Of a stretch of 64,000 bases of DNA, positions 1-64,000 are shown one piece after another. The DNA comes from a bacterium. Its GTDB lineage: Bacteria; UBA8248. The stretch covers positions 224,001 to 288,000 of the forward strand of contig OZ241996.1 in assembly GCA_965204535.1 (NCBI GenBank), given 5' to 3'. How positions within the stretch are numbered: position 1 is the first letter of the stretch; every line of letters begins with the position of its first letter. The position numbers and the translations under genes are program-made. The notes beneath the pieces are model-generated. The model saw nothing but the letters and a program-made list of their open reading frames with translations. It had not been told where the DNA came from and made no database searches.

Positions 1-897
1 ATCGTCGCCGAGGACATCGAAGGTGAGGCGCTCGCGACGCTGGTGGTGAACAAGCTGCGCGGCACGCTCAACTGCTCGGCGGTCAAGGCGCCCGGATTCG
101 GGGACCGCCGCAAGGCCATGCTCGAGGACATGGCGATTCTCACCGGCGGTAAAATGCTGAGCGAGGATTTGGGAATCAAGCTCGAAAACGTATCCGTGGA
201 CGACCTCGGAGAGGCGAAGCGCGTGACCATCGACAAGGACAACAGCACCATCGTCGAAGGAAAGGGCAAGGCCAAGGATATCGAGGGCCGCGTCAAGCAG
301 ATTCGCAACCAGATCGAAGAGACGACGAGCGACTACGATCGCGAGAAACTCCAGGAGCGTCTGGCGAAGCTGGTCGGCGGCGTTGCCGTGATTAACGTAG
401 GCGCCGCCACGGAAGCCGAGATGAAAGAGAAGAAAGCGCGTGTCGAAGACGCCCTGAACGCAACCCGCGCGGCCGTGGAAGAGGGTGTCGTGGCCGGCGG
501 CGGCGTCGCCCTGGTTCGCGCCCAGAAGTCTCTGGGCGATGTCGAGGTGGCGGGCGATCAGCTGGTCGGCATCGATATCCTCTCCCGCACGCTGGAAGCC
601 CCGATGCGTGAGATTGCGAACAATGCGGGCGAGGAAGGTTCTCTGGTCGTTCAGCACGTAAAGGGCCAAAAAGGAAACAACGGCTATAACGCGGCGACAG
701 GCGGCTATGAAGATTTGGTCAAGGCGGGCATCATTGACCCGACCAAAGTGGTGCGCTCCGCGCTTCAAAACGCTGCTTCCGTGGCCGGTTTGATGCTCAC
801 GACGGAGTGCATCATCAGTGACAAGCCGGAGGAAAATGCGGCTGCTGGTATGCCTCCGGGCGGTATGCCTCCGGGCGGTATGGGCGGCATGATGTAA
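1..897 (+). CDS. groEL: Chaperonin GroEL, 5'-truncated by the window edge
   Basis: [46 protein letters not shown] and a GGM-rich tail; the frame is open from position 1. Confidence 0.99.
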
Positions 898-915
898 GTT
901 GTCGTCTCGATGTTC

Positions 916-946
916 AAAGGGGGCCTCACGGAGGCCCCCTTTTTTT
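916..946 (+). terminator. Rho-independent terminator after groEL
   Basis: AAAGGGGGCCTC-acg-GAGGCCCCCTTT stem followed by a T run. Confidence 0.9.
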
Positions 947-1025
947 GTGGAGGTTTATTCTGATCCGCTGGTTTGCCTTCTCTCACGTATTCAAGCGATG
1001 ATGAAGATTGAGCAGAGAGGGACGT

Positions 1026-2717
1026 ATGGCGAAAGATAAACCGAACAAACTTCCTTTCACCCTTTTCCTGATATCGTTATCGTTGCACCTGATCGTATTC
1101 GCGGCATCGAGTCATGAATACGTTTGGAGCAAACCCGTCAAGCCAAGCCAGCCTATCAAGTTTCGGGTCGTGTCCGTCGAGAAACCCGAGGAAAAACTTC
1201 CCCCGAACCGCCAAAGTCGAAATCTGTCGAATGCCAACCGGAAAGAAAGTGGCGCCGGCAAACCCGGCAAGACACCACGCTTAAGGCGCGAAGACAGAGA
1301 CCGGCTTCCTTCTCGCAGGGGTATCGTTAGCCCTGAGATAGCGTCTTTGGCGCCAGCCCCAAAACCGAAGGTCCCACCTCCAGCCGCCCTGCCGGTGAGC
1401 CCCAAGCCCCCGGCGGTCGTAACACCGAAGCCTGAACCGAAGAAGGTGGAAAAACCACAGGAAAGGAAATCTCCTGAAACTTCGGAGATAACAGAAACGC
1501 CCCAGCCGACAGAGACGGCGAGCCTTGCGCCGCCACCAGCGCCTTCACCCAAGACCCCGTCGCCCGCGATTCAAGAAAAGATAAAACCAAAGCCAACGGC
1601 AGATGAAACGCCGGGAAAAAAGAAAATAGAATCCCAAACGATTTCCAATATCAAGCCCAAGCCGGTGGTCAAGCAGAAACCGGTAAAACAGGTCGTCAAG
1701 AAAGAACCTCGTAAGGGGGACCAGAAGATCGAGGCGAAGGGGGAAAATACCAAAAAGCCGGAAATGGCCGCATCCTCCCCGGCTCCAAAACCGAAGGCCC
1801 AAGTTCCCGCCGCCCTGCCGGTGAGCCCCAAGCCCCCTGCGGTCGTAACGCCGAAGCCTGAACCGAAGAAGGTGGAAAAACCACAGGAAAGAAAAGCTCC
1901 TGAAACTTCGGAGATAGCAGAAACGCCAAAGCCGACAGAGACGGCGAGCCTTGCGCCGGCGCCCAAGCCTTCACCCAAGACCCCGCCGCCGGAAATTCAA
2001 GAAAAGATAAAACCGAAACCAAAAGCAAAGCCGAAGACAGAAGACAATCCGGAAAAGAAGAAAAGAGAGGTCAAAACGCTTCCCCAAAAGAAGCTTGCGC
2101 CAAAGCCGGTGGTCAAAGAAAAAGCGGTAAAGAAGGTTGTCAAGGAAAAGCCTCGAAAGGAGAACAAGAAAGTCGAGGCGAGGAAACAGACGAAGGAGAA
2201 GGTTGAACTGGCCGCGTTGAAACCGGTTTCTCGACCTGTCCGACCGCGGCCTCCAGCCCCCAAGCGGCCTCAATCCAAAGACCCTTTGGCGCTGTTTCGA
2301 GTGAAGCCCCAGCCCAAAGGCAAGCCCAGGCTCCCGAAGTTCGATCTCTCGGATGAGGCGGCGGACAGAATCGCAAAAAAAAGCTTGTCGGATAAAGAGC
2401 TGGAAAGAGAAGAGGGCGAAACCATTTCGCTTGACACCCGTGATTTCCGATACGCTTCTTATTTCGCTCACATCAAGAGAAGGATCCAAAACGCCTGGAT
2501 ATGGCCGGCGGAGGCGCAAAAAAACAGGGGCAAGCTGTTGTTGCGCTTTAAGCTGCGGAAAAACGGCACTTTGGAAGATGTGCGTTTAATCAGGTCCGCA
2601 GGGGTTCGGATTCTCGATGATTTGGCGATGGCCGCCGTCGCCAAGGCGGCGCCGTTCGAGCCGTTTCCTGAAGGCCTCGAACGCAAGGCGATCACCGCCA
2701 CGTTCGTGTATGAGTGA
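1026..2717 (+). CDS. TonB family energy transducer with a very long Pro/Lys-rich linker
   Basis: N-terminal TM with SLSLH motif; PK-rich linker; C-terminal TonB_C-like domain (YFAHIKRRIQNAW..P, SAGVRILDDLAMAAV..AAPF.PFP). ATG 1026 follows a GAGAGGG RBS. Confidence 0.85.
   Translation: MAKDKPNKLPFTLFLISLSLHLIVFAASSHEYVWSKPVKPSQPIKFRVVSVEKPEEKLPPNRQSRNLSNANRKESGAGKPGKTPRLRREDRDRLPSRRGIVSPEIASLAPAPKPKVPPPAALPVSPKPPAVVTPKPEPKKVEKPQERKSPETSEITETPQPTETASLAPPPAPSPKTPSPAIQEKIKPKPTADETPGKKKIESQTISNIKPKPVVKQKPVKQVVKKEPRKGDQKIEAKGENTKKPEMAASSPAPKPKAQVPAALPVSPKPPAVVTPKPEPKKVEKPQERKAPETSEIAETPKPTETASLAPAPKPSPKTPPPEIQEKIKPKPKAKPKTEDNPEKKKREVKTLPQKKLAPKPVVKEKAVKKVVKEKPRKENKKVEARKQTKEKVELAALKPVSRPVRPRPPAPKRPQSKDPLALFRVKPQPKGKPRLPKFDLSDEAADRIAKKSLSDKELEREEGETISLDTRDFRYASYFAHIKRRIQNAWIWPAEAQKNRGKLLLRFKLRKNGTLEDVRLIRSAGVRILDDLAMAAVAKAAPFEPFPEGLERKAITATFVYE
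1350..2200 (+). repeat. Intragenic tandem duplication, period 426 bp (142 aa)
   Basis: GCCGCCCTGCCGGTGAGCCCCAAGCCCCC at 1383 and 1809; the protein repeats AALPVSPKPPAVVTPKPEPKKVEKPQERK..PETSEI.ETP.PTETASLAP. Boundaries are approximate. Confidence 0.9.
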
Positions 2718-2758
2718 GCCGGGAGCGTTGCTCCCGCCTTTGGGGGCGATATATTCGG

Positions 2759-2811
2759 TTGACACCCGCCGGTGCTGAATTTAGGATGATTTTTTAGCGA
2801 TTCACCGCTAA
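2759..2811 (+). promoter_or_regulatory. Sigma70 promoter with a candidate DtxR-family operator
   Basis: TTGACA(2759)-N17-TAGGAT(2782); palindrome TTAGCG-attcac-CGCTAA at 2794-2811 near the expected +1. Confidence 0.55.
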
Positions 2812-2826
2812 TCAGAGGATTCCCCC

Positions 2827-3498
2827 TTGCCCGAATCATCGCCGCGTTTGAGCAAGCAAATCGAAGATTATCTGAAGAACATCTTCAAGCTTCAACAGGA
2901 AGCATCTCCGGTCACCACGAGCGCGATTGCCGATTGCATGGAAATATCGGCGGCGTCGGTGACGAGCATGGTCAAGAAACTCGACCAGCAGGGCTTGCTC
3001 ACATATACGCCGTATAAAGGGGTCGTCTTGAGCGCAAAGGGCGAGAAAGTGGCCCTGGAGATCATTCGGCATCACCGGTTGCTCGAACTGTATCTCAACC
3101 AGAAGATGGGAATCGAGTGGGACAAGGTGGATGTCGAGGCGGAAGAACTGGAGCATGTCTTGAGCGAAGAGCTGGAAGCCGTTTTGGACAAGGAGCTCGG
3201 CTATCCCACCCTGGATCCCCACGGGGACCCGATTCCCGCCAAAGACGGCACCATGATCGATACGAAGGAAATCGGTCTCCTCTCGCTGGAGGCCGGGCGA
3301 GCCACGAAGATTACCCGTGTGCTACAGGACGACCCGAACATATTGCGCTACCTGGGAGAGCTGGGTTTTTTCCCCGAAATCCCCATCGAGGTCATCGAGC
3401 AATCGCCTCTCGCCGGCACGGTAACGCTGTTGGTCAACGGAAGCCGGCATACGCTGGGCCGTGATATCGCCTCTCGAATTTTCGCCCTGAACGAATAA
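2827..3498 (+). CDS. DtxR/MntR family metal-dependent repressor with C-terminal FeoA domain
   Basis: EDYLKNIF, SVTSMVKKL, RHHRLLELYL, AEELEH, DPHGDPIP motifs. Confidence 0.93.
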   Translation: MPESSPRLSKQIEDYLKNIFKLQQEASPVTTSAIADCMEISAASVTSMVKKLDQQGLLTYTPYKGVVLSAKGEKVALEIIRHHRLLELYLNQKMGIEWDKVDVEAEELEHVLSEELEAVLDKELGYPTLDPHGDPIPAKDGTMIDTKEIGLLSLEAGRATKITRVLQDDPNILRYLGELGFFPEIPIEVIEQSPLAGTVTLLVNGSRHTLGRDIASRIFALNE

Positions 3499-3542
3499 AT
3501 CCGCCATCGTTGGGTTATCGATCATTTTCATGAGGAGAAGAC

Positions 3543-4106
3543 ATGCCCCCCAGGAAACAGACGACCAAAAAGAAGCCCGCCCAAAAAGATTTTGATCACC
3601 GCTTCCGCGCCACCTACGACAAGGACGTCGAGTGGCAAGAAGACGTGAGCAACGAACTGCTGACCCTACCGCCGGGAGTGAAGGTGAAGATTTTCGCGCA
3701 CGACCCGGTGATGAAGCGCATCGACATGAAGGTGAAGTTCCCGAAAGGCTATGTGGAGCCTCGCCATACGCACAAGAGCTGGCATTCCATTTTGGTAACC
3801 CGGGGCAGGATGTGCGTGGCGGGCAAGGATTTAAGGCCGGGCGATTACGTTTTCGGTTGGGATTTGCCGCACGGCCCGTATGAATATCCCGACGGCTGCG
3901 AGGTTTTCGTCGTCTTCATGGGCGACGGCACGCAGCACGTCTGGGAAGAGGAAAAACACCTCAAGCACAAGCTGAAGTGGGAAGCCAGAAGCGCCGCCGG
4001 CAAAAAAGCCGTCGCCAAAGGCGATGCGGCCAGGAAGCAGACGTTGGCCGAGAAAAGGGCGGCCGCGAAATCCGGGGCGAAGAGAAAGACGCGTCGCTCG
4101 GGATGA
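3543..4106 (+). CDS. Cupin-domain (ChrR-like) protein
   Basis: PKGYVEPRHTH...LRPGDYVFG..PHGP cupin motifs; basic N- and C-terminal tails. Confidence 0.7.
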   Translation: MPPRKQTTKKKPAQKDFDHRFRATYDKDVEWQEDVSNELLTLPPGVKVKIFAHDPVMKRIDMKVKFPKGYVEPRHTHKSWHSILVTRGRMCVAGKDLRPGDYVFGWDLPHGPYEYPDGCEVFVVFMGDGTQHVWEEEKHLKHKLKWEARSAAGKKAVAKGDAARKQTLAEKRAAAKSGAKRKTRRSG

Positions 4107-4110
4107 CGTG

Positions 4111-5130
4111 ATGACGCCGCAGCGAATCGCCGTGATCGGCGCCGGCGCCTGGGGGACGGCGCTGGCGGATTTGTTCTCTGAAACCGGCCACGAGGTGATG
4201 CTCTGGGTGTTCGAGGCCGACCTTTGCGCCCGCATGGCCGCCCAGCATGAAAACGACCTGTACCTGCCCGGCGTCGCCCTGCATGAAAACCTGCGCTTCA
4301 CGCCCGATCTGGCCGAAGCCGCCTCGGCGGGCCAGGACGTCCTCGTGAGCGTGATGCCGAGCCACGTCGTCCGGGCGGTGTGGACGAAGCTCGCGCCTTC
4401 GGTTCACGAGGAAACGCTCGTCGCAAGCGCCACGAAGGGCGTGGAAGAGAAAACGCTGCTCCTGCCCACCCAGGTTATCTCCGGGTGTCTCGCCGAGGCG
4501 GGCGGCGCCGAGCGTGCCCTCGCATGTCTCTCGGGGCCGACGTTCGCCCGCGAACTCGCGGAGAGAAAACCCACGGCCGTCACGGCGGCGTCGGACGATT
4601 CCGGTGCCGCGAAAGCGATTCAGGAAACCCTCTCGACACCCAGTTTCAGGATATACACGGGCGAAGACCCGGTCGGCGCGCAGCTCGGTGGAGCGCTCAA
4701 GAACGTCGTCGCCCTGGCGGCGGGCATCGCCGACGGCATGGAACTTGGGCTGAACGCGCGCGCGGCGCTCATCGTGCGCGGGCTGGCCGAGATCGCGCGC
4801 CTGGGCGCCGCGATGGGCGGCCGGGCGGAGACCTTCGCGGGTCTGGCGGGCATGGGCGATCTGGTGCTCACGTGCACGGGCGACCTGAGCCGGAACAGGA
4901 CGGTGGGCGTGCGGCTGGGCGGGGGAGAGCCCCTGCAGAAGATACTCGAATCCATGACGGCCGTGGCCGAGGGCGTATCCACCGCGCCGGCGGCGGTGGG
5001 GCTCGCGGATGAGTACGGCGTGGAGATGCCCATATGCCGCGAGGTGCACGCCGTGTTGTTCGAGGGCAGAAGTCCCAAGGACGCCGTGTGCGACCTCATG
5101 GCGCGTCCGCTCAGGGCCGAACTCCCCTAG
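4111..5130 (+). CDS. gpsA: NAD(P)H-dependent glycerol-3-phosphate dehydrogenase
   Basis: IGAGAWGTALA, SATKG, LSGPTFA, GALKNV.A.AAG, GLAGMGDLVLTC...SRNR..G, AEG. Confidence 0.96.
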   Translation: MTPQRIAVIGAGAWGTALADLFSETGHEVMLWVFEADLCARMAAQHENDLYLPGVALHENLRFTPDLAEAASAGQDVLVSVMPSHVVRAVWTKLAPSVHEETLVASATKGVEEKTLLLPTQVISGCLAEAGGAERALACLSGPTFARELAERKPTAVTAASDDSGAAKAIQETLSTPSFRIYTGEDPVGAQLGGALKNVVALAAGIADGMELGLNARAALIVRGLAEIARLGAAMGGRAETFAGLAGMGDLVLTCTGDLSRNRTVGVRLGGGEPLQKILESMTAVAEGVSTAPAAVGLADEYGVEMPICREVHAVLFEGRSPKDAVCDLMARPLRAELP

Positions 5131-5257
5131 GCGGCCGCGCGCAAATGCGCGCGAGGCGAAAATTTTTTTTGCCGCTGAATCTGAGTACGCGACGCTCATA
5201 TTTGTACGGTAACCTTTTGTATTACAATCGGTTAAACGGAAAGTAAATTTCAGGAAT
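5080..5257 (+). repeat. att-like direct repeat, copy 1 (gpsA 3' end plus downstream sequence)
   Basis: Aligns with 41643-41841: 46/51 identical over the last 17 codons, then shared blocks TTTTTTGCCGCT..ATCTGAGT, ACGCTCA, TAACC.TTT.TATTACAA and TTTCAGGAAT. Confidence 0.85.
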
Positions 5258-5580
5258 ATACTGAATGGTAACCCTATACTGCGAACCACCACTGAAAACC
5301 TTCAGCGGCGGCTCGGCTAGGTGAGTATTTATGTCTACGACAACGATACTATCGGGCGAACAGAATGCCAGACTGTATGAGTTGACAAGCACTTGCGGGG
5401 CGGACTCAGGAAGACGCCCCGACAGGAGCGCTCCGAGATACGCAGGAAATGGTATGGACGCCTACCCGATAACCGAGTGCCGCGGTTCGAGAAGGTTGAT
5501 ACTGGACCTCGAGGGTCTGTGGCACTCTGAGATGCTCAAGGGGAATACATGGTGTCTCCCCGGGTCAACCGGAGGGTCCA

Positions 5581-6180
5581 ATGATGAAGGATGGCAGAAC
5601 GGTCGTCGGTGTGGATACGGCGAAAAGCGTGTTTCAGTTGTACTGGGTCGAGTTGGAGACGGGAAAGAGCATGGCCGCAGCCCTCGGCCGGGTCTCGAAG
5701 CGGCTGCCGACGATGGTCGTGGACGCCCTGCGAGAGCAATGGGCGCGCGTGGCTCGGCTCGACGAGGAGGTTCGCGGTATCGAGCGCCGCCTGAAGCTGT
5801 GGCACCGGGACAACGCCGCGAGCCGCAGGGTGGCGGAGATCCCCGGAGTCGGTTTGCTGTGCGCGACCGCTTCGGTGGCCGCGATGGGCGATCCCGCCAC
5901 GTCGGGACCGGCGGCAGGATGCGCGTGCTCGGAATCTCCAAGCGGGGCGACAGGTATTTGCGCACCTTGTTGATACACGGCGCCCGCGCCGCAATCGTTC
6001 ACGGCAAGGCGTCGCGCGAATGGGTATTGCGCCTGGCCGGACGGCGGCCCCCGAACGTGGTCGTTGTCGCTCTGGCGAACAAGATGGCGCGCACGATCCG
6101 GGCCCTGCTGGCCCATAACCCGGGAATACCAGCGAAACTTTGTCGGCCATCCTGCGTGAGCCCGGATGGCGAGAGAAAAC
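5581..6180 (+). pseudogene. IS110/IS1111 transposase pseudogene (internal deletions and frameshift)
   Basis: VGVDTAKSVFQL (first RuvC-like D) and EIPGVGLL.ATA..AAMGD in one frame; LGISKRGDRYLRTLLIHGARA...ALANKMAR in another. Far shorter than a full ~340 aa enzyme. Confidence 0.88.
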
Positions 6181-6236
6181 ACGAAACCGGAAAGGAGATG
6201 ACACACCAAAGGATTGCGCAAGGCAGGATGAAGTGA

Positions 6237-6411
6237 GATGGCGAACAGGTCAGACCGCGGCCCGCAAAGTCTGTATGGCAACGAAGGCGAAAACCTTGAA
6301 GAGGAAATGAGGCGCGGGTCGGCTGATTCCATCAGGGCCGGCAGGCATGGTGTCCTGTAACGACAGGCCGAATATAAAGCTGCAACCTGATCGTCAGACG
6401 CACTGAATCGG
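6237..6411 (+). ncRNA. Candidate IS1111 3' non-coding guide (bridge/seek) RNA region
   Basis: Lies after the transposase and before IRr; contains motifs I recall from IS1111 right ends (GGTCAGACC, GATTCCATCAGGGCC, ACAGGCCGAATATA, GCAACC). Confidence 0.5.
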
Positions 6412-6531
6412 TCCTTGTCGTAAGCGTTCGGGCGGGCCGTGATGGACCCGGCGCCGGGCGCATCGCCTCCATCGGATAGAATTTTCCCGGGCGACTGGTA
6501 ACGCGATTCGACATGTGCTAATGATGTCGGC

Positions 6532-8886
6532 ATGAAGATTCGCGCAGAAGCTGTCGAGACGGAGTTGGCGTTGGCCGAGAGGCCGGATGAGCCATGGCCT
6601 CATTCCCCCGGGTTGTCCACAACCGCAGAGGCGTACTGGCGTTCGCTGTACGAGCGCGAGCGTGCGCGCGCGGAGGCGGCGGAGGCGCGCTGCGAGGAGT
6701 TGCGTTGGGCGGAAGTGGATTCCCGCTCCCGTGCGGGCAAGCTGAAGCGGCATCTCGACGCCAGCCGGAAGAAGCTCGAGGCGGCCGCCGGGGAGGCGAA
6801 GGAAGCCCGCCGCGCGGCGAAGGACGCGCTGTCGCTCAAGGCGGAAGTGGCGCGGCTGGAGAAGCTGCTTGCGGAGGCGGGGGTCGATCCGCGCAAGCGC
6901 AGCCCGCTCATGTCGCTGCGCATGGAGGTCGTCCGGCTTCGCAAGGAGCTCTCGGGCGTGCCGTCGCCGGGGGAGGCGGGGCGGCTGCGCAAGGCCCTGG
7001 AGGAGCGCAAGGAGACGATTCATGCCCTGCGCAAGGAGGTCGGCCGGCGGGAGAAGGAAGTTGCCCGGCTCGAAGATCGTCTGGCCCTGGAGAAGCAGAA
7101 GTCGGCGACCGACAAGGAGACCATTCGGAGCCTGGACGAGGAGGCCATCGGGCTCTACAGGAAGTTGAGGCGATTGCGCGACCAGGCGGAGGTGGTCGAG
7201 TCGCTGTCTGCGGAGGTCTACCGTCTTGAAGTCTCCCTGGGGGCCGTAGGCATTGCGACCGAACGGCTGAAGGCGCGGTTGCTGCGCGCTCTCGAGGCGG
7301 CGCGCTCGAAGTCGCCGTCTCGTGCAGATGAGGAACTGCGCAAGGCCCTGGGGAGGTCGCGGCGCCAGAAGACGGCGCTCAGGTCGCTGTCGAGGGAGAA
7401 CGGGCGTCTTCGCAGGGCGCTCCGCAAGTCAGAGACCATCCGGGCGCGGCTGGAGGCCGATCTCGCGAAGCTTCGCGCCACCGGAGCGGTGCTGGCGAGA
7501 AGACTGTTCGGGCGCAAGAGCGAACGGCAGGAGAGGCCGCGCTCGGAGCGCAGGCGCGGCCGGCAACCCGGCGCCGCCGGTCATGGCCGCACCCCGCGGC
7601 CCGCGCTCGATGAGAGGACCGAAGTTCGCAACCCGCCGGCCGGTGCGCGCGTCTGCGCCGGTTGCGGGAAGCCCTACGTGGCCAATGGCGCCGAGGTCTC
7701 CTCCATCTTCGAGATCGAAGTCTCGGCCCACAAGCGCGTCATCCGCCGTCCGAGATGGCGCAGGAGATGCGCGTGCGCGTCGTCTCCGGTGGAAGTGTCG
7801 GCGCCCGCCGCGCCGCGCCTGTTCGCGGGCACGCCTTACGGGACGAGCGTGTGGGCGCGCTTCCTGTTCGAGCGCTACGCCTGCTTCCGCCCGCTGCGCC
7901 GGGTCGCCGCGTGGCTCTCCGACCAGGGGCTTCCGGTCTCTGCAGGCACACTGGGCGACAGCACGCACCGCTTCACGCCGCTCTTCGAGCCGCTGGCTGC
8001 GGCGATCCTCGACCGCCAGAACGAAGCGGCGGTGCGTCACGGGGACGAGACGACGTGGCGCGTTCAGTCGCTTCGCGAACAAGGACGCTCGAGCCGCGCC
8101 TGGCTGTGGACCTCGGTCAGCGCAGACTCCGTCTACTTCCACGTCGACCCCTCGCGGAGTGCTGAGGTCGCGATGAAGCTGTTCGGCGCGGCCGGCTCCC
8201 ATACGGTCATCGTCTGCGACCGCTACAGCGCCTACAAGAAGCTGGCGCGCATTCCCGGGGGTCTGGTGACTCTCGCATGGTGCTGGAGTCACGTCCGGCG
8301 CGATTATATCCACTGCGCCGCCGGCGATGAGCGGCTGACGCCGTGGTGCGAGAGATGGATCGAGCGGATTGCCTTGCTTTACCGCCTGAACGAGGCGCGC
8401 CTGGCCAGTTACGACCCGGGCGTCGAACGCCAGGATGCGGCGTTCGACGCGGCGCACGACGAATTGAAGAAGGCGCTCAAGGACCTGTTCGCGCAGGCCC
8501 GACGGGAGATGGCCGCTCTGCCCGCGCAGGCGCGCGAGGGCAAGGCGCTTCGCTCGCTGCTGAACCACCGCGAGGGGCTGAGCGTCTTCATCGAACGCCC
8601 CTCGGTGCCGATGGATAACAACGCCAGCGAACGTGCGCTTCGGGGCCCTGTGATCGGCAGGCGGCTCTCGTTCGGCTCCGACAGCGAGGCCGGCGCCAGG
8701 TTTACGGCGATGATGTACTCGGTCCTCGGAACCCTCGCGTCGAACGGGGTCGACCCGCTCCGCTGGCTGGAGGCATGGCTCACGGCCTGCGCGGAGAACG
8801 GCGGCCGGGCGCCCGGGGACCTCTCCGCGTGGCTGCCCTGGTCGATGAGCACGGAGCGCAGGCGCGCCCTCACGGCGCCGGGATGA
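6532..8886 (+). CDS. IS66 family transposase TnpC with a long N-terminal coiled coil
   Basis: LFGRKSER, zinc finger C.GCG...C.C, HGDET, VCDRYSAY, CWSHVRR, DNNASERALR. Confidence 0.92.
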   Translation: MKIRAEAVETELALAERPDEPWPHSPGLSTTAEAYWRSLYERERARAEAAEARCEELRWAEVDSRSRAGKLKRHLDASRKKLEAAAGEAKEARRAAKDALSLKAEVARLEKLLAEAGVDPRKRSPLMSLRMEVVRLRKELSGVPSPGEAGRLRKALEERKETIHALRKEVGRREKEVARLEDRLALEKQKSATDKETIRSLDEEAIGLYRKLRRLRDQAEVVESLSAEVYRLEVSLGAVGIATERLKARLLRALEAARSKSPSRADEELRKALGRSRRQKTALRSLSRENGRLRRALRKSETIRARLEADLAKLRATGAVLARRLFGRKSERQERPRSERRRGRQPGAAGHGRTPRPALDERTEVRNPPAGARVCAGCGKPYVANGAEVSSIFEIEVSAHKRVIRRPRWRRRCACASSPVEVSAPAAPRLFAGTPYGTSVWARFLFERYACFRPLRRVAAWLSDQGLPVSAGTLGDSTHRFTPLFEPLAAAILDRQNEAAVRHGDETTWRVQSLREQGRSSRAWLWTSVSADSVYFHVDPSRSAEVAMKLFGAAGSHTVIVCDRYSAYKKLARIPGGLVTLAWCWSHVRRDYIHCAAGDERLTPWCERWIERIALLYRLNEARLASYDPGVERQDAAFDAAHDELKKALKDLFAQARREMAALPAQAREGKALRSLLNHREGLSVFIERPSVPMDNNASERALRGPVIGRRLSFGSDSEAGARFTAMMYSVLGTLASNGVDPLRWLEAWLTACAENGGRAPGDLSAWLPWSMSTERRRALTAPG

Positions 8887-8890
8887 CGCC

Positions 8891-9763
8891 GTGACCGAGT
8901 GCCGCTACCACGGACGCGACTTCACGACGGAAGAGATGGCGCTGCTGCGCGAACTGATCGCAGGTCCACCTGCGCTCAACCGCCATGCGCTATCGAAGGA
9001 GTTCTGCCGCCGAATCGGCTGGTACAAGCCCGACGGCGGACTCAAGGACATGATGGCCCGGGTGACTATGCTGGCCATGCACAAGGACGGCCTGATCACG
9101 CTGCCCCCACCGAAGTGGCGCCAGAACCGGCCCGGGCCGATCGTCTTCGGACCCGACACCGAACCTCCCCTCATCCCGGCGCCTGAGACCCTCGACGAAG
9201 TCCGCCCCCTCGATATGCGCGTCGCCGTGCGCGGAACCCGCGAGGGCAGGCTCTGGAACGAGTTCGTCGCCCGCTACCACTACCTCGGCTACAAGACCCT
9301 CGTCGGCGCGCAGATGCGCTACGCCGTCCACGACCGGGGCGGCAGGCCCCTCGCCATGCTCGGCTTCTCCACCGCCGCGTGGAAGCTCGCCCCGCGCGAC
9401 AGCTTCATCGGCTGGACGCCGCAGCTGCGCGAGAAGAACCTCCCCCTCGTGGTCGACAACCCGAGGTTCCTCATCCTGCCATGGATCAGGATCCTCAACC
9501 TCGGCTCACACCTCCTCGCCATCATCCGCAGGCGCCTGCCCGAGGACTGGACCGAGCGCTATGGCACGACACCCGTCCTCGTCGAGACCTTCGTCGAGAC
9601 GCCGCGCTACACCGGCGCCGTCTACAGGGCATCGGGGTGGATTCACGTCGGTATGACCCAGGGGCGTGGACGCTACGACAGATACACGAAACGAGACCAA
9701 CCGAAAAAGGACATCTGGCTACGACCGTTGCGCAGAAACTGGAAGCAAGTCCTCAACCGGTAA
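8891..9763 (+). CDS. DUF4338 (Druantia DruA-like) domain protein
   Basis: WNEFVARYHYLGY, GAQMRY, AAWKLAPRD.FIGW, RFLILPW, LGSHLL, DW.ERYG..PVLVETFVE, GAVYRASGWIHVG.TQGRG. Confidence 0.88.
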   Translation: MTECRYHGRDFTTEEMALLRELIAGPPALNRHALSKEFCRRIGWYKPDGGLKDMMARVTMLAMHKDGLITLPPPKWRQNRPGPIVFGPDTEPPLIPAPETLDEVRPLDMRVAVRGTREGRLWNEFVARYHYLGYKTLVGAQMRYAVHDRGGRPLAMLGFSTAAWKLAPRDSFIGWTPQLREKNLPLVVDNPRFLILPWIRILNLGSHLLAIIRRRLPEDWTERYGTTPVLVETFVETPRYTGAVYRASGWIHVGMTQGRGRYDRYTKRDQPKKDIWLRPLRRNWKQVLNR

Positions 9764-10233
9764 AATCATCCCCCATTCCGGCCCGAACTACTGCTTCAAG
9801 GCACTACCATCACGGCCCGCCCGAACGCTTACTCCTTGTCGCCGGGTAGGTGTCCATATAAGTTTGAATCAGCCTGCTTTCGATTTGCTTACTTATTACA
9901 GAAAGCGAATCTCAATCGAAATTCCCAAATACAAATACCCGCAATACTTTTAATAAACTACAAGCATTTCACGCTCGCGGGAGATTCCCCAGCCTCTCTA
10001 AACGGACGAAACATCGGTTCGAAATTGTCCGCTCCTTGATTGGAACAGGTTCCACTGTCGTGACTCCGGACTTCTGGAAAGTGTTCTCGACGTTTTCTTT
10101 GTAGAAAATGTATATAGCCCTCGACCGGCTTAGGCTCCCTCCCAAAACCTGCTAAGATAACGCCAAACACTTCATGGAAAAGGGAATCGCCGAAAACCCG
10201 GGATTCTCCCTCGAATCAGGTGGAGTCTTTGCA

Positions 10234-11421
10234 GTGTCCGAACCATTCTTGCCGCTCGCGCGCTTCAAGGTGCTCGACCTCACGCAGGCCCGCTCGGGGC
10301 CAACGGCGGTGCGCCAACTCGCTGACTGGGGAGCAGAGGTGGTCAAGATCGAGCTTCCCGCCTCGATGGGAGTGGACGTGATGGGCGGGCGCAGGCACGG
10401 GTTCGATTTCCAGAATCTGCACCGCAACAAGAAAAGTCTCACGCTCAACCTCAAGACCGAAAAGGGCAAGGAGATTTTCTTCGAACTGGCGAAGAACGCT
10501 GACGTCATCGTCGAGAACTACCGTCCCCGCGTGAAGAAGCGCTTGGGCGTCGATTATGAGACCGTGCGGCGGGTGAACCCCGGAATCGTCTACGGAAGCA
10601 TTTCGGGTTTCGGGCAAGCGGGTCCCTACGCCGAGAGGCCGGGGCTGGACCAGATAGCCCAGGGAATGAGCGGGCTGATGTCGGTCACCGGCGCGCCGGG
10701 GGGCGGGCCGATGCGCGCCGGCGTTCCGGTTTCTGACTTGTCCGCGGGCATAATTCTCGCTCAGGGGATACTGATGGCTCTGCTCGATCGTGAGAAGACG
10801 GGCAAGGGGCGGTGGGTGCACACCTCCCTGCTCGAAGCGCAGATCCAGATGATGGACTTCCAAATGGCGCGCTACCTGATGGCGGGGGAGGTCCCCGGCC
10901 AGGCGGGCAACAATCACCCCACGTTCATTCCCACCGGCGTGTTCGAGACGGCGGACGGCCGTATCAACATCCAAGCGGGCGGGCAGCGTTTGTGGGAGCG
11001 CTTGACAGTGGCGCTCGGCGCGCCGGCGTTGGCGGAAAATCCCGACTACGCGGATAGAGAGAGCCGCCTAAGGAACCGAGACGCCCTGAATGCGCGCATC
11101 AACGCCCTGACGTCTCAGAAAAAAACCGGAGAATGGGTGGCGCTCCTGAACGAGGCGGGGATTCCATGTGGCCCCATCTATTCGGTGGATCAGACGATGG
11201 CGGACCCTCAGGTCGAGACGCTGGGCATGGCGCCTGAAGTCCATCATCCCGCACTCGGGCGGATGCGCGTCGTCGGCCAAGCCCTCAAGATGAACAATAG
11301 CCCCCAGCCCATGCGCTCCGCAGCGCCCGAGCCGGGCGAGCACACCGGAGAATTGCTGAAGGAACTCTTGGGCTATGACGCGGCCCAAATCGAGGCGTTG
11401 CGCGAGGAGGGCGTGGTGTGA
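10234..11421 (+). CDS. CaiB/BaiF family III CoA transferase
   Basis: KVLDLTQARSGP, LADWGAEVVKIE, RNKKSLTLNLK, DVIVENYRP, ISGFGQ.GPY. Confidence 0.93.
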   Translation: MSEPFLPLARFKVLDLTQARSGPTAVRQLADWGAEVVKIELPASMGVDVMGGRRHGFDFQNLHRNKKSLTLNLKTEKGKEIFFELAKNADVIVENYRPRVKKRLGVDYETVRRVNPGIVYGSISGFGQAGPYAERPGLDQIAQGMSGLMSVTGAPGGGPMRAGVPVSDLSAGIILAQGILMALLDREKTGKGRWVHTSLLEAQIQMMDFQMARYLMAGEVPGQAGNNHPTFIPTGVFETADGRINIQAGGQRLWERLTVALGAPALAENPDYADRESRLRNRDALNARINALTSQKKTGEWVALLNEAGIPCGPIYSVDQTMADPQVETLGMAPEVHHPALGRMRVVGQALKMNNSPQPMRSAAPEPGEHTGELLKELLGYDAAQIEALREEGVV

Positions 11422-12212
11422 AGCCGGGCACGGAGAAGATGATCGCGAAGGTTGAGGACGAAATCGGCTGGATGGTCTTCAACAACCCCGAGAAGAGAAA
11501 CGCCGTGAGCCTCGATATGTGGGAGGCGATTCCGGGGATCATCGAATCCTTCGAGGCGGACGATGCGGTACGCGTCGTCGTCATGCGCGGGGCGGGGGAG
11601 AAGGCCTTCGTCTCGGGAGCCGACATTTCCGAGTTCGAGAAGAGGCGAAACGACCCCGGGAAGGTGAAACATTATTCGAGCGTGTTGTGGCGCGCCAAGC
11701 GCAGCCTGACGGGTCTGCGAAAGCCCCTGATCGCCATGATCCACGGCTACTGTCTGGGCGGCGGCCTGACGCTCGCCCTGAGCGCGGACATTCGCATCGC
11801 TTCCGAAGACGCCCTCTTCGGGGTTCCGGCGGCCCGGCTCGGCATGGCCTACGGGCACGAGAGCATGCGCGAACTCATCGCGCTGGTGGGACCCGCGCGC
11901 GCCAAGGAGATGACCTTTTCCGCAGAGCGGTTTTCCGCCCGGGAGGCGCTCGATTTCGGCCTCGTGAACCGCGTGGCGCCGGCGGAAGAACTCGAAGCAA
12001 GTGTCCGCGCCCTGGCCGCTAAAATCGCGGCGAACGCCCCCTTGTCCGTCCGGGCGTACAAGACGGCCATTGCGGAAGCCCAGAAAGACGAGGCGAAACG
12101 CGACCTGGAAGCGGTTCAGGCGGCCGTGCAGGCGTGTTTCGAGAGCGCGGACTACATTGAGGGAAGAAAGGCCTTCATGGAGAAGAGACCGCCCCACTTC
12201 ACGGGGCGCTAA
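11418..12212 (+). CDS. Enoyl-CoA hydratase/isomerase family protein
   Basis: NNPEKRNA, AFVSGADISEF, GYCLGGG, EGRKAFMEKR.P.F.GR; overlaps the previous stop (GTGA). Confidence 0.93.
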   Translation: MKPGTEKMIAKVEDEIGWMVFNNPEKRNAVSLDMWEAIPGIIESFEADDAVRVVVMRGAGEKAFVSGADISEFEKRRNDPGKVKHYSSVLWRAKRSLTGLRKPLIAMIHGYCLGGGLTLALSADIRIASEDALFGVPAARLGMAYGHESMRELIALVGPARAKEMTFSAERFSAREALDFGLVNRVAPAEELEASVRALAAKIAANAPLSVRAYKTAIAEAQKDEAKRDLEAVQAAVQACFESADYIEGRKAFMEKRPPHFTGR

Positions 12213-12249
12213 GAGGTTGTCTGTTTGTATGTTTTTTAGGAGATAAGAA

Positions 12250-12582
12250 ATGGGCGGTTTTTACGATCTGCAGGAAGTGGACTACAAACAGCTCGAGGGC
12301 TACAAACGCCGGGTGATCGTGGGTGAGAACCTGATGCTCGTCTATGTCGAGCGCGAGGCCGGCTCCACCACGGAGCACAGCCACCCCAACGAGCAGATGA
12401 TCTATCTCTTGGAAGGCCGGGCGCGCTTCCGCCTCGGGGATGAGGAGCGCGAGATAAAGGCGGGCCAGGCGATACACGTCGAACCCGGTCTCGTGCATCA
12501 GGTCGATGCGCTCACGCCCATCCGCTACATCGGAATCTACAGTCCGCCACGCGAGGCGCTCATTCCGGGGAACGAGGGGTAG
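12250..12582 (+). CDS. Cupin-2 domain protein
   Basis: HSHPNEQ..Y.LEG and EPGLVH motifs. Confidence 0.85.
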   Translation: MGGFYDLQEVDYKQLEGYKRRVIVGENLMLVYVEREAGSTTEHSHPNEQMIYLLEGRARFRLGDEEREIKAGQAIHVEPGLVHQVDALTPIRYIGIYSPPREALIPGNEG

Positions 12583-12639
12583 GGTTTCGGGCCGCGTTGT
12601 CAGGTAGCGCGGTCTTTTTCTATCGAAAGGAGAAAGAAG

Positions 12640-13815
12640 GTGGCCAAAGCCATAGGACGCGCCGATTGGTTCGCGTATTTCCCGGAAGACTACCGCTGGT
12701 CGGCGGCGGTGAGCATGGCGTGTTCCGTCTCCTACTGGGGCGGGGCGGCGATGGGGGAGATCGATCAGGTCGGAAAGCGCTTAAAAGACAAGGTGGGAGA
12801 CGATGAAGCCTGGTTCGATGAGTGGAGCGGGATGGGAGATCGGGTGCGGAGGCTGGGACTGGCCGCGGAGCGCAAAGGAAACGACTTGACCGCCGCGGCG
12901 CTCCTGAAGCGCGCCTGCACCTACTACCAGCTCGGCGAGCGTTTCCGCACGCCCAAGGACAGGAAGGCGCTCGCGGCGTACAGGAAATCGCTTGATTGCT
13001 TCGAGCGTTTCGCCCGCCTGACGGATTCACCCCGAATCGAGCGCGTCGAGATTCCCTTCGAAGGAGATGCCGCACTGCCCGCCTGGCTGGTTCACGCCGA
13101 GAACACGAAAAAGGCGAAGCCCCCCGTCGTGGTGTATTTCGACGGCTTGGACGTCACCAAGGAAATCCAGTACATGCTCGGCGTCGAGGACATCGTCCGC
13201 CGGGGGATGAGCGTGCTCATCGTGGACGCGCCCGGCAACGGCGAGTCCATCCGCTTCCGAAAGCTCTATCTCCGCTACGACCACGAGGCGGCGGGCGGGG
13301 CCGCGCTCGATTATCTCGAAACGCGCGACGACGTGAACGCGAAGCGCGCAGGCGTGATGGGCATCAGCCTGGGCGGGTACTACGCTCCCAGAAACGCGAG
13401 CATGGAGAGGCGCTTCAAGGCGTGTGTGGGCTGGGGGGCGGAGCCTGATTATCACGAGCGCTGGAAGCGGCGCATCGAGGCGCAGTACAAGAGCGCGCTC
13501 TCGGTGCCTCCGCACCACATCCTCTGGATACTGAACGCCAAGACGGTGGAAGAGGCGCTCGAAAAACTGGAGGACTTCCGGCTCGACGGCGTCGTGCAGA
13601 AGATGCGCTGCCCCTATCTTCTCGTGCACGGCGAGGACGATCAGCAGGTTTCCTTGGAAGCGGCCCGCGCGCTGTTCCGCCTGGTGGGTTCCAAGGACAA
13701 GACCCTGCGCGTGTTCAGGAACGAGGAGGGCGGCGCGCAGCACTGCCAGATGGACAACGTGCCCATCGCCGTTCCCTACATGTGCGACTGGCTCGCGGAG
13801 AAGCTGAAGGCCTGA
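12640..13815 (+). CDS. Alpha/beta hydrolase, 2,6-dihydroxypseudooxynicotine hydrolase/FrsA-like (paralog 1)
   Basis: GLDVTKE, DAPGNGE, nucleophile elbow GISLGGYYAPR, HGEDD, EGGAQHCQ. Confidence 0.8.
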   Translation: MAKAIGRADWFAYFPEDYRWSAAVSMACSVSYWGGAAMGEIDQVGKRLKDKVGDDEAWFDEWSGMGDRVRRLGLAAERKGNDLTAAALLKRACTYYQLGERFRTPKDRKALAAYRKSLDCFERFARLTDSPRIERVEIPFEGDAALPAWLVHAENTKKAKPPVVVYFDGLDVTKEIQYMLGVEDIVRRGMSVLIVDAPGNGESIRFRKLYLRYDHEAAGGAALDYLETRDDVNAKRAGVMGISLGGYYAPRNASMERRFKACVGWGAEPDYHERWKRRIEAQYKSALSVPPHHILWILNAKTVEEALEKLEDFRLDGVVQKMRCPYLLVHGEDDQQVSLEAARALFRLVGSKDKTLRVFRNEEGGAQHCQMDNVPIAVPYMCDWLAEKLKA

Positions 13816-13825
13816 CCGCCCTGAA

Positions 13826-15187
13826 TCATGAGGCGGCGAAGCGCTCGCAGATGGCCGCCATGTATTTCGCGCCCTCGATCAGGTGCTCGATCTTGAGGTT
13901 CTCGTTCACGCTGTGCGTGCGCGCGGTGATGTAGCCCACGCCCGTCGAGCACAGCGGAATCCCCAGGTGGCGGATGATCGTCCAGGTCGGCGTGCTCCCG
14001 CTGCCGAAGGGGTTGATGATCGCCTCCTTGCCGTAGACATCCTGTGAGGCCGCTTGGCACGCCTTGACGACCGTGCTTTCGGGGTCGCTTTTGGCGGGGA
14101 AGGAGCCCGGCCCCAGCATCTCGACCTCGATGTCCGCAAAGCCGTGCTCCTCCAGATGGCGGCGCACGCAGTTGTAGATGTGCTCGGGCGTCTGGGCCAC
14201 CACGAGGCGGCAGTCGATCTTCGCGCTCGCGCGTCCCGCGACGATGGTCTTTCGCCCTTGGCCGGTGTAGCCCGCGTTGAGGCCTGCGATGTTGAAGGTG
14301 GGATTCGTCAGATGCCGTCTCGGCAACTCCTCTCCCGGCAGATCGAGAAGAAAACGCCTGAGTTCGAATTTTTCCATCCGCGCCTCGGCGTCATAGGATT
14401 TTATCTTCTCGATCAGCGCCTCTTCGGTCTCGTTCAGGGGGACGACCTCATCGTAGTATCCATCGATCAGGATGTTCTCGTTCTCGTCTTTCATCGTGCC
14501 CAGCGCCCAGGTGAGCCGCCAGCCGGCGTTCTCGTAAATCTGGGCGTGGCTGCTGTGAAAATCCACGTTCGCCGTCTGGCAACTGAGCTCGATATAGCAC
14601 ATCCCCTTGTTGCCGAGTGAGAGGACGGGGGCGTCCTCGCGGAAGGTGTCCTCCCAGACGCAGCCGTCGGCAGCCAGGAGTTCCTTGTTCTCGGGCACGA
14701 AGTGGCGCAGCGAGGGGCTGCTCATCTCCTCGTTGCCCTCGATCAGGTACTTCACGTTGCAGGGAAGCTCACCGCGCACCGCCAGGAAGGCCTCAAAGGC
14801 GGCCAGACGGCTCATGATGTTGCCCTTGTTGTCCGTCGCCCCACGGGCGAAGACGTGGCCGTCCCGAATCGCGGGCTCGAAAGGCGGGCTTATCCATTCA
14901 TCCACCGGATCGGGCGGCTGGACGTCGTAGTGGTTGTAGAAGAGAAGCGTCTTGTCGGAGCGCCCCGGCAGAAAGCCTGTGAAGATGGGGTTGTGCGAGG
15001 TTTCATGCCGGGTGACGTCGAAGCCGGTTCTTTCCAGGCGCTCCTGGGTGAGTGCGGCCATGCCCTCTATCCCGATGTGGGTGGTGGAGATACTCGGCTG
15101 GCGGCAGAGCTCGCACAGATCCTCCACCGTCTGCTCTGCGTGCGCGTCGATGTAGGCGAATACGTCGGAAAGCGCTCCAGTCGTCAT
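13826..15187 (-). CDS. M20 family metallopeptidase/deacylase
   Basis: YNHYDVQPPDP, ARGATDNKG, EGNEE.SS, HSS, HS.NE. Confidence 0.9.
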   Translation of the reverse strand: MTTGALSDVFAYIDAHAEQTVEDLCELCRQPSISTTHIGIEGMAALTQERLERTGFDVTRHETSHNPIFTGFLPGRSDKTLLFYNHYDVQPPDPVDEWISPPFEPAIRDGHVFARGATDNKGNIMSRLAAFEAFLAVRGELPCNVKYLIEGNEEMSSPSLRHFVPENKELLAADGCVWEDTFREDAPVLSLGNKGMCYIELSCQTANVDFHSSHAQIYENAGWRLTWALGTMKDENENILIDGYYDEVVPLNETEEALIEKIKSYDAEARMEKFELRRFLLDLPGEELPRRHLTNPTFNIAGLNAGYTGQGRKTIVAGRASAKIDCRLVVAQTPEHIYNCVRRHLEEHGFADIEVEMLGPGSFPAKSDPESTVVKACQAASQDVYGKEAIINPFGSGSTPTWTIIRHLGIPLCSTGVGYITARTHSVNENLKIEHLIEGAKYMAAICERFAAS

Positions 15188-15317
15188 GGTTTCTCCTCAC
15201 GGCGTCATCGAGTGGATTCATGTTATAGGTGGATATATCATAGCCTGAATCTTCATCAACATTCACTTGGCCGGAGCGAAGCGGCCATCTGGCGCGGGAG
15301 GCGGGATTTTGGCGGAT

Positions 15318-16484
15318 ATGCCGGTGGAGGCGAACTGGTTCACGTATTTTCCGGGAGAGTACCGCTGGTCCTCGGCGGTTTGTTTCATGATTTCATGCGC
15401 CAGATGGGGCGCTTCGGAGATTGGCGAGATCGACCGGGTGGGGCGTCGGCTCGCCCAGGAGCCGGGAGATGACGAGGCCTGGTTCCGCGAATGGGTGCGC
15501 ATGGGCGACCGCGTTCGCAAGCTCGGTCTGGCGGCGGAGAATGAGGCTTCGAGCTTCACCGCGGCCGCCCATCATCTCCGGGCGTGCGTCTATTACCAGA
15601 TGGGCGAGCGCTTCCGCACGCCCAAGGACAGGCGTGGCCACACCGTCTTCAGGAAATCGCTCGATTGTTTTCAACGCTTCGCCAGCCTGACGAACAGGCC
15701 GCGAATCGAGCGCGTCGAGATTCCCTACGAGAGAGGCGCGTCGCTGCCCGCCTGGTTCGTCCACGCCGAGAACACGAGAAGAAGAAAGCCGCCTGTCGTG
15801 GTCTTTTTCGACGGTCTCGATAACACCAAGGAACTCGTCTACGTCCGGGGGGTGGAGAGCCTGGTCGCGCGCGGGATGAGCTGCCTCGTCGTGGACGGGC
15901 CGGGTTCGGGCGAGGCGGCGCGTTTCAGAAACCTCTACCTCCGCCATGACTATGAGGTCGTGGGCTCGGCCGCGCTCGATTATCTCGAAACGAGAGGGGA
16001 CGTGAACGCGAGGCGCGCAGGGATCATCGCGTTAAGCGCGGGGGGATACTACGCGCCCCGGGCGGCGAGCATGGACCATCGCTACAAGGCCTGCGTCGCT
16101 TGGGGAGCGATCTGGGACTACCACGCCACCTGGAAAAAGCGCCTCGCGGCCTGGGGGACGTCGCTGCACGCGGTGCCCGACCACCACATCCTGTGGATCA
16201 TGGATGCGAAGACGCCGGCAGAAGCGCTCGAAAAGCTCGAGGGCTTTCGCCTCGACGGCGTGGTGCAGAAGATGCGCTGCCCCTTCCTGCTGGTCCACGG
16301 ATCGGAGGACAAGCAGATACCCATGCGCGATGCCAGGAAGCTCTTTAACGCCGTGGGCTCCAAAGACAAGACCTTCAAGGTATTCAAGGCGAAAGAAGGC
16401 GGCGCGCAGCATTGCCAGCGCGACAACATGACGCTGGGGACGACCTACATCTATGACTGGTTGCAGCAGAAACTGGGGGTTTGA
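15318..16484 (+). CDS. Alpha/beta hydrolase, DHPON hydrolase-like (paralog 2)
   Basis: Closely similar to 12640-13815; ALSAGGYYAPR, HGSED, EGGAQHCQ. Confidence 0.8.
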   Translation: MPVEANWFTYFPGEYRWSSAVCFMISCARWGASEIGEIDRVGRRLAQEPGDDEAWFREWVRMGDRVRKLGLAAENEASSFTAAAHHLRACVYYQMGERFRTPKDRRGHTVFRKSLDCFQRFASLTNRPRIERVEIPYERGASLPAWFVHAENTRRRKPPVVVFFDGLDNTKELVYVRGVESLVARGMSCLVVDGPGSGEAARFRNLYLRHDYEVVGSAALDYLETRGDVNARRAGIIALSAGGYYAPRAASMDHRYKACVAWGAIWDYHATWKKRLAAWGTSLHAVPDHHILWIMDAKTPAEALEKLEGFRLDGVVQKMRCPFLLVHGSEDKQIPMRDARKLFNAVGSKDKTFKVFKAKEGGAQHCQRDNMTLGTTYIYDWLQQKLGV

Positions 16485-16487
16485 GAG

Positions 16488-17417
16488 CTATTCCGTCAGC
16501 CGCTTCATCTTGGGGTCGAGCGTGTCCCGGAGCCAGTCGCCCAGCAGGTTCACGCTCAGCACCGTCAGCATGAGGATCATGCCCGGGAAAAACGCTATCC
16601 ACCACGCCGTGTCGATGTATTCGCGCCCACGGGATAGCATCCCGCCCCAGGTAGGCGTCGGCGGCGGAACGCCCACGCCGAGGAAAGAGAGCGCCGCCTC
16701 GATGATGATCATCCGCCCGAGATAGAGCGTGGCGATGACGATGGCGGGCGAGAGCACGTTCGGCAGCACGTGCATGAACAGGACGCGGAAGGTCGAGCAC
16801 CCCGAGGCCTTCGCCCCCGTGATGTATTCGACTTCCTTCACCGACAAGACGGTGCCGCGTATCACGCGCGCATAGACGATCCACGTTCTGATGGCGATGG
16901 CGAGGATGACGTTCCTCAGGCTCGGCCCTAGGATGGCGACGATGCTCATGGCCAGGAGGATGAAGGGTATCGAGAGCGCCGAGTCGATGATGCGGCTGAT
17001 GATCGAGTCGATAATTCCGCCGAAGTAGCCGGCCACGATACCGAGCGTGATACCGATAAAGCCGCTCACCACGACGGCGGCGAATCCCACGATGAGCGAT
17101 ATGCGCGCGCCCCAGATGATGCGGCTCAGCATGTCGCGCCCCTGCTGGTCGGTTCCGAGCAGGTAATAGTTGCCCGCCGCGTCGGTGAATCCCGGGGGCT
17201 TCAGGAAGATTCTCAGGTTCTGATCGTAGGGGTCGAGCGGCGCGAAGAACTCGGGCACGACGGCCCAGAGGAACACGATGACGAGGGTGATCAGACCGAA
17301 CAGCGCGGGCGGGCGGCGCCTCAGGTCCCGCATGGCCAACTGGAAGTTTGATGGCCCGCGCGGTTCTTCGGCTTCCTCCGCGAATTCGCCTATCGTCGCT
17401 TGCTGTTCCTGAGCCAA
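16488..17417 (-). CDS. Peptide/nickel ABC transporter permease (DppC/OppC-like)
   Basis: LGTDQQGRDMLSRIIWGARISL, EAALSFLG.G..PP.P.WG, N.LGD.LRD.LDP. Confidence 0.93.
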   Translation of the reverse strand: MAQEQQATIGEFAEEAEEPRGPSNFQLAMRDLRRRPPALFGLITLVIVFLWAVVPEFFAPLDPYDQNLRIFLKPPGFTDAAGNYYLLGTDQQGRDMLSRIIWGARISLIVGFAAVVVSGFIGITLGIVAGYFGGIIDSIISRIIDSALSIPFILLAMSIVAILGPSLRNVILAIAIRTWIVYARVIRGTVLSVKEVEYITGAKASGCSTFRVLFMHVLPNVLSPAIVIATLYLGRMIIIEAALSFLGVGVPPPTPTWGGMLSRGREYIDTAWWIAFFPGMILMLTVLSVNLLGDWLRDTLDPKMKRLTE

Positions 17418-17429
17418 AACCCTCTCCCC

Positions 17430-18365
17430 TTAGCTGTAGACGATGCGCGGGTCGAGCCACGCGTAGATGATGTCCACGATCAGGTTGATGATGACGAAAA
17501 TGAGCGCGAGCAGCGTCACCGCCGCCTGGACGACGGGATAATCCTGGTTGTTGATGGCGTCGATGACCAGAAAGCCCACGCCCGGCCACGCGAAGACGGC
17601 TTCGGTCACGACGGTGCCGCCGAGCAGCACGCCGAGTTCGAGCCCTATCAGCGTGACGACGGGGATGGAGGCGTTCTTGAGCGCGTGGCGCACGACGACC
17701 AGATACTCCGAGACGCCCTTCGAGCGCGCCGTCTGGATGTAGTCGCTGCCCAGCACCTCAAGCATGCCCGAGCGCACCACCCGCATGATGCGCGCCGTCT
17801 GGTAGAGCCCCGCCGTCAGCGCGGGGAGGATGATGTACTCCCATCCCTCGTATCCCGATGTGGGCAGCAGGTCGAGGGCGACGGCGAAGACGAGGATGAA
17901 CATGAGGCCGAGCCAGAAGTTCGGCATCGACTGGCCGAACATCGAGCCGACGGAGCTGACGTGGTCGATCCAGGTGTTGCGGAACGTGGCCGACAGGATG
18001 CCGGTGGGCAGGGCGACCACGATCGAGATGATGACGGCGACGATGGCCAGGTCAATGGTCGCCGGAAAATGCTCCAGCACCAGGTCCACGGCGGGGAGCT
18101 CGTGGCGGAACGAATAGCCGAAATCCGCCCGGAGAACGCCCTTGCTCTTCCCGAAGCCGAAGAGGAAGTTGTAGTACTGCACGTGGAGCGGCTTGTCGAA
18201 GCCCATCGCCTTTCGGAACTCGGCCACGTCCTCGAGGGTGGAATCCTCGGGCATCAGCACGTCGGCGGGGTCGCCCGTCAAGTGCAGCATCACGAAGACG
18301 ACGACCAGCACCACCTTGATGACGATCAGGCTTTGGAGCAGCCTGCGGATGACGTATGCCCGCAT
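17430..18365 (-). CDS. Peptide/nickel ABC transporter permease (DppB/OppB-like)
   Basis: YVIRRLLQS, DFGYSF, DYIQTARSKG, RHALKNA, E.VFAWPG.G, DPRI. Confidence 0.93.
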   Translation of the reverse strand: MRAYVIRRLLQSLIVIKVVLVVVFVMLHLTGDPADVLMPEDSTLEDVAEFRKAMGFDKPLHVQYYNFLFGFGKSKGVLRADFGYSFRHELPAVDLVLEHFPATIDLAIVAVIISIVVALPTGILSATFRNTWIDHVSSVGSMFGQSMPNFWLGLMFILVFAVALDLLPTSGYEGWEYIILPALTAGLYQTARIMRVVRSGMLEVLGSDYIQTARSKGVSEYLVVVRHALKNASIPVVTLIGLELGVLLGGTVVTEAVFAWPGVGFLVIDAINNQDYPVVQAAVTLLALIFVIINLIVDIIYAWLDPRIVYS

Positions 18366-18734
18366 GTTTCGACCTTTCCTGACGCGCTCTCTCGTGAGCC
18401 GGGCAACCGACCACGCGAGGCGGGGTCTCCAATATCTTCCTGGATGCGCTCTGCTCCGGTGCGGAAAATGAGGAAGACGCCGCTTGTGCGATAAAGACGT
18501 ATTTCTCTATAATGCCGTTCAATCATTATAAGTCGAAGGGATTGATGCTTGTCAAATTGAATGCCCGTCCCGCTTGAATTGCGCCTGTCCGAGCGGTGAA
18601 GGCGTTCCCGGGCGGGGCCGATTACCGGGGCGCGGATCATGCGCCGCGTTAGCTGTTTTTGCAGCAGGGTATTGGAAGGAAGTTTTCGTCTGTTTTCGGA
18701 TTCTCGTTACGACACGAAAGGGAGGATGATTCAC

Positions 18735-20279
18735 ATGCGTAAATGGATGGTTGTTCTGCTGGCGGTTCTCATCGTCGGCGCAGGCCTCATGAACGCGCCG
18801 AAGGCGCATTCGATGACCTCGGGCAAACTGGTGATCGCGCTTCCGGGCGTCACGCCCACGATGGACCCGCATCCCAAGTCGAACTTCATCGGCACGATGC
18901 TCTGGCGCTGGTCGTATGACACGCTGGTCTCCGCCGAAGCGGGCACGGGCAAACGCCAGCCCTGGCTCGCCACCAAATGGAAGATCCACAGCCCCAAAAA
19001 GGTGGAGTTCTGGCTGCGCAAGGGCGTGAAATTCGCCGACGGCTCCGAACTCACGTCGGAGAACGTGAAGTTCTCGATGACGCGCATCATGAACAAGAAA
19101 AGCCGTCAGCGGGTCTTCTTCAAGGCGTTCGACCGCATCGAGATTATCGACTCGCACCGCTTCATCTGGCACAGCAAGGTGCCCGACAACGGTCTGTTGA
19201 ACCGCCTGGGACGCTTCGGCCACATCATGTCCTTAAAGGCGAAGGGCTTGGAATGGTCCGTTATTTCCAGAAAAACCTTCGGTTCGGGCCCCTACATCCT
19301 CAAGGAATGGACCAAGGGCCGCAAGATGGTGTTCGAGGCGAACCCCAACTGGTGGGGCAACTCGCAATATCCCAACCGGGCGAAGACCGTCATCGTGCGC
19401 GGCATTAAAGAGGCCACCACCCGCGTGAAGGCGCTCCAGAAGGGCGAGGTAGACATGGTCATGAAGGTCAAGCCCCAGTTCATCCCACAGCTTGAAAAGG
19501 ACAAGAAGCTGGCCGTGGCCGACGTGCCCGCCGTGCGGATGATGTTCGTCTCCATGGTGACGCGCCAGGGCGGCCCCTTCGCGAACCAGAAGGTGCGCCT
19601 CGCCGTCAATTACGCCATCGACGCCGAGCTTCTGCGCACGACCTTCCTGGCCGGAAAGGCCAAGATTTGGGGTTCGCTCTACCATCCGTGGAACTTCGCG
19701 GGCTACAACCCCAAGGACAAATGGTACGGCTTCGACCTCGACAAGGCGAAAGCCCTCATGAAGGAAGCGGGCCACGAAAAAGGCTTCAAGGCGACCATCT
19801 ACGGCACCATCGGGCGTTATCCGGGTGACGTGAAGACCTGTGAGGCCATCGCCGGCTTCCTGAAGCGCATCAAGATCGACACCACCTGCCGTTCGATGCC
19901 CTTCCCGCTCTGGAAGAAGACGCGCAAGGCGTTCCAGAAGAACAAAAAGGGCGTGGCGCTCTTCCTGCAAGGTTACGGAAACGCGGGCGGCGACCCGGGC
20001 GGCATCACGCGGGCGACCTCCACCTGCCGGGGTCACTCCAGCGTTCACTGCATGAAGGACGTGGATGCGGCCGTCGACAAGGCGGCGGCCACCGCCGACC
20101 TCAAGGCGCAGCACCTCGAGTTCCAGAAGGTGACCGCGCTCATCAAGAAGAAGGCGATGTTCAAGATTCTCTACAAGACGAACGACATCTTCGCCTACAA
20201 GAAGGCGCTGGGCTTCAATCCCAGGCACGATGAGACGTTCCTCGCGTGGGAAATCGACATGAAGAAGTTCAAGAACTAG
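18735..20279 (+). CDS. ABC transporter substrate-binding protein, family 5
   Basis: Signal peptide; LRKGVKFADG, GSGPY, KVRLAVNYAID; GGAGG RBS upstream. Confidence 0.9.
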   Translation: MRKWMVVLLAVLIVGAGLMNAPKAHSMTSGKLVIALPGVTPTMDPHPKSNFIGTMLWRWSYDTLVSAEAGTGKRQPWLATKWKIHSPKKVEFWLRKGVKFADGSELTSENVKFSMTRIMNKKSRQRVFFKAFDRIEIIDSHRFIWHSKVPDNGLLNRLGRFGHIMSLKAKGLEWSVISRKTFGSGPYILKEWTKGRKMVFEANPNWWGNSQYPNRAKTVIVRGIKEATTRVKALQKGEVDMVMKVKPQFIPQLEKDKKLAVADVPAVRMMFVSMVTRQGGPFANQKVRLAVNYAIDAELLRTTFLAGKAKIWGSLYHPWNFAGYNPKDKWYGFDLDKAKALMKEAGHEKGFKATIYGTIGRYPGDVKTCEAIAGFLKRIKIDTTCRSMPFPLWKKTRKAFQKNKKGVALFLQGYGNAGGDPGGITRATSTCRGHSSVHCMKDVDAAVDKAAATADLKAQHLEFQKVTALIKKKAMFKILYKTNDIFAYKKALGFNPRHDETFLAWEIDMKKFKN

Positions 20280-20292
20280 CGCGAGCGGCTTC

Positions 20293-20332
20293 AAACCGCG
20301 GGGGAGCGGCATGCTCCCTCGCGGTTTTTTTT
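20293..20332 (+). terminator. Rho-independent terminator/stabilising hairpin after the SBP gene
   Basis: AAACCGCGGGGGAGC...GCTCCCTCGCGGTTT followed by a T run. Confidence 0.8.
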
Positions 20333-20356
20333 GAACGCACACCGGAGGGCCACGCC

Positions 20357-21406
20357 ATGCAATTCGGCCTCATGCTCAGGGGCAACTTCGCCCGGGAAGA
20401 CGACATGCGCGCGCGTCTCGAGGAACATTTGGAACAGGTGCGCCTCGCGCGCGATCTGGGCTTCGCCTCCATCACCAAGGGTTCGCACTACAGCACCCAT
20501 CCCTTTCAGGGTTTTCAGCAGCTTCCCTTCCTGACGCGCGTATCCGCCGAGGCGCCCGAGATGCGCCTCGTCGCAGGAATAATTCTCCTCCCGCTGCACA
20601 AGCCGATCGATCTGGCCGAACAACTCGCGACCATCGACATCATCTCCGGCGGCAAGCTCACCGTGGGCGTGGGACTCGGCTACCGCGACGTGGAGTTCAA
20701 GGCATTCGGAACCGGCAAAAAGGAGAGTCTCAGGCGCTTCAACGAGAACTTAGAGGCCATCCGCCGCCTCTGGACGGAAGAGAAGGTCTGGATGCGGGGC
20801 TCGCACTTCGAACTCGACGGCGCGTCGTGCTCGGCCAGGCCGCTCCAGAAGCCGCATCCCCCCGTCTGGATCGGCGCGAACGCGGATGCGGGGATTAGGC
20901 GCGCGGGTCGCCTGGGTCTTCCCTGGTACATCAACCCCCACAACCGGATGGACACCATCGAGCGGCAGATGGACGTCTTCCGCGAGGCATTGGAAGAAGC
21001 GGGCAACCCGTTGCCTCAGGAAATCCCCATGCGGCGTGAGGTGTTCGTGGCCGAAAGCAGGGAAGAGGCGCTCCGCCTGTGCGGACCGTACTTAAAGAAA
21101 AAATACGACTCCTACCATGAATGGGGGCAGGACAAGGCCATGCCGGAAGGGGACAACGATTTCGGCGTCTCCCTCGACAGCCTGCTCGACAACCGCTTCA
21201 TCCTGGGCGCGCCCGACGACGTGGCCGATCAAATCGCCCATCTCGCAAAGCGCCTGGGCGTGAACCACCTCATCATCAGCCTCCAGTGGCCCGGCATGCC
21301 CCACGCCATGGCGCTCGACACCATGCGCCTGATGGCGGAGGAGGTGTTTCCGAAGGTGTGGCGGGAGGTGGGGGTGAGTGAGTCCACCGAAAAGGAAACG
21401 GGATAA
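20357..21406 (+). CDS. Luciferase-like (LLM) flavin-dependent oxidoreductase
   Basis: LAEQLATIDIISGG.L..GVGLGYR..EF, P.QKPHPPVWIG. Confidence 0.9.
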   Translation: MQFGLMLRGNFAREDDMRARLEEHLEQVRLARDLGFASITKGSHYSTHPFQGFQQLPFLTRVSAEAPEMRLVAGIILLPLHKPIDLAEQLATIDIISGGKLTVGVGLGYRDVEFKAFGTGKKESLRRFNENLEAIRRLWTEEKVWMRGSHFELDGASCSARPLQKPHPPVWIGANADAGIRRAGRLGLPWYINPHNRMDTIERQMDVFREALEEAGNPLPQEIPMRREVFVAESREEALRLCGPYLKKKYDSYHEWGQDKAMPEGDNDFGVSLDSLLDNRFILGAPDDVADQIAHLAKRLGVNHLIISLQWPGMPHAMALDTMRLMAEEVFPKVWREVGVSESTEKETG

Positions 21407-22395
21407 TGGCATCTGGAAAGATAGTTTGCGAGGATCACTACATCGACGCTTTCGACAATGGCATCAGGCTCCACGTTCGAGAGAAACGTCCCGGGGGCAA
21501 GCGCCGCTTCACGCCCGCCGAGACGCTCCTGATGGTGCACGGGCGCGGACCGGCGGCCCCCGTGGTGTTCGACCTGCCCGTGCCGGGGTATTCGTGGATG
21601 GATCGCTTGGCCGGGCGCGGCTACGACGTATTCGCCCTCTCGGTGCGCGGGTTCGGCTGGTCGAGCGACCCGCCCGAGATGATCGAAGACCCGGTCGGCA
21701 AGCCGCCCGCCATTCGCGGCCATACCGCGGCGCGCGACATCGGGGCGGCGGTGCGCTTCATCCGAAACCTGCGCGAGGTGGAGCGGGTGAACATCCTGGG
21801 CCGCTCGTGGGGCTCGACCACGGTTCCCACGTTCGCCTCGGCCCACAACCCCCAGGTGCGCAGGGTGGTGCTCTACGCCCCCTACTACGCGGGCGTGAAC
21901 CCCGAGCGCGCCGCGCAGTTCGAGGACCCGGAACGACCCGGCCACTTCAACGAGAAACTCGGCGCGTGGTTCTGGACGAGCGAAGCCGACCTCCACAGGC
22001 GCTGGTGGGGCCATATTCCGGGGACGCGGCATCACCGCTGGCGTGAGCGCCATGTGGTGCGGGCGGTATGGGAGACGCGCCTTAGCTTCAGCCCCGAGGG
22101 GGCGAAGCGGCGGCCCTCGGCGGTGAAATCGCCCAACGGCTCTTATGCCGATCTGTTCGATCGCGCGCGGGGAATTCCCGCCTACGACGCGGCGAAACTG
22201 CGCTGCCCGGCGCTCTTGATTTTCGGCGACCACGACGGATCGGCGAACGAGGCCGAGGCGTGGGATCTGTTCGAAAAGCTCGTGAACAGCCGGGGCAAGC
22301 GCTTCGTCGTCATCGGCGACGGCACGCACTACATGGAATGGGAAAAGCGCCGCGAGGAGTTATACCGCGAGGTGGAGAACTTTCTGGAGAGTTGA
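21406..22395 (+). CDS. Alpha/beta hydrolase
   Basis: LMVHG, RGFGWS, GRSWG nucleophile elbow, GDHD, GTH. Confidence 0.85.
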   Translation: MASGKIVCEDHYIDAFDNGIRLHVREKRPGGKRRFTPAETLLMVHGRGPAAPVVFDLPVPGYSWMDRLAGRGYDVFALSVRGFGWSSDPPEMIEDPVGKPPAIRGHTAARDIGAAVRFIRNLREVERVNILGRSWGSTTVPTFASAHNPQVRRVVLYAPYYAGVNPERAAQFEDPERPGHFNEKLGAWFWTSEADLHRRWWGHIPGTRHHRWRERHVVRAVWETRLSFSPEGAKRRPSAVKSPNGSYADLFDRARGIPAYDAAKLRCPALLIFGDHDGSANEAEAWDLFEKLVNSRGKRFVVIGDGTHYMEWEKRREELYREVENFLES

Positions 22396-22434
22396 GGGGG
22401 GGTGGCTCGCGGTGACTCCCACAGGAGACGGCCC

Positions 22435-23409
22435 ATGAAGGCGATGCGCGTGCAGGCATTCGGTCTGGATACTCCGATGCGGCTGGACGAGGTGGATGAG
22501 CCTGCGCCCGCGCGGGATGAGTTATTAGTGCGGCTCCGCGCCGCGGGTGTGAACCCGAGCGACGTCGCCACCCGATCGGGCAAGAGCCACCACTCAGGCC
22601 ACCATACGCCGCCTTATATACCCGGTCTGGAAGCCTCGGGCGAGGTGATCGGGGTCGGCGAGGGTGTCCAGGGCTTCGAGGTAGGCCTGCGCGTGTTCGG
22701 CGCCTGTGCGGGCGGGGCTTACGCGGAGGTGGTGCGTCTGCGCGCTCCTGCAGCGGCGGTGGTTCCCGATAACATGACGCATGAAGAGGCGGCGGGCGTA
22801 ACGCTTGGCCTCAGGACGGCATGGAACGCGCTCGTCATCAAAGCCAAAGCCGGGCCGGGGGAGAGCGTACTGGTGCAGGGCGGCGCGGGCGGCGTGGGTT
22901 CTGCGGCGATACAACTCGCGCGGCGCATGGGCTGCCGCGTGTTCGCCACGGTGAGTTCTGAGGAGAAGGCGGCGTTCTGCCGGGAGCTGGGCGCGGAGGA
23001 GACGATAAACTACCGCCGGGAGGATTTCGCCGAGCGTTGCCTCGCGCTGACGGACGGGCGCGGTGTGGACGTGATCATCGAGAGCGCCGGCTTCGATAAT
23101 TTCGACAAGGACCTCGACGCGGTCTGCGTGGACGGGCGAATCGTCCTGATGGGGGCGGGACTCGGGAAGGATCAGTGTGCGGGTTTCCGCGTCCCCGCCG
23201 TGATGACGAAGGACGCGCGGGTCTTCGGCGTCACCGGCGTCAACCTCGCACGTAAGATGCCGGAAGTGGTGCCGCGCTTCCTCCCGATGCTGCGGGACGG
23301 GAGTTTCAAGGTGCACGTGGGGGCTGCCTTCCCGCTCGCCGAGGCCAACGCGGCGCATGAGTTGATGCTGAGCGGGAAATTCCTCGGGAAAATCGTCCTC
23401 ACGCCTTGA
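22435..23409 (+). CDS. Zinc-independent MDR / NADPH:quinone reductase
   Basis: AAGVNPSD, PGLEASG, GGAGGVG, GKIVL. Confidence 0.9.
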   Translation: MKAMRVQAFGLDTPMRLDEVDEPAPARDELLVRLRAAGVNPSDVATRSGKSHHSGHHTPPYIPGLEASGEVIGVGEGVQGFEVGLRVFGACAGGAYAEVVRLRAPAAAVVPDNMTHEEAAGVTLGLRTAWNALVIKAKAGPGESVLVQGGAGGVGSAAIQLARRMGCRVFATVSSEEKAAFCRELGAEETINYRREDFAERCLALTDGRGVDVIIESAGFDNFDKDLDAVCVDGRIVLMGAGLGKDQCAGFRVPAVMTKDARVFGVTGVNLARKMPEVVPRFLPMLRDGSFKVHVGAAFPLAEANAAHELMLSGKFLGKIVLTP

Positions 23410-23430
23410 GGGGAAAAACTTGTCTTCTCC

Positions 23431-24564
23431 CTAGAGTTTCTCCACAAACCAGTCCAGTATAAAACTTCTGCCCAGTTCGATGTTGTCGAAGTGGCAGTGC
23501 TCGGCCCCGCCCTCCTCGTGCGTGAAGATGCGGATGGTTTTGTCCTCAGCACCCACGGCGTCATAGAGCTTTTGCGCTTCCGAGGCGGGCGTCTGGCGGT
23601 CGCCCTCCCCGTGGGTGATGAGGAACGGGCACTGAATCTGCGCCGCCTCTTTCTCGATGGTGAACTTCTTCATCTCTTCCAGCACTTCATCGGCGGTCTC
23701 CACCCCCAGCACCCAGAGGATCTGGAACTTGGGACTGGGCCGGAACTGTCCGATGCCGGTGGGGACTCTCAGGCGCTCGTACCAGATGGGGTAGTAATCC
23801 CCGTGTCCCGCCCAGGCGGCGCAGGCTTTGATCCGCTTCTCGAACGCGGCGATTCTCGGCGCGTAGTACCCACCCATGCTCAAGCCCACCAGGCCGATGC
23901 GGCTTGCGTCCACGTCGTCTCTGGTTTCCAGATAATCGACCAGCGCGGCACCTGGAACCTCATAGTCGTGCCGGGTGCGGATGTTTCTCAAGCGAAGCGC
24001 CTCGCCGATGCCCGGCGTATCGACGATGAGACACGCCATCCCCCGCGCGATGATGTCGGCCGCCGCCATGAAGTACTGGCTCTCCTTCGTGCTGTCGAGA
24101 CCGCCCACGAAGATGACGACGGGGTAGTCCTTCCCGTCGCGCTCAGGCTTCATGAAAAACCCCGGCAGGGTCCGACCCTCGTAGGGAACCTCGATTTTCT
24201 CCAGATTGAGGGCGTTGTCGTTCGCGATTGCCTTATCGAAGCACGCGAGCGCCTTCTTGTAGCTCGGTATCTTCTTCCCGTTCGTGGGCGGCAGGAAGCG
24301 CTCGCCGTAGAGATAGTAGTTGCAGGCGCGGAAAAAGGCGCGGGAGGCCGTGAGGCGGTTTCCTCTCTCCTGGGCTTCCGCGCCGATGCGTTCCACACGC
24401 GCCGCCATGGCCGTCCATTCGCGGTGCCACGCCTCGTTGTCGGCAGGGTCGGTGCCCTCCAGGTTTTTGGCGATGCGGTCTATCTCGTCCACGCTCCCCC
24501 CGCAACTCAGCGAGATGTTAGTGACGAACGAGCGCATGTAGTTTCCCGGAAAAAATTCGTGCAT
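23431..24564 (-). CDS. Alpha/beta hydrolase, DHPON hydrolase-like (paralog 3)
   Basis: GLDSTKE, DTPGIGE, GLSMGGYYAPR, HGEGD, EGGAEHCH. Confidence 0.8.
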   Translation of the reverse strand: MHEFFPGNYMRSFVTNISLSCGGSVDEIDRIAKNLEGTDPADNEAWHREWTAMAARVERIGAEAQERGNRLTASRAFFRACNYYLYGERFLPPTNGKKIPSYKKALACFDKAIANDNALNLEKIEVPYEGRTLPGFFMKPERDGKDYPVVIFVGGLDSTKESQYFMAAADIIARGMACLIVDTPGIGEALRLRNIRTRHDYEVPGAALVDYLETRDDVDASRIGLVGLSMGGYYAPRIAAFEKRIKACAAWAGHGDYYPIWYERLRVPTGIGQFRPSPKFQILWVLGVETADEVLEEMKKFTIEKEAAQIQCPFLITHGEGDRQTPASEAQKLYDAVGAEDKTIRIFTHEEGGAEHCHFDNIELGRSFILDWFVEKL

Positions 24565-24581
24565 GGGGTCTTCCTCTTGAT

Positions 24582-24962
24582 TTAGAAGGGGTCGTCTTCG
24601 GGCGGCGCTTCGGGGGCCTGCTCGCCCGCGGGCACGCCCTTGAGACTCCAGGAGGTGTCCTTGACGTAGATGGTCTCCATGTCTTCGAGAGCGATGGTCG
24701 AGTGCACGGCGTTCGGCGGTATATGGACCACGTCGCCGGGACCCGCCAGGTGTTCTTCTCCATCGACCGTGATCTTCTGGTGTCCTTTGAGCACGTAGAT
24801 GAACTGCTCGCAGGGGTGATAGTGCGGCTCCGCCCGCGTGCCCCTGGGCCGCCTCCTGTGGCAGAAATACATGCGCTCGCCCTTGATAGACTTCCCCCGG
24901 TTGCTGGAGAGGTTCGGGTTGTGCTGCACGATGGGTAGATCCTCGAAGCGATAGACGGGCAT
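24582..24962 (-). CDS. Cupin-2 domain protein
   Basis: PHYHPCEQFIYVLKG, GDVVHIPPNAVH. Confidence 0.85.
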   Translation of the reverse strand: MPVYRFEDLPIVQHNPNLSSNRGKSIKGERMYFCHRRRPRGTRAEPHYHPCEQFIYVLKGHQKITVDGEEHLAGPGDVVHIPPNAVHSTIALEDMETIYVKDTSWSLKGVPAGEQAPEAPPEDDPF

Positions 24963-25168
24963 GGCGCTCCTCTCGGGATAAGGCCGGTGATTTCGCCGCC
25001 GCCCGGGATTTCCATCTCCGTAGAGACGGGCGTCTCGGCGGGACGCGGCATATTCGTGACGATTCCCGGCAACCTAGCGAGGGGCATTATTCGTGTCAAG
25101 GAGAGCGTTTCGCCTGGTCCCCGTATTCATGAAAACCGGGGTATTCTTTCCCCGCGTCCAGCAATCCA

Positions 25169-27262
25169 TCATTGAATCCGCATGGTGATGTTGTCGAACG
25201 CATCCCTGGCGATGGTGAAATCGGGAGGAACGAGAATGGTGGCGTCGAACTCCTGGAGAATGAACGGTCCCTTTTTTATGGATTCATCGAGCATGGTGCG
25301 GTTGATGAGTTGCGCGGCGACCCAGCCCATCTCCGCGCCGAAATAGGCTCGCTGCTCGCCCGTCCTGGTGTTCAGGTTTTCAGGGAAGAGGAGCGAGTCG
25401 GGGAAACGCGGCGTTTCGGGTACGCCCGTGGCGACGAGATGGAGATTCACCAACTCCACAAGTCCGTCACCTCCCCGGTGACCGTAAGTGCGTTCATGCT
25501 CGTTTTCGAAGGCCGCTGAGGCCTGGGCGAGCGCTTCGCCCGGCGAGCCGTTCTCGGGCCATGGAACCGATAACTCATGCGTTTGCCCATAGTAGCGGAG
25601 TTCACCGCGTCTGCGGAGATGGCATCTCTCGCCAGGATATCCCTCTTTGGAGAGCAGGTCGCGCGCTTCGGCCTCAAGGCGCTCCCAATGGGACTCGACC
25701 GACCCGGGGTCGAGTTCGTCGGTTCTTCCCAATAGGGTCTGGGTGAAGTGGTGCTCCAGGTCGGAATAGAGAAGCCCGAATGCGGAGAAAATACCCGAAG
25801 ATGGGGGGATGACGACTTGGGGGAGTTCCAGTTCTCGTGCGACGGAGGCCGCGAAGAGTCCCCCGTTTCCTCCGAAGGCGAACAGGCTGAAATCCCGAGG
25901 GTCCTTCCCTCGCTCGGTGGAGACCGAACGAATCGCCCGCGTCATGTTCGTGGTTGCGATCTGAACGACGCCGTGGGCGAGCGCCGTGATGTCGAGGCCC
26001 AGCGGCTTCGCCACCTTCTCCCCCAGGGCGCGCTCTGCGGCGGAGAGATCGAGCTTCACCGAACCGCCTGCGATGCCCTCAGAATCGAGATAGCCCAGCA
26101 ACAGGCAGCTATCCGTCAGGGTGGGCTCTACACCCCCGAGGCCGTAGCATGCAGGACCCGGGTTCGCGCCCGCGCTCTTTGGTCCCACCTGAAGAGCGCC
26201 GCCTTTGTCTATCCAGACGATGCTGCCGCCGCCCGCACCGATCTCCGCGATATCGAGCGTGGGAGCGCGCAGGAGGTAGCCCCCACCGCGCGCGAGGCGA
26301 TTCGACTGGGAGAATCCGCCACCGACTTCGTATTCGGGGGAGAAGGTCGTCTCGCCGTTTTCGATGAGGCTCGCCTTGGCCGTGGTGCCTCCGATGTCCA
26401 TGGTGATGGCGTTGTTCACCTCAATGCGCCTCGCGAGGTGGTGCGCCGCGACGACCCCTGCTGCGGGTCCTGACTCGATGATGTGAATGGGCTGTGCGCG
26501 CGCCACTTCCGCAGTCATGATTCCACCGTTTGACTGCATCATCAAGAGCGGAGCCGTGAACTCTCTCTCGCGCAAGCCTGTTTCGAGCGATTCGAGATAT
26601 CGCTTGACGACGGGCATCACGAAAGCGTTGATGACGGTCGTGCTTGTGCGTTCGTATTCCCTCATTTCGGGCAGGATGTCCGAGGAGATGGAAACGTCGA
26701 CACCCGGGTTTTGAGCGCGGATGATGTCGTACACAGCACGCTCGTGCCCAGGGTTGGCATAGGAATTCAAAAGACAGACTGCTATGGATTCCACACCCTG
26801 CCCGGTGAGTTCGGCGATAGCGCTTCGCACCGATTCCGCATCCAGGGCTTCGAGCGTCTCGCCTGTATGGCTCATTCGCTCGCGCACTTCCACGCGGAGG
26901 AATCGCTCCACCAGGGGGGGAGGCTTCGCCCAGCCCAGGTCATACTGGGTGGGTATGCGTATTCGCCTCAGCTCGAGGACGTCCCGGAAGCCCAGGGTAG
27001 TGATGAGGCCGGTGAGCGCGCCTTCGCGTTCGATGATGGCGTTGGTGGCCACGGTGGTCCCGTGGGCCACTTCGGTGCAATCTGCGGCGGATAAATGGTT
27101 TTCTCGAAGCAGATTTTCAAGTGTTTCCAGGATGCCGCGTTCATAGGCGTCCGTCGTGGAGATGGCCTTCGCCGTATGGACGCATCCATCCTCGTCGATG
27201 AGGACGATGTCGGTGAACGTACCTCCGATGTCCACCCCGATTCGAAAAGTTCGCTTGCTCAT
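25169..27262 (-). CDS. Hydantoinase/oxoprolinase A subunit (copy 1)
   Basis: Starts MSKRTFRIGVDIGGTFTD; HGTTVATN, EYERTSTT, ESGPAAG, DIGGTT, AGPACYG-like motif. The ORF-track extension to 28552 is antisense to the B gene. Confidence 0.92.
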   Translation of the reverse strand: MSKRTFRIGVDIGGTFTDIVLIDEDGCVHTAKAISTTDAYERGILETLENLLRENHLSAADCTEVAHGTTVATNAIIEREGALTGLITTLGFRDVLELRRIRIPTQYDLGWAKPPPLVERFLRVEVRERMSHTGETLEALDAESVRSAIAELTGQGVESIAVCLLNSYANPGHERAVYDIIRAQNPGVDVSISSDILPEMREYERTSTTVINAFVMPVVKRYLESLETGLREREFTAPLLMMQSNGGIMTAEVARAQPIHIIESGPAAGVVAAHHLARRIEVNNAITMDIGGTTAKASLIENGETTFSPEYEVGGGFSQSNRLARGGGYLLRAPTLDIAEIGAGGGSIVWIDKGGALQVGPKSAGANPGPACYGLGGVEPTLTDSCLLLGYLDSEGIAGGSVKLDLSAAERALGEKVAKPLGLDITALAHGVVQIATTNMTRAIRSVSTERGKDPRDFSLFAFGGNGGLFAASVARELELPQVVIPPSSGIFSAFGLLYSDLEHHFTQTLLGRTDELDPGSVESHWERLEAEARDLLSKEGYPGERCHLRRRGELRYYGQTHELSVPWPENGSPGEALAQASAAFENEHERTYGHRGGDGLVELVNLHLVATGVPETPRFPDSLLFPENLNTRTGEQRAYFGAEMGWVAAQLINRTMLDESIKKGPFILQEFDATILVPPDFTIARDAFDNITMRIQ

Positions 27263-27370
27263 GGTCTCGGTTTCTGAAGGTGGAAGCGCCCGGGAATGGC
27301 GTCCCACCGTGATGTTATGGTAGCTTCCGACTCCAATTTCATGATGCAGCCATCTTGACACGGAGAACGC

Positions 27371-29089
27371 ATGCTTGAAAAGCGTCTGGACCCTGTGACG
27401 ACCTCCGTCGTAGAGCGCGGATTGTTCAGCGTGGCCGATGAAATGGCCGCCGTCATCGTTCGTACGGCCTATTCCCCCCTGGTTCGCGACCTGCTCGATT
27501 TCACCGTAGCACTGTGCAATCCCAGAGGGGAGATGGTCGTTCAGGGCGTGGGCATGGCGATTCACCTGGGCGCGCTGCCGACCGCTGTGGCCGCCATGCT
27601 CAACAGGTTCGAGGGAAACCTGCGCCCGGGCGACGCTCTCATCATGAACGACCCCTACGAAGGCGGCATGCACCTGCCTAACATCGTGCTCGTCACGCCG
27701 ATATTCTGCGGCGATGAATTGATGGGACATGCTGTCGCCATGGCTCACATGACGGATGTAGGCGGCCATGTGCCGGGGAGTGTTCCGGTGAACAGCCGGG
27801 AGGTTTTCGCCGAGGGATTGAGGATTCCGCCTCTCCTGCTGGAGCGCGACGGAAAGCGCGATGAGACGCTCATGGCGTTGATCGAGAAAAACTCCCGCCT
27901 TCCGAGAGATTTTTTCGGCGACCTGGAAGCGCAGCTCACAGCCTGCCGTTTGGGGGAAAGGCGTCTCTCCGCTCTGGCGCGGCGCTACAGCAACGAAGTG
28001 ATGCGCGCCGCCATGGCGGGCTTGCTCGACCGCAGCGAGAAGATGGCCCGCGCCGAAATAGCCGCGATGCCCGATGGCGTCTATCCTTTTGAGGACTGGC
28101 TCGATAACGACGGCATGGATGGCGAGCCGCAGCGTCTTTTCGTCACCCTCACGGTAGACGGGGATAACCTGACCGCTGATTTCACCGGCACCTATTTGCA
28201 GGCGCCCACCGCCATCAACTCCCCTCTCGCATATTCGCGTTCGGCGTTCTATCTGGCGGTGCGCTCCATCATGAGCCAGGAAATTCCCAATACGGCGGGT
28301 TTTTTCAGGCCGCTTCGGCTCATAGCGCCAGAGGGAACGCTCGTACACCCCAGTTTTCCCGCGGCCGTGGGTGCGATGGGTGTTGTGGGTTACCGGGTGG
28401 CCGATTGCATATTCGGCGCCCTGGGTCAGGCGGCTCCGCACCTGGTGCGGGCGGCGAGTGAGGGAGGCACCACGCGTTATACGGTAGGCGCTACGAAAAA
28501 CGGCGTACCCAGCATACTCAGCGAAGCGCTTGTGGGCGCGTGGGGCGGTCATCCTTCGATGGACGGCATCGACGGCGTGGCGAACGTCGCCGCTAACATG
28601 GCGAACTCCCCCGTCGAGATGGTGGAGAGTACCTATCCGGTATTGGTGGAGGAATACGGCTATGAGCCTGATTCCGAGGGCGCCGGCAAGTTCCGGGGCG
28701 GCCTTGGCGTGCGGCGAAAAATTCGCATACTCGCGCCCGAGGGTGGAATGCTCCAGGTTCGCTCAGGCAGGGCGGAACATGCTCCATGGGGGCTGCATGG
28801 CGGTCTCGACGGCACCGTTTGCCAGAATGTCCTGAACCCCGATACGCACGAAGAGCAGCGCCTCAAGGGAAACGAGACGATTCACGTGCCTGAGGGGACG
28901 GTGTATGTCCATGTCACCCCTGGAGCGGGGGGGTACGGCCCGCCGCAGGAGCGCGAACCGTCCCAGGTGGCTCTCGACGTCCGTGACGGAAAAATCTCCG
29001 CCCGGCGCGCAAAGGAAATCTACAGGGTCGTGGTCGATGAATCGGGCGTGCTCGATGAAGCCGCAACGAGGAAGTTGCGCGAAGCGTAG
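27371..29089 (+). CDS. Hydantoinase B/oxoprolinase family protein (copy 1)
   Basis: RTAYSP, NDPYEGGMHLP, H.TDVGG..PGS, EGLRIPP, SEGAGKFRGG.G, GAGGYG.P. Confidence 0.92.
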   Translation: MLEKRLDPVTTSVVERGLFSVADEMAAVIVRTAYSPLVRDLLDFTVALCNPRGEMVVQGVGMAIHLGALPTAVAAMLNRFEGNLRPGDALIMNDPYEGGMHLPNIVLVTPIFCGDELMGHAVAMAHMTDVGGHVPGSVPVNSREVFAEGLRIPPLLLERDGKRDETLMALIEKNSRLPRDFFGDLEAQLTACRLGERRLSALARRYSNEVMRAAMAGLLDRSEKMARAEIAAMPDGVYPFEDWLDNDGMDGEPQRLFVTLTVDGDNLTADFTGTYLQAPTAINSPLAYSRSAFYLAVRSIMSQEIPNTAGFFRPLRLIAPEGTLVHPSFPAAVGAMGVVGYRVADCIFGALGQAAPHLVRAASEGGTTRYTVGATKNGVPSILSEALVGAWGGHPSMDGIDGVANVAANMANSPVEMVESTYPVLVEEYGYEPDSEGAGKFRGGLGVRRKIRILAPEGGMLQVRSGRAEHAPWGLHGGLDGTVCQNVLNPDTHEEQRLKGNETIHVPEGTVYVHVTPGAGGYGPPQEREPSQVALDVRDGKISARRAKEIYRVVVDESGVLDEAATRKLREA

Positions 29090-29104
29090 GGCAAAGAAGC
29101 GCAG

Positions 29105-31240
29105 CTAGCGAGGGTCTCGCTTCGTTTTGCCTGTTTTCTTGCGCGTCATCACGAGCCGGCCGAGTGAATCCACCTCCACGCGGAACGAAGGGGGGATGAG
29201 CACCGTGGAATCGGGTTGTTCGATAACCGCAGGGCCTGGAACCCGGTTTCCGCCTTTGAGGAGTTCGCGTTCATAGATGGGACAGTGGATAAAGTTTCCG
29301 GTTTCCTGAAAATGCACCTTCCGCTCGGATTTGAACGCCGCTTTTGGGCTTCGTGAGCCTGATGCGATTTTTTTCGGGCGAATCCGGTCCGTGAGACCGA
29401 TGGCCGAGACGCGAAGGTTCACGGCCTGAACCCTTTCCGCCTCATCGGAGTAGCTGTACTGGCGCAAGTGCGCGTCGTGAAACGCCCTTCGCGCCTTTCC
29501 GAGCCACCTGGTGTTCACCTTGCCTCCGGGCAGCGGCACGTTGATCTCGTAGTTTTGAAGCGGGTAGCGCAGATCGGCCGAGCGCGCGAGGGTGCGCTTT
29601 GTCCGGGGCGCCTTCTCGGCCTTGAGCCATTCGTCCGCCTCAGCTTCGAGGTCGGCCATGAGCGCGGCGATGGCTCCTGCGTTTTCCCCGTCGAGGCTCA
29701 GGCGGGTCGTGGCCGTGAAGTCCGCTCTCAAGTCCGCCCGGAGCAGGCCGAGTGCGGAGAATACGCCCGGCGCCTCGGGGATGACGATGCGTGGGACCCC
29801 GAGTTCGTTCGCCAGATCGGCCGCGTGCAGGGGACCCGCCCCGCCGAAACTGATGAGCGCAAAATTACGCGGGTCATAGCCTCTGGCGACCGAAACTACG
29901 CGGAGGGTGCGGACCATATGCGCGTTCACGACTTCGATGATTCCCGAAGCGGCTTGCATGGTAGACAGACCGAGCGGCCCGGCTATCTTCTCCTCAATGG
30001 CTTTTTCCGCAAATTCGAGGTTGAGGCGGGATTCTCCCCCGACGAAATAATCCGGATTCAGGCGGCCCAGTACGAGGTTGGCGTCCGTAACGGTGGGTTC
30101 CTCGCCCCCGCGCCCATAGCAGACCGGGCCGGGTTCGGAACCCGCGCTGTGAGGGCCGACTTTCAGAACGCCCACGCCGTCTACCGAAGCGATGGAGCCG
30201 CCGCCTGCGCCGCATTCGGTCAGGTCGATCACGGGCGTCTTGACGGGATATCCCGTGAAGCGCACCGCCAGGGACTGGTGCATGCCCATCCCGATCTCGT
30301 ATTCGGTGGTGGTCTTGTAGGCTCCTCCTTCTATGAGGCTCGCCTTGGCCGTGGTGCCGCCCATGTCGAACGAGATGATGTCGGCCTCTTCGATCTCCCT
30401 CGCGAGAACGGTGGCGGCGATGACGCCCGCCGCGGGACCCGATTCGATGAGCGTGTGGGGGCGCTCGCGCGCAGAAGCCGGCGACATCAGCCCGCCGGCG
30501 GAATTCATGATGAGGAGCTTCTCGGGGCGGTGGCCGAGCCGGGATACCTCCTCGTGCAGTTTTTCGGTGTAGCGCGCGAATATGGGCTTCAGGTAGCCGA
30601 CGAGTGAGGCCGTGCTGGTTCGTTCGAATTCGCGGAATTCGGGCGTGATGTCAGAAGAAGCAACGATATGACGGCCCGGGAGCGCGCGAATGAGATGTTC
30701 TTTCACCCGATGCTCGTGGGCGGGATTCACATGGGAGAAGAGCAGCGCGACCACCACAGACTCGGCGCCCGAGGCATCGAGCGCATGCGCGAGCCGGTCG
30801 AGTTCTGTTTTCGTCGGTTTGGTGACGACGTCTCCGTCCCATCCCAGCCGCTCGTTCACCTCGAAACAGAGCCGCCGGGGGATGAGGGGCCTGGCCTTTA
30901 CTTCCTGTAAGTTATACAGGCTCGGCCTGCGCTGGCGGGCGATCTCGAGGATGTCCCGGAACCCCTTGGTTGCGACCAGGGCGGTGCGCGCCCCTTTTGA
31001 TTCCAAAACGGTGTTGGTGGCCACGGTGGTGGCGTGGAGGATGCGCCCCACCTCTTCGGGGGATATGTTTTGCGTCGCCCTCAGGAGTCCGTTTACGAAA
31101 CAACCCTCCAGATTCACCGGCGTGGTGTCCACCTTATAGGAGGCAATGAGTCCCTCTTGCTCTCCCATGAGGACGACGTCGGTGAACGTGCCGCCGATGT
31201 CCACGCCAACGCGGTATTTTTCTTTCTTCCTGGGAACCAT
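29105..31240 (-). CDS. Hydantoinase/oxoprolinase A subunit (copy 2)
   Basis: GVDIGGTFTD, HATTVATN, ESGPAAG, DMGGTT, PGPVCYGRGG.EPTVTDAN. Confidence 0.93.
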   Translation of the reverse strand: MVPRKKEKYRVGVDIGGTFTDVVLMGEQEGLIASYKVDTTPVNLEGCFVNGLLRATQNISPEEVGRILHATTVATNTVLESKGARTALVATKGFRDILEIARQRRPSLYNLQEVKARPLIPRRLCFEVNERLGWDGDVVTKPTKTELDRLAHALDASGAESVVVALLFSHVNPAHEHRVKEHLIRALPGRHIVASSDITPEFREFERTSTASLVGYLKPIFARYTEKLHEEVSRLGHRPEKLLIMNSAGGLMSPASARERPHTLIESGPAAGVIAATVLAREIEEADIISFDMGGTTAKASLIEGGAYKTTTEYEIGMGMHQSLAVRFTGYPVKTPVIDLTECGAGGGSIASVDGVGVLKVGPHSAGSEPGPVCYGRGGEEPTVTDANLVLGRLNPDYFVGGESRLNLEFAEKAIEEKIAGPLGLSTMQAASGIIEVVNAHMVRTLRVVSVARGYDPRNFALISFGGAGPLHAADLANELGVPRIVIPEAPGVFSALGLLRADLRADFTATTRLSLDGENAGAIAALMADLEAEADEWLKAEKAPRTKRTLARSADLRYPLQNYEINVPLPGGKVNTRWLGKARRAFHDAHLRQYSYSDEAERVQAVNLRVSAIGLTDRIRPKKIASGSRSPKAAFKSERKVHFQETGNFIHCPIYERELLKGGNRVPGPAVIEQPDSTVLIPPSFRVEVDSLGRLVMTRKKTGKTKRDPR

Positions 31241-31241
31241 G

Positions 31242-33026
31242 CTAAAGGGCCTCCTTGCGTATCAGCGCTTCTTTCACCAGAGCCGCGGGGTAGGACGCCC
31301 TGGCGTATTCGAGCGTAATTTTCCCGTCCGCGAGGTCGGCCGCCAACTCTTCCGGGGAGTGCCCGGCCGGGTCGCCGTATCCGCCGGCTCCGGCCGACTG
31401 GCACCTGAGCACCTCTCCCTTTCTCACCTCGTGGGGGCCGCCCTTGCTCGGTAGTTTCGTTTCATTCGGCTCCCCGGGATTTTTCAGATGGACTCCGCGG
31501 GCCCCCTCTTTGCCGCCGTACAGAGGCCAGGGAGAAAAGTCGTGCCTGTCGGCGTGGGCGATGAAGCCCGTGTCGCTGAGCATCAGAAAGTCTTTTCTCG
31601 TGGCGAGTCCGCCCCGGCGGCGTCCCGCGCCGCCGCTGTCGGGAACGAGTTCGAAGCGCTCCACGCGGATGGGGTATTCACTCTCCAATATCTCGACGGG
31701 TAGGTTCGGTATGTTGTTCGTGTGAATCTGGACGGCGTCCATGCCGTTGCTGGTGTCGCGGCCGCCCATGCCGCCGCCGATGCCGTCGATGCAGATGAAC
31801 GGCCTGCCCCGGATGTCGTCGAAGCCGTGGATGTTGATGGAGGTGGTGCCGTGGCCGCAGGCGCAAACACGCTCGGGCGCCACCTTCGACATGACGCCGA
31901 TGAGCAGATCGGCCAGCCGCTGGCAGGTGGTGCCGCGTCCGCCCACCGGTGCGGGCGGGCTCGGGTTTACGACGCTCTCCTCGGGTGCTACGAGCCTCAC
32001 CACGCGCTCGAACGCCGCGTTCGACCACAGTTCGGGATCGATGGTCGCCTTGAGTGCGTAGGCGACAGTGGCGAACAGCGCTTCATAGACGACGTTCACG
32101 CCGCCCGTTCTCTGATGGCTCGAACCTGTGAAATCGAAAACCATGTGGGGCTTAGGATTATGCGAGATGGTGAGCGTCACCTTGAGCGGTACCGGACCGG
32201 GCACGTGGGCGTCGTCGTCGAGTTGATCCTCGAAATCCCACGTCCCCTCGGGCAGTTCCTTGATCTTCGAGCGGATCGTGCGTTCGTTGTAGTCGAGCAC
32301 GCCTTCCACGAGTTCGAGAAAACGCTCGGCGCCGTATTTTTCACTCAGTTCCTGAAGACGCCGGACGCCCAACTGGTTGCACGCCGCCTGCGCACGCAGG
32401 TCGGCCGGCCTGTCCTCTGAAAAGCGCATGTTGAGGAGGATGAAGGAGAAGAGGTCTTCCTGCAGTACGCCCTGCCTGAAAATTTTCATGGGCGGTATCC
32501 GCAAGCCTTCCTGGTATATCTCGTTGCAGCCCTCGGTCATCGCGGCGCCCGGCTTGATGCCGCCCACGTCCGGCCAGTGGCCCATGTTGGCGACGAATCC
32601 GATAAGCCTTTTGCCGTCGAACACCGGAGAGGCCACCGTGACGTCGGCGAGATGGGTTCCGCCGCCGTGGTAGGCGTCGTTCGCCAGGAAGGCGTCGCCC
32701 GGCCTGAGTTCTTCCAGCGGGTAGCGCTTCAGGATGTTGCGGATGATGCTCAGCATCGCGCCCAGGTGCATGGGAATGTGCTCGGCCTGTGCGATGAGGC
32801 GGCCTTCCGCGTCGAATATGGCCGTCGAGGCGTCCTGACGCTCCTTGATGTTCGTGGAATAGGCCGTGCGGATGAGCGCCGCGCCCATCTCCTCGGCCAC
32901 CGACAGCAAGGCGTTCGAGAAGACCTCGAGCGCGACCGGATCGGGTACCGCCGATGCGCGCCGCTTCGTGGCCTTTCGGCGCGAGGCCGCTTTTTTCGAA
33001 CTCGCTTTCGTGTGTCCGGCCGGCAT
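31242..33026 (-). CDS. Hydantoinase B/oxoprolinase family protein (copy 2)
   Basis: RTAYSTNIKER.D.S, NDAYHGGGTHL.D, HWPDVGG, QEGLRIPP, SGGAGRRRGG. Confidence 0.93.
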   Translation of the reverse strand: MPAGHTKASSKKAASRRKATKRRASAVPDPVALEVFSNALLSVAEEMGAALIRTAYSTNIKERQDASTAIFDAEGRLIAQAEHIPMHLGAMLSIIRNILKRYPLEELRPGDAFLANDAYHGGGTHLADVTVASPVFDGKRLIGFVANMGHWPDVGGIKPGAAMTEGCNEIYQEGLRIPPMKIFRQGVLQEDLFSFILLNMRFSEDRPADLRAQAACNQLGVRRLQELSEKYGAERFLELVEGVLDYNERTIRSKIKELPEGTWDFEDQLDDDAHVPGPVPLKVTLTISHNPKPHMVFDFTGSSHQRTGGVNVVYEALFATVAYALKATIDPELWSNAAFERVVRLVAPEESVVNPSPPAPVGGRGTTCQRLADLLIGVMSKVAPERVCACGHGTTSINIHGFDDIRGRPFICIDGIGGGMGGRDTSNGMDAVQIHTNNIPNLPVEILESEYPIRVERFELVPDSGGAGRRRGGLATRKDFLMLSDTGFIAHADRHDFSPWPLYGGKEGARGVHLKNPGEPNETKLPSKGGPHEVRKGEVLRCQSAGAGGYGDPAGHSPEELAADLADGKITLEYARASYPAALVKEALIRKEAL

Positions 33027-33530
33027 GAAATTCTTTCTCCTTCACCAAAATGAGGCGATTCGCGGGCGGGCGTTTAACCGCCGAAGCTCATTTGAGCAGA
33101 ACGCACCAACTCATATGAGACTAAAGTTTTTCGCTAATACTGTTTGGAAAACCTTCTGGAGCATTCCGCTTCCTGAGCGTGGCGTCAAGATGATGCGGAC
33201 ATGTCGATCCGTAGGTTTAGAGAGGGAGTTTTACACGAGTTTCCAGCTTTTGGGCAAAGGCCTCGGAGGATTCCACCTTGCTTGTTCGGGCTAGATTCCG
33301 TACTCGAGTGGTTGCTCCCGCTCCGTGAAAGAGAATGGAGGGGTGGTTTTCCATGGATACCCAGGACATCGGTTTGGATTGCGCGTGATGGGGGAATCGT
33401 GTTGTAATCTTCCCGCCAATTACAATTCACTTCTTCACTTCGTGGGGAATTATCACTCCCTCCGATATTCAGTGTCGGAAGGCTTTCTCGGAGAGATTTG
33501 CGCAACTGAACCGGATTTGGAGACGCGATA

Positions 33531-34790
33531 GTGGATGTTCCCTCCTGGGTAGATCAGGATGCCATGAACCTGGACGCGCGCTTGGATGAGCGGAGTCGCT
33601 GGATATCCAGCCCCATGAATGCCCTGGCGGTGCCCGATGCCGTGAACGCACAGCCCCGGCACATCGTCTTGCGCGACGACACGCTGCGCTCGGGCGCGAA
33701 TACGCCTGGTGTTTATGCGAGCGTGGAGAAGAAGCTGCGGATCTCCGAGTTACTCGATGAGGCGGGCGTGCAGGAAGCCGAGGTGGGTTACGGCTCGCTG
33801 CCTGATGATCAGAGATTCGTCAGCGAACTGAAAAAGCGCGGTTCAAAAATCATTTGCGGCATGCACGCGCGCTGCTGGCTCCCGAACTGGAAATCAGACA
33901 TCGACGGAATCGCCGGTTGCGGGGCCGACATGGTGAATTTCGTGGGCATGCAGGGCTATACGATGACCGAAGCGCTCCACCCGACGCTCCGGGGCGAGTC
34001 GTTTCTCGTGCGGATGGAAGAGTGCATCGCCTACGCGAAAGAAAAAGGCTTGAAGGTGGGATTCGGCACGGATCATCCACGCGCGGATATTATTCCCGAG
34101 ACGATCCGGCGCGCCGTCGCCGCCGGCGTGGACCGGTGGGTCTGCTACGACCCGCGCGGGTGGTTCCTGCCGCAGACGATGGCGATGGTGGTTCATGCCG
34201 TGCGCGCGGCAAGTGAGGACAAGATAGAGGTGTCCGTTCATGCGCATGATGATTTCGGCCTCGCCACGGCCATCACCTTCGAGGGTATCCGGGCGGGCGC
34301 CATGGCGTGCGACGTGTGCATCAACAGGACGGGCCATCGCTGCGGCAACGCGGGCTTCGAGCAGATCGCCGTGGGGCTGGAGTATTTCTTCGGGTATCAG
34401 ACCGGGATCGATCTGAAAAAGATCACAGAACTCAGCAGCCTCGTCTCTGAACTCTATGAGATTCCCGTCGCCGAGAACGCCCCGGTGGTGGGACACAACA
34501 TGTTCAGTTACGGCGGACTCCACATCCCCGGCATCCTTCGCGGGGACTGGTTTTTGTGGGAGAACCTGCGCTCTGAGACTGTGGGCAGCGGCAGACACAT
34601 CGTGTATGGACCCACGGCTCTTCAGAAAGGTTCAGACAGTCCCTTGGACGCCAAGGTGAATCAGATGGGGAAAAAGGCGGACGAAGCCCAGATGGATCGA
34701 ATCATCTCGGGCGTTCGAGCGCTGATCGAGGAGAAAAGTTTGGCGACCGATGAGGAAGTGGAGCGGATAATCAGTCGTGTCATGGGGTAG
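33531..34790 (+). CDS. LeuA/homocitrate synthase-like DRE-TIM barrel protein (atypical motif)
   Basis: DDTLRSGANTPG (canonical DTTLRDGEQ.PG), HAHDDFGLATA, G.R.GNA, P.AENAPVVG.N.F; no LeuA regulatory domain. Confidence 0.75.
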   Translation: MDVPSWVDQDAMNLDARLDERSRWISSPMNALAVPDAVNAQPRHIVLRDDTLRSGANTPGVYASVEKKLRISELLDEAGVQEAEVGYGSLPDDQRFVSELKKRGSKIICGMHARCWLPNWKSDIDGIAGCGADMVNFVGMQGYTMTEALHPTLRGESFLVRMEECIAYAKEKGLKVGFGTDHPRADIIPETIRRAVAAGVDRWVCYDPRGWFLPQTMAMVVHAVRAASEDKIEVSVHAHDDFGLATAITFEGIRAGAMACDVCINRTGHRCGNAGFEQIAVGLEYFFGYQTGIDLKKITELSSLVSELYEIPVAENAPVVGHNMFSYGGLHIPGILRGDWFLWENLRSETVGSGRHIVYGPTALQKGSDSPLDAKVNQMGKKADEAQMDRIISGVRALIEEKSLATDEEVERIISRVMG

Positions 34791-34845
34791 CGCAGAAGGC
34801 GCGGCAGCTCTCATAGCCCGAGGGTAATGCGAGAGGCGAAGTTTC

Positions 34846-36576
34846 ATGGCCGGAACAGTTGTTCAGAATCCACGAGGGGCGTTCGAGCGTTATTTCCATG
34901 CGCCGCTCAGAAGGCTGCGCGCAGCCGGCGTTACGCCCTTCGAGGTCGTCACGGTCGTGGTGATGACCTTGTTGGTTCTCTGGTTCGTTCTCGCTCCCGT
35001 CCTCAATCTGTTCTACGGCGCGTTTCAATCCGAGCCCCCGGGCGAGGGGGGCGTGTGGACGCTCGAGCACTTCCGCGTCGTTTTCGGCAATCCGGGCTAC
35101 TGGCGCACAGTGGGCAGAACCCTGCTGGTTGGCTTCGGCGTGGTCTTCCTGGCGACGATCATCGGATCGCCGCTGGCCTGGCTGGTCGTGAAGACAGACA
35201 TGCGCGGGAAACGCTGGGTGGAGCTCTCCGCCATACTTCCTTTTTTCACGAGCACATTCGTCGGAGCGCTCGCCTGGATTCTTCTGGGCAACCCCACCAA
35301 CGGTATGATCAAGCTCTGGACAGGGCTTCCCATCAACGTCTATTCCGTCTGGGGGATCATCTGGGTTTCGGGTATCTACATGGCCCCTTATATGTACCTG
35401 TTCACCTCGGCGGCGCTCCGCTCGGTGGATACGACGTATGAGGAGGCTTCGTTCATGTCGGGCGCGGGGTTGTTCCGCACCCTCACGCGGGTGACGTTTC
35501 CGGTCATCCTTCCCGCCATTCTCTCGGGCATGACGCTCGTCTTCGTCATTACGATGGGTATCTTCGGTGTGGCGGCGATTCTGGGATTTCCGGCGCGCAT
35601 CGTGGTATTGGCGACGGACATCTTTGCGAAATCGGTCTTCGCCCCGCCACTCTACGGGGAGGCGACCGTCGCCGCCCTCACGCTGATGGCCATTACCGCA
35701 GTCTGCATTCTCCTGCAGCGCTGGATACTCAGAAAAGGCTCCTACGCCCTGGTGAGCGGGCGCGGTTTCCGCCTCAAACTCTATTCTCTCGGGCGCCTGA
35801 CGCCTTTTGCCTATTTGTTCACGGCGCTCTACGCGCTGCTCGCCGTCATCCTGCCCGGGCTGGTGCTCATTAAGGTCAGCATGCAGCCCTACGCCACGCC
35901 CAAGTTCGGGTTGTGGACGCTGGAGAACTGGGAGGTCTTTTTCACGAATCCCGATTTGCTCGATTCCTTCATCCGCTCGATGTATCTCTCCACCGGCGGG
36001 GCGACCATCAGCGTGCTGATGACGGCCGTCATCGCCTACATTATCCACAAGAGCAAAACGCCCGGCCGCGGTATTCTCGAGCAGGTGAGCGTCATGCCGG
36101 TGGGAATTCCCGGAATCGTCATGGGTCTGGGGATGATATGGGCGTACATCCAGTGGCCAATCTGGGCGACCATCTGGATTCTCGTCGTCGCGTACCTCAC
36201 CCTGTTCATGCCCTACGGGGTCCGCGCCCTGGGGGCGAACGTGGTGCAGGTTCATGGAGAACTCGAAGAGAGCAGCCGGGTTCACGGCGGGAGCTGGTTC
36301 CTCACCTTCCGGAGAATTATTTTTCCCTTGTTGCGCCCGGGCATTTATTCCACCTGGATATTGCTGTTCATCATATTCTTGCGCGAAATATCCACGGCGG
36401 TTCTTCTGACCACACATGAAACGCGCGTTCTACCCGTTCTGATCTTCGAGCAGTGGACGGACGGTGAGTTGAACATCATGTGTACCGGCGCATTGCTTCT
36501 GACGGCGATCATGTTCGTCGTCATTTCTGTGTTCAAGTGGGTTTTCAAGGTGGATGTGACCCCCGTCTACCGATAG
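34846..36576 (+). CDS. Fe3+/thiamine-type (FbpB-like) ABC transporter permease
   Basis: Two EAA loops (YEEASFMSGA; ELEESSRVHGG) and many TM segments. Confidence 0.9.
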   Translation: MAGTVVQNPRGAFERYFHAPLRRLRAAGVTPFEVVTVVVMTLLVLWFVLAPVLNLFYGAFQSEPPGEGGVWTLEHFRVVFGNPGYWRTVGRTLLVGFGVVFLATIIGSPLAWLVVKTDMRGKRWVELSAILPFFTSTFVGALAWILLGNPTNGMIKLWTGLPINVYSVWGIIWVSGIYMAPYMYLFTSAALRSVDTTYEEASFMSGAGLFRTLTRVTFPVILPAILSGMTLVFVITMGIFGVAAILGFPARIVVLATDIFAKSVFAPPLYGEATVAALTLMAITAVCILLQRWILRKGSYALVSGRGFRLKLYSLGRLTPFAYLFTALYALLAVILPGLVLIKVSMQPYATPKFGLWTLENWEVFFTNPDLLDSFIRSMYLSTGGATISVLMTAVIAYIIHKSKTPGRGILEQVSVMPVGIPGIVMGLGMIWAYIQWPIWATIWILVVAYLTLFMPYGVRALGANVVQVHGELEESSRVHGGSWFLTFRRIIFPLLRPGIYSTWILLFIIFLREISTAVLLTTHETRVLPVLIFEQWTDGELNIMCTGALLLTAIMFVVISVFKWVFKVDVTPVYR

Positions 36577-36591
36577 TGGAGGAAAAGCTAG

Positions 36592-37674
36592 TTGCCGTCG
36601 TTGACCATTGAGAATCTATCGAAACACTTCGACGAAGTGCGCGCGGTGGACGTCCTCGACCTGGAAGTCGAAGAAGGGGAGATGCTCACGCTGCTCGGCC
36701 CGAGCGGGTGCGGGAAGACCACGACGCTCCGATGCTTGGCCGGCCTCGAGAGACCGACCGACGGGCGTATCACCATCGGCGAGACGGTCGTCACCGATAT
36801 CGACGGCGGCGTGTTCGTTCTGCCTGAGAAGCGCGCGATCGGCATGGTGTTTCAATCCTACGCCATCTGGCCGCACATGACGCTGTTCGAGAACGTCGCC
36901 TATCCGCTCCGGGCGCGTGGCATGCCGCGTGGGGAAATTTCCGGAAAAGTCATGAACGCGCTCAAACTCGTTCAACTCGACGGCATGGAGCACCGCTACT
37001 CCACGCAGATAAGCGGCGGACAGCAGCAGCGCGTCGCCCTTGCGCGGAGCCTGGTTTCAGAGCCTTCCCTGCTCTTGTTCGACGAACCTCTGAGCAACCT
37101 CGACGCGAATCTGCGCGTGCAGATGCGGCTCGAAATTCGGGAGTTGCAAGAAAGACTCAATTTCACGGCCGTCTACGTCACGCACGATCAAACCGAAGCC
37201 ATGGCGCTCTCGGACCGCATCGCCATCATGGATCACGGGGTCTTGCAGCAGATCGCCGACCCGCGTGAAATCTACAATCGTCCGCAGAACCGCTTCGTCG
37301 CCAGTTTCATGGGAACCACGAATCTCTTTGAGGGTGCGAAGAAAGAGGGGGCGGGAGGCGAGGCGCTCGTTCTTTCAGATGAGGGAATCGAGATTGCCGT
37401 CGGCGCGCAGGTGATGCCCGACGAGGATATGGTATACGTCTCGATTCGTCCCGAGGCGATCGAGTTATCCACGTCCCAGGATGGGGCCGAACGCCCGAAC
37501 CAATGGAGGGGCAAAGTGGTTCATTCGACTTTTCTGGGAGAGTCGACCATTTTTTCGGTGGAAGTTTCCGGAAAAGCGCTCGAGATACATGCGGAACCAA
37601 CGCAGATGTTCGAAACGGGTCAGGAAGTGCTCGTCTCCGCCGAGCCGGAGCGATGCGTTGTCGTGGAATCGTAG
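36592..37674 (+). CDS. ABC transporter ATP-binding protein (FbpC/PotA-like)
   Basis: GPSGCGKT, ISGGQQQR, DEPLSNLDA, VTHDQ; C-terminal TOBE. Confidence 0.95.
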   Translation: MPSLTIENLSKHFDEVRAVDVLDLEVEEGEMLTLLGPSGCGKTTTLRCLAGLERPTDGRITIGETVVTDIDGGVFVLPEKRAIGMVFQSYAIWPHMTLFENVAYPLRARGMPRGEISGKVMNALKLVQLDGMEHRYSTQISGGQQQRVALARSLVSEPSLLLFDEPLSNLDANLRVQMRLEIRELQERLNFTAVYVTHDQTEAMALSDRIAIMDHGVLQQIADPREIYNRPQNRFVASFMGTTNLFEGAKKEGAGGEALVLSDEGIEIAVGAQVMPDEDMVYVSIRPEAIELSTSQDGAERPNQWRGKVVHSTFLGESTIFSVEVSGKALEIHAEPTQMFETGQEVLVSAEPERCVVVES

Positions 37675-37704
37675 TCGTTTTCTCAATCTCAAAGGAGGTG
37701 CAAG

Positions 37705-38748
37705 ATGAAGAAGTGGATAATCCCCGTCATATGCCTGGGGCTGTCGATGGGTCTGGTGGCGAGCGGCGCGCATGGCGCCGACAAGGAAACGCTCAAAATG
37801 GCGGCCGACACTAAAGGCGGGCAGGTGATCGTGTACAACATCATCTTCAAGCCCGCCCAGCGGAAGCTGAACAAGGCGTTCAACAAGGCATTCAGCAAGT
37901 ACGGCATCAAGGCGAAGATGATCCGGAGCCAGTCCGGAAAAATCGCCAACCTCTACAAGCAAGAACTGAGAGCCGGGAAGGTTCGCATGGACGTCATCTC
38001 CACCGCCGACCCGGGGATGTTCCTGAGCTTCAACAGAAAAAACCAGCTCACCCGTCACTGCAGCCCGAATTACAAGGACTATCGTGACTGGGCCGTGGCG
38101 AAGGATTGCGGCTACTTCTATCACACCTCCTGGCTGCAATACATTTCCTACAACCCCGAACTCGTGAAGGGCGGCGACATCCCCAACAGCTGGCTCGACT
38201 TCCACAAGCCCAAGTGGAAGAACAAGATCAGCTTCGGCGATCCGAAAATCGGCGGCGGCCACTACTACTTCGTGTTCACGATGTACAAGCTCTTCGGGCG
38301 CGATTGGTTCATAAAGTCACGCGACAACGGCGCGATGATGGTGCGCAGCCACGGCACCACGAACAACAAGGTAAAATCAGGCGAGCGCCACTTCGGCGTG
38401 AACCTCTCCATGCTCGTTCGCCGCGATGGCCCCTACCCGGGCGGCAAGGGCGCACCGATTAAAGAAGTGTTCCCCAAAGAAGGCGGCGCGCTGCTCGTCG
38501 CTCCCATGGCGATCACGAAAGGCGGTCCCAACCCCGCAGGTGCGAAGGTGCTGATCGATTGGCTCTCGAGTCTCGAAGGCCAGAAAGTGGTTTCCGACAA
38601 GGGCAAGTTCTCTCTGCGCAAGGACTTCACCAGCGTAGAGGGCGCGAAACTCTCCGACTTCAAATACCACTGGTGGGACCCGAACGAAATGGACCAGATG
38701 CGGGACAAATGGACCAAGGACTCGCTCAAGATACTGACCGGCAACTAA
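37705..38748 (+). CDS. ABC transporter substrate-binding protein (AfuA/FbpA-like)
   Basis: Signal peptide, P.SW.D..KPKWK.KI...DP, P.EG, NP.GAK..IDW..S.EGQ. Confidence 0.85.
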   Translation: MKKWIIPVICLGLSMGLVASGAHGADKETLKMAADTKGGQVIVYNIIFKPAQRKLNKAFNKAFSKYGIKAKMIRSQSGKIANLYKQELRAGKVRMDVISTADPGMFLSFNRKNQLTRHCSPNYKDYRDWAVAKDCGYFYHTSWLQYISYNPELVKGGDIPNSWLDFHKPKWKNKISFGDPKIGGGHYYFVFTMYKLFGRDWFIKSRDNGAMMVRSHGTTNNKVKSGERHFGVNLSMLVRRDGPYPGGKGAPIKEVFPKEGGALLVAPMAITKGGPNPAGAKVLIDWLSSLEGQKVVSDKGKFSLRKDFTSVEGAKLSDFKYHWWDPNEMDQMRDKWTKDSLKILTGN

Positions 38749-38831
38749 TTTCACTTGCTGGATGAAACGGCGCGCCGCGTCCGCCAGGTAGCGGGCGCGG
38801 CGGCGCTTTTTCATCGCGCCCTGGGAGTACG

Positions 38832-40214
38832 ATGAATCGCTCGAAACAACTTGCCGGGTTCATGTCGGGGCTGCGCCTTGGGGATCTGCCGAAGGATGTT
38901 CCCGATTTCCTGAAGCTCTGCCTTCTGGATCATTTTGGCTGCGCGTTGGGGGCGCTGGGAACCGAGGAGGCGGGTGTTCCACTGTGCGCCGCAGAAGCAG
39001 CTTCGAGGAGCGGACCTTGCACCATTATCGGACGGGGATTCGGGGCCGACCCGGCCACAGCCGCTCTCACCAACGGCGTCCTCTCCCACGTCCTTATCTT
39101 TGATGACTTGCATCGCAAATCAAAGCTTCATCCCGGCGTGGCCGTGATTCCGGCGGCCCTGGCAGCCTGCGAGCTTAAGGGATCAGACGGCAAGACGTTT
39201 CTTGAGGCGATATCAGCGGGGTATGAAACGGCGGCACGCTTGGGGATGGCGGTCAACATGGCTGAGCATCGCCTGAAGGGATGGCGCGCCACGGGAACTT
39301 GCGGCTCCTTCGGGGCGGCTGCGGCCGCATCGCGCGCCATGGGCCACTCGCCCGAAACCCTGCACCACGCCATCTCAGCGGCGGCGGGGCAGGCTTCGGG
39401 CAATTTCGCTTTCACGCAAGGGTCAGGCATGGAGTTGTACCTCGCAGCGGGAACGGCCGCGAGAAACGGGGTCGTTTCCGCACTATTGGCCGAGGGAGGC
39501 TTTCGGGGCTCAGCCAATCCCCTGGAAGCGCCTGATGGCGGTTTTTTCTCCATGACCACGAAGAACCCCAAGCCGGAGATTCTCACAGATGGTCTGGGCG
39601 AGAAGTACTGGCTCATGGACACCTCCATCAAACTCTATCCGACATGCCACAGCAGCCAGACGGGCATCGACGCCGCGCTGCTGGCCCGCGAAAAGCACGG
39701 CGTAAGGCTCGAAGACGTAGAGCGCATCTCGATTCGGGCCGGTGAGATAACGCAGATTCAGTGCGGCTGGGATTACGAGCCGGGCCCTCCCGCCAAGATG
39801 ATCTTTCACATGGGATACGCCATGGCGGTTGCGTTGAGGCGCGGCAGGGTTTCGCCCTCTGACCTCGAGGGTGAATCCCTTTACGACCCCGAACTCGTTC
39901 GGTTCGCCAAAGCCACCCGGGTGGAGGCCGATCCCGAGCTCACGGCCATCTACCATGAGAAAAAACCGTGCGACGTGACGTTCCACCTGAAAAATGGCGA
40001 GCGCATCCACGAGCGCGTCGACTACTGCCGGGGCGACCCGGAGAACAGGCCCACAGAGGAGGCGGTCTTCGGGAAATTCCGCGACCTCACGGCGTCCGTG
40101 CTCGGACCGGAGAGGCAGGATGCGGTCATCGATTTCGTGATGAGTATCGAGGAGCAGCCCAACCTCTCCCGGTTCAGGGAACTCGTGGCTTCCCGGGAAA
40201 CCCATAAGGTATAA
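38832..40214 (+). CDS. MmgE/PrpD family protein
   Basis: AALTNG..SH...FDD.H...LHPG, GYE, GW.ATG, KLYPTCH, GDPEN. Confidence 0.9.
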   Translation: MNRSKQLAGFMSGLRLGDLPKDVPDFLKLCLLDHFGCALGALGTEEAGVPLCAAEAASRSGPCTIIGRGFGADPATAALTNGVLSHVLIFDDLHRKSKLHPGVAVIPAALAACELKGSDGKTFLEAISAGYETAARLGMAVNMAEHRLKGWRATGTCGSFGAAAAASRAMGHSPETLHHAISAAAGQASGNFAFTQGSGMELYLAAGTAARNGVVSALLAEGGFRGSANPLEAPDGGFFSMTTKNPKPEILTDGLGEKYWLMDTSIKLYPTCHSSQTGIDAALLAREKHGVRLEDVERISIRAGEITQIQCGWDYEPGPPAKMIFHMGYAMAVALRRGRVSPSDLEGESLYDPELVRFAKATRVEADPELTAIYHEKKPCDVTFHLKNGERIHERVDYCRGDPENRPTEEAVFGKFRDLTASVLGPERQDAVIDFVMSIEEQPNLSRFRELVASRETHKV

Positions 40215-40270
40215 ATCGAACAAACAACGCATCGGAAAACCCAAGAGGTTCATTTTTCGCCGTATAGGAG

Positions 40271-41182
40271 ATGCAAATGGCCATTCGCCGCAACACCACC
40301 AGGTTCCGCGCCCTGCTGAAAAGGGGCAATTTCATCTTCATGCCCGTCGCCTATGACCCCATCGGTGGTAGGCTCGTTGAGAGCCTCGGCTTCAAGGCGA
40401 CCTATACGGGCGGTTTCGTGACGGGTGGTTCGCGCTGCATCACCGAGCCGATGGTGACGATGCGCGAGCAGGTGGACGTGGCCGGAGACGTCGCGAACGC
40501 GGTGAAAATACCCACGCTCGCCGACGGAGGCGCGGGGTTCGGCGAGCCGATGCACACCATGCGCGCCGTGCGGGAGTTCATTCGCGCAGGCATCGCGGGA
40601 ATCCACATCGAGGATCAGCTCTACCCCAAGCGCGCGCACTACCATAAATACGTCGCGCACGCGATTCCGGCGAAGGAATTCGTCGACAAGATCAGGATGG
40701 CGTGCCGCCAGCGAGACGAGACGGACAAGGATTTCGTCATCATCGCGCGCTCTGATACGGCGCGCTTCCGGGGCATCGGCGAGGCGGTCAGGCGCGTGAA
40801 CATGGCGGCGGACGTGGGCGCGGATATGGGCCTCGTATTTCCCCGGAACCACAAGGAAGCCATCGCCGCTCCCCAAAAGTCCAAGATTCCTCTGGTGTAC
40901 GTCCAGAGCCGGGGCAACAGGGACGGGAGGCCGCTCTACTCGGAGAGCCAGATGGCGGAACTGGGCTACGTCGCCTGTATCGACGCCATTTTGTATCTCA
41001 CCGTCAGTTTCCATTTCATGAAAAAAGCTTTGCAGGAAGTGCGCAAGACGGGCGATTACACGGGCATGACGCATGAGGATTTCACGGCCGCCCGCCAGGA
41101 GATTGAGAACCTGATCGGCCTCGAGGGTTTCTACGGGATTGAAGAAGAGACCGTGGAGAAGAAAAAATGGGGCAAACGCTAA
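40271..41182 (+). CDS. Isocitrate lyase/PEP mutase superfamily protein (PrpB-like, atypical)
   Basis: AYD, GF.A.Y.GG, AD..AGFG, GIHIEDQ..PKR, IIARSD; has PKRAHY rather than PKRCGH. Confidence 0.85.
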   Translation: MQMAIRRNTTRFRALLKRGNFIFMPVAYDPIGGRLVESLGFKATYTGGFVTGGSRCITEPMVTMREQVDVAGDVANAVKIPTLADGGAGFGEPMHTMRAVREFIRAGIAGIHIEDQLYPKRAHYHKYVAHAIPAKEFVDKIRMACRQRDETDKDFVIIARSDTARFRGIGEAVRRVNMAADVGADMGLVFPRNHKEAIAAPQKSKIPLVYVQSRGNRDGRPLYSESQMAELGYVACIDAILYLTVSFHFMKKALQEVRKTGDYTGMTHEDFTAARQEIENLIGLEGFYGIEEETVEKKKWGKR

Positions 41183-41442
41183 GCGATTTTTCAGCAGAAA
41201 GGAGAGCATAGAAACATAAGCAGAGCGCGGAGAGAATACGCACGACCCACGCGTGTAGCCATTTGCGCCCCTGGGAATGGGTCGATTTGTTGCAGGTCAT
41301 AGAGCAAGGTGTGGTGTGTTCCGGCAATTTCAAAGACCGTCGCGGAAAACCTTGTGGGGGCAAGCCGCCGGGAACCAGACTTTGAAGAAAAATACGCGCT
41401 GGAATGCGCAGGAGATTTAATGAAACCGCTTCCGCTTCGATT

Positions 41443-41565
41443 GCTTTCGTCGAAGAAGTTGTCGGTGATGCCCGAACCCGGGAGCGCGATTCCGCCTTTG
41501 GGCAACAGGGCGAAGCGTTCGTCGTTGCACTTGAACGCCTCCGCTCGTCCGTTCGCGTTCCCAAC
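41443..41565 (-). pseudogene. Short decayed fragment resembling the DUF2493 (YspA/SLOG-like) C-terminus
   Basis: Minus strand reads NANGRAEAFKCNDERFALLPKGGIALPGSGITDNFFDE, resembling the DUF2493 motif ..HGRAAPF.RND..L.LLP.GVIAFPGSGITDNL.DKA as I recall it. Confidence 0.5.
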
Positions 41566-41642
41566 CGACCGCGATGTCGGTCGGGATTATGGGCGCCGGC
41601 AGCTGGGTCGATGAGGAACAGCAATCCAACCGGCCCGGCAGA

Positions 41643-41841
41643 GACGCCGTGCGCGGCCTCATGGCGTGTCCGCTCCGGGCCGAACTCCCCTGGGCGGCCG
41701 CGAACAAATGCGGGCACTTGCGGGCAAATGCGGGGGAAGCGAAAAACTTTTTTTGCCGCTATATCTGAGTGTGATACGCTCAGATTTATATGATAACCAT
41801 TTTTATTACAACCCTTTATCTGACCATCATTTTTCAGGAAT
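41643..41841 (+). repeat. att-like direct repeat, copy 2 (displaced gpsA 3' fragment plus flank)
   Basis: Degenerate copy of 5080-5257; the gpsA stop TAG has become TGG. Confidence 0.85.
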
Positions 41842-42458
41842 TTATCGAAAAACCCCGTGAATTTATCGATATTTACGGGAAATAGGATTATTTTCATTTT
41901 TCTGATCCATCCCCGTTTCATGAGCGCACCTACTCGGCGAGAAAAAGTCCCTCTGAGGAAGGGGGTTGGGGGGGTCGCCGCCTTCACTCTTCCTCCAAAG
42001 CCAGATTCCATGAGATAGCCTCCTCTCCCTGACGGCGGTCGATCCTGACCTCCCTCGGCGCGGGCACGATAGCGCAGTCCGCGGTTTCACGGAGCACGGC
42101 AAATGCGGGGAAATGCGGGGGCGAGGCTGTATGGCGACGTAAAACACTCCCGCGACGTATAGGCGTCCTCGACTCTCTGGGGGAGAGTAATTTTTGATCG
42201 ACGAATGGGCAGCAAAGATTTTGCTCTTGTAGGGGCGGCTCGCGAGCCGCCCGTATCGGGGGTGTCCATCCCCGTGGTTGCGTTTCTTCGTGATGCCGTG
42301 CGAGATGGCAATTGCCCCTGCCTCCAGCCTAAGCTCGCTCGCCAGGCAAGAGCCACTGAAACCGGAGTCGCGTCGTTTATATCGATTATAGCATTTATAT
42401 CGAATATGCTTTATATTGACGATGTGTCGAGAATCCGAGGCTGAAGGGGAGATTGAAT

Positions 42459-42923
42459 ATGGCAGGCACGATAATGCAATTCCCATCGGCGTTTCCCAGC
42501 TCCCGGGAGGCGAGTATTGCGAAAGCGTCCGCTCGGGCGCTTGCAGACAAACTCGCGGACTGTCCTGATAAGGTAGCCATTCGGCTCGCCGAGGATGAAC
42601 GCGATGTTATCGAATTGCCCTTTGCGGCGGTTCGCCTGCTTATCGATCTGCTGGACGAGATGTCCAAGGGCAACGCCGTATCGCTGATACCCATGAACGC
42701 GGAACTGACGACCCAGCAAGCTGCAGATTTGCTCAACGTATCGCGGGGATTCATCGTCAAACTGCTCGATAACCGGGAGATACCCTGTCGAATGGTCGGG
42801 ACGCACAGGCGCGTTATGTTCAACGACTTGAAGGCCTACGAGGAGCGAACCAAACGGGCGCGCCTGAAAGCTCTGGACCGGCTTACGGAAGAGAGCCAGA
42901 AGCTCGGAATCGGTTACGAGTAA
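42459..42923 (+). CDS. Excisionase-like HTH_17 DNA-binding protein (usually the antitoxin partner of a PIN toxin)
   Basis: LIDLLDEMSKGNAV, ELTTQQAADLLNVSR..IVKLLD..EIP...VGTHRR, ALD.L.E.SQ.LG.GY. Confidence 0.85.
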   Translation: MAGTIMQFPSAFPSSREASIAKASARALADKLADCPDKVAIRLAEDERDVIELPFAAVRLLIDLLDEMSKGNAVSLIPMNAELTTQQAADLLNVSRGFIVKLLDNREIPCRMVGTHRRVMFNDLKAYEERTKRARLKALDRLTEESQKLGIGYE

Positions 42924-43093
42924 GTTTGTGAGTGCTTCGCCTGATGAAGGAACGGAGGAGTAAACAATGGCCAAAGAACCGATACCACCGCCCTCGAAAC
43001 GTCTGGTCCGGGTTGGGGATGGCGTATCGTCCAGGCCCAGGAATTTCGCCAAACCCAAACCGCCTCCGGCTCCCCCACCCAAGAAGCGGGCGC

Positions 43094-43276
43094 ATGACTG
43101 ACCCGATAATCGCCGAGGTCCGGGCCGCGCGGGATGCGCACGCGGCGCGCTTCGGTTACGACGCGGCGGAGATTTTCCGGGACATTCGGGCCATGCAGGA
43201 CGCATCCGGTTCCGAATACGTCCGCCGTCCCGCGCGCTTCGTCGCCGCCATACCCGACGATTCCCCATCGCCGTGA
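43094..43276 (+). CDS. Small conserved protein (DPI..EVR..RD.HAARF.YD type)
   Basis: MTDPIIAEVRAARDAHAARFGYDAAEIFRDIR; a pattern I recall from small genes next to PIN toxins. Confidence 0.6.
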   Translation: MTDPIIAEVRAARDAHAARFGYDAAEIFRDIRAMQDASGSEYVRRPARFVAAIPDDSPSP

Positions 43277-43406
43277 TGCCCGGCGCAGGCGGATACCCAG
43301 GTCCGCCCCTACGCACCCCTGCAACCCTTTTGCTCCCTACCCGGGATTGTTGAAAAAGCCCCCCTCCTCAGGGGATAAAGGCAACCCCCCCCTACCCCCC
43401 CTTGTC

Positions 43407-44916
43407 GGGGCTGTTGAAAAACCCTGTTTTGAAGCAGGGGGTATGGCGGCTCACGCGGCTTGGGATAGGAAGCCCAATCGGCGCGTGAGGCCGCGATATG
43501 CGCGCAGACGGCGTCTCCGGGCGGCCCAGGCCCTCCACAGAGCGAATATATCCGCCGCAAAAGCGGCGGCCAGCCGCTTGAGGTTCACCGCAGTCGCCGT
43601 CAGGTAGGCCTGGATCCTCATGTTCGCAAGGCCCCGGCGCACCGCCCGCCCCAGTCCGTGCCGACTCTTCGCTTCGCCGTGGTAGCCCTCCGAACGCGAC
43701 ATGTGGCGGCGCCACAGCCGGCCCTCCTCCTCCCCCCGGCGCGCGTGCCGCCGGCGCGCGCGCAACAGCGCCGGATATTCATGCGGAATCAGCACCGTCC
43801 TGCTCGTGTGCGACTTGGGCAGACAATCCGACCTCAGCGCGCAGCCCGCGCAATCGCGCGTCCTCGAACCATAGTAGCGCCCCCGCTCCGTCTCCTTCCG
43901 GGGACGCAGCGTCTTGCCGCCCGGACACTTCACCACCTTGTGCCGCTCGTCGTAGCGGAACAACTGCAGCGGAACACGGCTCTGGGAAGGCTCCTTCTTC
44001 GCCGGTATCAGCGCATCAACACCCCGCCGCTCCAATCCCGCATACACCTTCGAGTACGCATAACCACTATCCGCCGTCACCACCGCGGGCGCGCGACCCG
44101 TGAGCTCGCAAACCGCATCCAACTGCGGCTCCATCATCTCCCGCTCGTTCAACGTCCCCGCCGTCACCTCTACGTCGAGGACAACGCCCCGCTCATCGTC
44201 CACCACCGCGTGGTGCTTGTAGCTCGGCTCGAACCCCGCCCGAGCGCTCTTGCGCGCCAGGCGCGCGTCGGGGTCCGTACGGCTCACCGGACCCGAACCC
44301 CCGCCCTTCTTCCCCGCCTCATCCGCCGAGTCGTTCTCCCGCACCACCTTCTCCGCGTGGCGCGCCGCCAGACTCTCCCAACTCACGTCCGCACGTATCA
44401 AAGACGCGTCCATGTGAACCACTTCCCCCTTCGCCACCTGCGCCTCCAGGCACGCCTGAACCGTGCGGCGCAATATCTCCTTGAACCGCGCCTCCCCCCA
44501 CCGCTGGCGAATCCGCGTCAGGCTCGAATGATCCGGCAACTCCTCGTGCAGCTCGTAACCGATGAACCACCGGATCGCCAGGTTCACCTGCGCCTCGCGA
44601 AGCAGATGCCGGTCGTGAACGTGGCCCAGCAGCAGGCCCGCCAGCATCAACCGCACCACCACTTCCGGGTCGATCCCCGGTCGACCGTTGTCCGCGCAAT
44701 AGCACTCCGCCACCTCCTCGCGAAGCCAGCTCAAATCCAGTACGCGGTTCACCCGGAACAATATGTAATCTTCGGGAATCAACTGCTCCAGCGAACCGGC
44801 CACGAACAATTCCATCTGCCCGCGCCTCTTGCGGTCCAACATCGGGGAATCTCCCATCTCGGGCGAGGGGGGATAACTCCATACGATCACAAAACCAGGG
44901 GTTTTTCAACAGGCCC
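43407..44916 (-). mobile_element. IS1182 family insertion sequence
   Basis: 18-bp IR GGGGCTGTTGAAAAACCC / GGGTTTTTCAACAGGCCC (1 mismatch); flanking duplication TTGTC (43402-43406, 44917-44921). Confidence 0.92.
43451..44842 (-). CDS. IS1182 family transposase
   Basis: LIPED..L, NGRPGIDP, LPDHSSLTRIRQR, MDAS, TDPDA, ADSGY, C..C.LRS.C, EG.HGEAK.RHGL, NLKRL. Confidence 0.92.
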   Translation of the reverse strand: MLDRKRRGQMELFVAGSLEQLIPEDYILFRVNRVLDLSWLREEVAECYCADNGRPGIDPEVVVRLMLAGLLLGHVHDRHLLREAQVNLAIRWFIGYELHEELPDHSSLTRIRQRWGEARFKEILRRTVQACLEAQVAKGEVVHMDASLIRADVSWESLAARHAEKVVRENDSADEAGKKGGGSGPVSRTDPDARLARKSARAGFEPSYKHHAVVDDERGVVLDVEVTAGTLNEREMMEPQLDAVCELTGRAPAVVTADSGYAYSKVYAGLERRGVDALIPAKKEPSQSRVPLQLFRYDERHKVVKCPGGKTLRPRKETERGRYYGSRTRDCAGCALRSDCLPKSHTSRTVLIPHEYPALLRARRRHARRGEEEGRLWRRHMSRSEGYHGEAKSRHGLGRAVRRGLANMRIQAYLTATAVNLKRLAAAFAADIFALWRAWAARRRRLRAYRGLTRRLGFLSQAA

Positions 44917-45097
44917 TTGTCAGGGGGGTAAGAAGAAGCAAAACCCCCTCAGCCCGGCGGGAGCGCATCGCCTTTTCATACCCCCCTGACAAGGGGGGGT
45001 AGGGGGGGTTGGTTTTCAAGGCGAGAGCCTGCCCCTCCCCCTAGGCCGGGTAACGGCACGGCGCGAGCGCGTCCGCCCCCGCGCCGCGCGAGATGCG

Positions 45098-46432
45098 CTA
45101 GTCGGGTGAACGCGGGTCCGCCGGTGGCCAGCGCCTGTGCAAGTCATCGATCATGTAAGGATGAACGTGTTCGCGCCCGCCGCGCAGGTGCGGATGATGG
45201 GGAGGGAGGTCGTCGTGACGATGCGCTATCGCGACCGGATCGGAGCCCGGCCACAGCAGAAGCGCGAGCGCCGCGCCGAAGAAAGCCAGCGCGCTCAACC
45301 CGGCGAGCGCGGCGAACGCGCCATAGGCGGTCATCAACCAGCCCGACAGCGGATAGGTCGCCAGCCAGCAGGCGTGGCTGAGCGCGAACTGCGCCGCGAA
45401 GAGCGCGGGCCGGTCCTCGGGGTTCGAGGAGCGCCGCAGCAGGCGTCCCGACGGTGTGAGTACGCCGGAATAGCCGATCCCCACCGCGACCCATGCGCCG
45501 AGCAGGAGAGGCCAGGAGAGCCCGGCGCCCGGGATGAACGCGGCGAGCGCGCACAGGCCCGCGATCATCAGCGCGGCGCTCGTCAGCATCACCGCCCGCT
45601 CCGGCGCCCGGTCGAGCAGGCGCGGCAGGGCGAGCGCGGCCAGCATCGAGCCGCCCCCGAATGCGGCCATCGCCCACGCCACGGCGCTCTCGCCGAGCCC
45701 CAGCCCGCCCCGCACGAGCACGACGGTGTTGACCAGCACCATCGCGCCCGCGGCCGCCGCCGCGAGATTGAGCGCCAGCAGCCCGCGGAGCCGGGGCGTG
45801 GCGAGATAGATGCGGACACCGCGGGTCGTGCGCTCGTAGACGCTTCGCGGGGCCTTGGGTGCTGTGCTCGGCAGAAATACCGAGACCACGAGCAAAGCCG
45901 AGGCGAGAAAGCCGGCCGCCGTGCCGAGGAACAGGGCGTCGTAGGACATCAACGCCAGCAGCAGCGCCGCGAGGGTCGGGCTGAAGATGTTCTCGAGGTC
46001 ATAGGCGAGGCGTGAGAGCGACAGCGCGCGGGTGTAGCGGGATTCTTCGGGCAGCACGTCCGGTATCGTCGCCTGGAAGGTCGGGGTGAAGGCCGCCGAG
46101 GCCGATTGCAGCACGAAGATCAGGAGGTAGAGCTGCCAGATCTGCGTCACGAAGGGCAGCGCCAGGGCCGCGGCGGTGCGCACGATGTCGAGCGCCACGA
46201 GCAGCGCCCGGCGCGGGATACGGTCGGCGAAGGCGCCGGCGATGGGCGCGACCCCGACGTAGGCCGCCATCTTGATGGTGAAGACGGCGCCGAGCACCAT
46301 CGCCGCGTCCTCTTCCGCGAGGTCGTAGGCGAGAAGTCCCAGCGCAATCGTAGCGAGCCCCGTGCCCGCAAGGGCCGTGACCTGCGCGGCGAAGAGATGG
46401 CGGTAGGTGCGATCGGCGAGGATTTCCAGCAC
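45098..46432 (-). CDS. MFS transporter, NreB-like metal (nickel) efflux, with a His-rich C-terminus
   Basis: YRHLFAAQV.AL.GTGLAT.ALGLLAYDLA, AFTPTFQATIPD.LP, ALFAAQFALSHACWL, HRHDDLPPHHPHL...HVH.Y.IDDLH.RWP. Confidence 0.85.
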   Translation of the reverse strand: MLEILADRTYRHLFAAQVTALAGTGLATIALGLLAYDLAEEDAAMVLGAVFTIKMAAYVGVAPIAGAFADRIPRRALLVALDIVRTAAALALPFVTQIWQLYLLIFVLQSASAAFTPTFQATIPDVLPEESRYTRALSLSRLAYDLENIFSPTLAALLLALMSYDALFLGTAAGFLASALLVVSVFLPSTAPKAPRSVYERTTRGVRIYLATPRLRGLLALNLAAAAAGAMVLVNTVVLVRGGLGLGESAVAWAMAAFGGGSMLAALALPRLLDRAPERAVMLTSAALMIAGLCALAAFIPGAGLSWPLLLGAWVAVGIGYSGVLTPSGRLLRRSSNPEDRPALFAAQFALSHACWLATYPLSGWLMTAYGAFAALAGLSALAFFGAALALLLWPGSDPVAIAHRHDDLPPHHPHLRGGREHVHPYMIDDLHRRWPPADPRSPD

Positions 46433-46561
46433 GGGCGGCCTCAGCGGAAACGGCGGCGAGAAACGCGAACAGGCGCATTCTATCCGCAAAGGAGAGGGTC
46501 GTGCACGTGGGCGGCGCCACCGGAGCCCGGAGGGGGTTCTTCAGCGCAAATGTCCCCTCAA

Positions 46562-46854
46562 GGGGCTGTTGATAAAGCCCTTTTTGTTCAGGGGATAAAG
46601 GCAACCCCCCCTACCCCCCCTTGTCAGGGGGGTATGAAAAGGCGACGCCCGCCGCCGGTAGAGGGGCTTTTGTTTTTTCTTGCCCCCCTGACAAGGGGGG
46701 GTAGGGGGGGTTGGTTTTCAAGGCGAGAGCCTGCACCGCCTGGAAACGCCGTCTGCGCCAACATCGCAGCCTTTCGCGTCGATTGGGCTTACTCTCCGCC
46801 GCTGCGTGAGCCAGTAATACGCCCGCTCCCGAAACGGGGTTTTTCAACCCCCCC
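46562..46854. mobile_element. MITE unit B: IS1182-type ends, hairpin core and a transposase 3'-end remnant
   Basis: GGGGCTGTTGATAAAG ... GTTTTTCAACCCCCCC; 46741-46854 aligns with the reverse complement of ~43407-43520. Confidence 0.8.
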
Positions 46855-47691
46855 TCACACCTCGATCTCCAGCAAATCACGCCCTAAAATCACTTCGCCG
46901 TCGAAATCCCGCCGGACGTCTTCTTCGATCGCGCGCATGAGGTGCTCGGGTTTTTGGCGGAAATGGGTGAGGACGAGTTTCTTGACGCCTGCATTTGCGG
47001 CGATCTTTCCCGCCTGTTTTGAGGAGGGAAAAAGATACCGGGTCAGGCGTTCGGTATGCGCGTCCACGACCTCCGCCGCGGCCAGATAGCAGCACAGCAC
47101 GAGCGCGTCCGCTCCCCGCGCCAGACGATCCAGTCCCGCGCAGGGGACTGTATCGCCGCTGATGGCGAGGGTCTTTCCCTCCGCCTCCAGCCGATAGCCC
47201 AGCGTCGTCCAGTCGAAATCGGGTATCCCCAGACCCTGGCCGTGCTCGACGAACTCCGCATAGACCTTCCAGCCGTCGCCGTCATGCACCAGGCCCGCGC
47301 CGGTTTCACTCACTTCCACCGGCTTCCATCCCCCGACCGCGGGCTCTCCCTCCGCCCGGAAGCGGATGTCCTTCGCGTAGACCCGATCGATGAGGGCGGT
47401 TACGATCTCCGCCGTTCCCGCCGGCCCATATACGCGCAAGGCGCCTGGACGGCCCTGCAGCCAGGTGCTCAGGATCACGTCGCCCAGATCGCTGATGTGG
47501 TCGTAGTGGTGGTGCGTGATGAAGACGGGATTCACCTGCGCGAGGGGCACGCCGGCGCGGACGAGTTGGGTGACCACGCCTCTGCCGCAGTCGAAGAGCA
47601 GCCGCTCCTCGCCCACGTTGACCACGAGAGAGGAACCCTGGCGCGCAGGGTCCGGCCGGGGGCCGCCCGTGCCGAGCAGGGTGATCTTCAT
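46855..47691 (-). CDS. RNase Z/AtsA-like metallo-beta-lactamase fold hydrolase
   Basis: MKITLLGTGGP, LFDCG, THHHYDH, SGDT, LVLTH; start overlaps the tctA stop. Confidence 0.88.
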   Translation of the reverse strand: MKITLLGTGGPRPDPARQGSSLVVNVGEERLLFDCGRGVVTQLVRAGVPLAQVNPVFITHHHYDHISDLGDVILSTWLQGRPGALRVYGPAGTAEIVTALIDRVYAKDIRFRAEGEPAVGGWKPVEVSETGAGLVHDGDGWKVYAEFVEHGQGLGIPDFDWTTLGYRLEAEGKTLAISGDTVPCAGLDRLARGADALVLCCYLAAAEVVDAHTERLTRYLFPSSKQAGKIAANAGVKKLVLTHFRQKPEHLMRAIEEDVRRDFDGEVILGRDLLEIEV

Positions 47692-49196
47692 TCTTCCTCC
47701 TCCGGTGGGAAGTGCGTGGTCTTCTTTCCGCGCAGGAAAAATGGATAGAGGAGCAGGATAGCAGAGGCGATCCACGCGAGCAGGGCGAGGGGATGGGCGA
47801 TGAAGGTTTCATAACTCCCCCGCGAGATGACGAGCGACTGGCGCACCTTTTCCTCAAAAAGCCTGCCGAGGACGAACGCGAGCACCAGCGGCGCGCCCGG
47901 ATAGTTCAACTTGCGCATCATGTAGCCCAGGAGTCCAAAGACCGCCATGAGCATAACGTCGGCCGGGTTGTTGCTCACGCTGTAGGCGCCGATCCCGCAG
48001 AACAGAAGAATCAGGGGCCACAGGTAGCGGTAGGGCACGGTGAGCAGGCGCGCCCACATGCCCACGAGCGGCAGGTTGAGCAGCAGGAGCAGGGCGTTTC
48101 CGGTGTACATGCTCGTCACCACCCCCCAGAAGATGGCGGGGTGCTCGGTGATCAGGAGCGGCCCCGGCTGCACGCCGTGGGTGAGGAAGGCCGCCGTCAG
48201 AACGGCCACCGCGGCGCTCGGGGCGATGCCCAGCGTGAGGAGGGGAATCATGCTGCCCGCCGTGGCGGAGTTGTTGGCCGCCTCGGGCCCCGCCACGCCC
48301 TCGATCACGCCCGTGCCGAACTTTTCGGGGCGCTTCGAGATGCGCCGCTCCAGGGAATAGGAGAGGAATGGGGGCACGATGGTGCCCATGCCGGGCAGGA
48401 TCCCCATGAAAAACCCCACGATGCTCCCCCGCCCGATGGCAGGTGCTGAGTCGCGCCAGTCCTGCCGCGTGGGCCACAACCCCTTGATGCGGCCCTTGAA
48501 CACTTCCAGCTTCTCTGATTTCTCCAGGTTGATCAGCACCTCCGAGATGCCGAACAGGCCGATCACCAAGGGAGCGAAGCCCACCCCGTCCATCAGGGTG
48601 AAGGTGCCGAAGTCATAGCGCGGCGTGGATTCCACCGGGTCCAGACCTATGGTGGAGAGGAGGAATCCGAGCAGGGCGGACGCAGCGGCGCGCGGGCGCG
48701 AGCCGCCGCTGAACTGGACCACCAGCAGAAAGCTCAGGCACAGGAGCGCGACCAGTTCCGGCGGGCCGATCTTCACGGCCATCTCGGCCAGGGCGGGGGC
48801 CATGAGCGTGATGCCGAGAACGCCCAGCGTTCCCGCGATGAACGAGCCCCAGGCGCAGATGGCGAGCGCTGGCCCCGCCCTGCCTTGCCGCGCCATCTGG
48901 TAGCCGTCCAGGGTGGTCACGACCGAGGACGCCTCGCCGGGCAGGTTCAGGAGAATCGACGTGGTGGAGCCGCCGTACATCGCCCCGTAAAACACTCCCG
49001 CCATGATGATGATGGCGGCCGTCGGCTCCATCTTGATGGTGATCGGGAGCAGGAGGGACATGGTGGCGACCGGGCCCAGGCCCGGCAGCACCCCGATGGC
49101 CGTCCCCACGAAAACGCCCATGAAGCAGGCGAGGAGGTTGTACGGGGCGAGGCTCACCGAGAAGCCGAAATAGAGGTTTGCGAAAAGATCGCCCAT
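47688..49196 (-). CDS. tctA: Tripartite tricarboxylate transporter, large permease
   Basis: GVLPGLG, YGAMYGGSTTSILLN.PG, DGY.MA.QG, GVAGPEAANN, PLLTLGI. Confidence 0.93.
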   Translation of the reverse strand: MGDLFANLYFGFSVSLAPYNLLACFMGVFVGTAIGVLPGLGPVATMSLLLPITIKMEPTAAIIIMAGVFYGAMYGGSTTSILLNLPGEASSVVTTLDGYQMARQGRAGPALAICAWGSFIAGTLGVLGITLMAPALAEMAVKIGPPELVALLCLSFLLVVQFSGGSRPRAAASALLGFLLSTIGLDPVESTPRYDFGTFTLMDGVGFAPLVIGLFGISEVLINLEKSEKLEVFKGRIKGLWPTRQDWRDSAPAIGRGSIVGFFMGILPGMGTIVPPFLSYSLERRISKRPEKFGTGVIEGVAGPEAANNSATAGSMIPLLTLGIAPSAAVAVLTAAFLTHGVQPGPLLITEHPAIFWGVVTSMYTGNALLLLLNLPLVGMWARLLTVPYRYLWPLILLFCGIGAYSVSNNPADVMLMAVFGLLGYMMRKLNYPGAPLVLAFVLGRLFEEKVRQSLVISRGSYETFIAHPLALLAWIASAILLLYPFFLRGKKTTHFPPEEEE

Positions 49197-49657
49197 CAAA
49201 ACCCCAAGAGACCACGGGGGAAGTGCACGTTCAGCAATTTCACGAAGAGGACGAAAGCCGCCGCCGAAGCTGCCGCCGAGATCAGGAGACCCCGGAGGAG
49301 AGACTGGCGGTCGATGACGAGCCAGCAGAACGCCATGAAGATGAAAGTCGTGGCGAGGAATCCCGAAAATTCGAGAAGGAGGCCGAAGAGCGCCGTCCCC
49401 GCCATGACGGAGAGCACCCGCCGGAACCGGTCGAGCGTGAATACGGACTCGGATTCGGTGGACGCCTCATCTACGGGGCTTTGACGGAGGTGCCGCGTCA
49501 TCAGGTAGAGCGAGGTGGCCGCGAGACCCGCGCAAATCCAGAAAGGGAAAAATCCCGGTTCGGGCCGGTTGATGCTCCCCAGCCCTAGCCGGTGGGCGAA
49601 CCAGCCCATGAGCAGCGAAACGGCGAGCAGCGCCGCGGGAGGGGCGAATTTGCGCAC
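49196..49657 (-). CDS. tctB: Tripartite tricarboxylate transporter, small permease
   Basis: Four TM helices, PGFFP, F..LL.V.FP.G; lies between tctC and tctA. Confidence 0.85.
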   Translation of the reverse strand: MRKFAPPAALLAVSLLMGWFAHRLGLGSINRPEPGFFPFWICAGLAATSLYLMTRHLRQSPVDEASTESESVFTLDRFRRVLSVMAGTALFGLLLEFSGFLATTFIFMAFCWLVIDRQSLLRGLLISAAASAAAFVLFVKLLNVHFPRGLLGF

Positions 49658-49667
49658 GTCGCCCCCT

Positions 49668-50651
49668 CTATTTTTTCTTGATGCCGACGGCCTTCATGAT
49701 CTCCCTGGAAGTCTCGTGGTCCTGCCGGGCGAGCTTCTTCGCCCCCGGCCCGTCCACGAATTCCACCCGGAAGCCCGCCTTGTTCAGTTTTTTCACCACC
49801 GCCGGGTCATTGGCGGTCTTCTTGAGGGCCGCGGAGAGCTTGTCGAGAACGGCCTTGGGCGTTCCCTTCGGCGCCCACAGCCCGGCCCAGAGACCGATGC
49901 TCGCCCGTCCGAGCCCCTTCTCCTTCAAGGTCGGGATGTTAGGGAACTTGGGATCCCGCGCGTTGTCCGTGATGGCGAGGCCCACCAGCTTGCCCGCCCG
50001 CAGGAGCGCCTGCATCGCGCCGAACCCGCCCGCGGAGAAATCCACGTGGCCGCCCAGGGCGGCGTTGCGCGCCGGGCCGGAGCCCTTGTAGTGCACGGGG
50101 GTGGCTTTCAGCCCGCGTATGGCGAGAACCGCCGCCATGGTGAGATACGGCGCGGTCGGCGCACCGCTCGTGCCGTAGTTCAGCTTTCCGGGGTTTTTCT
50201 TGATGTAGGCGAGAAGGCCGTCGAGGTCCTTCCAGCGCGAATCCGGTTTGGAGACGACCCCCGTCGCGCCGAAGGCGTACGCGCCGATGTACTCGTAGTC
50301 ATCCAGCGCGAAGGGCAGGGTGCGCAGCGCCGTTCCCACGGTGAGGGGCGCGGACATGGTCGAGAGGATGGTGTAGCCGTCCGGCTTGGCCTTCTTGACG
50401 TAGGTGTAGGCGATGGCGCCGCCGGCGCCGGGCTTGTTGACGAGCTGGATGGCGCCGCCGAAATTTTTCTGGAGCGCGGGATGGATGATGCGGATCGTGG
50501 TGTCTCCCGGCCCTCCCGGCGGGAAGGAGATGATGAACTGAACGGGGTAGCCGGGATATTGGGCCGAATGCGCGCTCTTTATCGGCAGGCAGACCAGCGC
50601 AACGACGAACAGGAGAAACAGCGAACGACGAGGCATGACGTTTTCCTCCAT
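49668..50651 (-). CDS. tctC: Tripartite tricarboxylate transporter substrate-binding protein (Bug/TctC)
   Basis: YP.YPV.FII.FPPGGP.D, NKPGAGG, KPDGYT, VHYKGSG, PTLKE.G, APKGTP. Confidence 0.92.
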   Translation of the reverse strand: MEENVMPRRSLFLLFVVALVCLPIKSAHSAQYPGYPVQFIISFPPGGPGDTTIRIIHPALQKNFGGAIQLVNKPGAGGAIAYTYVKKAKPDGYTILSTMSAPLTVGTALRTLPFALDDYEYIGAYAFGATGVVSKPDSRWKDLDGLLAYIKKNPGKLNYGTSGAPTAPYLTMAAVLAIRGLKATPVHYKGSGPARNAALGGHVDFSAGGFGAMQALLRAGKLVGLAITDNARDPKFPNIPTLKEKGLGRASIGLWAGLWAPKGTPKAVLDKLSAALKKTANDPAVVKKLNKAGFRVEFVDGPGAKKLARQDHETSREIMKAVGIKKK

Positions 50652-50934
50652 GCTGCAGGAGATGCGGGAACCGAGCCGCCCCCGGCATATCTCCTGGCTC
50701 AGGATCGAAAAAACCTCTTCACATGCGGATTGTCTTTAGTTTTAGAGAGTATAGCAAAACGGCGCGCGGGCCGCTATTGGGCGAATTTCACGACCTCCTT
50801 CGGGAGTGCCGTCGATGCGGCGTATGCACAGGAATGACGAACAAAACCTCTCTCATCCGTAGCGGACATGCCCCCGTGCCTGTCCTGAATTGCTTGTTTC
50901 CAATTTTGCAGAGAGGATTCACTCCCCCCTTGTC

Positions 50935-51143
50935 GGGCTTGTTGAAAAACCCCCTGAGAGGGTAATGGCAACCCCCTTGAAAGGGAAATCCCATAAAGGC
51001 AACCCCCCCTACCCCCCCTTGTCAGGGGGGCAAGAAAAAGCAACACCCCTCAGTCCGGCGGGGGCGCATCGCCTTTTTTTACCCCCCTGTCAAGGGGGGG
51101 TAGGGGGGGTTGCTCCTTTAACAAAGACTTTTTCAACAGCGCC
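50935..51143. mobile_element. MITE unit C inserted at the centre of a palindrome
   Basis: GGGCTTGTTGAAAAAC ... CTTTTTCAACAGCGCC; flanks ACTCCCCCCTTGTC | TCAAGGGGGGAGT rebuild a palindrome with TC duplicated. Confidence 0.8.
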
Positions 51144-51300
51144 TCAAGGGGGGAGTCCGAGACAGGACAACCACGGGGGGTTGTCCCTACCATGCGCCGG
51201 AATGACATCCTTGCCGTCCGGTCTCGACGGATGCGAGAGGGCGTAGGGGCGGTTCGTGAACCGCCCGGCTCTCCTGAAACGAACCGGACTTGATGGGAGG

Positions 51301-51744
51301 TCATCCCCCTCCCAGATACGCGCCGAGATTCTCCAGGCACTCGCCCCAGCCTCCGTGGTGCTCGTCGCGCATGTTCTCGTCCGGGAATCCCTCGTGCGTG
51401 AGGGTAACGGTGGTCTCATCGCCCTCTCCGGTGAAATCGATGCTCACCAGGGTTTCGGGGTAATCCCAATCCCCCCGCTCCCAGCGGAAGGTGAAGACGA
51501 GCCGCTCGGGCGGGCGTATCTCGACGAACGCCCCGTTCAGGTAGAACGACTCGCCCTCGTCGGTCCGCATCTCGACGCGGTATTTTCCGCCCGGGCTTAA
51601 GTCCATCTCCACCGAGGGCACGGTGTGTCCCTCCGTTCCCCACCATTTCTGTAACGCCTCGGCCCCCGTCCACGCGGCGAATACTTTCTCCCTCGGCGCC
51701 CGGAAGGTTCGTTTGATGATGAGTGTGTTTGTCATTTCGAGCAT
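51301..51744 (-). CDS. SRPBCC/AHSA1 domain protein
   Basis: RTFRAPREKVFAAWT, PGGKYR, PPERLVFT..W, T.VTLTH, GW..CL..L. Confidence 0.9.
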   Translation of the reverse strand: MLEMTNTLIIKRTFRAPREKVFAAWTGAEALQKWWGTEGHTVPSVEMDLSPGGKYRVEMRTDEGESFYLNGAFVEIRPPERLVFTFRWERGDWDYPETLVSIDFTGEGDETTVTLTHEGFPDENMRDEHHGGWGECLENLGAYLGGG

Positions 51745-51747
51745 GTT

Positions 51748-52083
51748 TTATGTCTCCGTGTCAGTTGTTTCATCGAGATAGCGGGCGAGGGCATCGAATC
51801 CCTCCTCCCAGAACCGCTGGTGGAAATCGAGCCATTCGGACGCCTCGCGCATCGGTTCGGCATCGAGTCTCAGGCGATGGACGCGGCCTCTTTTTTCCCT
51901 GCGGATCAAACCGGCGCGCTCCAAAACGCGAAGATGCTTCGAGATCGCCGGCAGGGAGATATCAAAAGGGGCGGCCACGCCGGTGACGGTGGCTTCCCCC
52001 CGGGAGAGGCGCGAGAGGATGGCCCGCCTCGTCGGGTCCGAGAGTGCGGAAAAAGTCGCGTCCAGACCGGTTCCTGCGTTCAT
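51748..52083 (-). CDS. ArsR/SmtB family transcriptional regulator
   Basis: FSALSDPTRRAILSRL, SLPAISKHLRVLERAGLI, W...FD.L..YL. Confidence 0.92.
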   Translation of the reverse strand: MNAGTGLDATFSALSDPTRRAILSRLSRGEATVTGVAAPFDISLPAISKHLRVLERAGLIRREKRGRVHRLRLDAEPMREASEWLDFHQRFWEEGFDALARYLDETTDTET

Positions 52084-52105
52084 GGGTCGGCATACCCTCC
52101 TTTCA

Positions 52106-52473
52106 GGGGGGTGTTGAAAAAGTTTCGTTTTCGCGATTCGGCGTATGGAGCTGGCCGTTTGTAGGGACAACCCCCTGTGATTGTCCTTTGTAGAACAGGG
52201 CATCGGACAGGCACGGGGGCCTGCCCCTACAGTTCTTGCGTTTTGATCGTCATTCCGGCGAAGGCCGGAATGACGGACAGAACCTGAAACCGGGCGGTGC
52301 CGCAGGCTCTCGCCTTGAAAACCAACCCCCCCTACCCCCCCTTGTCAGGGGGGTATAAAAAGGCGAAACCCGCCGCCGGTAGAGGGGCTTTTGTTTTTTC
52401 TTGCCCCCCTGACAAGGGGGGGTAGGGGGGGTTGCCTTTATCCCTTGAGGGAGAGGACTTTTTCAACAACCCC
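52106..52473. mobile_element. MITE/REP composite unit D (hairpin core inverted)
   Basis: GGGGGTGTTGAAAAAG ... CTTTTTCAACAACCCC enclosing GTAG REPs (52161, 52205), a CGTC palindrome (52248) and the CCCTACCCCCCCTTGTCAGGGGGG hairpin. Confidence 0.7.
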
Positions 52474-52516
52474 TTCCCGATCGGCTCCAACCCCTCCCTC
52501 CTCGGTCGGGTTGCTT

Positions 52517-53035
52517 CTAAAACGCCCAGCCGAATCCGGTGATGAATCCCCGGAGGTAGCAGATCTGCCCGCAGTACTGGTGATAGTCGGTGGCCACTCT
52601 CCCCAGGTATTCTCCCGTCTTGGCGGCGTTGCCCCCGATGTCGGTCATCTCTTTTTCGAGGTCCTCCGCCGAAAGCGCCTCCAGGGTGGAAAGCGTTCTC
52701 GCCCGGGTGGCGTTGGCGTAGCCGATAACGTCCTGTTTCGTGAACTTGAGACGCATCACCTGTTCGAGCGAATCGCCGAAACCGATTTGTTTGGGCTCGG
52801 GCGGCATGTCGAATTTCTCGTGCCATTTCCCGGCGATCCAGACCTGCTCCTCACCGGCGACGGCCGCCATCGCGCAATCCTCGACCCTCGTCTTGTGCCA
52901 CATCAGCCAGCCGATGGGGTTGTCCTGGTCGCTGGGCCGTTTCATGAGGTCCGCATCGTCGAGGCCCTTCAAGGCCCGTTTCACGAGTCCGTCGCTCATC
53001 TCGAAAGTGAAGGCGATCATCTGCGCTCCGTTCAT
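52517..53035 (-). CDS. DinB family protein
   Basis: L.GL.D.DL..RP....NPIGWL.WH..RVED; C-terminal HQY.GQI.YLRG. Confidence 0.85.
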   Translation of the reverse strand: MNGAQMIAFTFEMSDGLVKRALKGLDDADLMKRPSDQDNPIGWLMWHKTRVEDCAMAAVAGEEQVWIAGKWHEKFDMPPEPKQIGFGDSLEQVMRLKFTKQDVIGYANATRARTLSTLEALSAEDLEKEMTDIGGNAAKTGEYLGRVATDYHQYCGQICYLRGFITGFGWAF

Positions 53036-53113
53036 GGGAACTCCCCTTTTTAGTAGTGCGTGAAATGATTTCGTGATTCACCATATAACTCCCGGCTTCC
53101 GGTTCCATGCTTT

Positions 53114-53527
53114 TCAGATGAATTTCTCTTCGCGGTGGATGACGCCGATGCAAAGGCCGAACACGCCGAATTGCAGCAGGAGATAGAGCGTTTCCATCCA
53201 GATGAACGCAGACGCCCCCGTCACCTCCTGCTTGGCGACGAAGGCGAGCACGTGAGAAGTCCAGAAGAAGGCGCCGGTGATGAGAGCGAACCTGAACCCT
53301 CGACGAAAGCTGCTTCCCTCGGTTTTCAGCATCGGGAACAGGGCGCAGAGCAGAACGCCCTGGAGCACGATGGTGAGCAGGCCGAGCAGAAAGTTCGGTT
53401 CTCCCTCGAAGTAGCCGAACGATTCGTATCTCTCCTTGAAAAGGAGGACATGCCAGATCACGGCAAGGGAGAAGGTGCAGATCGTATAAGCGGCGGTTCC
53501 CAGGATCAGCTTCTTGGCGTTCATCAT
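53114..53527 (-). CDS. Small four-TM membrane protein
   Basis: Four hydrophobic segments; WH..LF.E.Y motif. Confidence 0.7.
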   Translation of the reverse strand: MMNAKKLILGTAAYTICTFSLAVIWHVLLFKERYESFGYFEGEPNFLLGLLTIVLQGVLLCALFPMLKTEGSSFRRGFRFALITGAFFWTSHVLAFVAKQEVTGASAFIWMETLYLLLQFGVFGLCIGVIHREEKFI

Positions 53528-53703
53528 CACGCCCCCGCGTTCGAATGGGAGGGGGATGGTTTGCACGGTGCAGAAGCCGCGCAGGGCGAACTCCTCTCCG
53601 GGTCGTCTCCCGCTTCGATGGTTCGGCCCGGTATGCCGGAAATGATTCTTGCGCCGCTCATGGAATGCTCCTGTATCAGGTTCGTCATGAAATAACTTAA
53701 TGA

Positions 53704-53719
53704 TTAACCATATGGTTAA
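53704..53719. promoter_or_regulatory. Candidate ArsR-family operator
   Basis: Perfect 16-bp palindrome TTAACCATATGGTTAA upstream of the minus-strand run that ends in arsR-SRPBCC; related half site TCACCATATA near 53078. Confidence 0.6.
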
Positions 53720-53856
53720 CTATATAGCGCTCCGCTCTTCCGGTCAACCTGCCGCCGGGATAGGATTTGCGACCGTCCGTCTTGTCGGGGAGCGGGATAT
53801 GGGCCATGCTTGCGTGGTGTTCGCCTCGCCGCCCGAGGACCGAGACGGGTGAGTTC

Positions 53857-54573
53857 ATGAAATCGTTTCTCTTGAGACCTCTGGCCTGGATGGTCGCCGT
53901 CCTCCTCCTGCCCGCCTGCTGGGGCGCGGCGCTGTCGTTCGGCAAGATCCTCCCGGCCGCTTTTCTCGCAAGCGGCGGGGGTTCATATATGCCTGCGACT
54001 GAGGGCTGGGCTTTCATCGCGGGCGCCTGTGCATACGCCGTCTGGCATCGCTTGCGTCCGCCGGAGTTCCTCTACGCCTTCGTGCACGAGTTCACGCACA
54101 TGGCCTTCGCCCTGCTCACGGGGAAGAAGGTGCGTTCGTTCGAGGTGAACCAGGGGAGCGGGAAGGTGGGCCTGAGCGGAACGAACCCCCTCATCACCCT
54201 CGCGCCGTATTTCTTCCCGCTGCCGACGATAGTGGTGTTGATTCTGGGAGCGTTGCTCGACTGGATTTTCGGATACGAGGAGATTCGCTGGGCGGCGGCG
54301 TTCCTCGCCGGCCTCACGCTGTGCCTGCACGTGCTCATGACGTTCCGCGCGCTGGGCGCGTCGCAGCCCGACATCGCGCGCGGCGGGCGGATTTTCTCAT
54401 GGGTCTTCATCTTCTTCCTGGGTCTCGTATTCATCGGCGGCGCCGCGCTCGTCTCGGTGGGAGGATGGGGGGTGGCGGCCTCCTACGGCGTCTCCATCTG
54501 GCGCGAAAGCCTGGATGCGTATGCGCTGCTCCTCAGCCTGGTGGAGCACTTCGCCTGGAGCCTCGGATTGTGA
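53857..54573 (+). CDS. M50B-like membrane metallopeptidase
   Basis: HEFTH in a TM context, LAPYFFP, Q.D motif. Confidence 0.75.
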   Translation: MKSFLLRPLAWMVAVLLLPACWGAALSFGKILPAAFLASGGGSYMPATEGWAFIAGACAYAVWHRLRPPEFLYAFVHEFTHMAFALLTGKKVRSFEVNQGSGKVGLSGTNPLITLAPYFFPLPTIVVLILGALLDWIFGYEEIRWAAAFLAGLTLCLHVLMTFRALGASQPDIARGGRIFSWVFIFFLGLVFIGGAALVSVGGWGVAASYGVSIWRESLDAYALLLSLVEHFAWSLGL

Positions 54574-55187
54574 AACAAAACGCCTTCGCATCGCGGTTTC
54601 GAGCCTCTCTGATCGTTTTTCTGCTCCTGATGATTCCGGCCTGCGCCTATGAGGTGTCGACGATACAAGGCGTCGCCAGGCCGGGGCGGATACGGACGCT
54701 TGAGCGTATCGCCGTCGCTCCGTTTCGCTACCCGAGCGACTGGACGGGTCTCTTCCGCGACGTCTACGCGCAGGCGGGGCTCAAGGCGCCCGATGTGAAG
54801 AAAATCGAGATGATAGAGGGCGCCTTTCTGATCCGCGACGCCCTCGCCGCCAAGGGCTATCTGGCGCTTCGCTGGCCGGAGGAACTTGCAAAAATAAAAG
54901 GGGAGGAGTTGCTGGACGCAGCGGGCGGAATCGCCGAGGCCCATCTGGGGGCGCTTAAGCGTTCGGGCGCGCAGGCGGTGGTGATTGCCGGAGGCGGGCG
55001 CACTTGCGAAGACGTCGAAGTGTGCGTCGCCAGGATGGAAATACGTTTGTTGGACTTGGACTCTCGGGAGGCGTTGTGGGTATCGGGGGCCCGCGCGACG
55101 ACGGCGTTTTCCCAGGGGGATGAGATGAAGGCCGCCGTGTCCGAGGCGTTCGACGCCTTTCCCCAAAAATCACCCGCTTCGAACTGA
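54570..55187 (+). CDS. Putative lipoprotein
   Basis: GTG start overlapping the previous stop; lipobox-like LMIPAC; IAVAPF...LLD...E.LW pattern. Confidence 0.6.
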   Translation: MKQNAFASRFRASLIVFLLLMIPACAYEVSTIQGVARPGRIRTLERIAVAPFRYPSDWTGLFRDVYAQAGLKAPDVKKIEMIEGAFLIRDALAAKGYLALRWPEELAKIKGEELLDAAGGIAEAHLGALKRSGAQAVVIAGGGRTCEDVEVCVARMEIRLLDLDSREALWVSGARATTAFSQGDEMKAAVSEAFDAFPQKSPASN

Positions 55188-55200
55188 AAGCGGGGGATTC

Positions 55201-55477
55201 GGGTTTGTTGAAAAAAAAACTCTGGAGCGGTGGGGGTACGATTGTTTTGTAGTGACAATTCCTCCTCGGGGTTGTCCCACGGTTCGCGAACCGCCCCTAC
55301 AGCCGTCATTCCGGCGAATGCCGGAATCCAGAGCCGATGAGAGAACCCGGGTTAAGGGAATCCCGCCACCCGCACTGAATCTCCGCATTCCCGCTTTTCT
55401 TCCACTCCCGTTCGCCTGGATTCCGGCTTTCGCCGGAATGACGGCAAACCTCGCGCATTGGACCTTTTCAACGCCCC
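55201..55477. repeat. REP cluster (GTAG + CGTC) bounded by IS1182-like termini (unit F)
   Basis: GGGTTTGTTGAAAAAA ... CTTTTCAACGCCCC enclosing the inverted pair CGTCATTCCGGCGAATGCCGGAATCCA / TGGATTCCGGCTTTCGCCGGAATGACG. Confidence 0.65.
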
Positions 55478-55512
55478 GTTTCCGCCCTTTGGGCACCCCC
55501 CGCCATGACGAT

Positions 55513-55629
55513 TTGTCGTTTTCGTCGGACATATCGTGACAAAATGACAATTTGACCGAACATATATATTGTTATCTAATTGAAAAATAAGGCATATTCT
55601 AATTTCATAGAAATGGCACAGCTATTGCA
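55513..55629 (+). promoter_or_regulatory. Sigma54 promoter with candidate upstream activator and IHF sites
   Basis: TGGCAC-AGCTA-TTGCA at 55614-55629 is an exact -24/-12 consensus; imperfect inverted repeat TGTCGTTTTCGTC...TGACAAAATGACA at ~55513-55549; AT-rich spacer between them. Confidence 0.8.
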
Positions 55630-55639
55630 TATTATAAGA

Positions 55640-55791
55640 GCAAGCTGATTGGGGCGTTCATAGGCGGCACGCCCCGGTTAGCCGGCGAGAGGAGTAGCTG
55701 ATTGGGTCGGCGCTCCTCCGCCACGCAATCATACATCTCGCATCTACCCCCTGCGAGAGCCTCCTCCCGGAGACGGGAGGAGGTTTTTTTT
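55640..55791 (+). ncRNA. Candidate structured small RNA, copy 1
   Basis: Starts just after the sigma54 promoter; three hairpins plus terminator CCTCCTCCCG-gaga-CGGGAGGAGG-T8; second copy at 61139-61286 with compensatory changes. Confidence 0.75.
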
Positions 55792-55930
55792 GGCGGCTTT
55801 CTTGCGCCTCATTTTCCCTTCGCCCGGTTTTCAAGCGCGCCCCTTTGGGTTATGGTGCGGCCCAAGTGAAATCACTCGGCGTATATTCGATGTTGAAAAT
55901 TCATCCATTCAGTGATTAAGGAGTCGAAAA

Positions 55931-56929
55931 ATGGCTACGGACAAGGTGCGCCTCGCCTCTATCGGGCTGGGCTGGTGGGGCGGCGTTCTGGTGGAGGCAC
56001 TCAACCGGAGCGGTTCGGGCGAGGTGGTCACGGGCTTCGCGCGCAGCGAGGACGCCCGCAAGGCGTTTTCCGAGAAACACGGTTGCCGGACGGCGGGCAG
56101 TCTGGACGAGGTGTGGAACGACCCGGAAGTGGAGGGCGTCATCGTCGCGACGCCCCACTCCACGCACCTGGACATGATTTCTTCGGCCGCATCGGCCGGA
56201 AAGCACGTCTTCGTCGAAAAACCGCTGACCCTCACCGTCGATGAGGCCAAGAAGGCGCACGAAGCGACCTCAAGCGCGAACGTCACCTTGCAAGTCGGCC
56301 ATCACCGCCGCCGCTTCGGCGCGAACCGCAAGATGCGCGAGATGATAGATAATGACGAACTGGGTGTGGTGCACCAGGTGGAGGCGAACCTCTCGCTGCC
56401 CATGGGTTTCGAATCCAGGCCGGGATGGCGCAACGACCCCGCCGAATGCCCCGCAGGCTCCATGACGGGCTTGGGCGTCCACATGATCGACAACCTGCAG
56501 TACCTGGTCGGCCCCGCGAAGCGTGTGGCCGCCTTCAGCAAGAAGCTGCTCGGCAAGACGAATCTGGACGATGCGACGAGCATCATCATCGAATACGAGA
56601 GCGGCCCGCTCGGCCATATCGGTTCTTCTTTCGTGGTTCCCAAGATATGCGACACGGCGGCCTTCGGCACGAAGATGAGGGCCTACAGCGAAGAGGAAGG
56701 TGGAAAGCTCTACGTGGCCAAGGTGGGCGAGGAGGCCCGAACCGAGGTCGAGGTCGTGGGCGGAGACGCCCTGGCGGATGAGATGGACGAGTTCTGCAAG
56801 TGCGTCCGGGGCGAGGCGACGCCCGAGACCGGCGGGCCGGAGGGGGTCGAAGTGGTCGCCGTACTCGAGGCGGTCGTCCAGAGCGCGACGACGGGCGAGG
56901 TGGTGGACGTGGCGGCCCTGCGCGGATAG
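55931..56929 (+). CDS. Gfo/Idh/MocA family oxidoreductase
   Basis: IGLGWWG, ATPH..H, GKHVFVEKP, VGHHRR, GVHMID. Confidence 0.93.
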   Translation: MATDKVRLASIGLGWWGGVLVEALNRSGSGEVVTGFARSEDARKAFSEKHGCRTAGSLDEVWNDPEVEGVIVATPHSTHLDMISSAASAGKHVFVEKPLTLTVDEAKKAHEATSSANVTLQVGHHRRRFGANRKMREMIDNDELGVVHQVEANLSLPMGFESRPGWRNDPAECPAGSMTGLGVHMIDNLQYLVGPAKRVAAFSKKLLGKTNLDDATSIIIEYESGPLGHIGSSFVVPKICDTAAFGTKMRAYSEEEGGKLYVAKVGEEARTEVEVVGGDALADEMDEFCKCVRGEATPETGGPEGVEVVAVLEAVVQSATTGEVVDVAALRG

Positions 56930-56955
56930 CTTTTGGGGATATTCAGGAGGATACG

Positions 56956-59202
56956 ATGGCTCAGATGACGCACGTCGGCGCGTCGCCGACGAAAGAAGAC
57001 GCCCTGGCGAAGGCGGTCGGCGACACGGTCTACGGTGATGACTTCCACATGCCGGGCGAGATTTACGGGAAAGTCGTCCGCGCCTCGATGACGCCGGCGA
57101 GGATCAAGAAGATAGACGCCGGCGAGGCGCTCGCCCTTCCGGGCGTGCACTGCGTCCTGACGGCGAAGGACATTCCCGGCCTGAACGCGGGCCGCTACCC
57201 CGATTACCCGGTGCTGGCCGAAGACCTCGTGGTCGATATCGGAGACGCGGTCGCGCTCGTGGCCGCCGACACGCGGGACCTGGCCGAAGAAGCGGCCTCG
57301 CTCGTGCGCGTCGCCTACGAGCCGCTGCCGGGGGCGTACGACTTCGCCTCCCTTGAAGAGGGCGAGGTGGTCTGCGATTGGAAGGCGGGCAAGGGCGACG
57401 TGGAGGCGGGCTTCGCCGAGGCGGACGTTATCGTCGAGAAGACCTATTTCTCCGCCTGTCTGGATCACGCCTTCATCGAACCAGAAGGCGGCGTGGCCTG
57501 GGTGGACGAGCGCGGGGTGGTGAACATCCGCGTGCCCACGCAGATGATCGAGAACTACCAGAACGTGGCGCGGACGCTGGGATTGCCGCTCAGCCGCGTG
57601 CGGTATGACTGCCCGATGCTGGGCGGGGCGTTCGGGGGCAAGGAGCATCCGCTGCTCGGTGCTTTCATGGCGCTCCTGTCGATCCGCACGGGGCGGCCCG
57701 TGCGCATGGCCTACTCGCGCGAGGAGACCATGAACACCGGCAGCAAGAAGCATCCCTTCCTCATGAAGTACAGGACGGGCGCGACGAAGGACGGAAAGCT
57801 CACCGCCATAGAAGTCGACATCATCGGCGATGCGGGCGGCTATACGGCCAACAGCAAGGGGCTGTTGCTGGGCGCGCTGGTGGTGAGCGCGGGCCCCTAT
57901 GAGATACCCAACGCGCGGGGCCGCTCGCGCGCTGTCCGGACGAACAACCCCTTCACCGAGGCGATGCGCGGCGTGGGCGCGAACCAGGTGTGCTTCGCCT
58001 ACGAGGCGCAGATGGATGAGCTCGCGGAGCGGCTGGGGATGGACCCGCTCGAGTTCCGCGAGAAGAACTTCATCGCCAAGGGCCAGACCCTCATACAGAA
58101 TCAGCCCGTGCCCACGCGCGTGATGCTGCCCGAACTGGCGGAGGAGACGAAAAAGCTCATCGGCCGCTCGGCGGGCCGCGTCCCCGAAAAAGACCACGGC
58201 CCCTGGCGCGTCGGCGTCGGGATCATCGGGAACGTCGGGGGATACGGAAGGCCGAGGAACGAGGGCGAGGTCTACGTGGGCATCGATGAGGACGGCAGCG
58301 TGAGCGTGCGCACCGGCGCTTCGGACGTCGGCGCGGGCCAGACGCAGACGAACCGCCAGATTGCGGCGGAAGCCTTGGGAATAGCGCTCGAGGACGTGAC
58401 GGTGACGATGTCGGACTCCCACGTCACCCCGCTGGTAGGGGTCACTGCAGGATCGCGCCAGACGATGATCTCGGGCGGCGCGTGTTACCGGGCGTCGGCG
58501 GAACTCAAGAACAGAATCCTCAAGGGCGCCGCCGAACTTCTCGAAGCGAACCCTGAGGACCTGGATATCCGCGAAGGCAGGGTGTACGTGAAAGCGGCCG
58601 AAGAGCGCGATGTCTCCTTTAAGGAAGCCGTGGCGCAGTGCAGGAAGATGGGCGTCGACCTCCACGCCGTGGGCAAGACGAAGCTCGGCGTCCACGAATA
58701 CGAGGGCAACGAGCAGTACGGCGACGCGGGCGGCTGGATGGACTACGTGTTCGGCATCCACGCGGCGGAAGTCGAGGTGAACGTCGATACGGGCGAACTC
58801 CGCGTGCTCAACTACTGGTCGGGCCACGACGTGGGCCAGTCCATCAACTTGCAGCACGTGGAAGGCCAGTTCGAGGGCGGCGCGATGATGGGCGTCGGCC
58901 ACGCCCTGACCGAAGAGGTCCTGACGCAAAAGGGCGCGCTCCTGAACAACGAGTTCCACGGCTACCTCATCCCCACCTCGGTGGACACGCCCGAGTGGGA
59001 CAACGTGATCCTGGAATCCGGCGAGGGGCTCGGCCCCTACGGGGCGAAGGGCATCGGCGAGCCCCCCTGCACGGCGGCCGCCGCCGCCGTGGCGTGTGCG
59101 GCGGGCCAGGCGATAGGCGCGCGCCTCACGCGCATCCCCATCACGCCGGACCACGTGCTGGAGGTGCTGGGACGGCTCAAGACGAACGGAAGCCAAGGCT
59201 AG
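56956..59202 (+). CDS. Xanthine dehydrogenase family molybdopterin-binding subunit
   Basis: HAFIEPE, GGAFGGK, AMRGVG, DVGAG, GSRQT, GQFEGG..MG.G, GPYGAKGIGE; AGGAGG RBS. Confidence 0.93.
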   Translation: MAQMTHVGASPTKEDALAKAVGDTVYGDDFHMPGEIYGKVVRASMTPARIKKIDAGEALALPGVHCVLTAKDIPGLNAGRYPDYPVLAEDLVVDIGDAVALVAADTRDLAEEAASLVRVAYEPLPGAYDFASLEEGEVVCDWKAGKGDVEAGFAEADVIVEKTYFSACLDHAFIEPEGGVAWVDERGVVNIRVPTQMIENYQNVARTLGLPLSRVRYDCPMLGGAFGGKEHPLLGAFMALLSIRTGRPVRMAYSREETMNTGSKKHPFLMKYRTGATKDGKLTAIEVDIIGDAGGYTANSKGLLLGALVVSAGPYEIPNARGRSRAVRTNNPFTEAMRGVGANQVCFAYEAQMDELAERLGMDPLEFREKNFIAKGQTLIQNQPVPTRVMLPELAEETKKLIGRSAGRVPEKDHGPWRVGVGIIGNVGGYGRPRNEGEVYVGIDEDGSVSVRTGASDVGAGQTQTNRQIAAEALGIALEDVTVTMSDSHVTPLVGVTAGSRQTMISGGACYRASAELKNRILKGAAELLEANPEDLDIREGRVYVKAAEERDVSFKEAVAQCRKMGVDLHAVGKTKLGVHEYEGNEQYGDAGGWMDYVFGIHAAEVEVNVDTGELRVLNYWSGHDVGQSINLQHVEGQFEGGAMMGVGHALTEEVLTQKGALLNNEFHGYLIPTSVDTPEWDNVILESGEGLGPYGAKGIGEPPCTAAAAAVACAAGQAIGARLTRIPITPDHVLEVLGRLKTNGSQG

Positions 59203-59236
59203 ACGAAAAGACTGAATACAGACTCTCCACACATGA

Positions 59237-59266
59237 AACGCCCCGCACGCGCTGCGGGGCGTTTTT
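59237..59266 (+). terminator. Terminator-like hairpin (near copy at 61294-61322)
   Basis: AAACGCCCCGCA-cgcgc-TGCGGGGCGTTTTT. Confidence 0.7.
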
Positions 59267-59304
59267 GCGTCTACGGTTGCGATAGAAAAATACTTCCCCT
59301 CATG

Positions 59305-59523
59305 GAGGGTTGTTGAAAAAGCTCCTGAGAGGGAAATCCCATAAAGGCAACCCCCCCTACCCCCCCTTGTCAGGGGGGTATAAAAAGGCGATGCGCCCTC
59401 GCCGGGCTGAGGGGGTTTTGTTTTTTCTTGCCCCCCTGACAAGGGGGGGTAGGGGGGGTTGCTTTTCAGTCGAGAGGGATGCCCCCTCTACCCCCTGACA
59501 AGGGGGCTTTTTCGACAATTCTC
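59305..59523. mobile_element. MITE unit E
   Basis: GAGGGTTGTTGAAAAAGC ... GCTTTTTCGACAATTCTC around the same long hairpin core; shares GAGAGGGAAATCCCATAAAGGCAACC-like leader with unit C. Confidence 0.75.
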
Positions 59524-59952
59524 CCCTCGGTCGGGATCCCACCGTAGGGACAGGTCGCGACCTGTCCCTACAAGGCGAATGCGGTTTTGATCGTCATTCC
59601 AGCGTAGTGACATGGCTTCGACGGAAGCGAGGGAGTGTAGGTGGCAGCCCCTCCTCGGGGCTGCCCCACACATAAATGCGACCCTGCTATTTTTGCCGCC
59701 CAGCAATGGGCCGCATGAATGCGGCCCCTACAATTGGTATTCCTGACGAAGGGGAGTGGTTTCGCCTATGCCCGTCATTCCGCCGCACACCGAATTTCCA
59801 CAAGTGGAACCCGGCCCCGTCATAACTACAGATAGGCTGAAATGAAGGAATACGAGAAGCGGCTGCCGTACGAGAATGTGCGGCAACGCCGCTTGTCCAG
59901 CGATACAGAAGAGATTGCGCCGCCGGGATTGAGTGATCGGGGAGGGAAAATC

Positions 59953-61083
59953 ATGCACATCAGACCTTTGAAAGGGCGCCCGGCCCGCAGGGTGCGGATT
60001 GCATCGAGAATGTTCCGGGCGTGTGGCGTCGCCGTTCTGCTCGCCTGCGCGGTCGCAATCGGGCTGCCCCCGCCGGCCAATGCTACAGCGGGGAAGGACT
60101 ACCGCCTGAGCGGCCCCTACACGCAGAACAATCTCTCCATCTATCTGATCCACCGCGAGGGCCGAAGCGAAGGCCCCGCGCCGATCACCCTGGGCGAGGC
60201 GATGAGGCGGGGCCTCGTCAAGGTCGTCGAAACCGGCAGCGTCAGCCGCCTCAAGGTCCGCAACCTGGGGGATCGCGAGGTCTTCATCCAGTCGGGCGAC
60301 ATCGTCAAGGGCGGCAAGCAGGACCGCGTCCTGCTCACCAGCCTGATCGTCCCCCCGAAGTCGGGCTACATCCCCATCGGCGCCTTTTGCGTGGAGCAGG
60401 GCAGGTGGGCCAGGCGCGGCCTGGAGAATGTAATGGCGTTTTCGACCTCCGCATACCGCATGCCTTCCAGGGCCGGCAAGATTGCGATGATGAAAAGCAT
60501 GGGCTACGAGACCGCTCCCGAAGCCGTTTGGAGCGGAAGGTTGGGGAGGATACGGCGGCGGAGAGGCGCATCCCTTCAGGGCGAAGTGTGGCGCTCGGTC
60601 GGGATGATACAGCAGGGGTTGGGCCGGGCCGTGCGGGCGCAAGTCGCCGACGAACGCTCGCGATCGAGCCTTCAGTTGTCATTGGAGAACAAGCGCCTCG
60701 CCTCGGCCCTCGTGGGCTATGAGAAAGCCCTGGGTGGACTGTCGGCAAAGCATCCGGATGCCGTGGGCTATGTCTTCGCGGTGAACGGCAGGATCAACAG
60801 CGGCGATGAATTCGAGAGCACCGGCCTGTTCCGCAAGCTGTGGCAGCGGCAACTCAAGGCGGCGGCGACGGAGGCCATTGCCGAAAAAGGCGCGCCCAAG
60901 CGCATACGGCCGACGCTTGCCGAGGTCGCCGCGTTCATCGATTCCGCGCGCGCCGCGAAGCCCGCTTTGAGAGCGATGCCGGGAGGCTTGAACCTGGAGA
61001 CGCGCAAGGCGAGCGAGTCGTTCTACATGGAAGTCCGGCGCGGGAACGACCGCTGGGTGCACCGGAACTTCGTCGCCCGCTAA
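59953..61083 (+). CDS. Secreted DUF6569/ARPP-1-like domain protein
   Basis: Signal peptide; NLSIYLI, V.ETGSV..L.V.N.....VFI..GDIVKGGKQDR, FCVEQGRW, QGEVW, VG.VFAVNG.I...D.F....LF.K.W. Start could be 59953 or 60010. Confidence 0.75.
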   Translation: MHIRPLKGRPARRVRIASRMFRACGVAVLLACAVAIGLPPPANATAGKDYRLSGPYTQNNLSIYLIHREGRSEGPAPITLGEAMRRGLVKVVETGSVSRLKVRNLGDREVFIQSGDIVKGGKQDRVLLTSLIVPPKSGYIPIGAFCVEQGRWARRGLENVMAFSTSAYRMPSRAGKIAMMKSMGYETAPEAVWSGRLGRIRRRRGASLQGEVWRSVGMIQQGLGRAVRAQVADERSRSSLQLSLENKRLASALVGYEKALGGLSAKHPDAVGYVFAVNGRINSGDEFESTGLFRKLWQRQLKAAATEAIAEKGAPKRIRPTLAEVAAFIDSARAAKPALRAMPGGLNLETRKASESFYMEVRRGNDRWVHRNFVAR

Positions 61084-61138
61084 ACCGGCGCCCGCCGACC
61101 CGGTCGGGCGGGCGGGGCTTGCCCTGGATACAGGAAAT

Positions 61139-61286
61139 GCCGGTCGGGGTGTTCTTAGGCGGCACGCCCCGACCGGCCGGCACGAGGAGTGCTGATTGGG
61201 TCGGCGCTCCTCCGCCACGCAATCATCCATCTCGCATCTACCCCCTGCGAGAGCCTCCTCCCGGAGACAGGAGGAGGTTTTTCTTT
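61139..61286 (+). ncRNA. Candidate structured small RNA, copy 2
   Basis: Near-identical to 55644-55791 in its 3' two-thirds; the first stem is rewritten with compensatory pairs. Confidence 0.65.
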
Positions 61287-61435
61287 CGGGTGAAGCGCCC
61301 CGCACGCGCTGCGGGACGTTTCTGCGTCGACGGCTGGGAGTGAATCCCGACCTTCGAGATTTTTCCGCAGGGACAGGTCGTGCCCCGTTCCTGCAATCTC
61401 TCATCACGCATCCGACTCTCATGGGGAATGCTCTT

Positions 61436-61508
61436 GTAGGGGCCGCATATTATGCGGCCCTGACTTTCATCGACAAAACACGGGTCGCATAATATGCGAC
61501 CCCTACAA
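61436..61508. repeat. GTAG-type REP doublet (similar REPs at 42229, 43288, 50859, 51163-51266, 59544-59731, 63566-63637)
   Basis: GTAGGGGCCGCATATTATGCGGCCC ... GGGTCGCATAATATGCGACCCCTAC: GTAG foot plus palindrome in an inverted pair. Confidence 0.85.
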
Positions 61509-61699
61509 ACACCCTGCAAAGGACAATGTGCGCAAAGGCGGCGAGCGCGCCGCCGGCCCCTCCCCCTCGCGGGGGGTTTTGGGCAATCCCAGGGAGGGAG
61601 GGCTTGCTCCGAGCGGATAAGCAAGGCCTGCCGTATCGCATCTTCTTGTCTTTCCCTGTAGGATGCGCGCGAAGCCCGCCCATTCGTAGAGACGTGCGC

Positions 61700-63529
61700 A
61701 TGCTCTCGACTCTGGACTGGTCGCTCATTCTCGGCTACATCGTTTTCGCCTTGATCGTCGGTGTTCTCACCTCACGAGTGGCGTCTAAGAGCCTGGCTTC
61801 ATATTTCGTGGCCGGGCGCAGCCTGCCCTGGTGGTGGATAGGCACCTCGATGGTGGCGACCACGTTCGCCTCGGACACCCCCCTCGTCGTGGCCGGCATC
61901 GTCGCCAAGCGCGGGATTTCGGGAAACTGGTTCTGGTGGGCGTGGGTCATCGGGAACGTGGGCGTCGCGGTCTTCTTCGCCCCTCTTTGGCGGCGCGCGG
62001 GCGTGGTGACCGACGCCGAACTCATCGAACTGCGCTACGGGAGCGGCCCCGGCGCATTCCTGCGCGGCTTCAAGGCCGTCTATTCCTCCCTCATCGTGAA
62101 CCTGATCGTCCTGGGCTGGGTGTTCCGCGCCATGGCGAAGATCGCCGAGCCCTTCTTGAGATGGGAGGAGATTCTGCCCCAAAACCTGTGGACGGCCGTC
62201 GAGGCGTACTGGCCCGCGGTCCTCACGATGGGAAGCGTGAACGAAAGCGTAACGGTCGCCCTGCTCGTCTTGATGATAGCGGCGTATGCGAGCGCGGGCG
62301 GGATCCGCGGCGTCATGCTCACCGACCTGTTCCAGTTCGTCATCGCGATGGCTGGCAGTTGCCTGTTCGCGTGGTACGCCGTCGAAGCCGTGGGCGGGCT
62401 CTCGGGCATGAGCGCGAAGCTGGGCGAGATTTACGGCGCGGAGGGCGCGGCGAACATCACCTCCTTCTTCCCGCCCGAGGGCGCGGGATGGGCGGGGGCG
62501 CAGGTGATCCTCATCTATCTGTTCGTGGTCTGGTGGGCGCACAACAACGCCGACGGCGGGGGCTACATCGGCCAGAGGCTGTGCTCGGCGCGCTCGCCGA
62601 GGGACGCCCAGGCGGGCGCTTTCCTCTTCACGGTCGGGAACTACGTCCTGAGGCCCTGGCCGTGGATACTCATCGGCCTGGTGAGCCTGATCCTCGTGCC
62701 CAAGGGGGTGGACGTTCTCCCAGGTTCCATGGAGGCGAAAATTCTCGCCGACCGCGAGGCGGCCTATCCCCTCCTGATGGAGAAACTTCTGCCGGCGGGG
62801 GTTCTCGGCCTTGTGCTCGTGGGTCTTTTGGGTGCGTTCATGAGCACGGTGGACACGCACCTGAACTGGGGGATGAGCTATCTCGTGAACGACGTATATG
62901 CGCGCTTCATCAGAAAAGGAGCGGGCGCGCGCGAAGTCGTCTTCGTGAGCCGGCTGGGCGTGTTGATCATGGCGCTCGGCGCTTTCGCCGTGGCGGGGCA
63001 AATCAAAAGCATCGAGGTGGCGTGGAAGTTCCACATCTCGCTCGGTGCGGGGCTGGGGCTTCCGGTGATCCTGCGCTGGCTGTGGTGGCGCGCGAACGCC
63101 TGGACGGAGATTGCAGGAATGCTGGCCGCGGGCGCGACCGCCCTCTATCTCCACTGGGATGGGGAGCCGCCCGCATTTCCCGTATTGCTGGCCGCGGAGG
63201 TGGGCGTCGGCTTCGCGGCGATGCTGATAGTCACCTTCATCACGAGGCCCGCGAGGCCGGATGTTTTAAGGAACTTCTGGATAAGCGTGCGCCCGCCGGG
63301 CGCATGGGGGCGGGTGCGCGGGCCGGATGCGCGTTCGGCGCCCGTATCGGCGCTCGCGGGTCTGTGGCTGGCTTTAAGCGTATTCGTCTTCGCCTTGATG
63401 TTCCTGGTCGGGGCGCTGCTCGTGGGCACCTGGACGCAGGCGGGCGGGCTCGCGCTCCTGGCGGGGTTCTCCCTCTGCACGGCGTGGTGGATCGACCGGA
63501 GGTATCGCTACGGCATTTTGTTCGTGTAG
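61700..63529 (+). CDS. Sodium:solute symporter family protein
   Basis: YF.AGRSLPWW..GTSMVATTFASDTP, AFMSTVDTHLNWG.SYLVND.Y, LRW.WWR.NAW.EI. Confidence 0.92.
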   Translation: MLSTLDWSLILGYIVFALIVGVLTSRVASKSLASYFVAGRSLPWWWIGTSMVATTFASDTPLVVAGIVAKRGISGNWFWWAWVIGNVGVAVFFAPLWRRAGVVTDAELIELRYGSGPGAFLRGFKAVYSSLIVNLIVLGWVFRAMAKIAEPFLRWEEILPQNLWTAVEAYWPAVLTMGSVNESVTVALLVLMIAAYASAGGIRGVMLTDLFQFVIAMAGSCLFAWYAVEAVGGLSGMSAKLGEIYGAEGAANITSFFPPEGAGWAGAQVILIYLFVVWWAHNNADGGGYIGQRLCSARSPRDAQAGAFLFTVGNYVLRPWPWILIGLVSLILVPKGVDVLPGSMEAKILADREAAYPLLMEKLLPAGVLGLVLVGLLGAFMSTVDTHLNWGMSYLVNDVYARFIRKGAGAREVVFVSRLGVLIMALGAFAVAGQIKSIEVAWKFHISLGAGLGLPVILRWLWWRANAWTEIAGMLAAGATALYLHWDGEPPAFPVLLAAEVGVGFAAMLIVTFITRPARPDVLRNFWISVRPPGAWGRVRGPDARSAPVSALAGLWLALSVFVFALMFLVGALLVGTWTQAGGLALLAGFSLCTAWWIDRRYRYGILFV

Positions 63530-63790
63530 GTAAATCTTGTGTTTGAAGAGAAATTGAGCCTACCGTAGGGACAACCCCCTGTGGTTGTCCTTCTTTATGA
63601 TTTGCGAAAAGGACAGGCACGGGGGCCTGTCCCTACAGAATTCACGTTTGAACCCATGGCCGGGATATGGGATAAAATGGTTTTGTGATGCCGCCTATGC
63701 GTCAAGGTCATCGGCAAGTGGGGGAAGTTGTCACGGCCGCTTTCGGACGGCGGAGAGAGAATCCCTGCTTCGGGATGGGGGGATGGAACA

Positions 63791-63952
63791 ATGGAAAGCA
63801 ACATCTGGATAGGCTTCATCGTGGTCGTCATCACGATCGTCGGTTCCCACACATGGCTTCACAGGGACATCGCCGAACTCCGGGAACGCATGGCGAAACT
63901 GGAAGGGACGTTCGAGGGCTTCATGACCTCGCAGCGCAAATCTGCGGACTAG
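63791..63952 (+). CDS. Small protein with a TM helix and short coiled coil
   Basis: MESNIWIGFIVVVITIVGS..LHRDIAELRERMAKLEG.FEGF; purine-rich RBS upstream. Confidence 0.65.
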   Translation: MESNIWIGFIVVVITIVGSHTWLHRDIAELRERMAKLEGTFEGFMTSQRKSAD

Positions 63953-64000
63953 CCGGTTCTTCAACCAGCAATCACCGTTTTCATCTCAAATTATGGAAAT

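Follow-up and report, generated by a model that had tools for sequence, protein, structure and literature searches.

Results and discussion

Comparative analysis points to a conserved, folded and non-coding RNA gene with its own predicted enhancer, sigma54 promoter and intrinsic terminator at positions 55506–55791 of the window, the 64,000-nt stretch of contig OZ241996.1 (assembly GCA_965204535.1, lineage UBA8248, positions 224,001 to 288,000 of the forward strand) that was analysed here. As far as can be judged from sequence, the RNA is a new family of a known kind, namely the small RNAs whose transcription is driven by sigma54 and its activators, and its invariant core is the first loop, GGCGGCAC, together with the second hairpin, rather than the C-rich third hairpin. 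Together with a second small RNA, it probably gives a single sensor system its means of controlling other genes, with none of the known RNA chaperones taking part. The features on which these conclusions are based are collected in Table 1.

Table 1. Predicted features of the RNA locus and of the loci connected with it. Plain numbers are window positions; C1 and C2 denote contigs of the genome.
Feature	Position	Strand	Remarks
Enhancer box 1	55506..55518	.	13-bp imperfect palindrome TGAC-N5-GTCG; predicted sigma54 activator site
Enhancer box 2	55537..55549	.	13-bp palindromic TGACA-N3-TGNCA; ~75 nt upstream of promoter
IHF-like site in AT-rich spacer	55573..55585	-	2 mismatches to the IHF consensus at this locus
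Sigma54 -24/-12 promoter	55614..55629	+	TGGCAC-N5-TTGCA; predicted start near 55640
P1 stem	55644..55682	+	13-14 bp, covarying; displays invariant loop GGCGGCAC (55663-55670)
P2 hairpin	55684..55722	+	sequence conserved on both strands; apical GAUYGGNUC, 3' strand CUCC-N-YCGCC
Single-stranded linker	55723..55735	+	unpaired; conserved U-Y-A-U (55729-55732)
P3 hairpin	55736..55758	+	variable C-rich loop; accessory, genus-specific
Intrinsic terminator	55759..55791	+	GC-rich hairpin and U-run
Sigma70-like promoter of Gfo/Idh/MocA gene	55830..55856	+	boundary marker, outside the RNA
Second RNA copy	61139..61285	+	91% identical; behind ARPP-1 gene
RNA-B	C2:2517338-2517520	+	~180 nt, non-coding; same enhancer boxes
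Histidine kinase	C2:2905852-2908080		PAS, dCache-like sensor domain
REC-AAA-HTH activator	C2:2908077-2909456		behind the PAS histidine kinase
Best candidate target: start codon of oppC-like permease	C1:789666-791168	-	13-bp duplex

The transcription unit

An earlier note on this DNA had proposed a stand-alone sigma54-type unit for a structured non-coding RNA, and the conservation of promoter, fold and terminator supports that proposal. A sigma54 promoter of the kind that it had recognised is found upstream of all 37 promoter-bearing homologous loci examined. The site that it had described as a single inverted repeat for an activator, at 55513–55549, is indeed conserved, but it proved to consist of two palindromic boxes; the pair is present at 22 of 23 loci in the genus, and at least one box of the TGACA-N3-TGNCA type occurs in 34 of 37 homologous promoters. 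The suggestion of an IHF-like spacer was borne out as well, since 28 of the 38 homologous promoters have a site with no more than one mismatch to the IHF consensus, and these sites cluster at two positions. Within the promoter region a simple terminator scan flags a pair of sigma70-like sites, of which one overlaps the sigma54 site; it does not flag the sigma70-like promoter of the downstream Gfo/Idh/MocA (gfo) gene, whose -35-like and -10-like elements, read by eye, recur in the spacer throughout the genus and, in looser form, in the family. The terminator hairpin, which was not listed by that scan, has a stability of -21 to -30 kcal/mol in all 38 copies, and seven of its nine pairs have changed on both sides.

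The neighbours of the RNA gene encode an M50-like peptidase, an unnamed protein and the Gfo/Idh/MocA protein. Just upstream of the enhancer there is a REP-like inverted repeat, of which the genome contains 120 arms, and a MITE with a C-run/G-run hairpin is represented by 291 cores in the genome; in the window, these REP-like and MITE repeats occupy 55305–55442, 59340–59500 and 43368–52441. Another two-copy stretch of ~150–175 nt (5080–5234 and 41643–41818, 79–89% identical) combines a GC-rich part with a T-run and an AT-rich part. In one genome (G014, L015:1420-1500), promoter and RNA are separated by a 68-nt insertion that contains an incomplete copy of P1, and the two identical RNA matches in that genome look like an assembly duplicate.

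Fold and conservation

The 153 nt from position 55640 fold with a minimum free energy of -85.6 kcal/mol (z -6.68), and none of 200 shuffled sequences was as stable. The three stems, linker and terminator are as the earlier note had drawn them, and their pairs covary: in an alignment of 38 distinct homologs fitted to the covariance model, pairing holds in 96.3% of cells and 23 of the 45 pairs have changed on both sides, neither value being reached by any of 500 shuffles, and an unfitted 27-row MAFFT alignment gave 98.3% pairing with nine of 45 pairs changed on both sides. P1 has changes on both sides in nine of its 13 pairs. Its loop (columns 24–31) is the same in all 40 rows of an alignment that comprises 40 of the 41 distinct cores, one near-duplicate being left out. 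Within the linker, U90 and U93 are invariant in that alignment and A92 is present in 38 of the 40 rows.

The C-rich loop of the third stem, which according to the earlier note could pair with G-rich RBSs, is not supported as the functional core. P3 is confined to the genus of the window (g1): it is absent from a g19 genome (G046) and from each of the five g2 genomes, and could not be recognised in g17, g18, g20 and g21. Most copies do retain a looser, unpaired CU-rich stretch, possibly an accessory element directed against Shine–Dalgarno (SD) sequences.

No conserved reading frame was found on either strand among 39 aligned rows, which agrees with the initial impression that no credible ORF was present. 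The view that the RNA belongs to no known family also stood, in that no Rfam model reached its gathering score in the window; the five weak matches at E ≤ 5 scored 12–25 bits, against gathering scores of 49.5–75.9.

Distribution and copy number

By DNA search the RNA was found in all 22 genomes of the same genus, and a covariance model located it in 36 of the family's 41 further genomes, spread over seven of nine genera; none of nine genomes from the phylum's other families gave a match to the model. Outside the family, the best score obtained with the models R1 and R2 was 21.9 bits (E 0.16), and a model built on the core alone gave the same picture of distribution as the full model. Three pattern scans over 185,579 species genomes returned 27, 7 and 39 matches, and 38 of the 39 matches to the loose pattern fall in records labelled Nitrospinota, Ca. 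Tectomicrobia or plain bacterium. A pattern match in Streptomyces failed the covariance model. The combined enhancer-plus-promoter pattern has a single match in this genome; it is found in 36 of 44 genomes belonging to the order, and all reversed controls together gave one match. A model search of the 82 loci listed around sigma54 activators, of which 80 belong to other lineages, gave no match, nor was the RNA found in viral contigs; the four matches in metagenomes are all close in sequence to known members of the family. According to the titles of the records, the circuit is kept in both marine and groundwater relatives. The lineage name UBA8248 itself appears in excerpts of PMC10839748 and PMC9531527.

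The genome analysed here (4.56 Mb in two contigs, 95.7% complete) contains exactly two copies of the RNA, so the element is not the dispersed repeat that the earlier note had held in reserve as a refutation; across the family there are one or two copies per genome. The second copy is found at the ARPP-1 position in five of 23 genomes of the genus. It has no enhancer, its promoter is reduced to the -12 half, and, although P1 still pairs, bases that are otherwise near-invariant drift in some copies, on which grounds it is likely to be a local duplicate under relaxed selection or to be expressed from the upstream mRNA. One genome of the family (G024) contains both regulators and the second RNA described below but no match for the present RNA, a weak match there having been rejected on inspection; it is an 87% complete draft from which the RNA's neighbouring gene is missing too.

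A second RNA and the predicted regulators

The genome contains rpoN (C1:1380869-1384285, with hprK and PTS genes after it and no intervening rapZ) and only two strong sigma54 activators, the REC-AAA-HTH protein of Table 1 and a GAF-AAA-HTH protein, neither of which reaches the cut-off of a named family. When the genome was scored with a matrix for the paired enhancer boxes, the present locus scored 50.2 and a site at C2:2517138-2517182 scored 46.9, the next best score being 17.4. There are three strong intergenic sigma54 promoters in the genome, and the two that have boxes both stand ahead of RNAs. The second of these units (C2:2517138-2517520, +; L106:3139-3521, L109) combines an IHF-like site and a sigma54 promoter with an RNA, RNA-B, which has C-rich single strands, has no match in Rfam and is unrelated in sequence to the RNA described above. 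RNA-B is present in 33 of 40 genomes of the family (no match was found in G043, G041 and G010), with promoter and boxes conserved across the family and with a 5' end that is 50–200 nt longer in other genera. Pairing between the two RNAs was considered and rejected, no constant helix being found in 34 same-genome pairs (best -8.7 kcal/mol). The third strong promoter (C2:2435921-2436196, +) has no boxes; it lies 4 kb from the gene for the GAF-type activator, and the 66-aa ORF that follows it has one hydrophobic stretch. For the activator of the two unrelated RNAs, no other output could be detected in this genome.

We infer that the REC-type activator and its kinase regulate both RNAs, because these genes and the RNAs were lost jointly, once, in the reduced genus g22, and by elimination. 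An ortholog of the activator (at least 70% identity; 71–99% across the family) and the sensor domain of the kinase are each found in 36 of 41 genomes of the family and in none of four g22 genomes, from which this RNA and RNA-B are each absent as well (0/4), and in which the GAF-type activator is kept (4/4). In g22 the flanking genes and gfo-xdhA are retained, and the M50 gene abuts the gfo gene in all three genomes examined, so the RNA has gone from its own site. The joint loss is one event, and the genus concerned is strongly reduced and AT-rich, with many other losses. The g22 genomes (L334-L336) measure 2.0–2.2 Mb, with 34–37% GC at the locus against ~60% in the rest of the family. Among the exceptions to the pattern, G041 and G046, both draft assemblies, each have no match for one of the partners. 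In a genome of the sister family (G025) kinase and activator are present and the sole matching promoter drives a small protein: at L337:1240-1600 (-), the same enhancer box and a sigma54 promoter are followed, in place of an RNA, by a 69-aa ORF that has a good ribosome site and contains two CxxC motifs.

The regulator genes lie 20–135 kb from the RNA or on another contig. In this genome they are found (C2:2905852-2912117) between dnaJ-like and tmk-holB-like housekeeping genes, as named from their translations. The consulted part of PMC4641369 contains no matching activator motif. With the REC activator and kinase as regulators, a periplasmic small-molecule signal would switch both RNAs on: the dCache sensor kinase is predicted to activate its partner enhancer-binding protein, upon which sigma54 polymerase would transcribe the RNA.

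Possible modes of action

For the function of the RNA, we give an even chance to the reading that this stand-alone gene, activated through sigma54 and the dCache kinase, represses mRNAs in trans by pairing from its first loop, and does so without Hfq. Loop-initiated pairing is suggested because a single invariant 8-nt loop is carried on a freely covarying stem. On such a scheme P1 would offer AGGCGGCA as a loop seed, P2 might provide stability or a contact for a protein, and the CU-rich 3' portion could act as the accessory anti-SD element; these three assignments are its weakest part. No Hfq was found over the cut-off in 42 genomes of the family, nor was CsrA found in the one genome searched for it, nor RapZ, ProQ or Ro60/TROVE in five genomes each, and the controls for all of these protein searches gave matches.

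Among possible targets, the start codon of an oppC-like permease gene is the best candidate. The predicted duplex has an energy of -17.9 to -24.6 kcal/mol in all 22 genomes of the genus that were examined, weakens to -11.7 to -15.4 kcal/mol in five carriers from other genera, in which the loop is invariant, and is -7.2 to -15.5 kcal/mol in three genomes that have no RNA (energies for 30 of 37 matching genomes, with opening costs not counted). The loop base that faces the oppC start codon is U instead of A in five of the 22 genus genomes. The site is largely fixed by the DPRIRL end of the upstream protein and the overlapping start, so we treat it as a lead only. No outstanding target emerged from the start regions of ~4,250 genes, called roughly with a simple caller that places some starts wrongly, and the best net energies were near -13 kcal/mol. 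The top sites for loop 1 lie inside overlapping upstream coding sequence, as do all four loop-1 sites at -30 to -21, which were rejected, and the complement of the seed shows no clear positional peak near start codons. Several other partners were tried and set aside: the linker as a seed against start codons (none of 44 strict sites lies at a called start); tRNA, tmRNA and rRNA, with which there were just short scattered matches; the leader of the downstream gene, with which no pairing was constant in the 19 of 37 genomes tested; and a T-box-like reading of the loop at a Gly codon, which amounted to 4 bp with no elbow motif.

A possible, if less probable, alternative is that the RNA binds a protein, in titration or as the scaffold of a ribonucleoprotein, which would recognise the P1 loop and P2. 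P2 is invariant on both strands, its apical GAUYGGNUC is fixed, and its G-C pairs show no C-to-U wobble, a pattern that suits recognition by a protein or in a tertiary contact better than a seed; nor did the target search yield an mRNA that is shared across the family. There are precedents in CrcZ and GlmY, which are sigma54-driven decoys. Against this, the searches for Hfq, CsrA, RapZ, ProQ and Ro60/TROVE were all negative, the protein would have to be one other than the known partners, and the alignment contains no repeated loop motif such as is seen in sponges of the CsrB or CrcZ type. Because none of those five proteins was found, one may go further and imagine a two-component system with no protein-coding output, whose two structured RNAs act through an undescribed RNA-binding protein. 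We regard that extension as rather doubtful; if it were true, the RNA would provide a handle for pulling out the protein, and could itself be a two-state switch.

That the RNA is such a switch seems to us improbable. The GGCGG of loop 1 and the GGCG at the foot of P2 would compete for CCGCC, and a ligand, an ion or a protein would flip the fold between a nested form and a pseudoknot, thereby hiding or exposing loop 1. The pseudoknot between loop 1 and CCGCC had been raised in the earlier note, and the alignment is compatible with it in that its helix can pair in all 40 rows, whereas the nested pair G48-C80 is broken in three of them with C80 unchanged; the helix shows no compensatory change. 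Moreover, freeing the partners costs 11.3 kcal/mol on average against the 12.3 kcal/mol gained before any loop penalty, so that there is no net gain once loops are counted, and covariation in the middle of P2 favours the nested fold.

The constant presence of the gfo gene downstream, on the same strand after every main locus examined and with a spacer of 113–288 nt, meant that a cis-acting leader had to be considered, either a riboswitch or an attenuator of the Gfo/Idh/MocA and xanthine-dehydrogenase-family genes. We judge this very unlikely. Upstream pairing of the 5' strand of the terminator gains 0 to -10 kcal/mol, to be set against the -21 to -30 kcal/mol of the terminator itself, and gains nothing in seven of 38 copies; there is no conserved antiterminator, and gfo has the separate sigma70-like promoter. 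Furthermore, g22 keeps gfo-xdhA in the absence of the RNA, and in G043 the gene next to a paralog that has a promoter is convergent with it. Hardly credible, finally, are the readings that the RNA guards against the local MITEs as an antisense, that it is a dispersed repeat, or that it is a small protein's mRNA: at this locus the P3 loop does complement the MITE core, as the earlier note had pointed out, but the complementary 8-mer is kept in just eight of 38 promoter-bearing copies and the hairpin is absent from several genera; a second copy does lie 5.5 kb away, but the copy number is as low as stated above; and reading frames differ between homologs.

Repression in trans from the first loop remains the reading that we prefer, at the even chance given above. 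Small RNAs driven by sigma54 are known from a few cultured Proteobacteria and from myxobacteria. What is offered here is a circuit that can be reconstructed from sensor through activator and enhancer to two RNA outputs, in a lineage that has no cultured model, and in a genome where RNAs stand behind two of the three strong sigma54 promoters. As no known chaperone or decoy partner was found, the RNA is a defined substrate for the study of small-RNA regulation in GC-rich bacteria that have no Hfq, a question that has been left open for the RNA Pxr too. In the literature searched, supplements excepted, there was no description of this RNA or of small RNAs in the lineage, and the main texts of PMC11109978 and PMC12316311 make no mention of Nitrospinota or Tectomicrobia.

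Comparison with known regulatory RNAs

Like CrcZ and CrcY (under CbrAB) and GlmY (under GlrK/GlrR), which the literature consulted describes as stand-alone sigma54-dependent genes under two-component control, the present RNA has a stand-alone gene of the sigma54 type, with a two-component system as its predicted regulator. CrcZ and CrcY titrate Hfq/Crc, and GlmY titrates RapZ. The present RNA differs from CrcZ and from the CsrB/RsmZ sponges in having no repeated A-rich or loop motifs, in a lineage where Hfq and CsrA were not found, and from GlmY/GlmZ in that it has no Rfam match, with no RapZ found and no rapZ after hprK. Kinship with Y RNA or YrlA is not indicated either, TROVE not having been found in the five genomes searched and ARAGORN calling nothing at the locus.

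The Qrr RNAs of Vibrio are homologous to each other and depend on Hfq, whereas the two RNAs here are unrelated, without Rfam match, and Hfq was not found. What the two systems have in common is a sigma54 activator, LuxO in the case of the Qrrs, with small-RNA genes as its main output, and base-pairing, which is here the proposed mode of action (for Qrr, in part from PMC10162802). CJnc230 (FlmE) of Campylobacter jejuni, according to the consulted part of PMC11187230, is RpoN-dependent and represses mRNAs through an exposed anti-SD stretch; it is cut from the flgE mRNA, whereas the RNA here has a sigma54 unit of its own, and the CU-rich part that might play the corresponding role is not in the invariant core.

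Among the systems compared, the RNA most likely works in the manner of Pxr with PxrK/PxrR, though it is not a Pxr. The Pxr model (RF01812) gave no match over its cut-off in five genomes, and none in this genome, the weak matches lying away from the locus. There is no pxrK/pxrR pair directly upstream, the regulator genes here being distant; a second, unrelated RNA shares the enhancer; and the host belongs to another phylum with no known developmental cycle. The likenesses are nevertheless extensive, as far as the sections consulted of PMC10217877, PMC5684412 and PMC5568312 describe Pxr. Both are lineage-specific multi-hairpin RNAs with a sigma54 promoter and an enhancer; in both the first two hairpins are conserved and the third is variable, and paralogs occur in some genomes. 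Pxr depends on, and co-evolves with, a kinase and a sigma54 response regulator, which resemble the REC pair proposed here, and its myxobacterial hosts lack Hfq (PMC5568312, in part), which was not found in the present family either. In Pxr, one change in the first loop is enough to kill function (PMC5684412, in part), and it is the first loop, with the second hairpin, that forms the invariant core of the present RNA.
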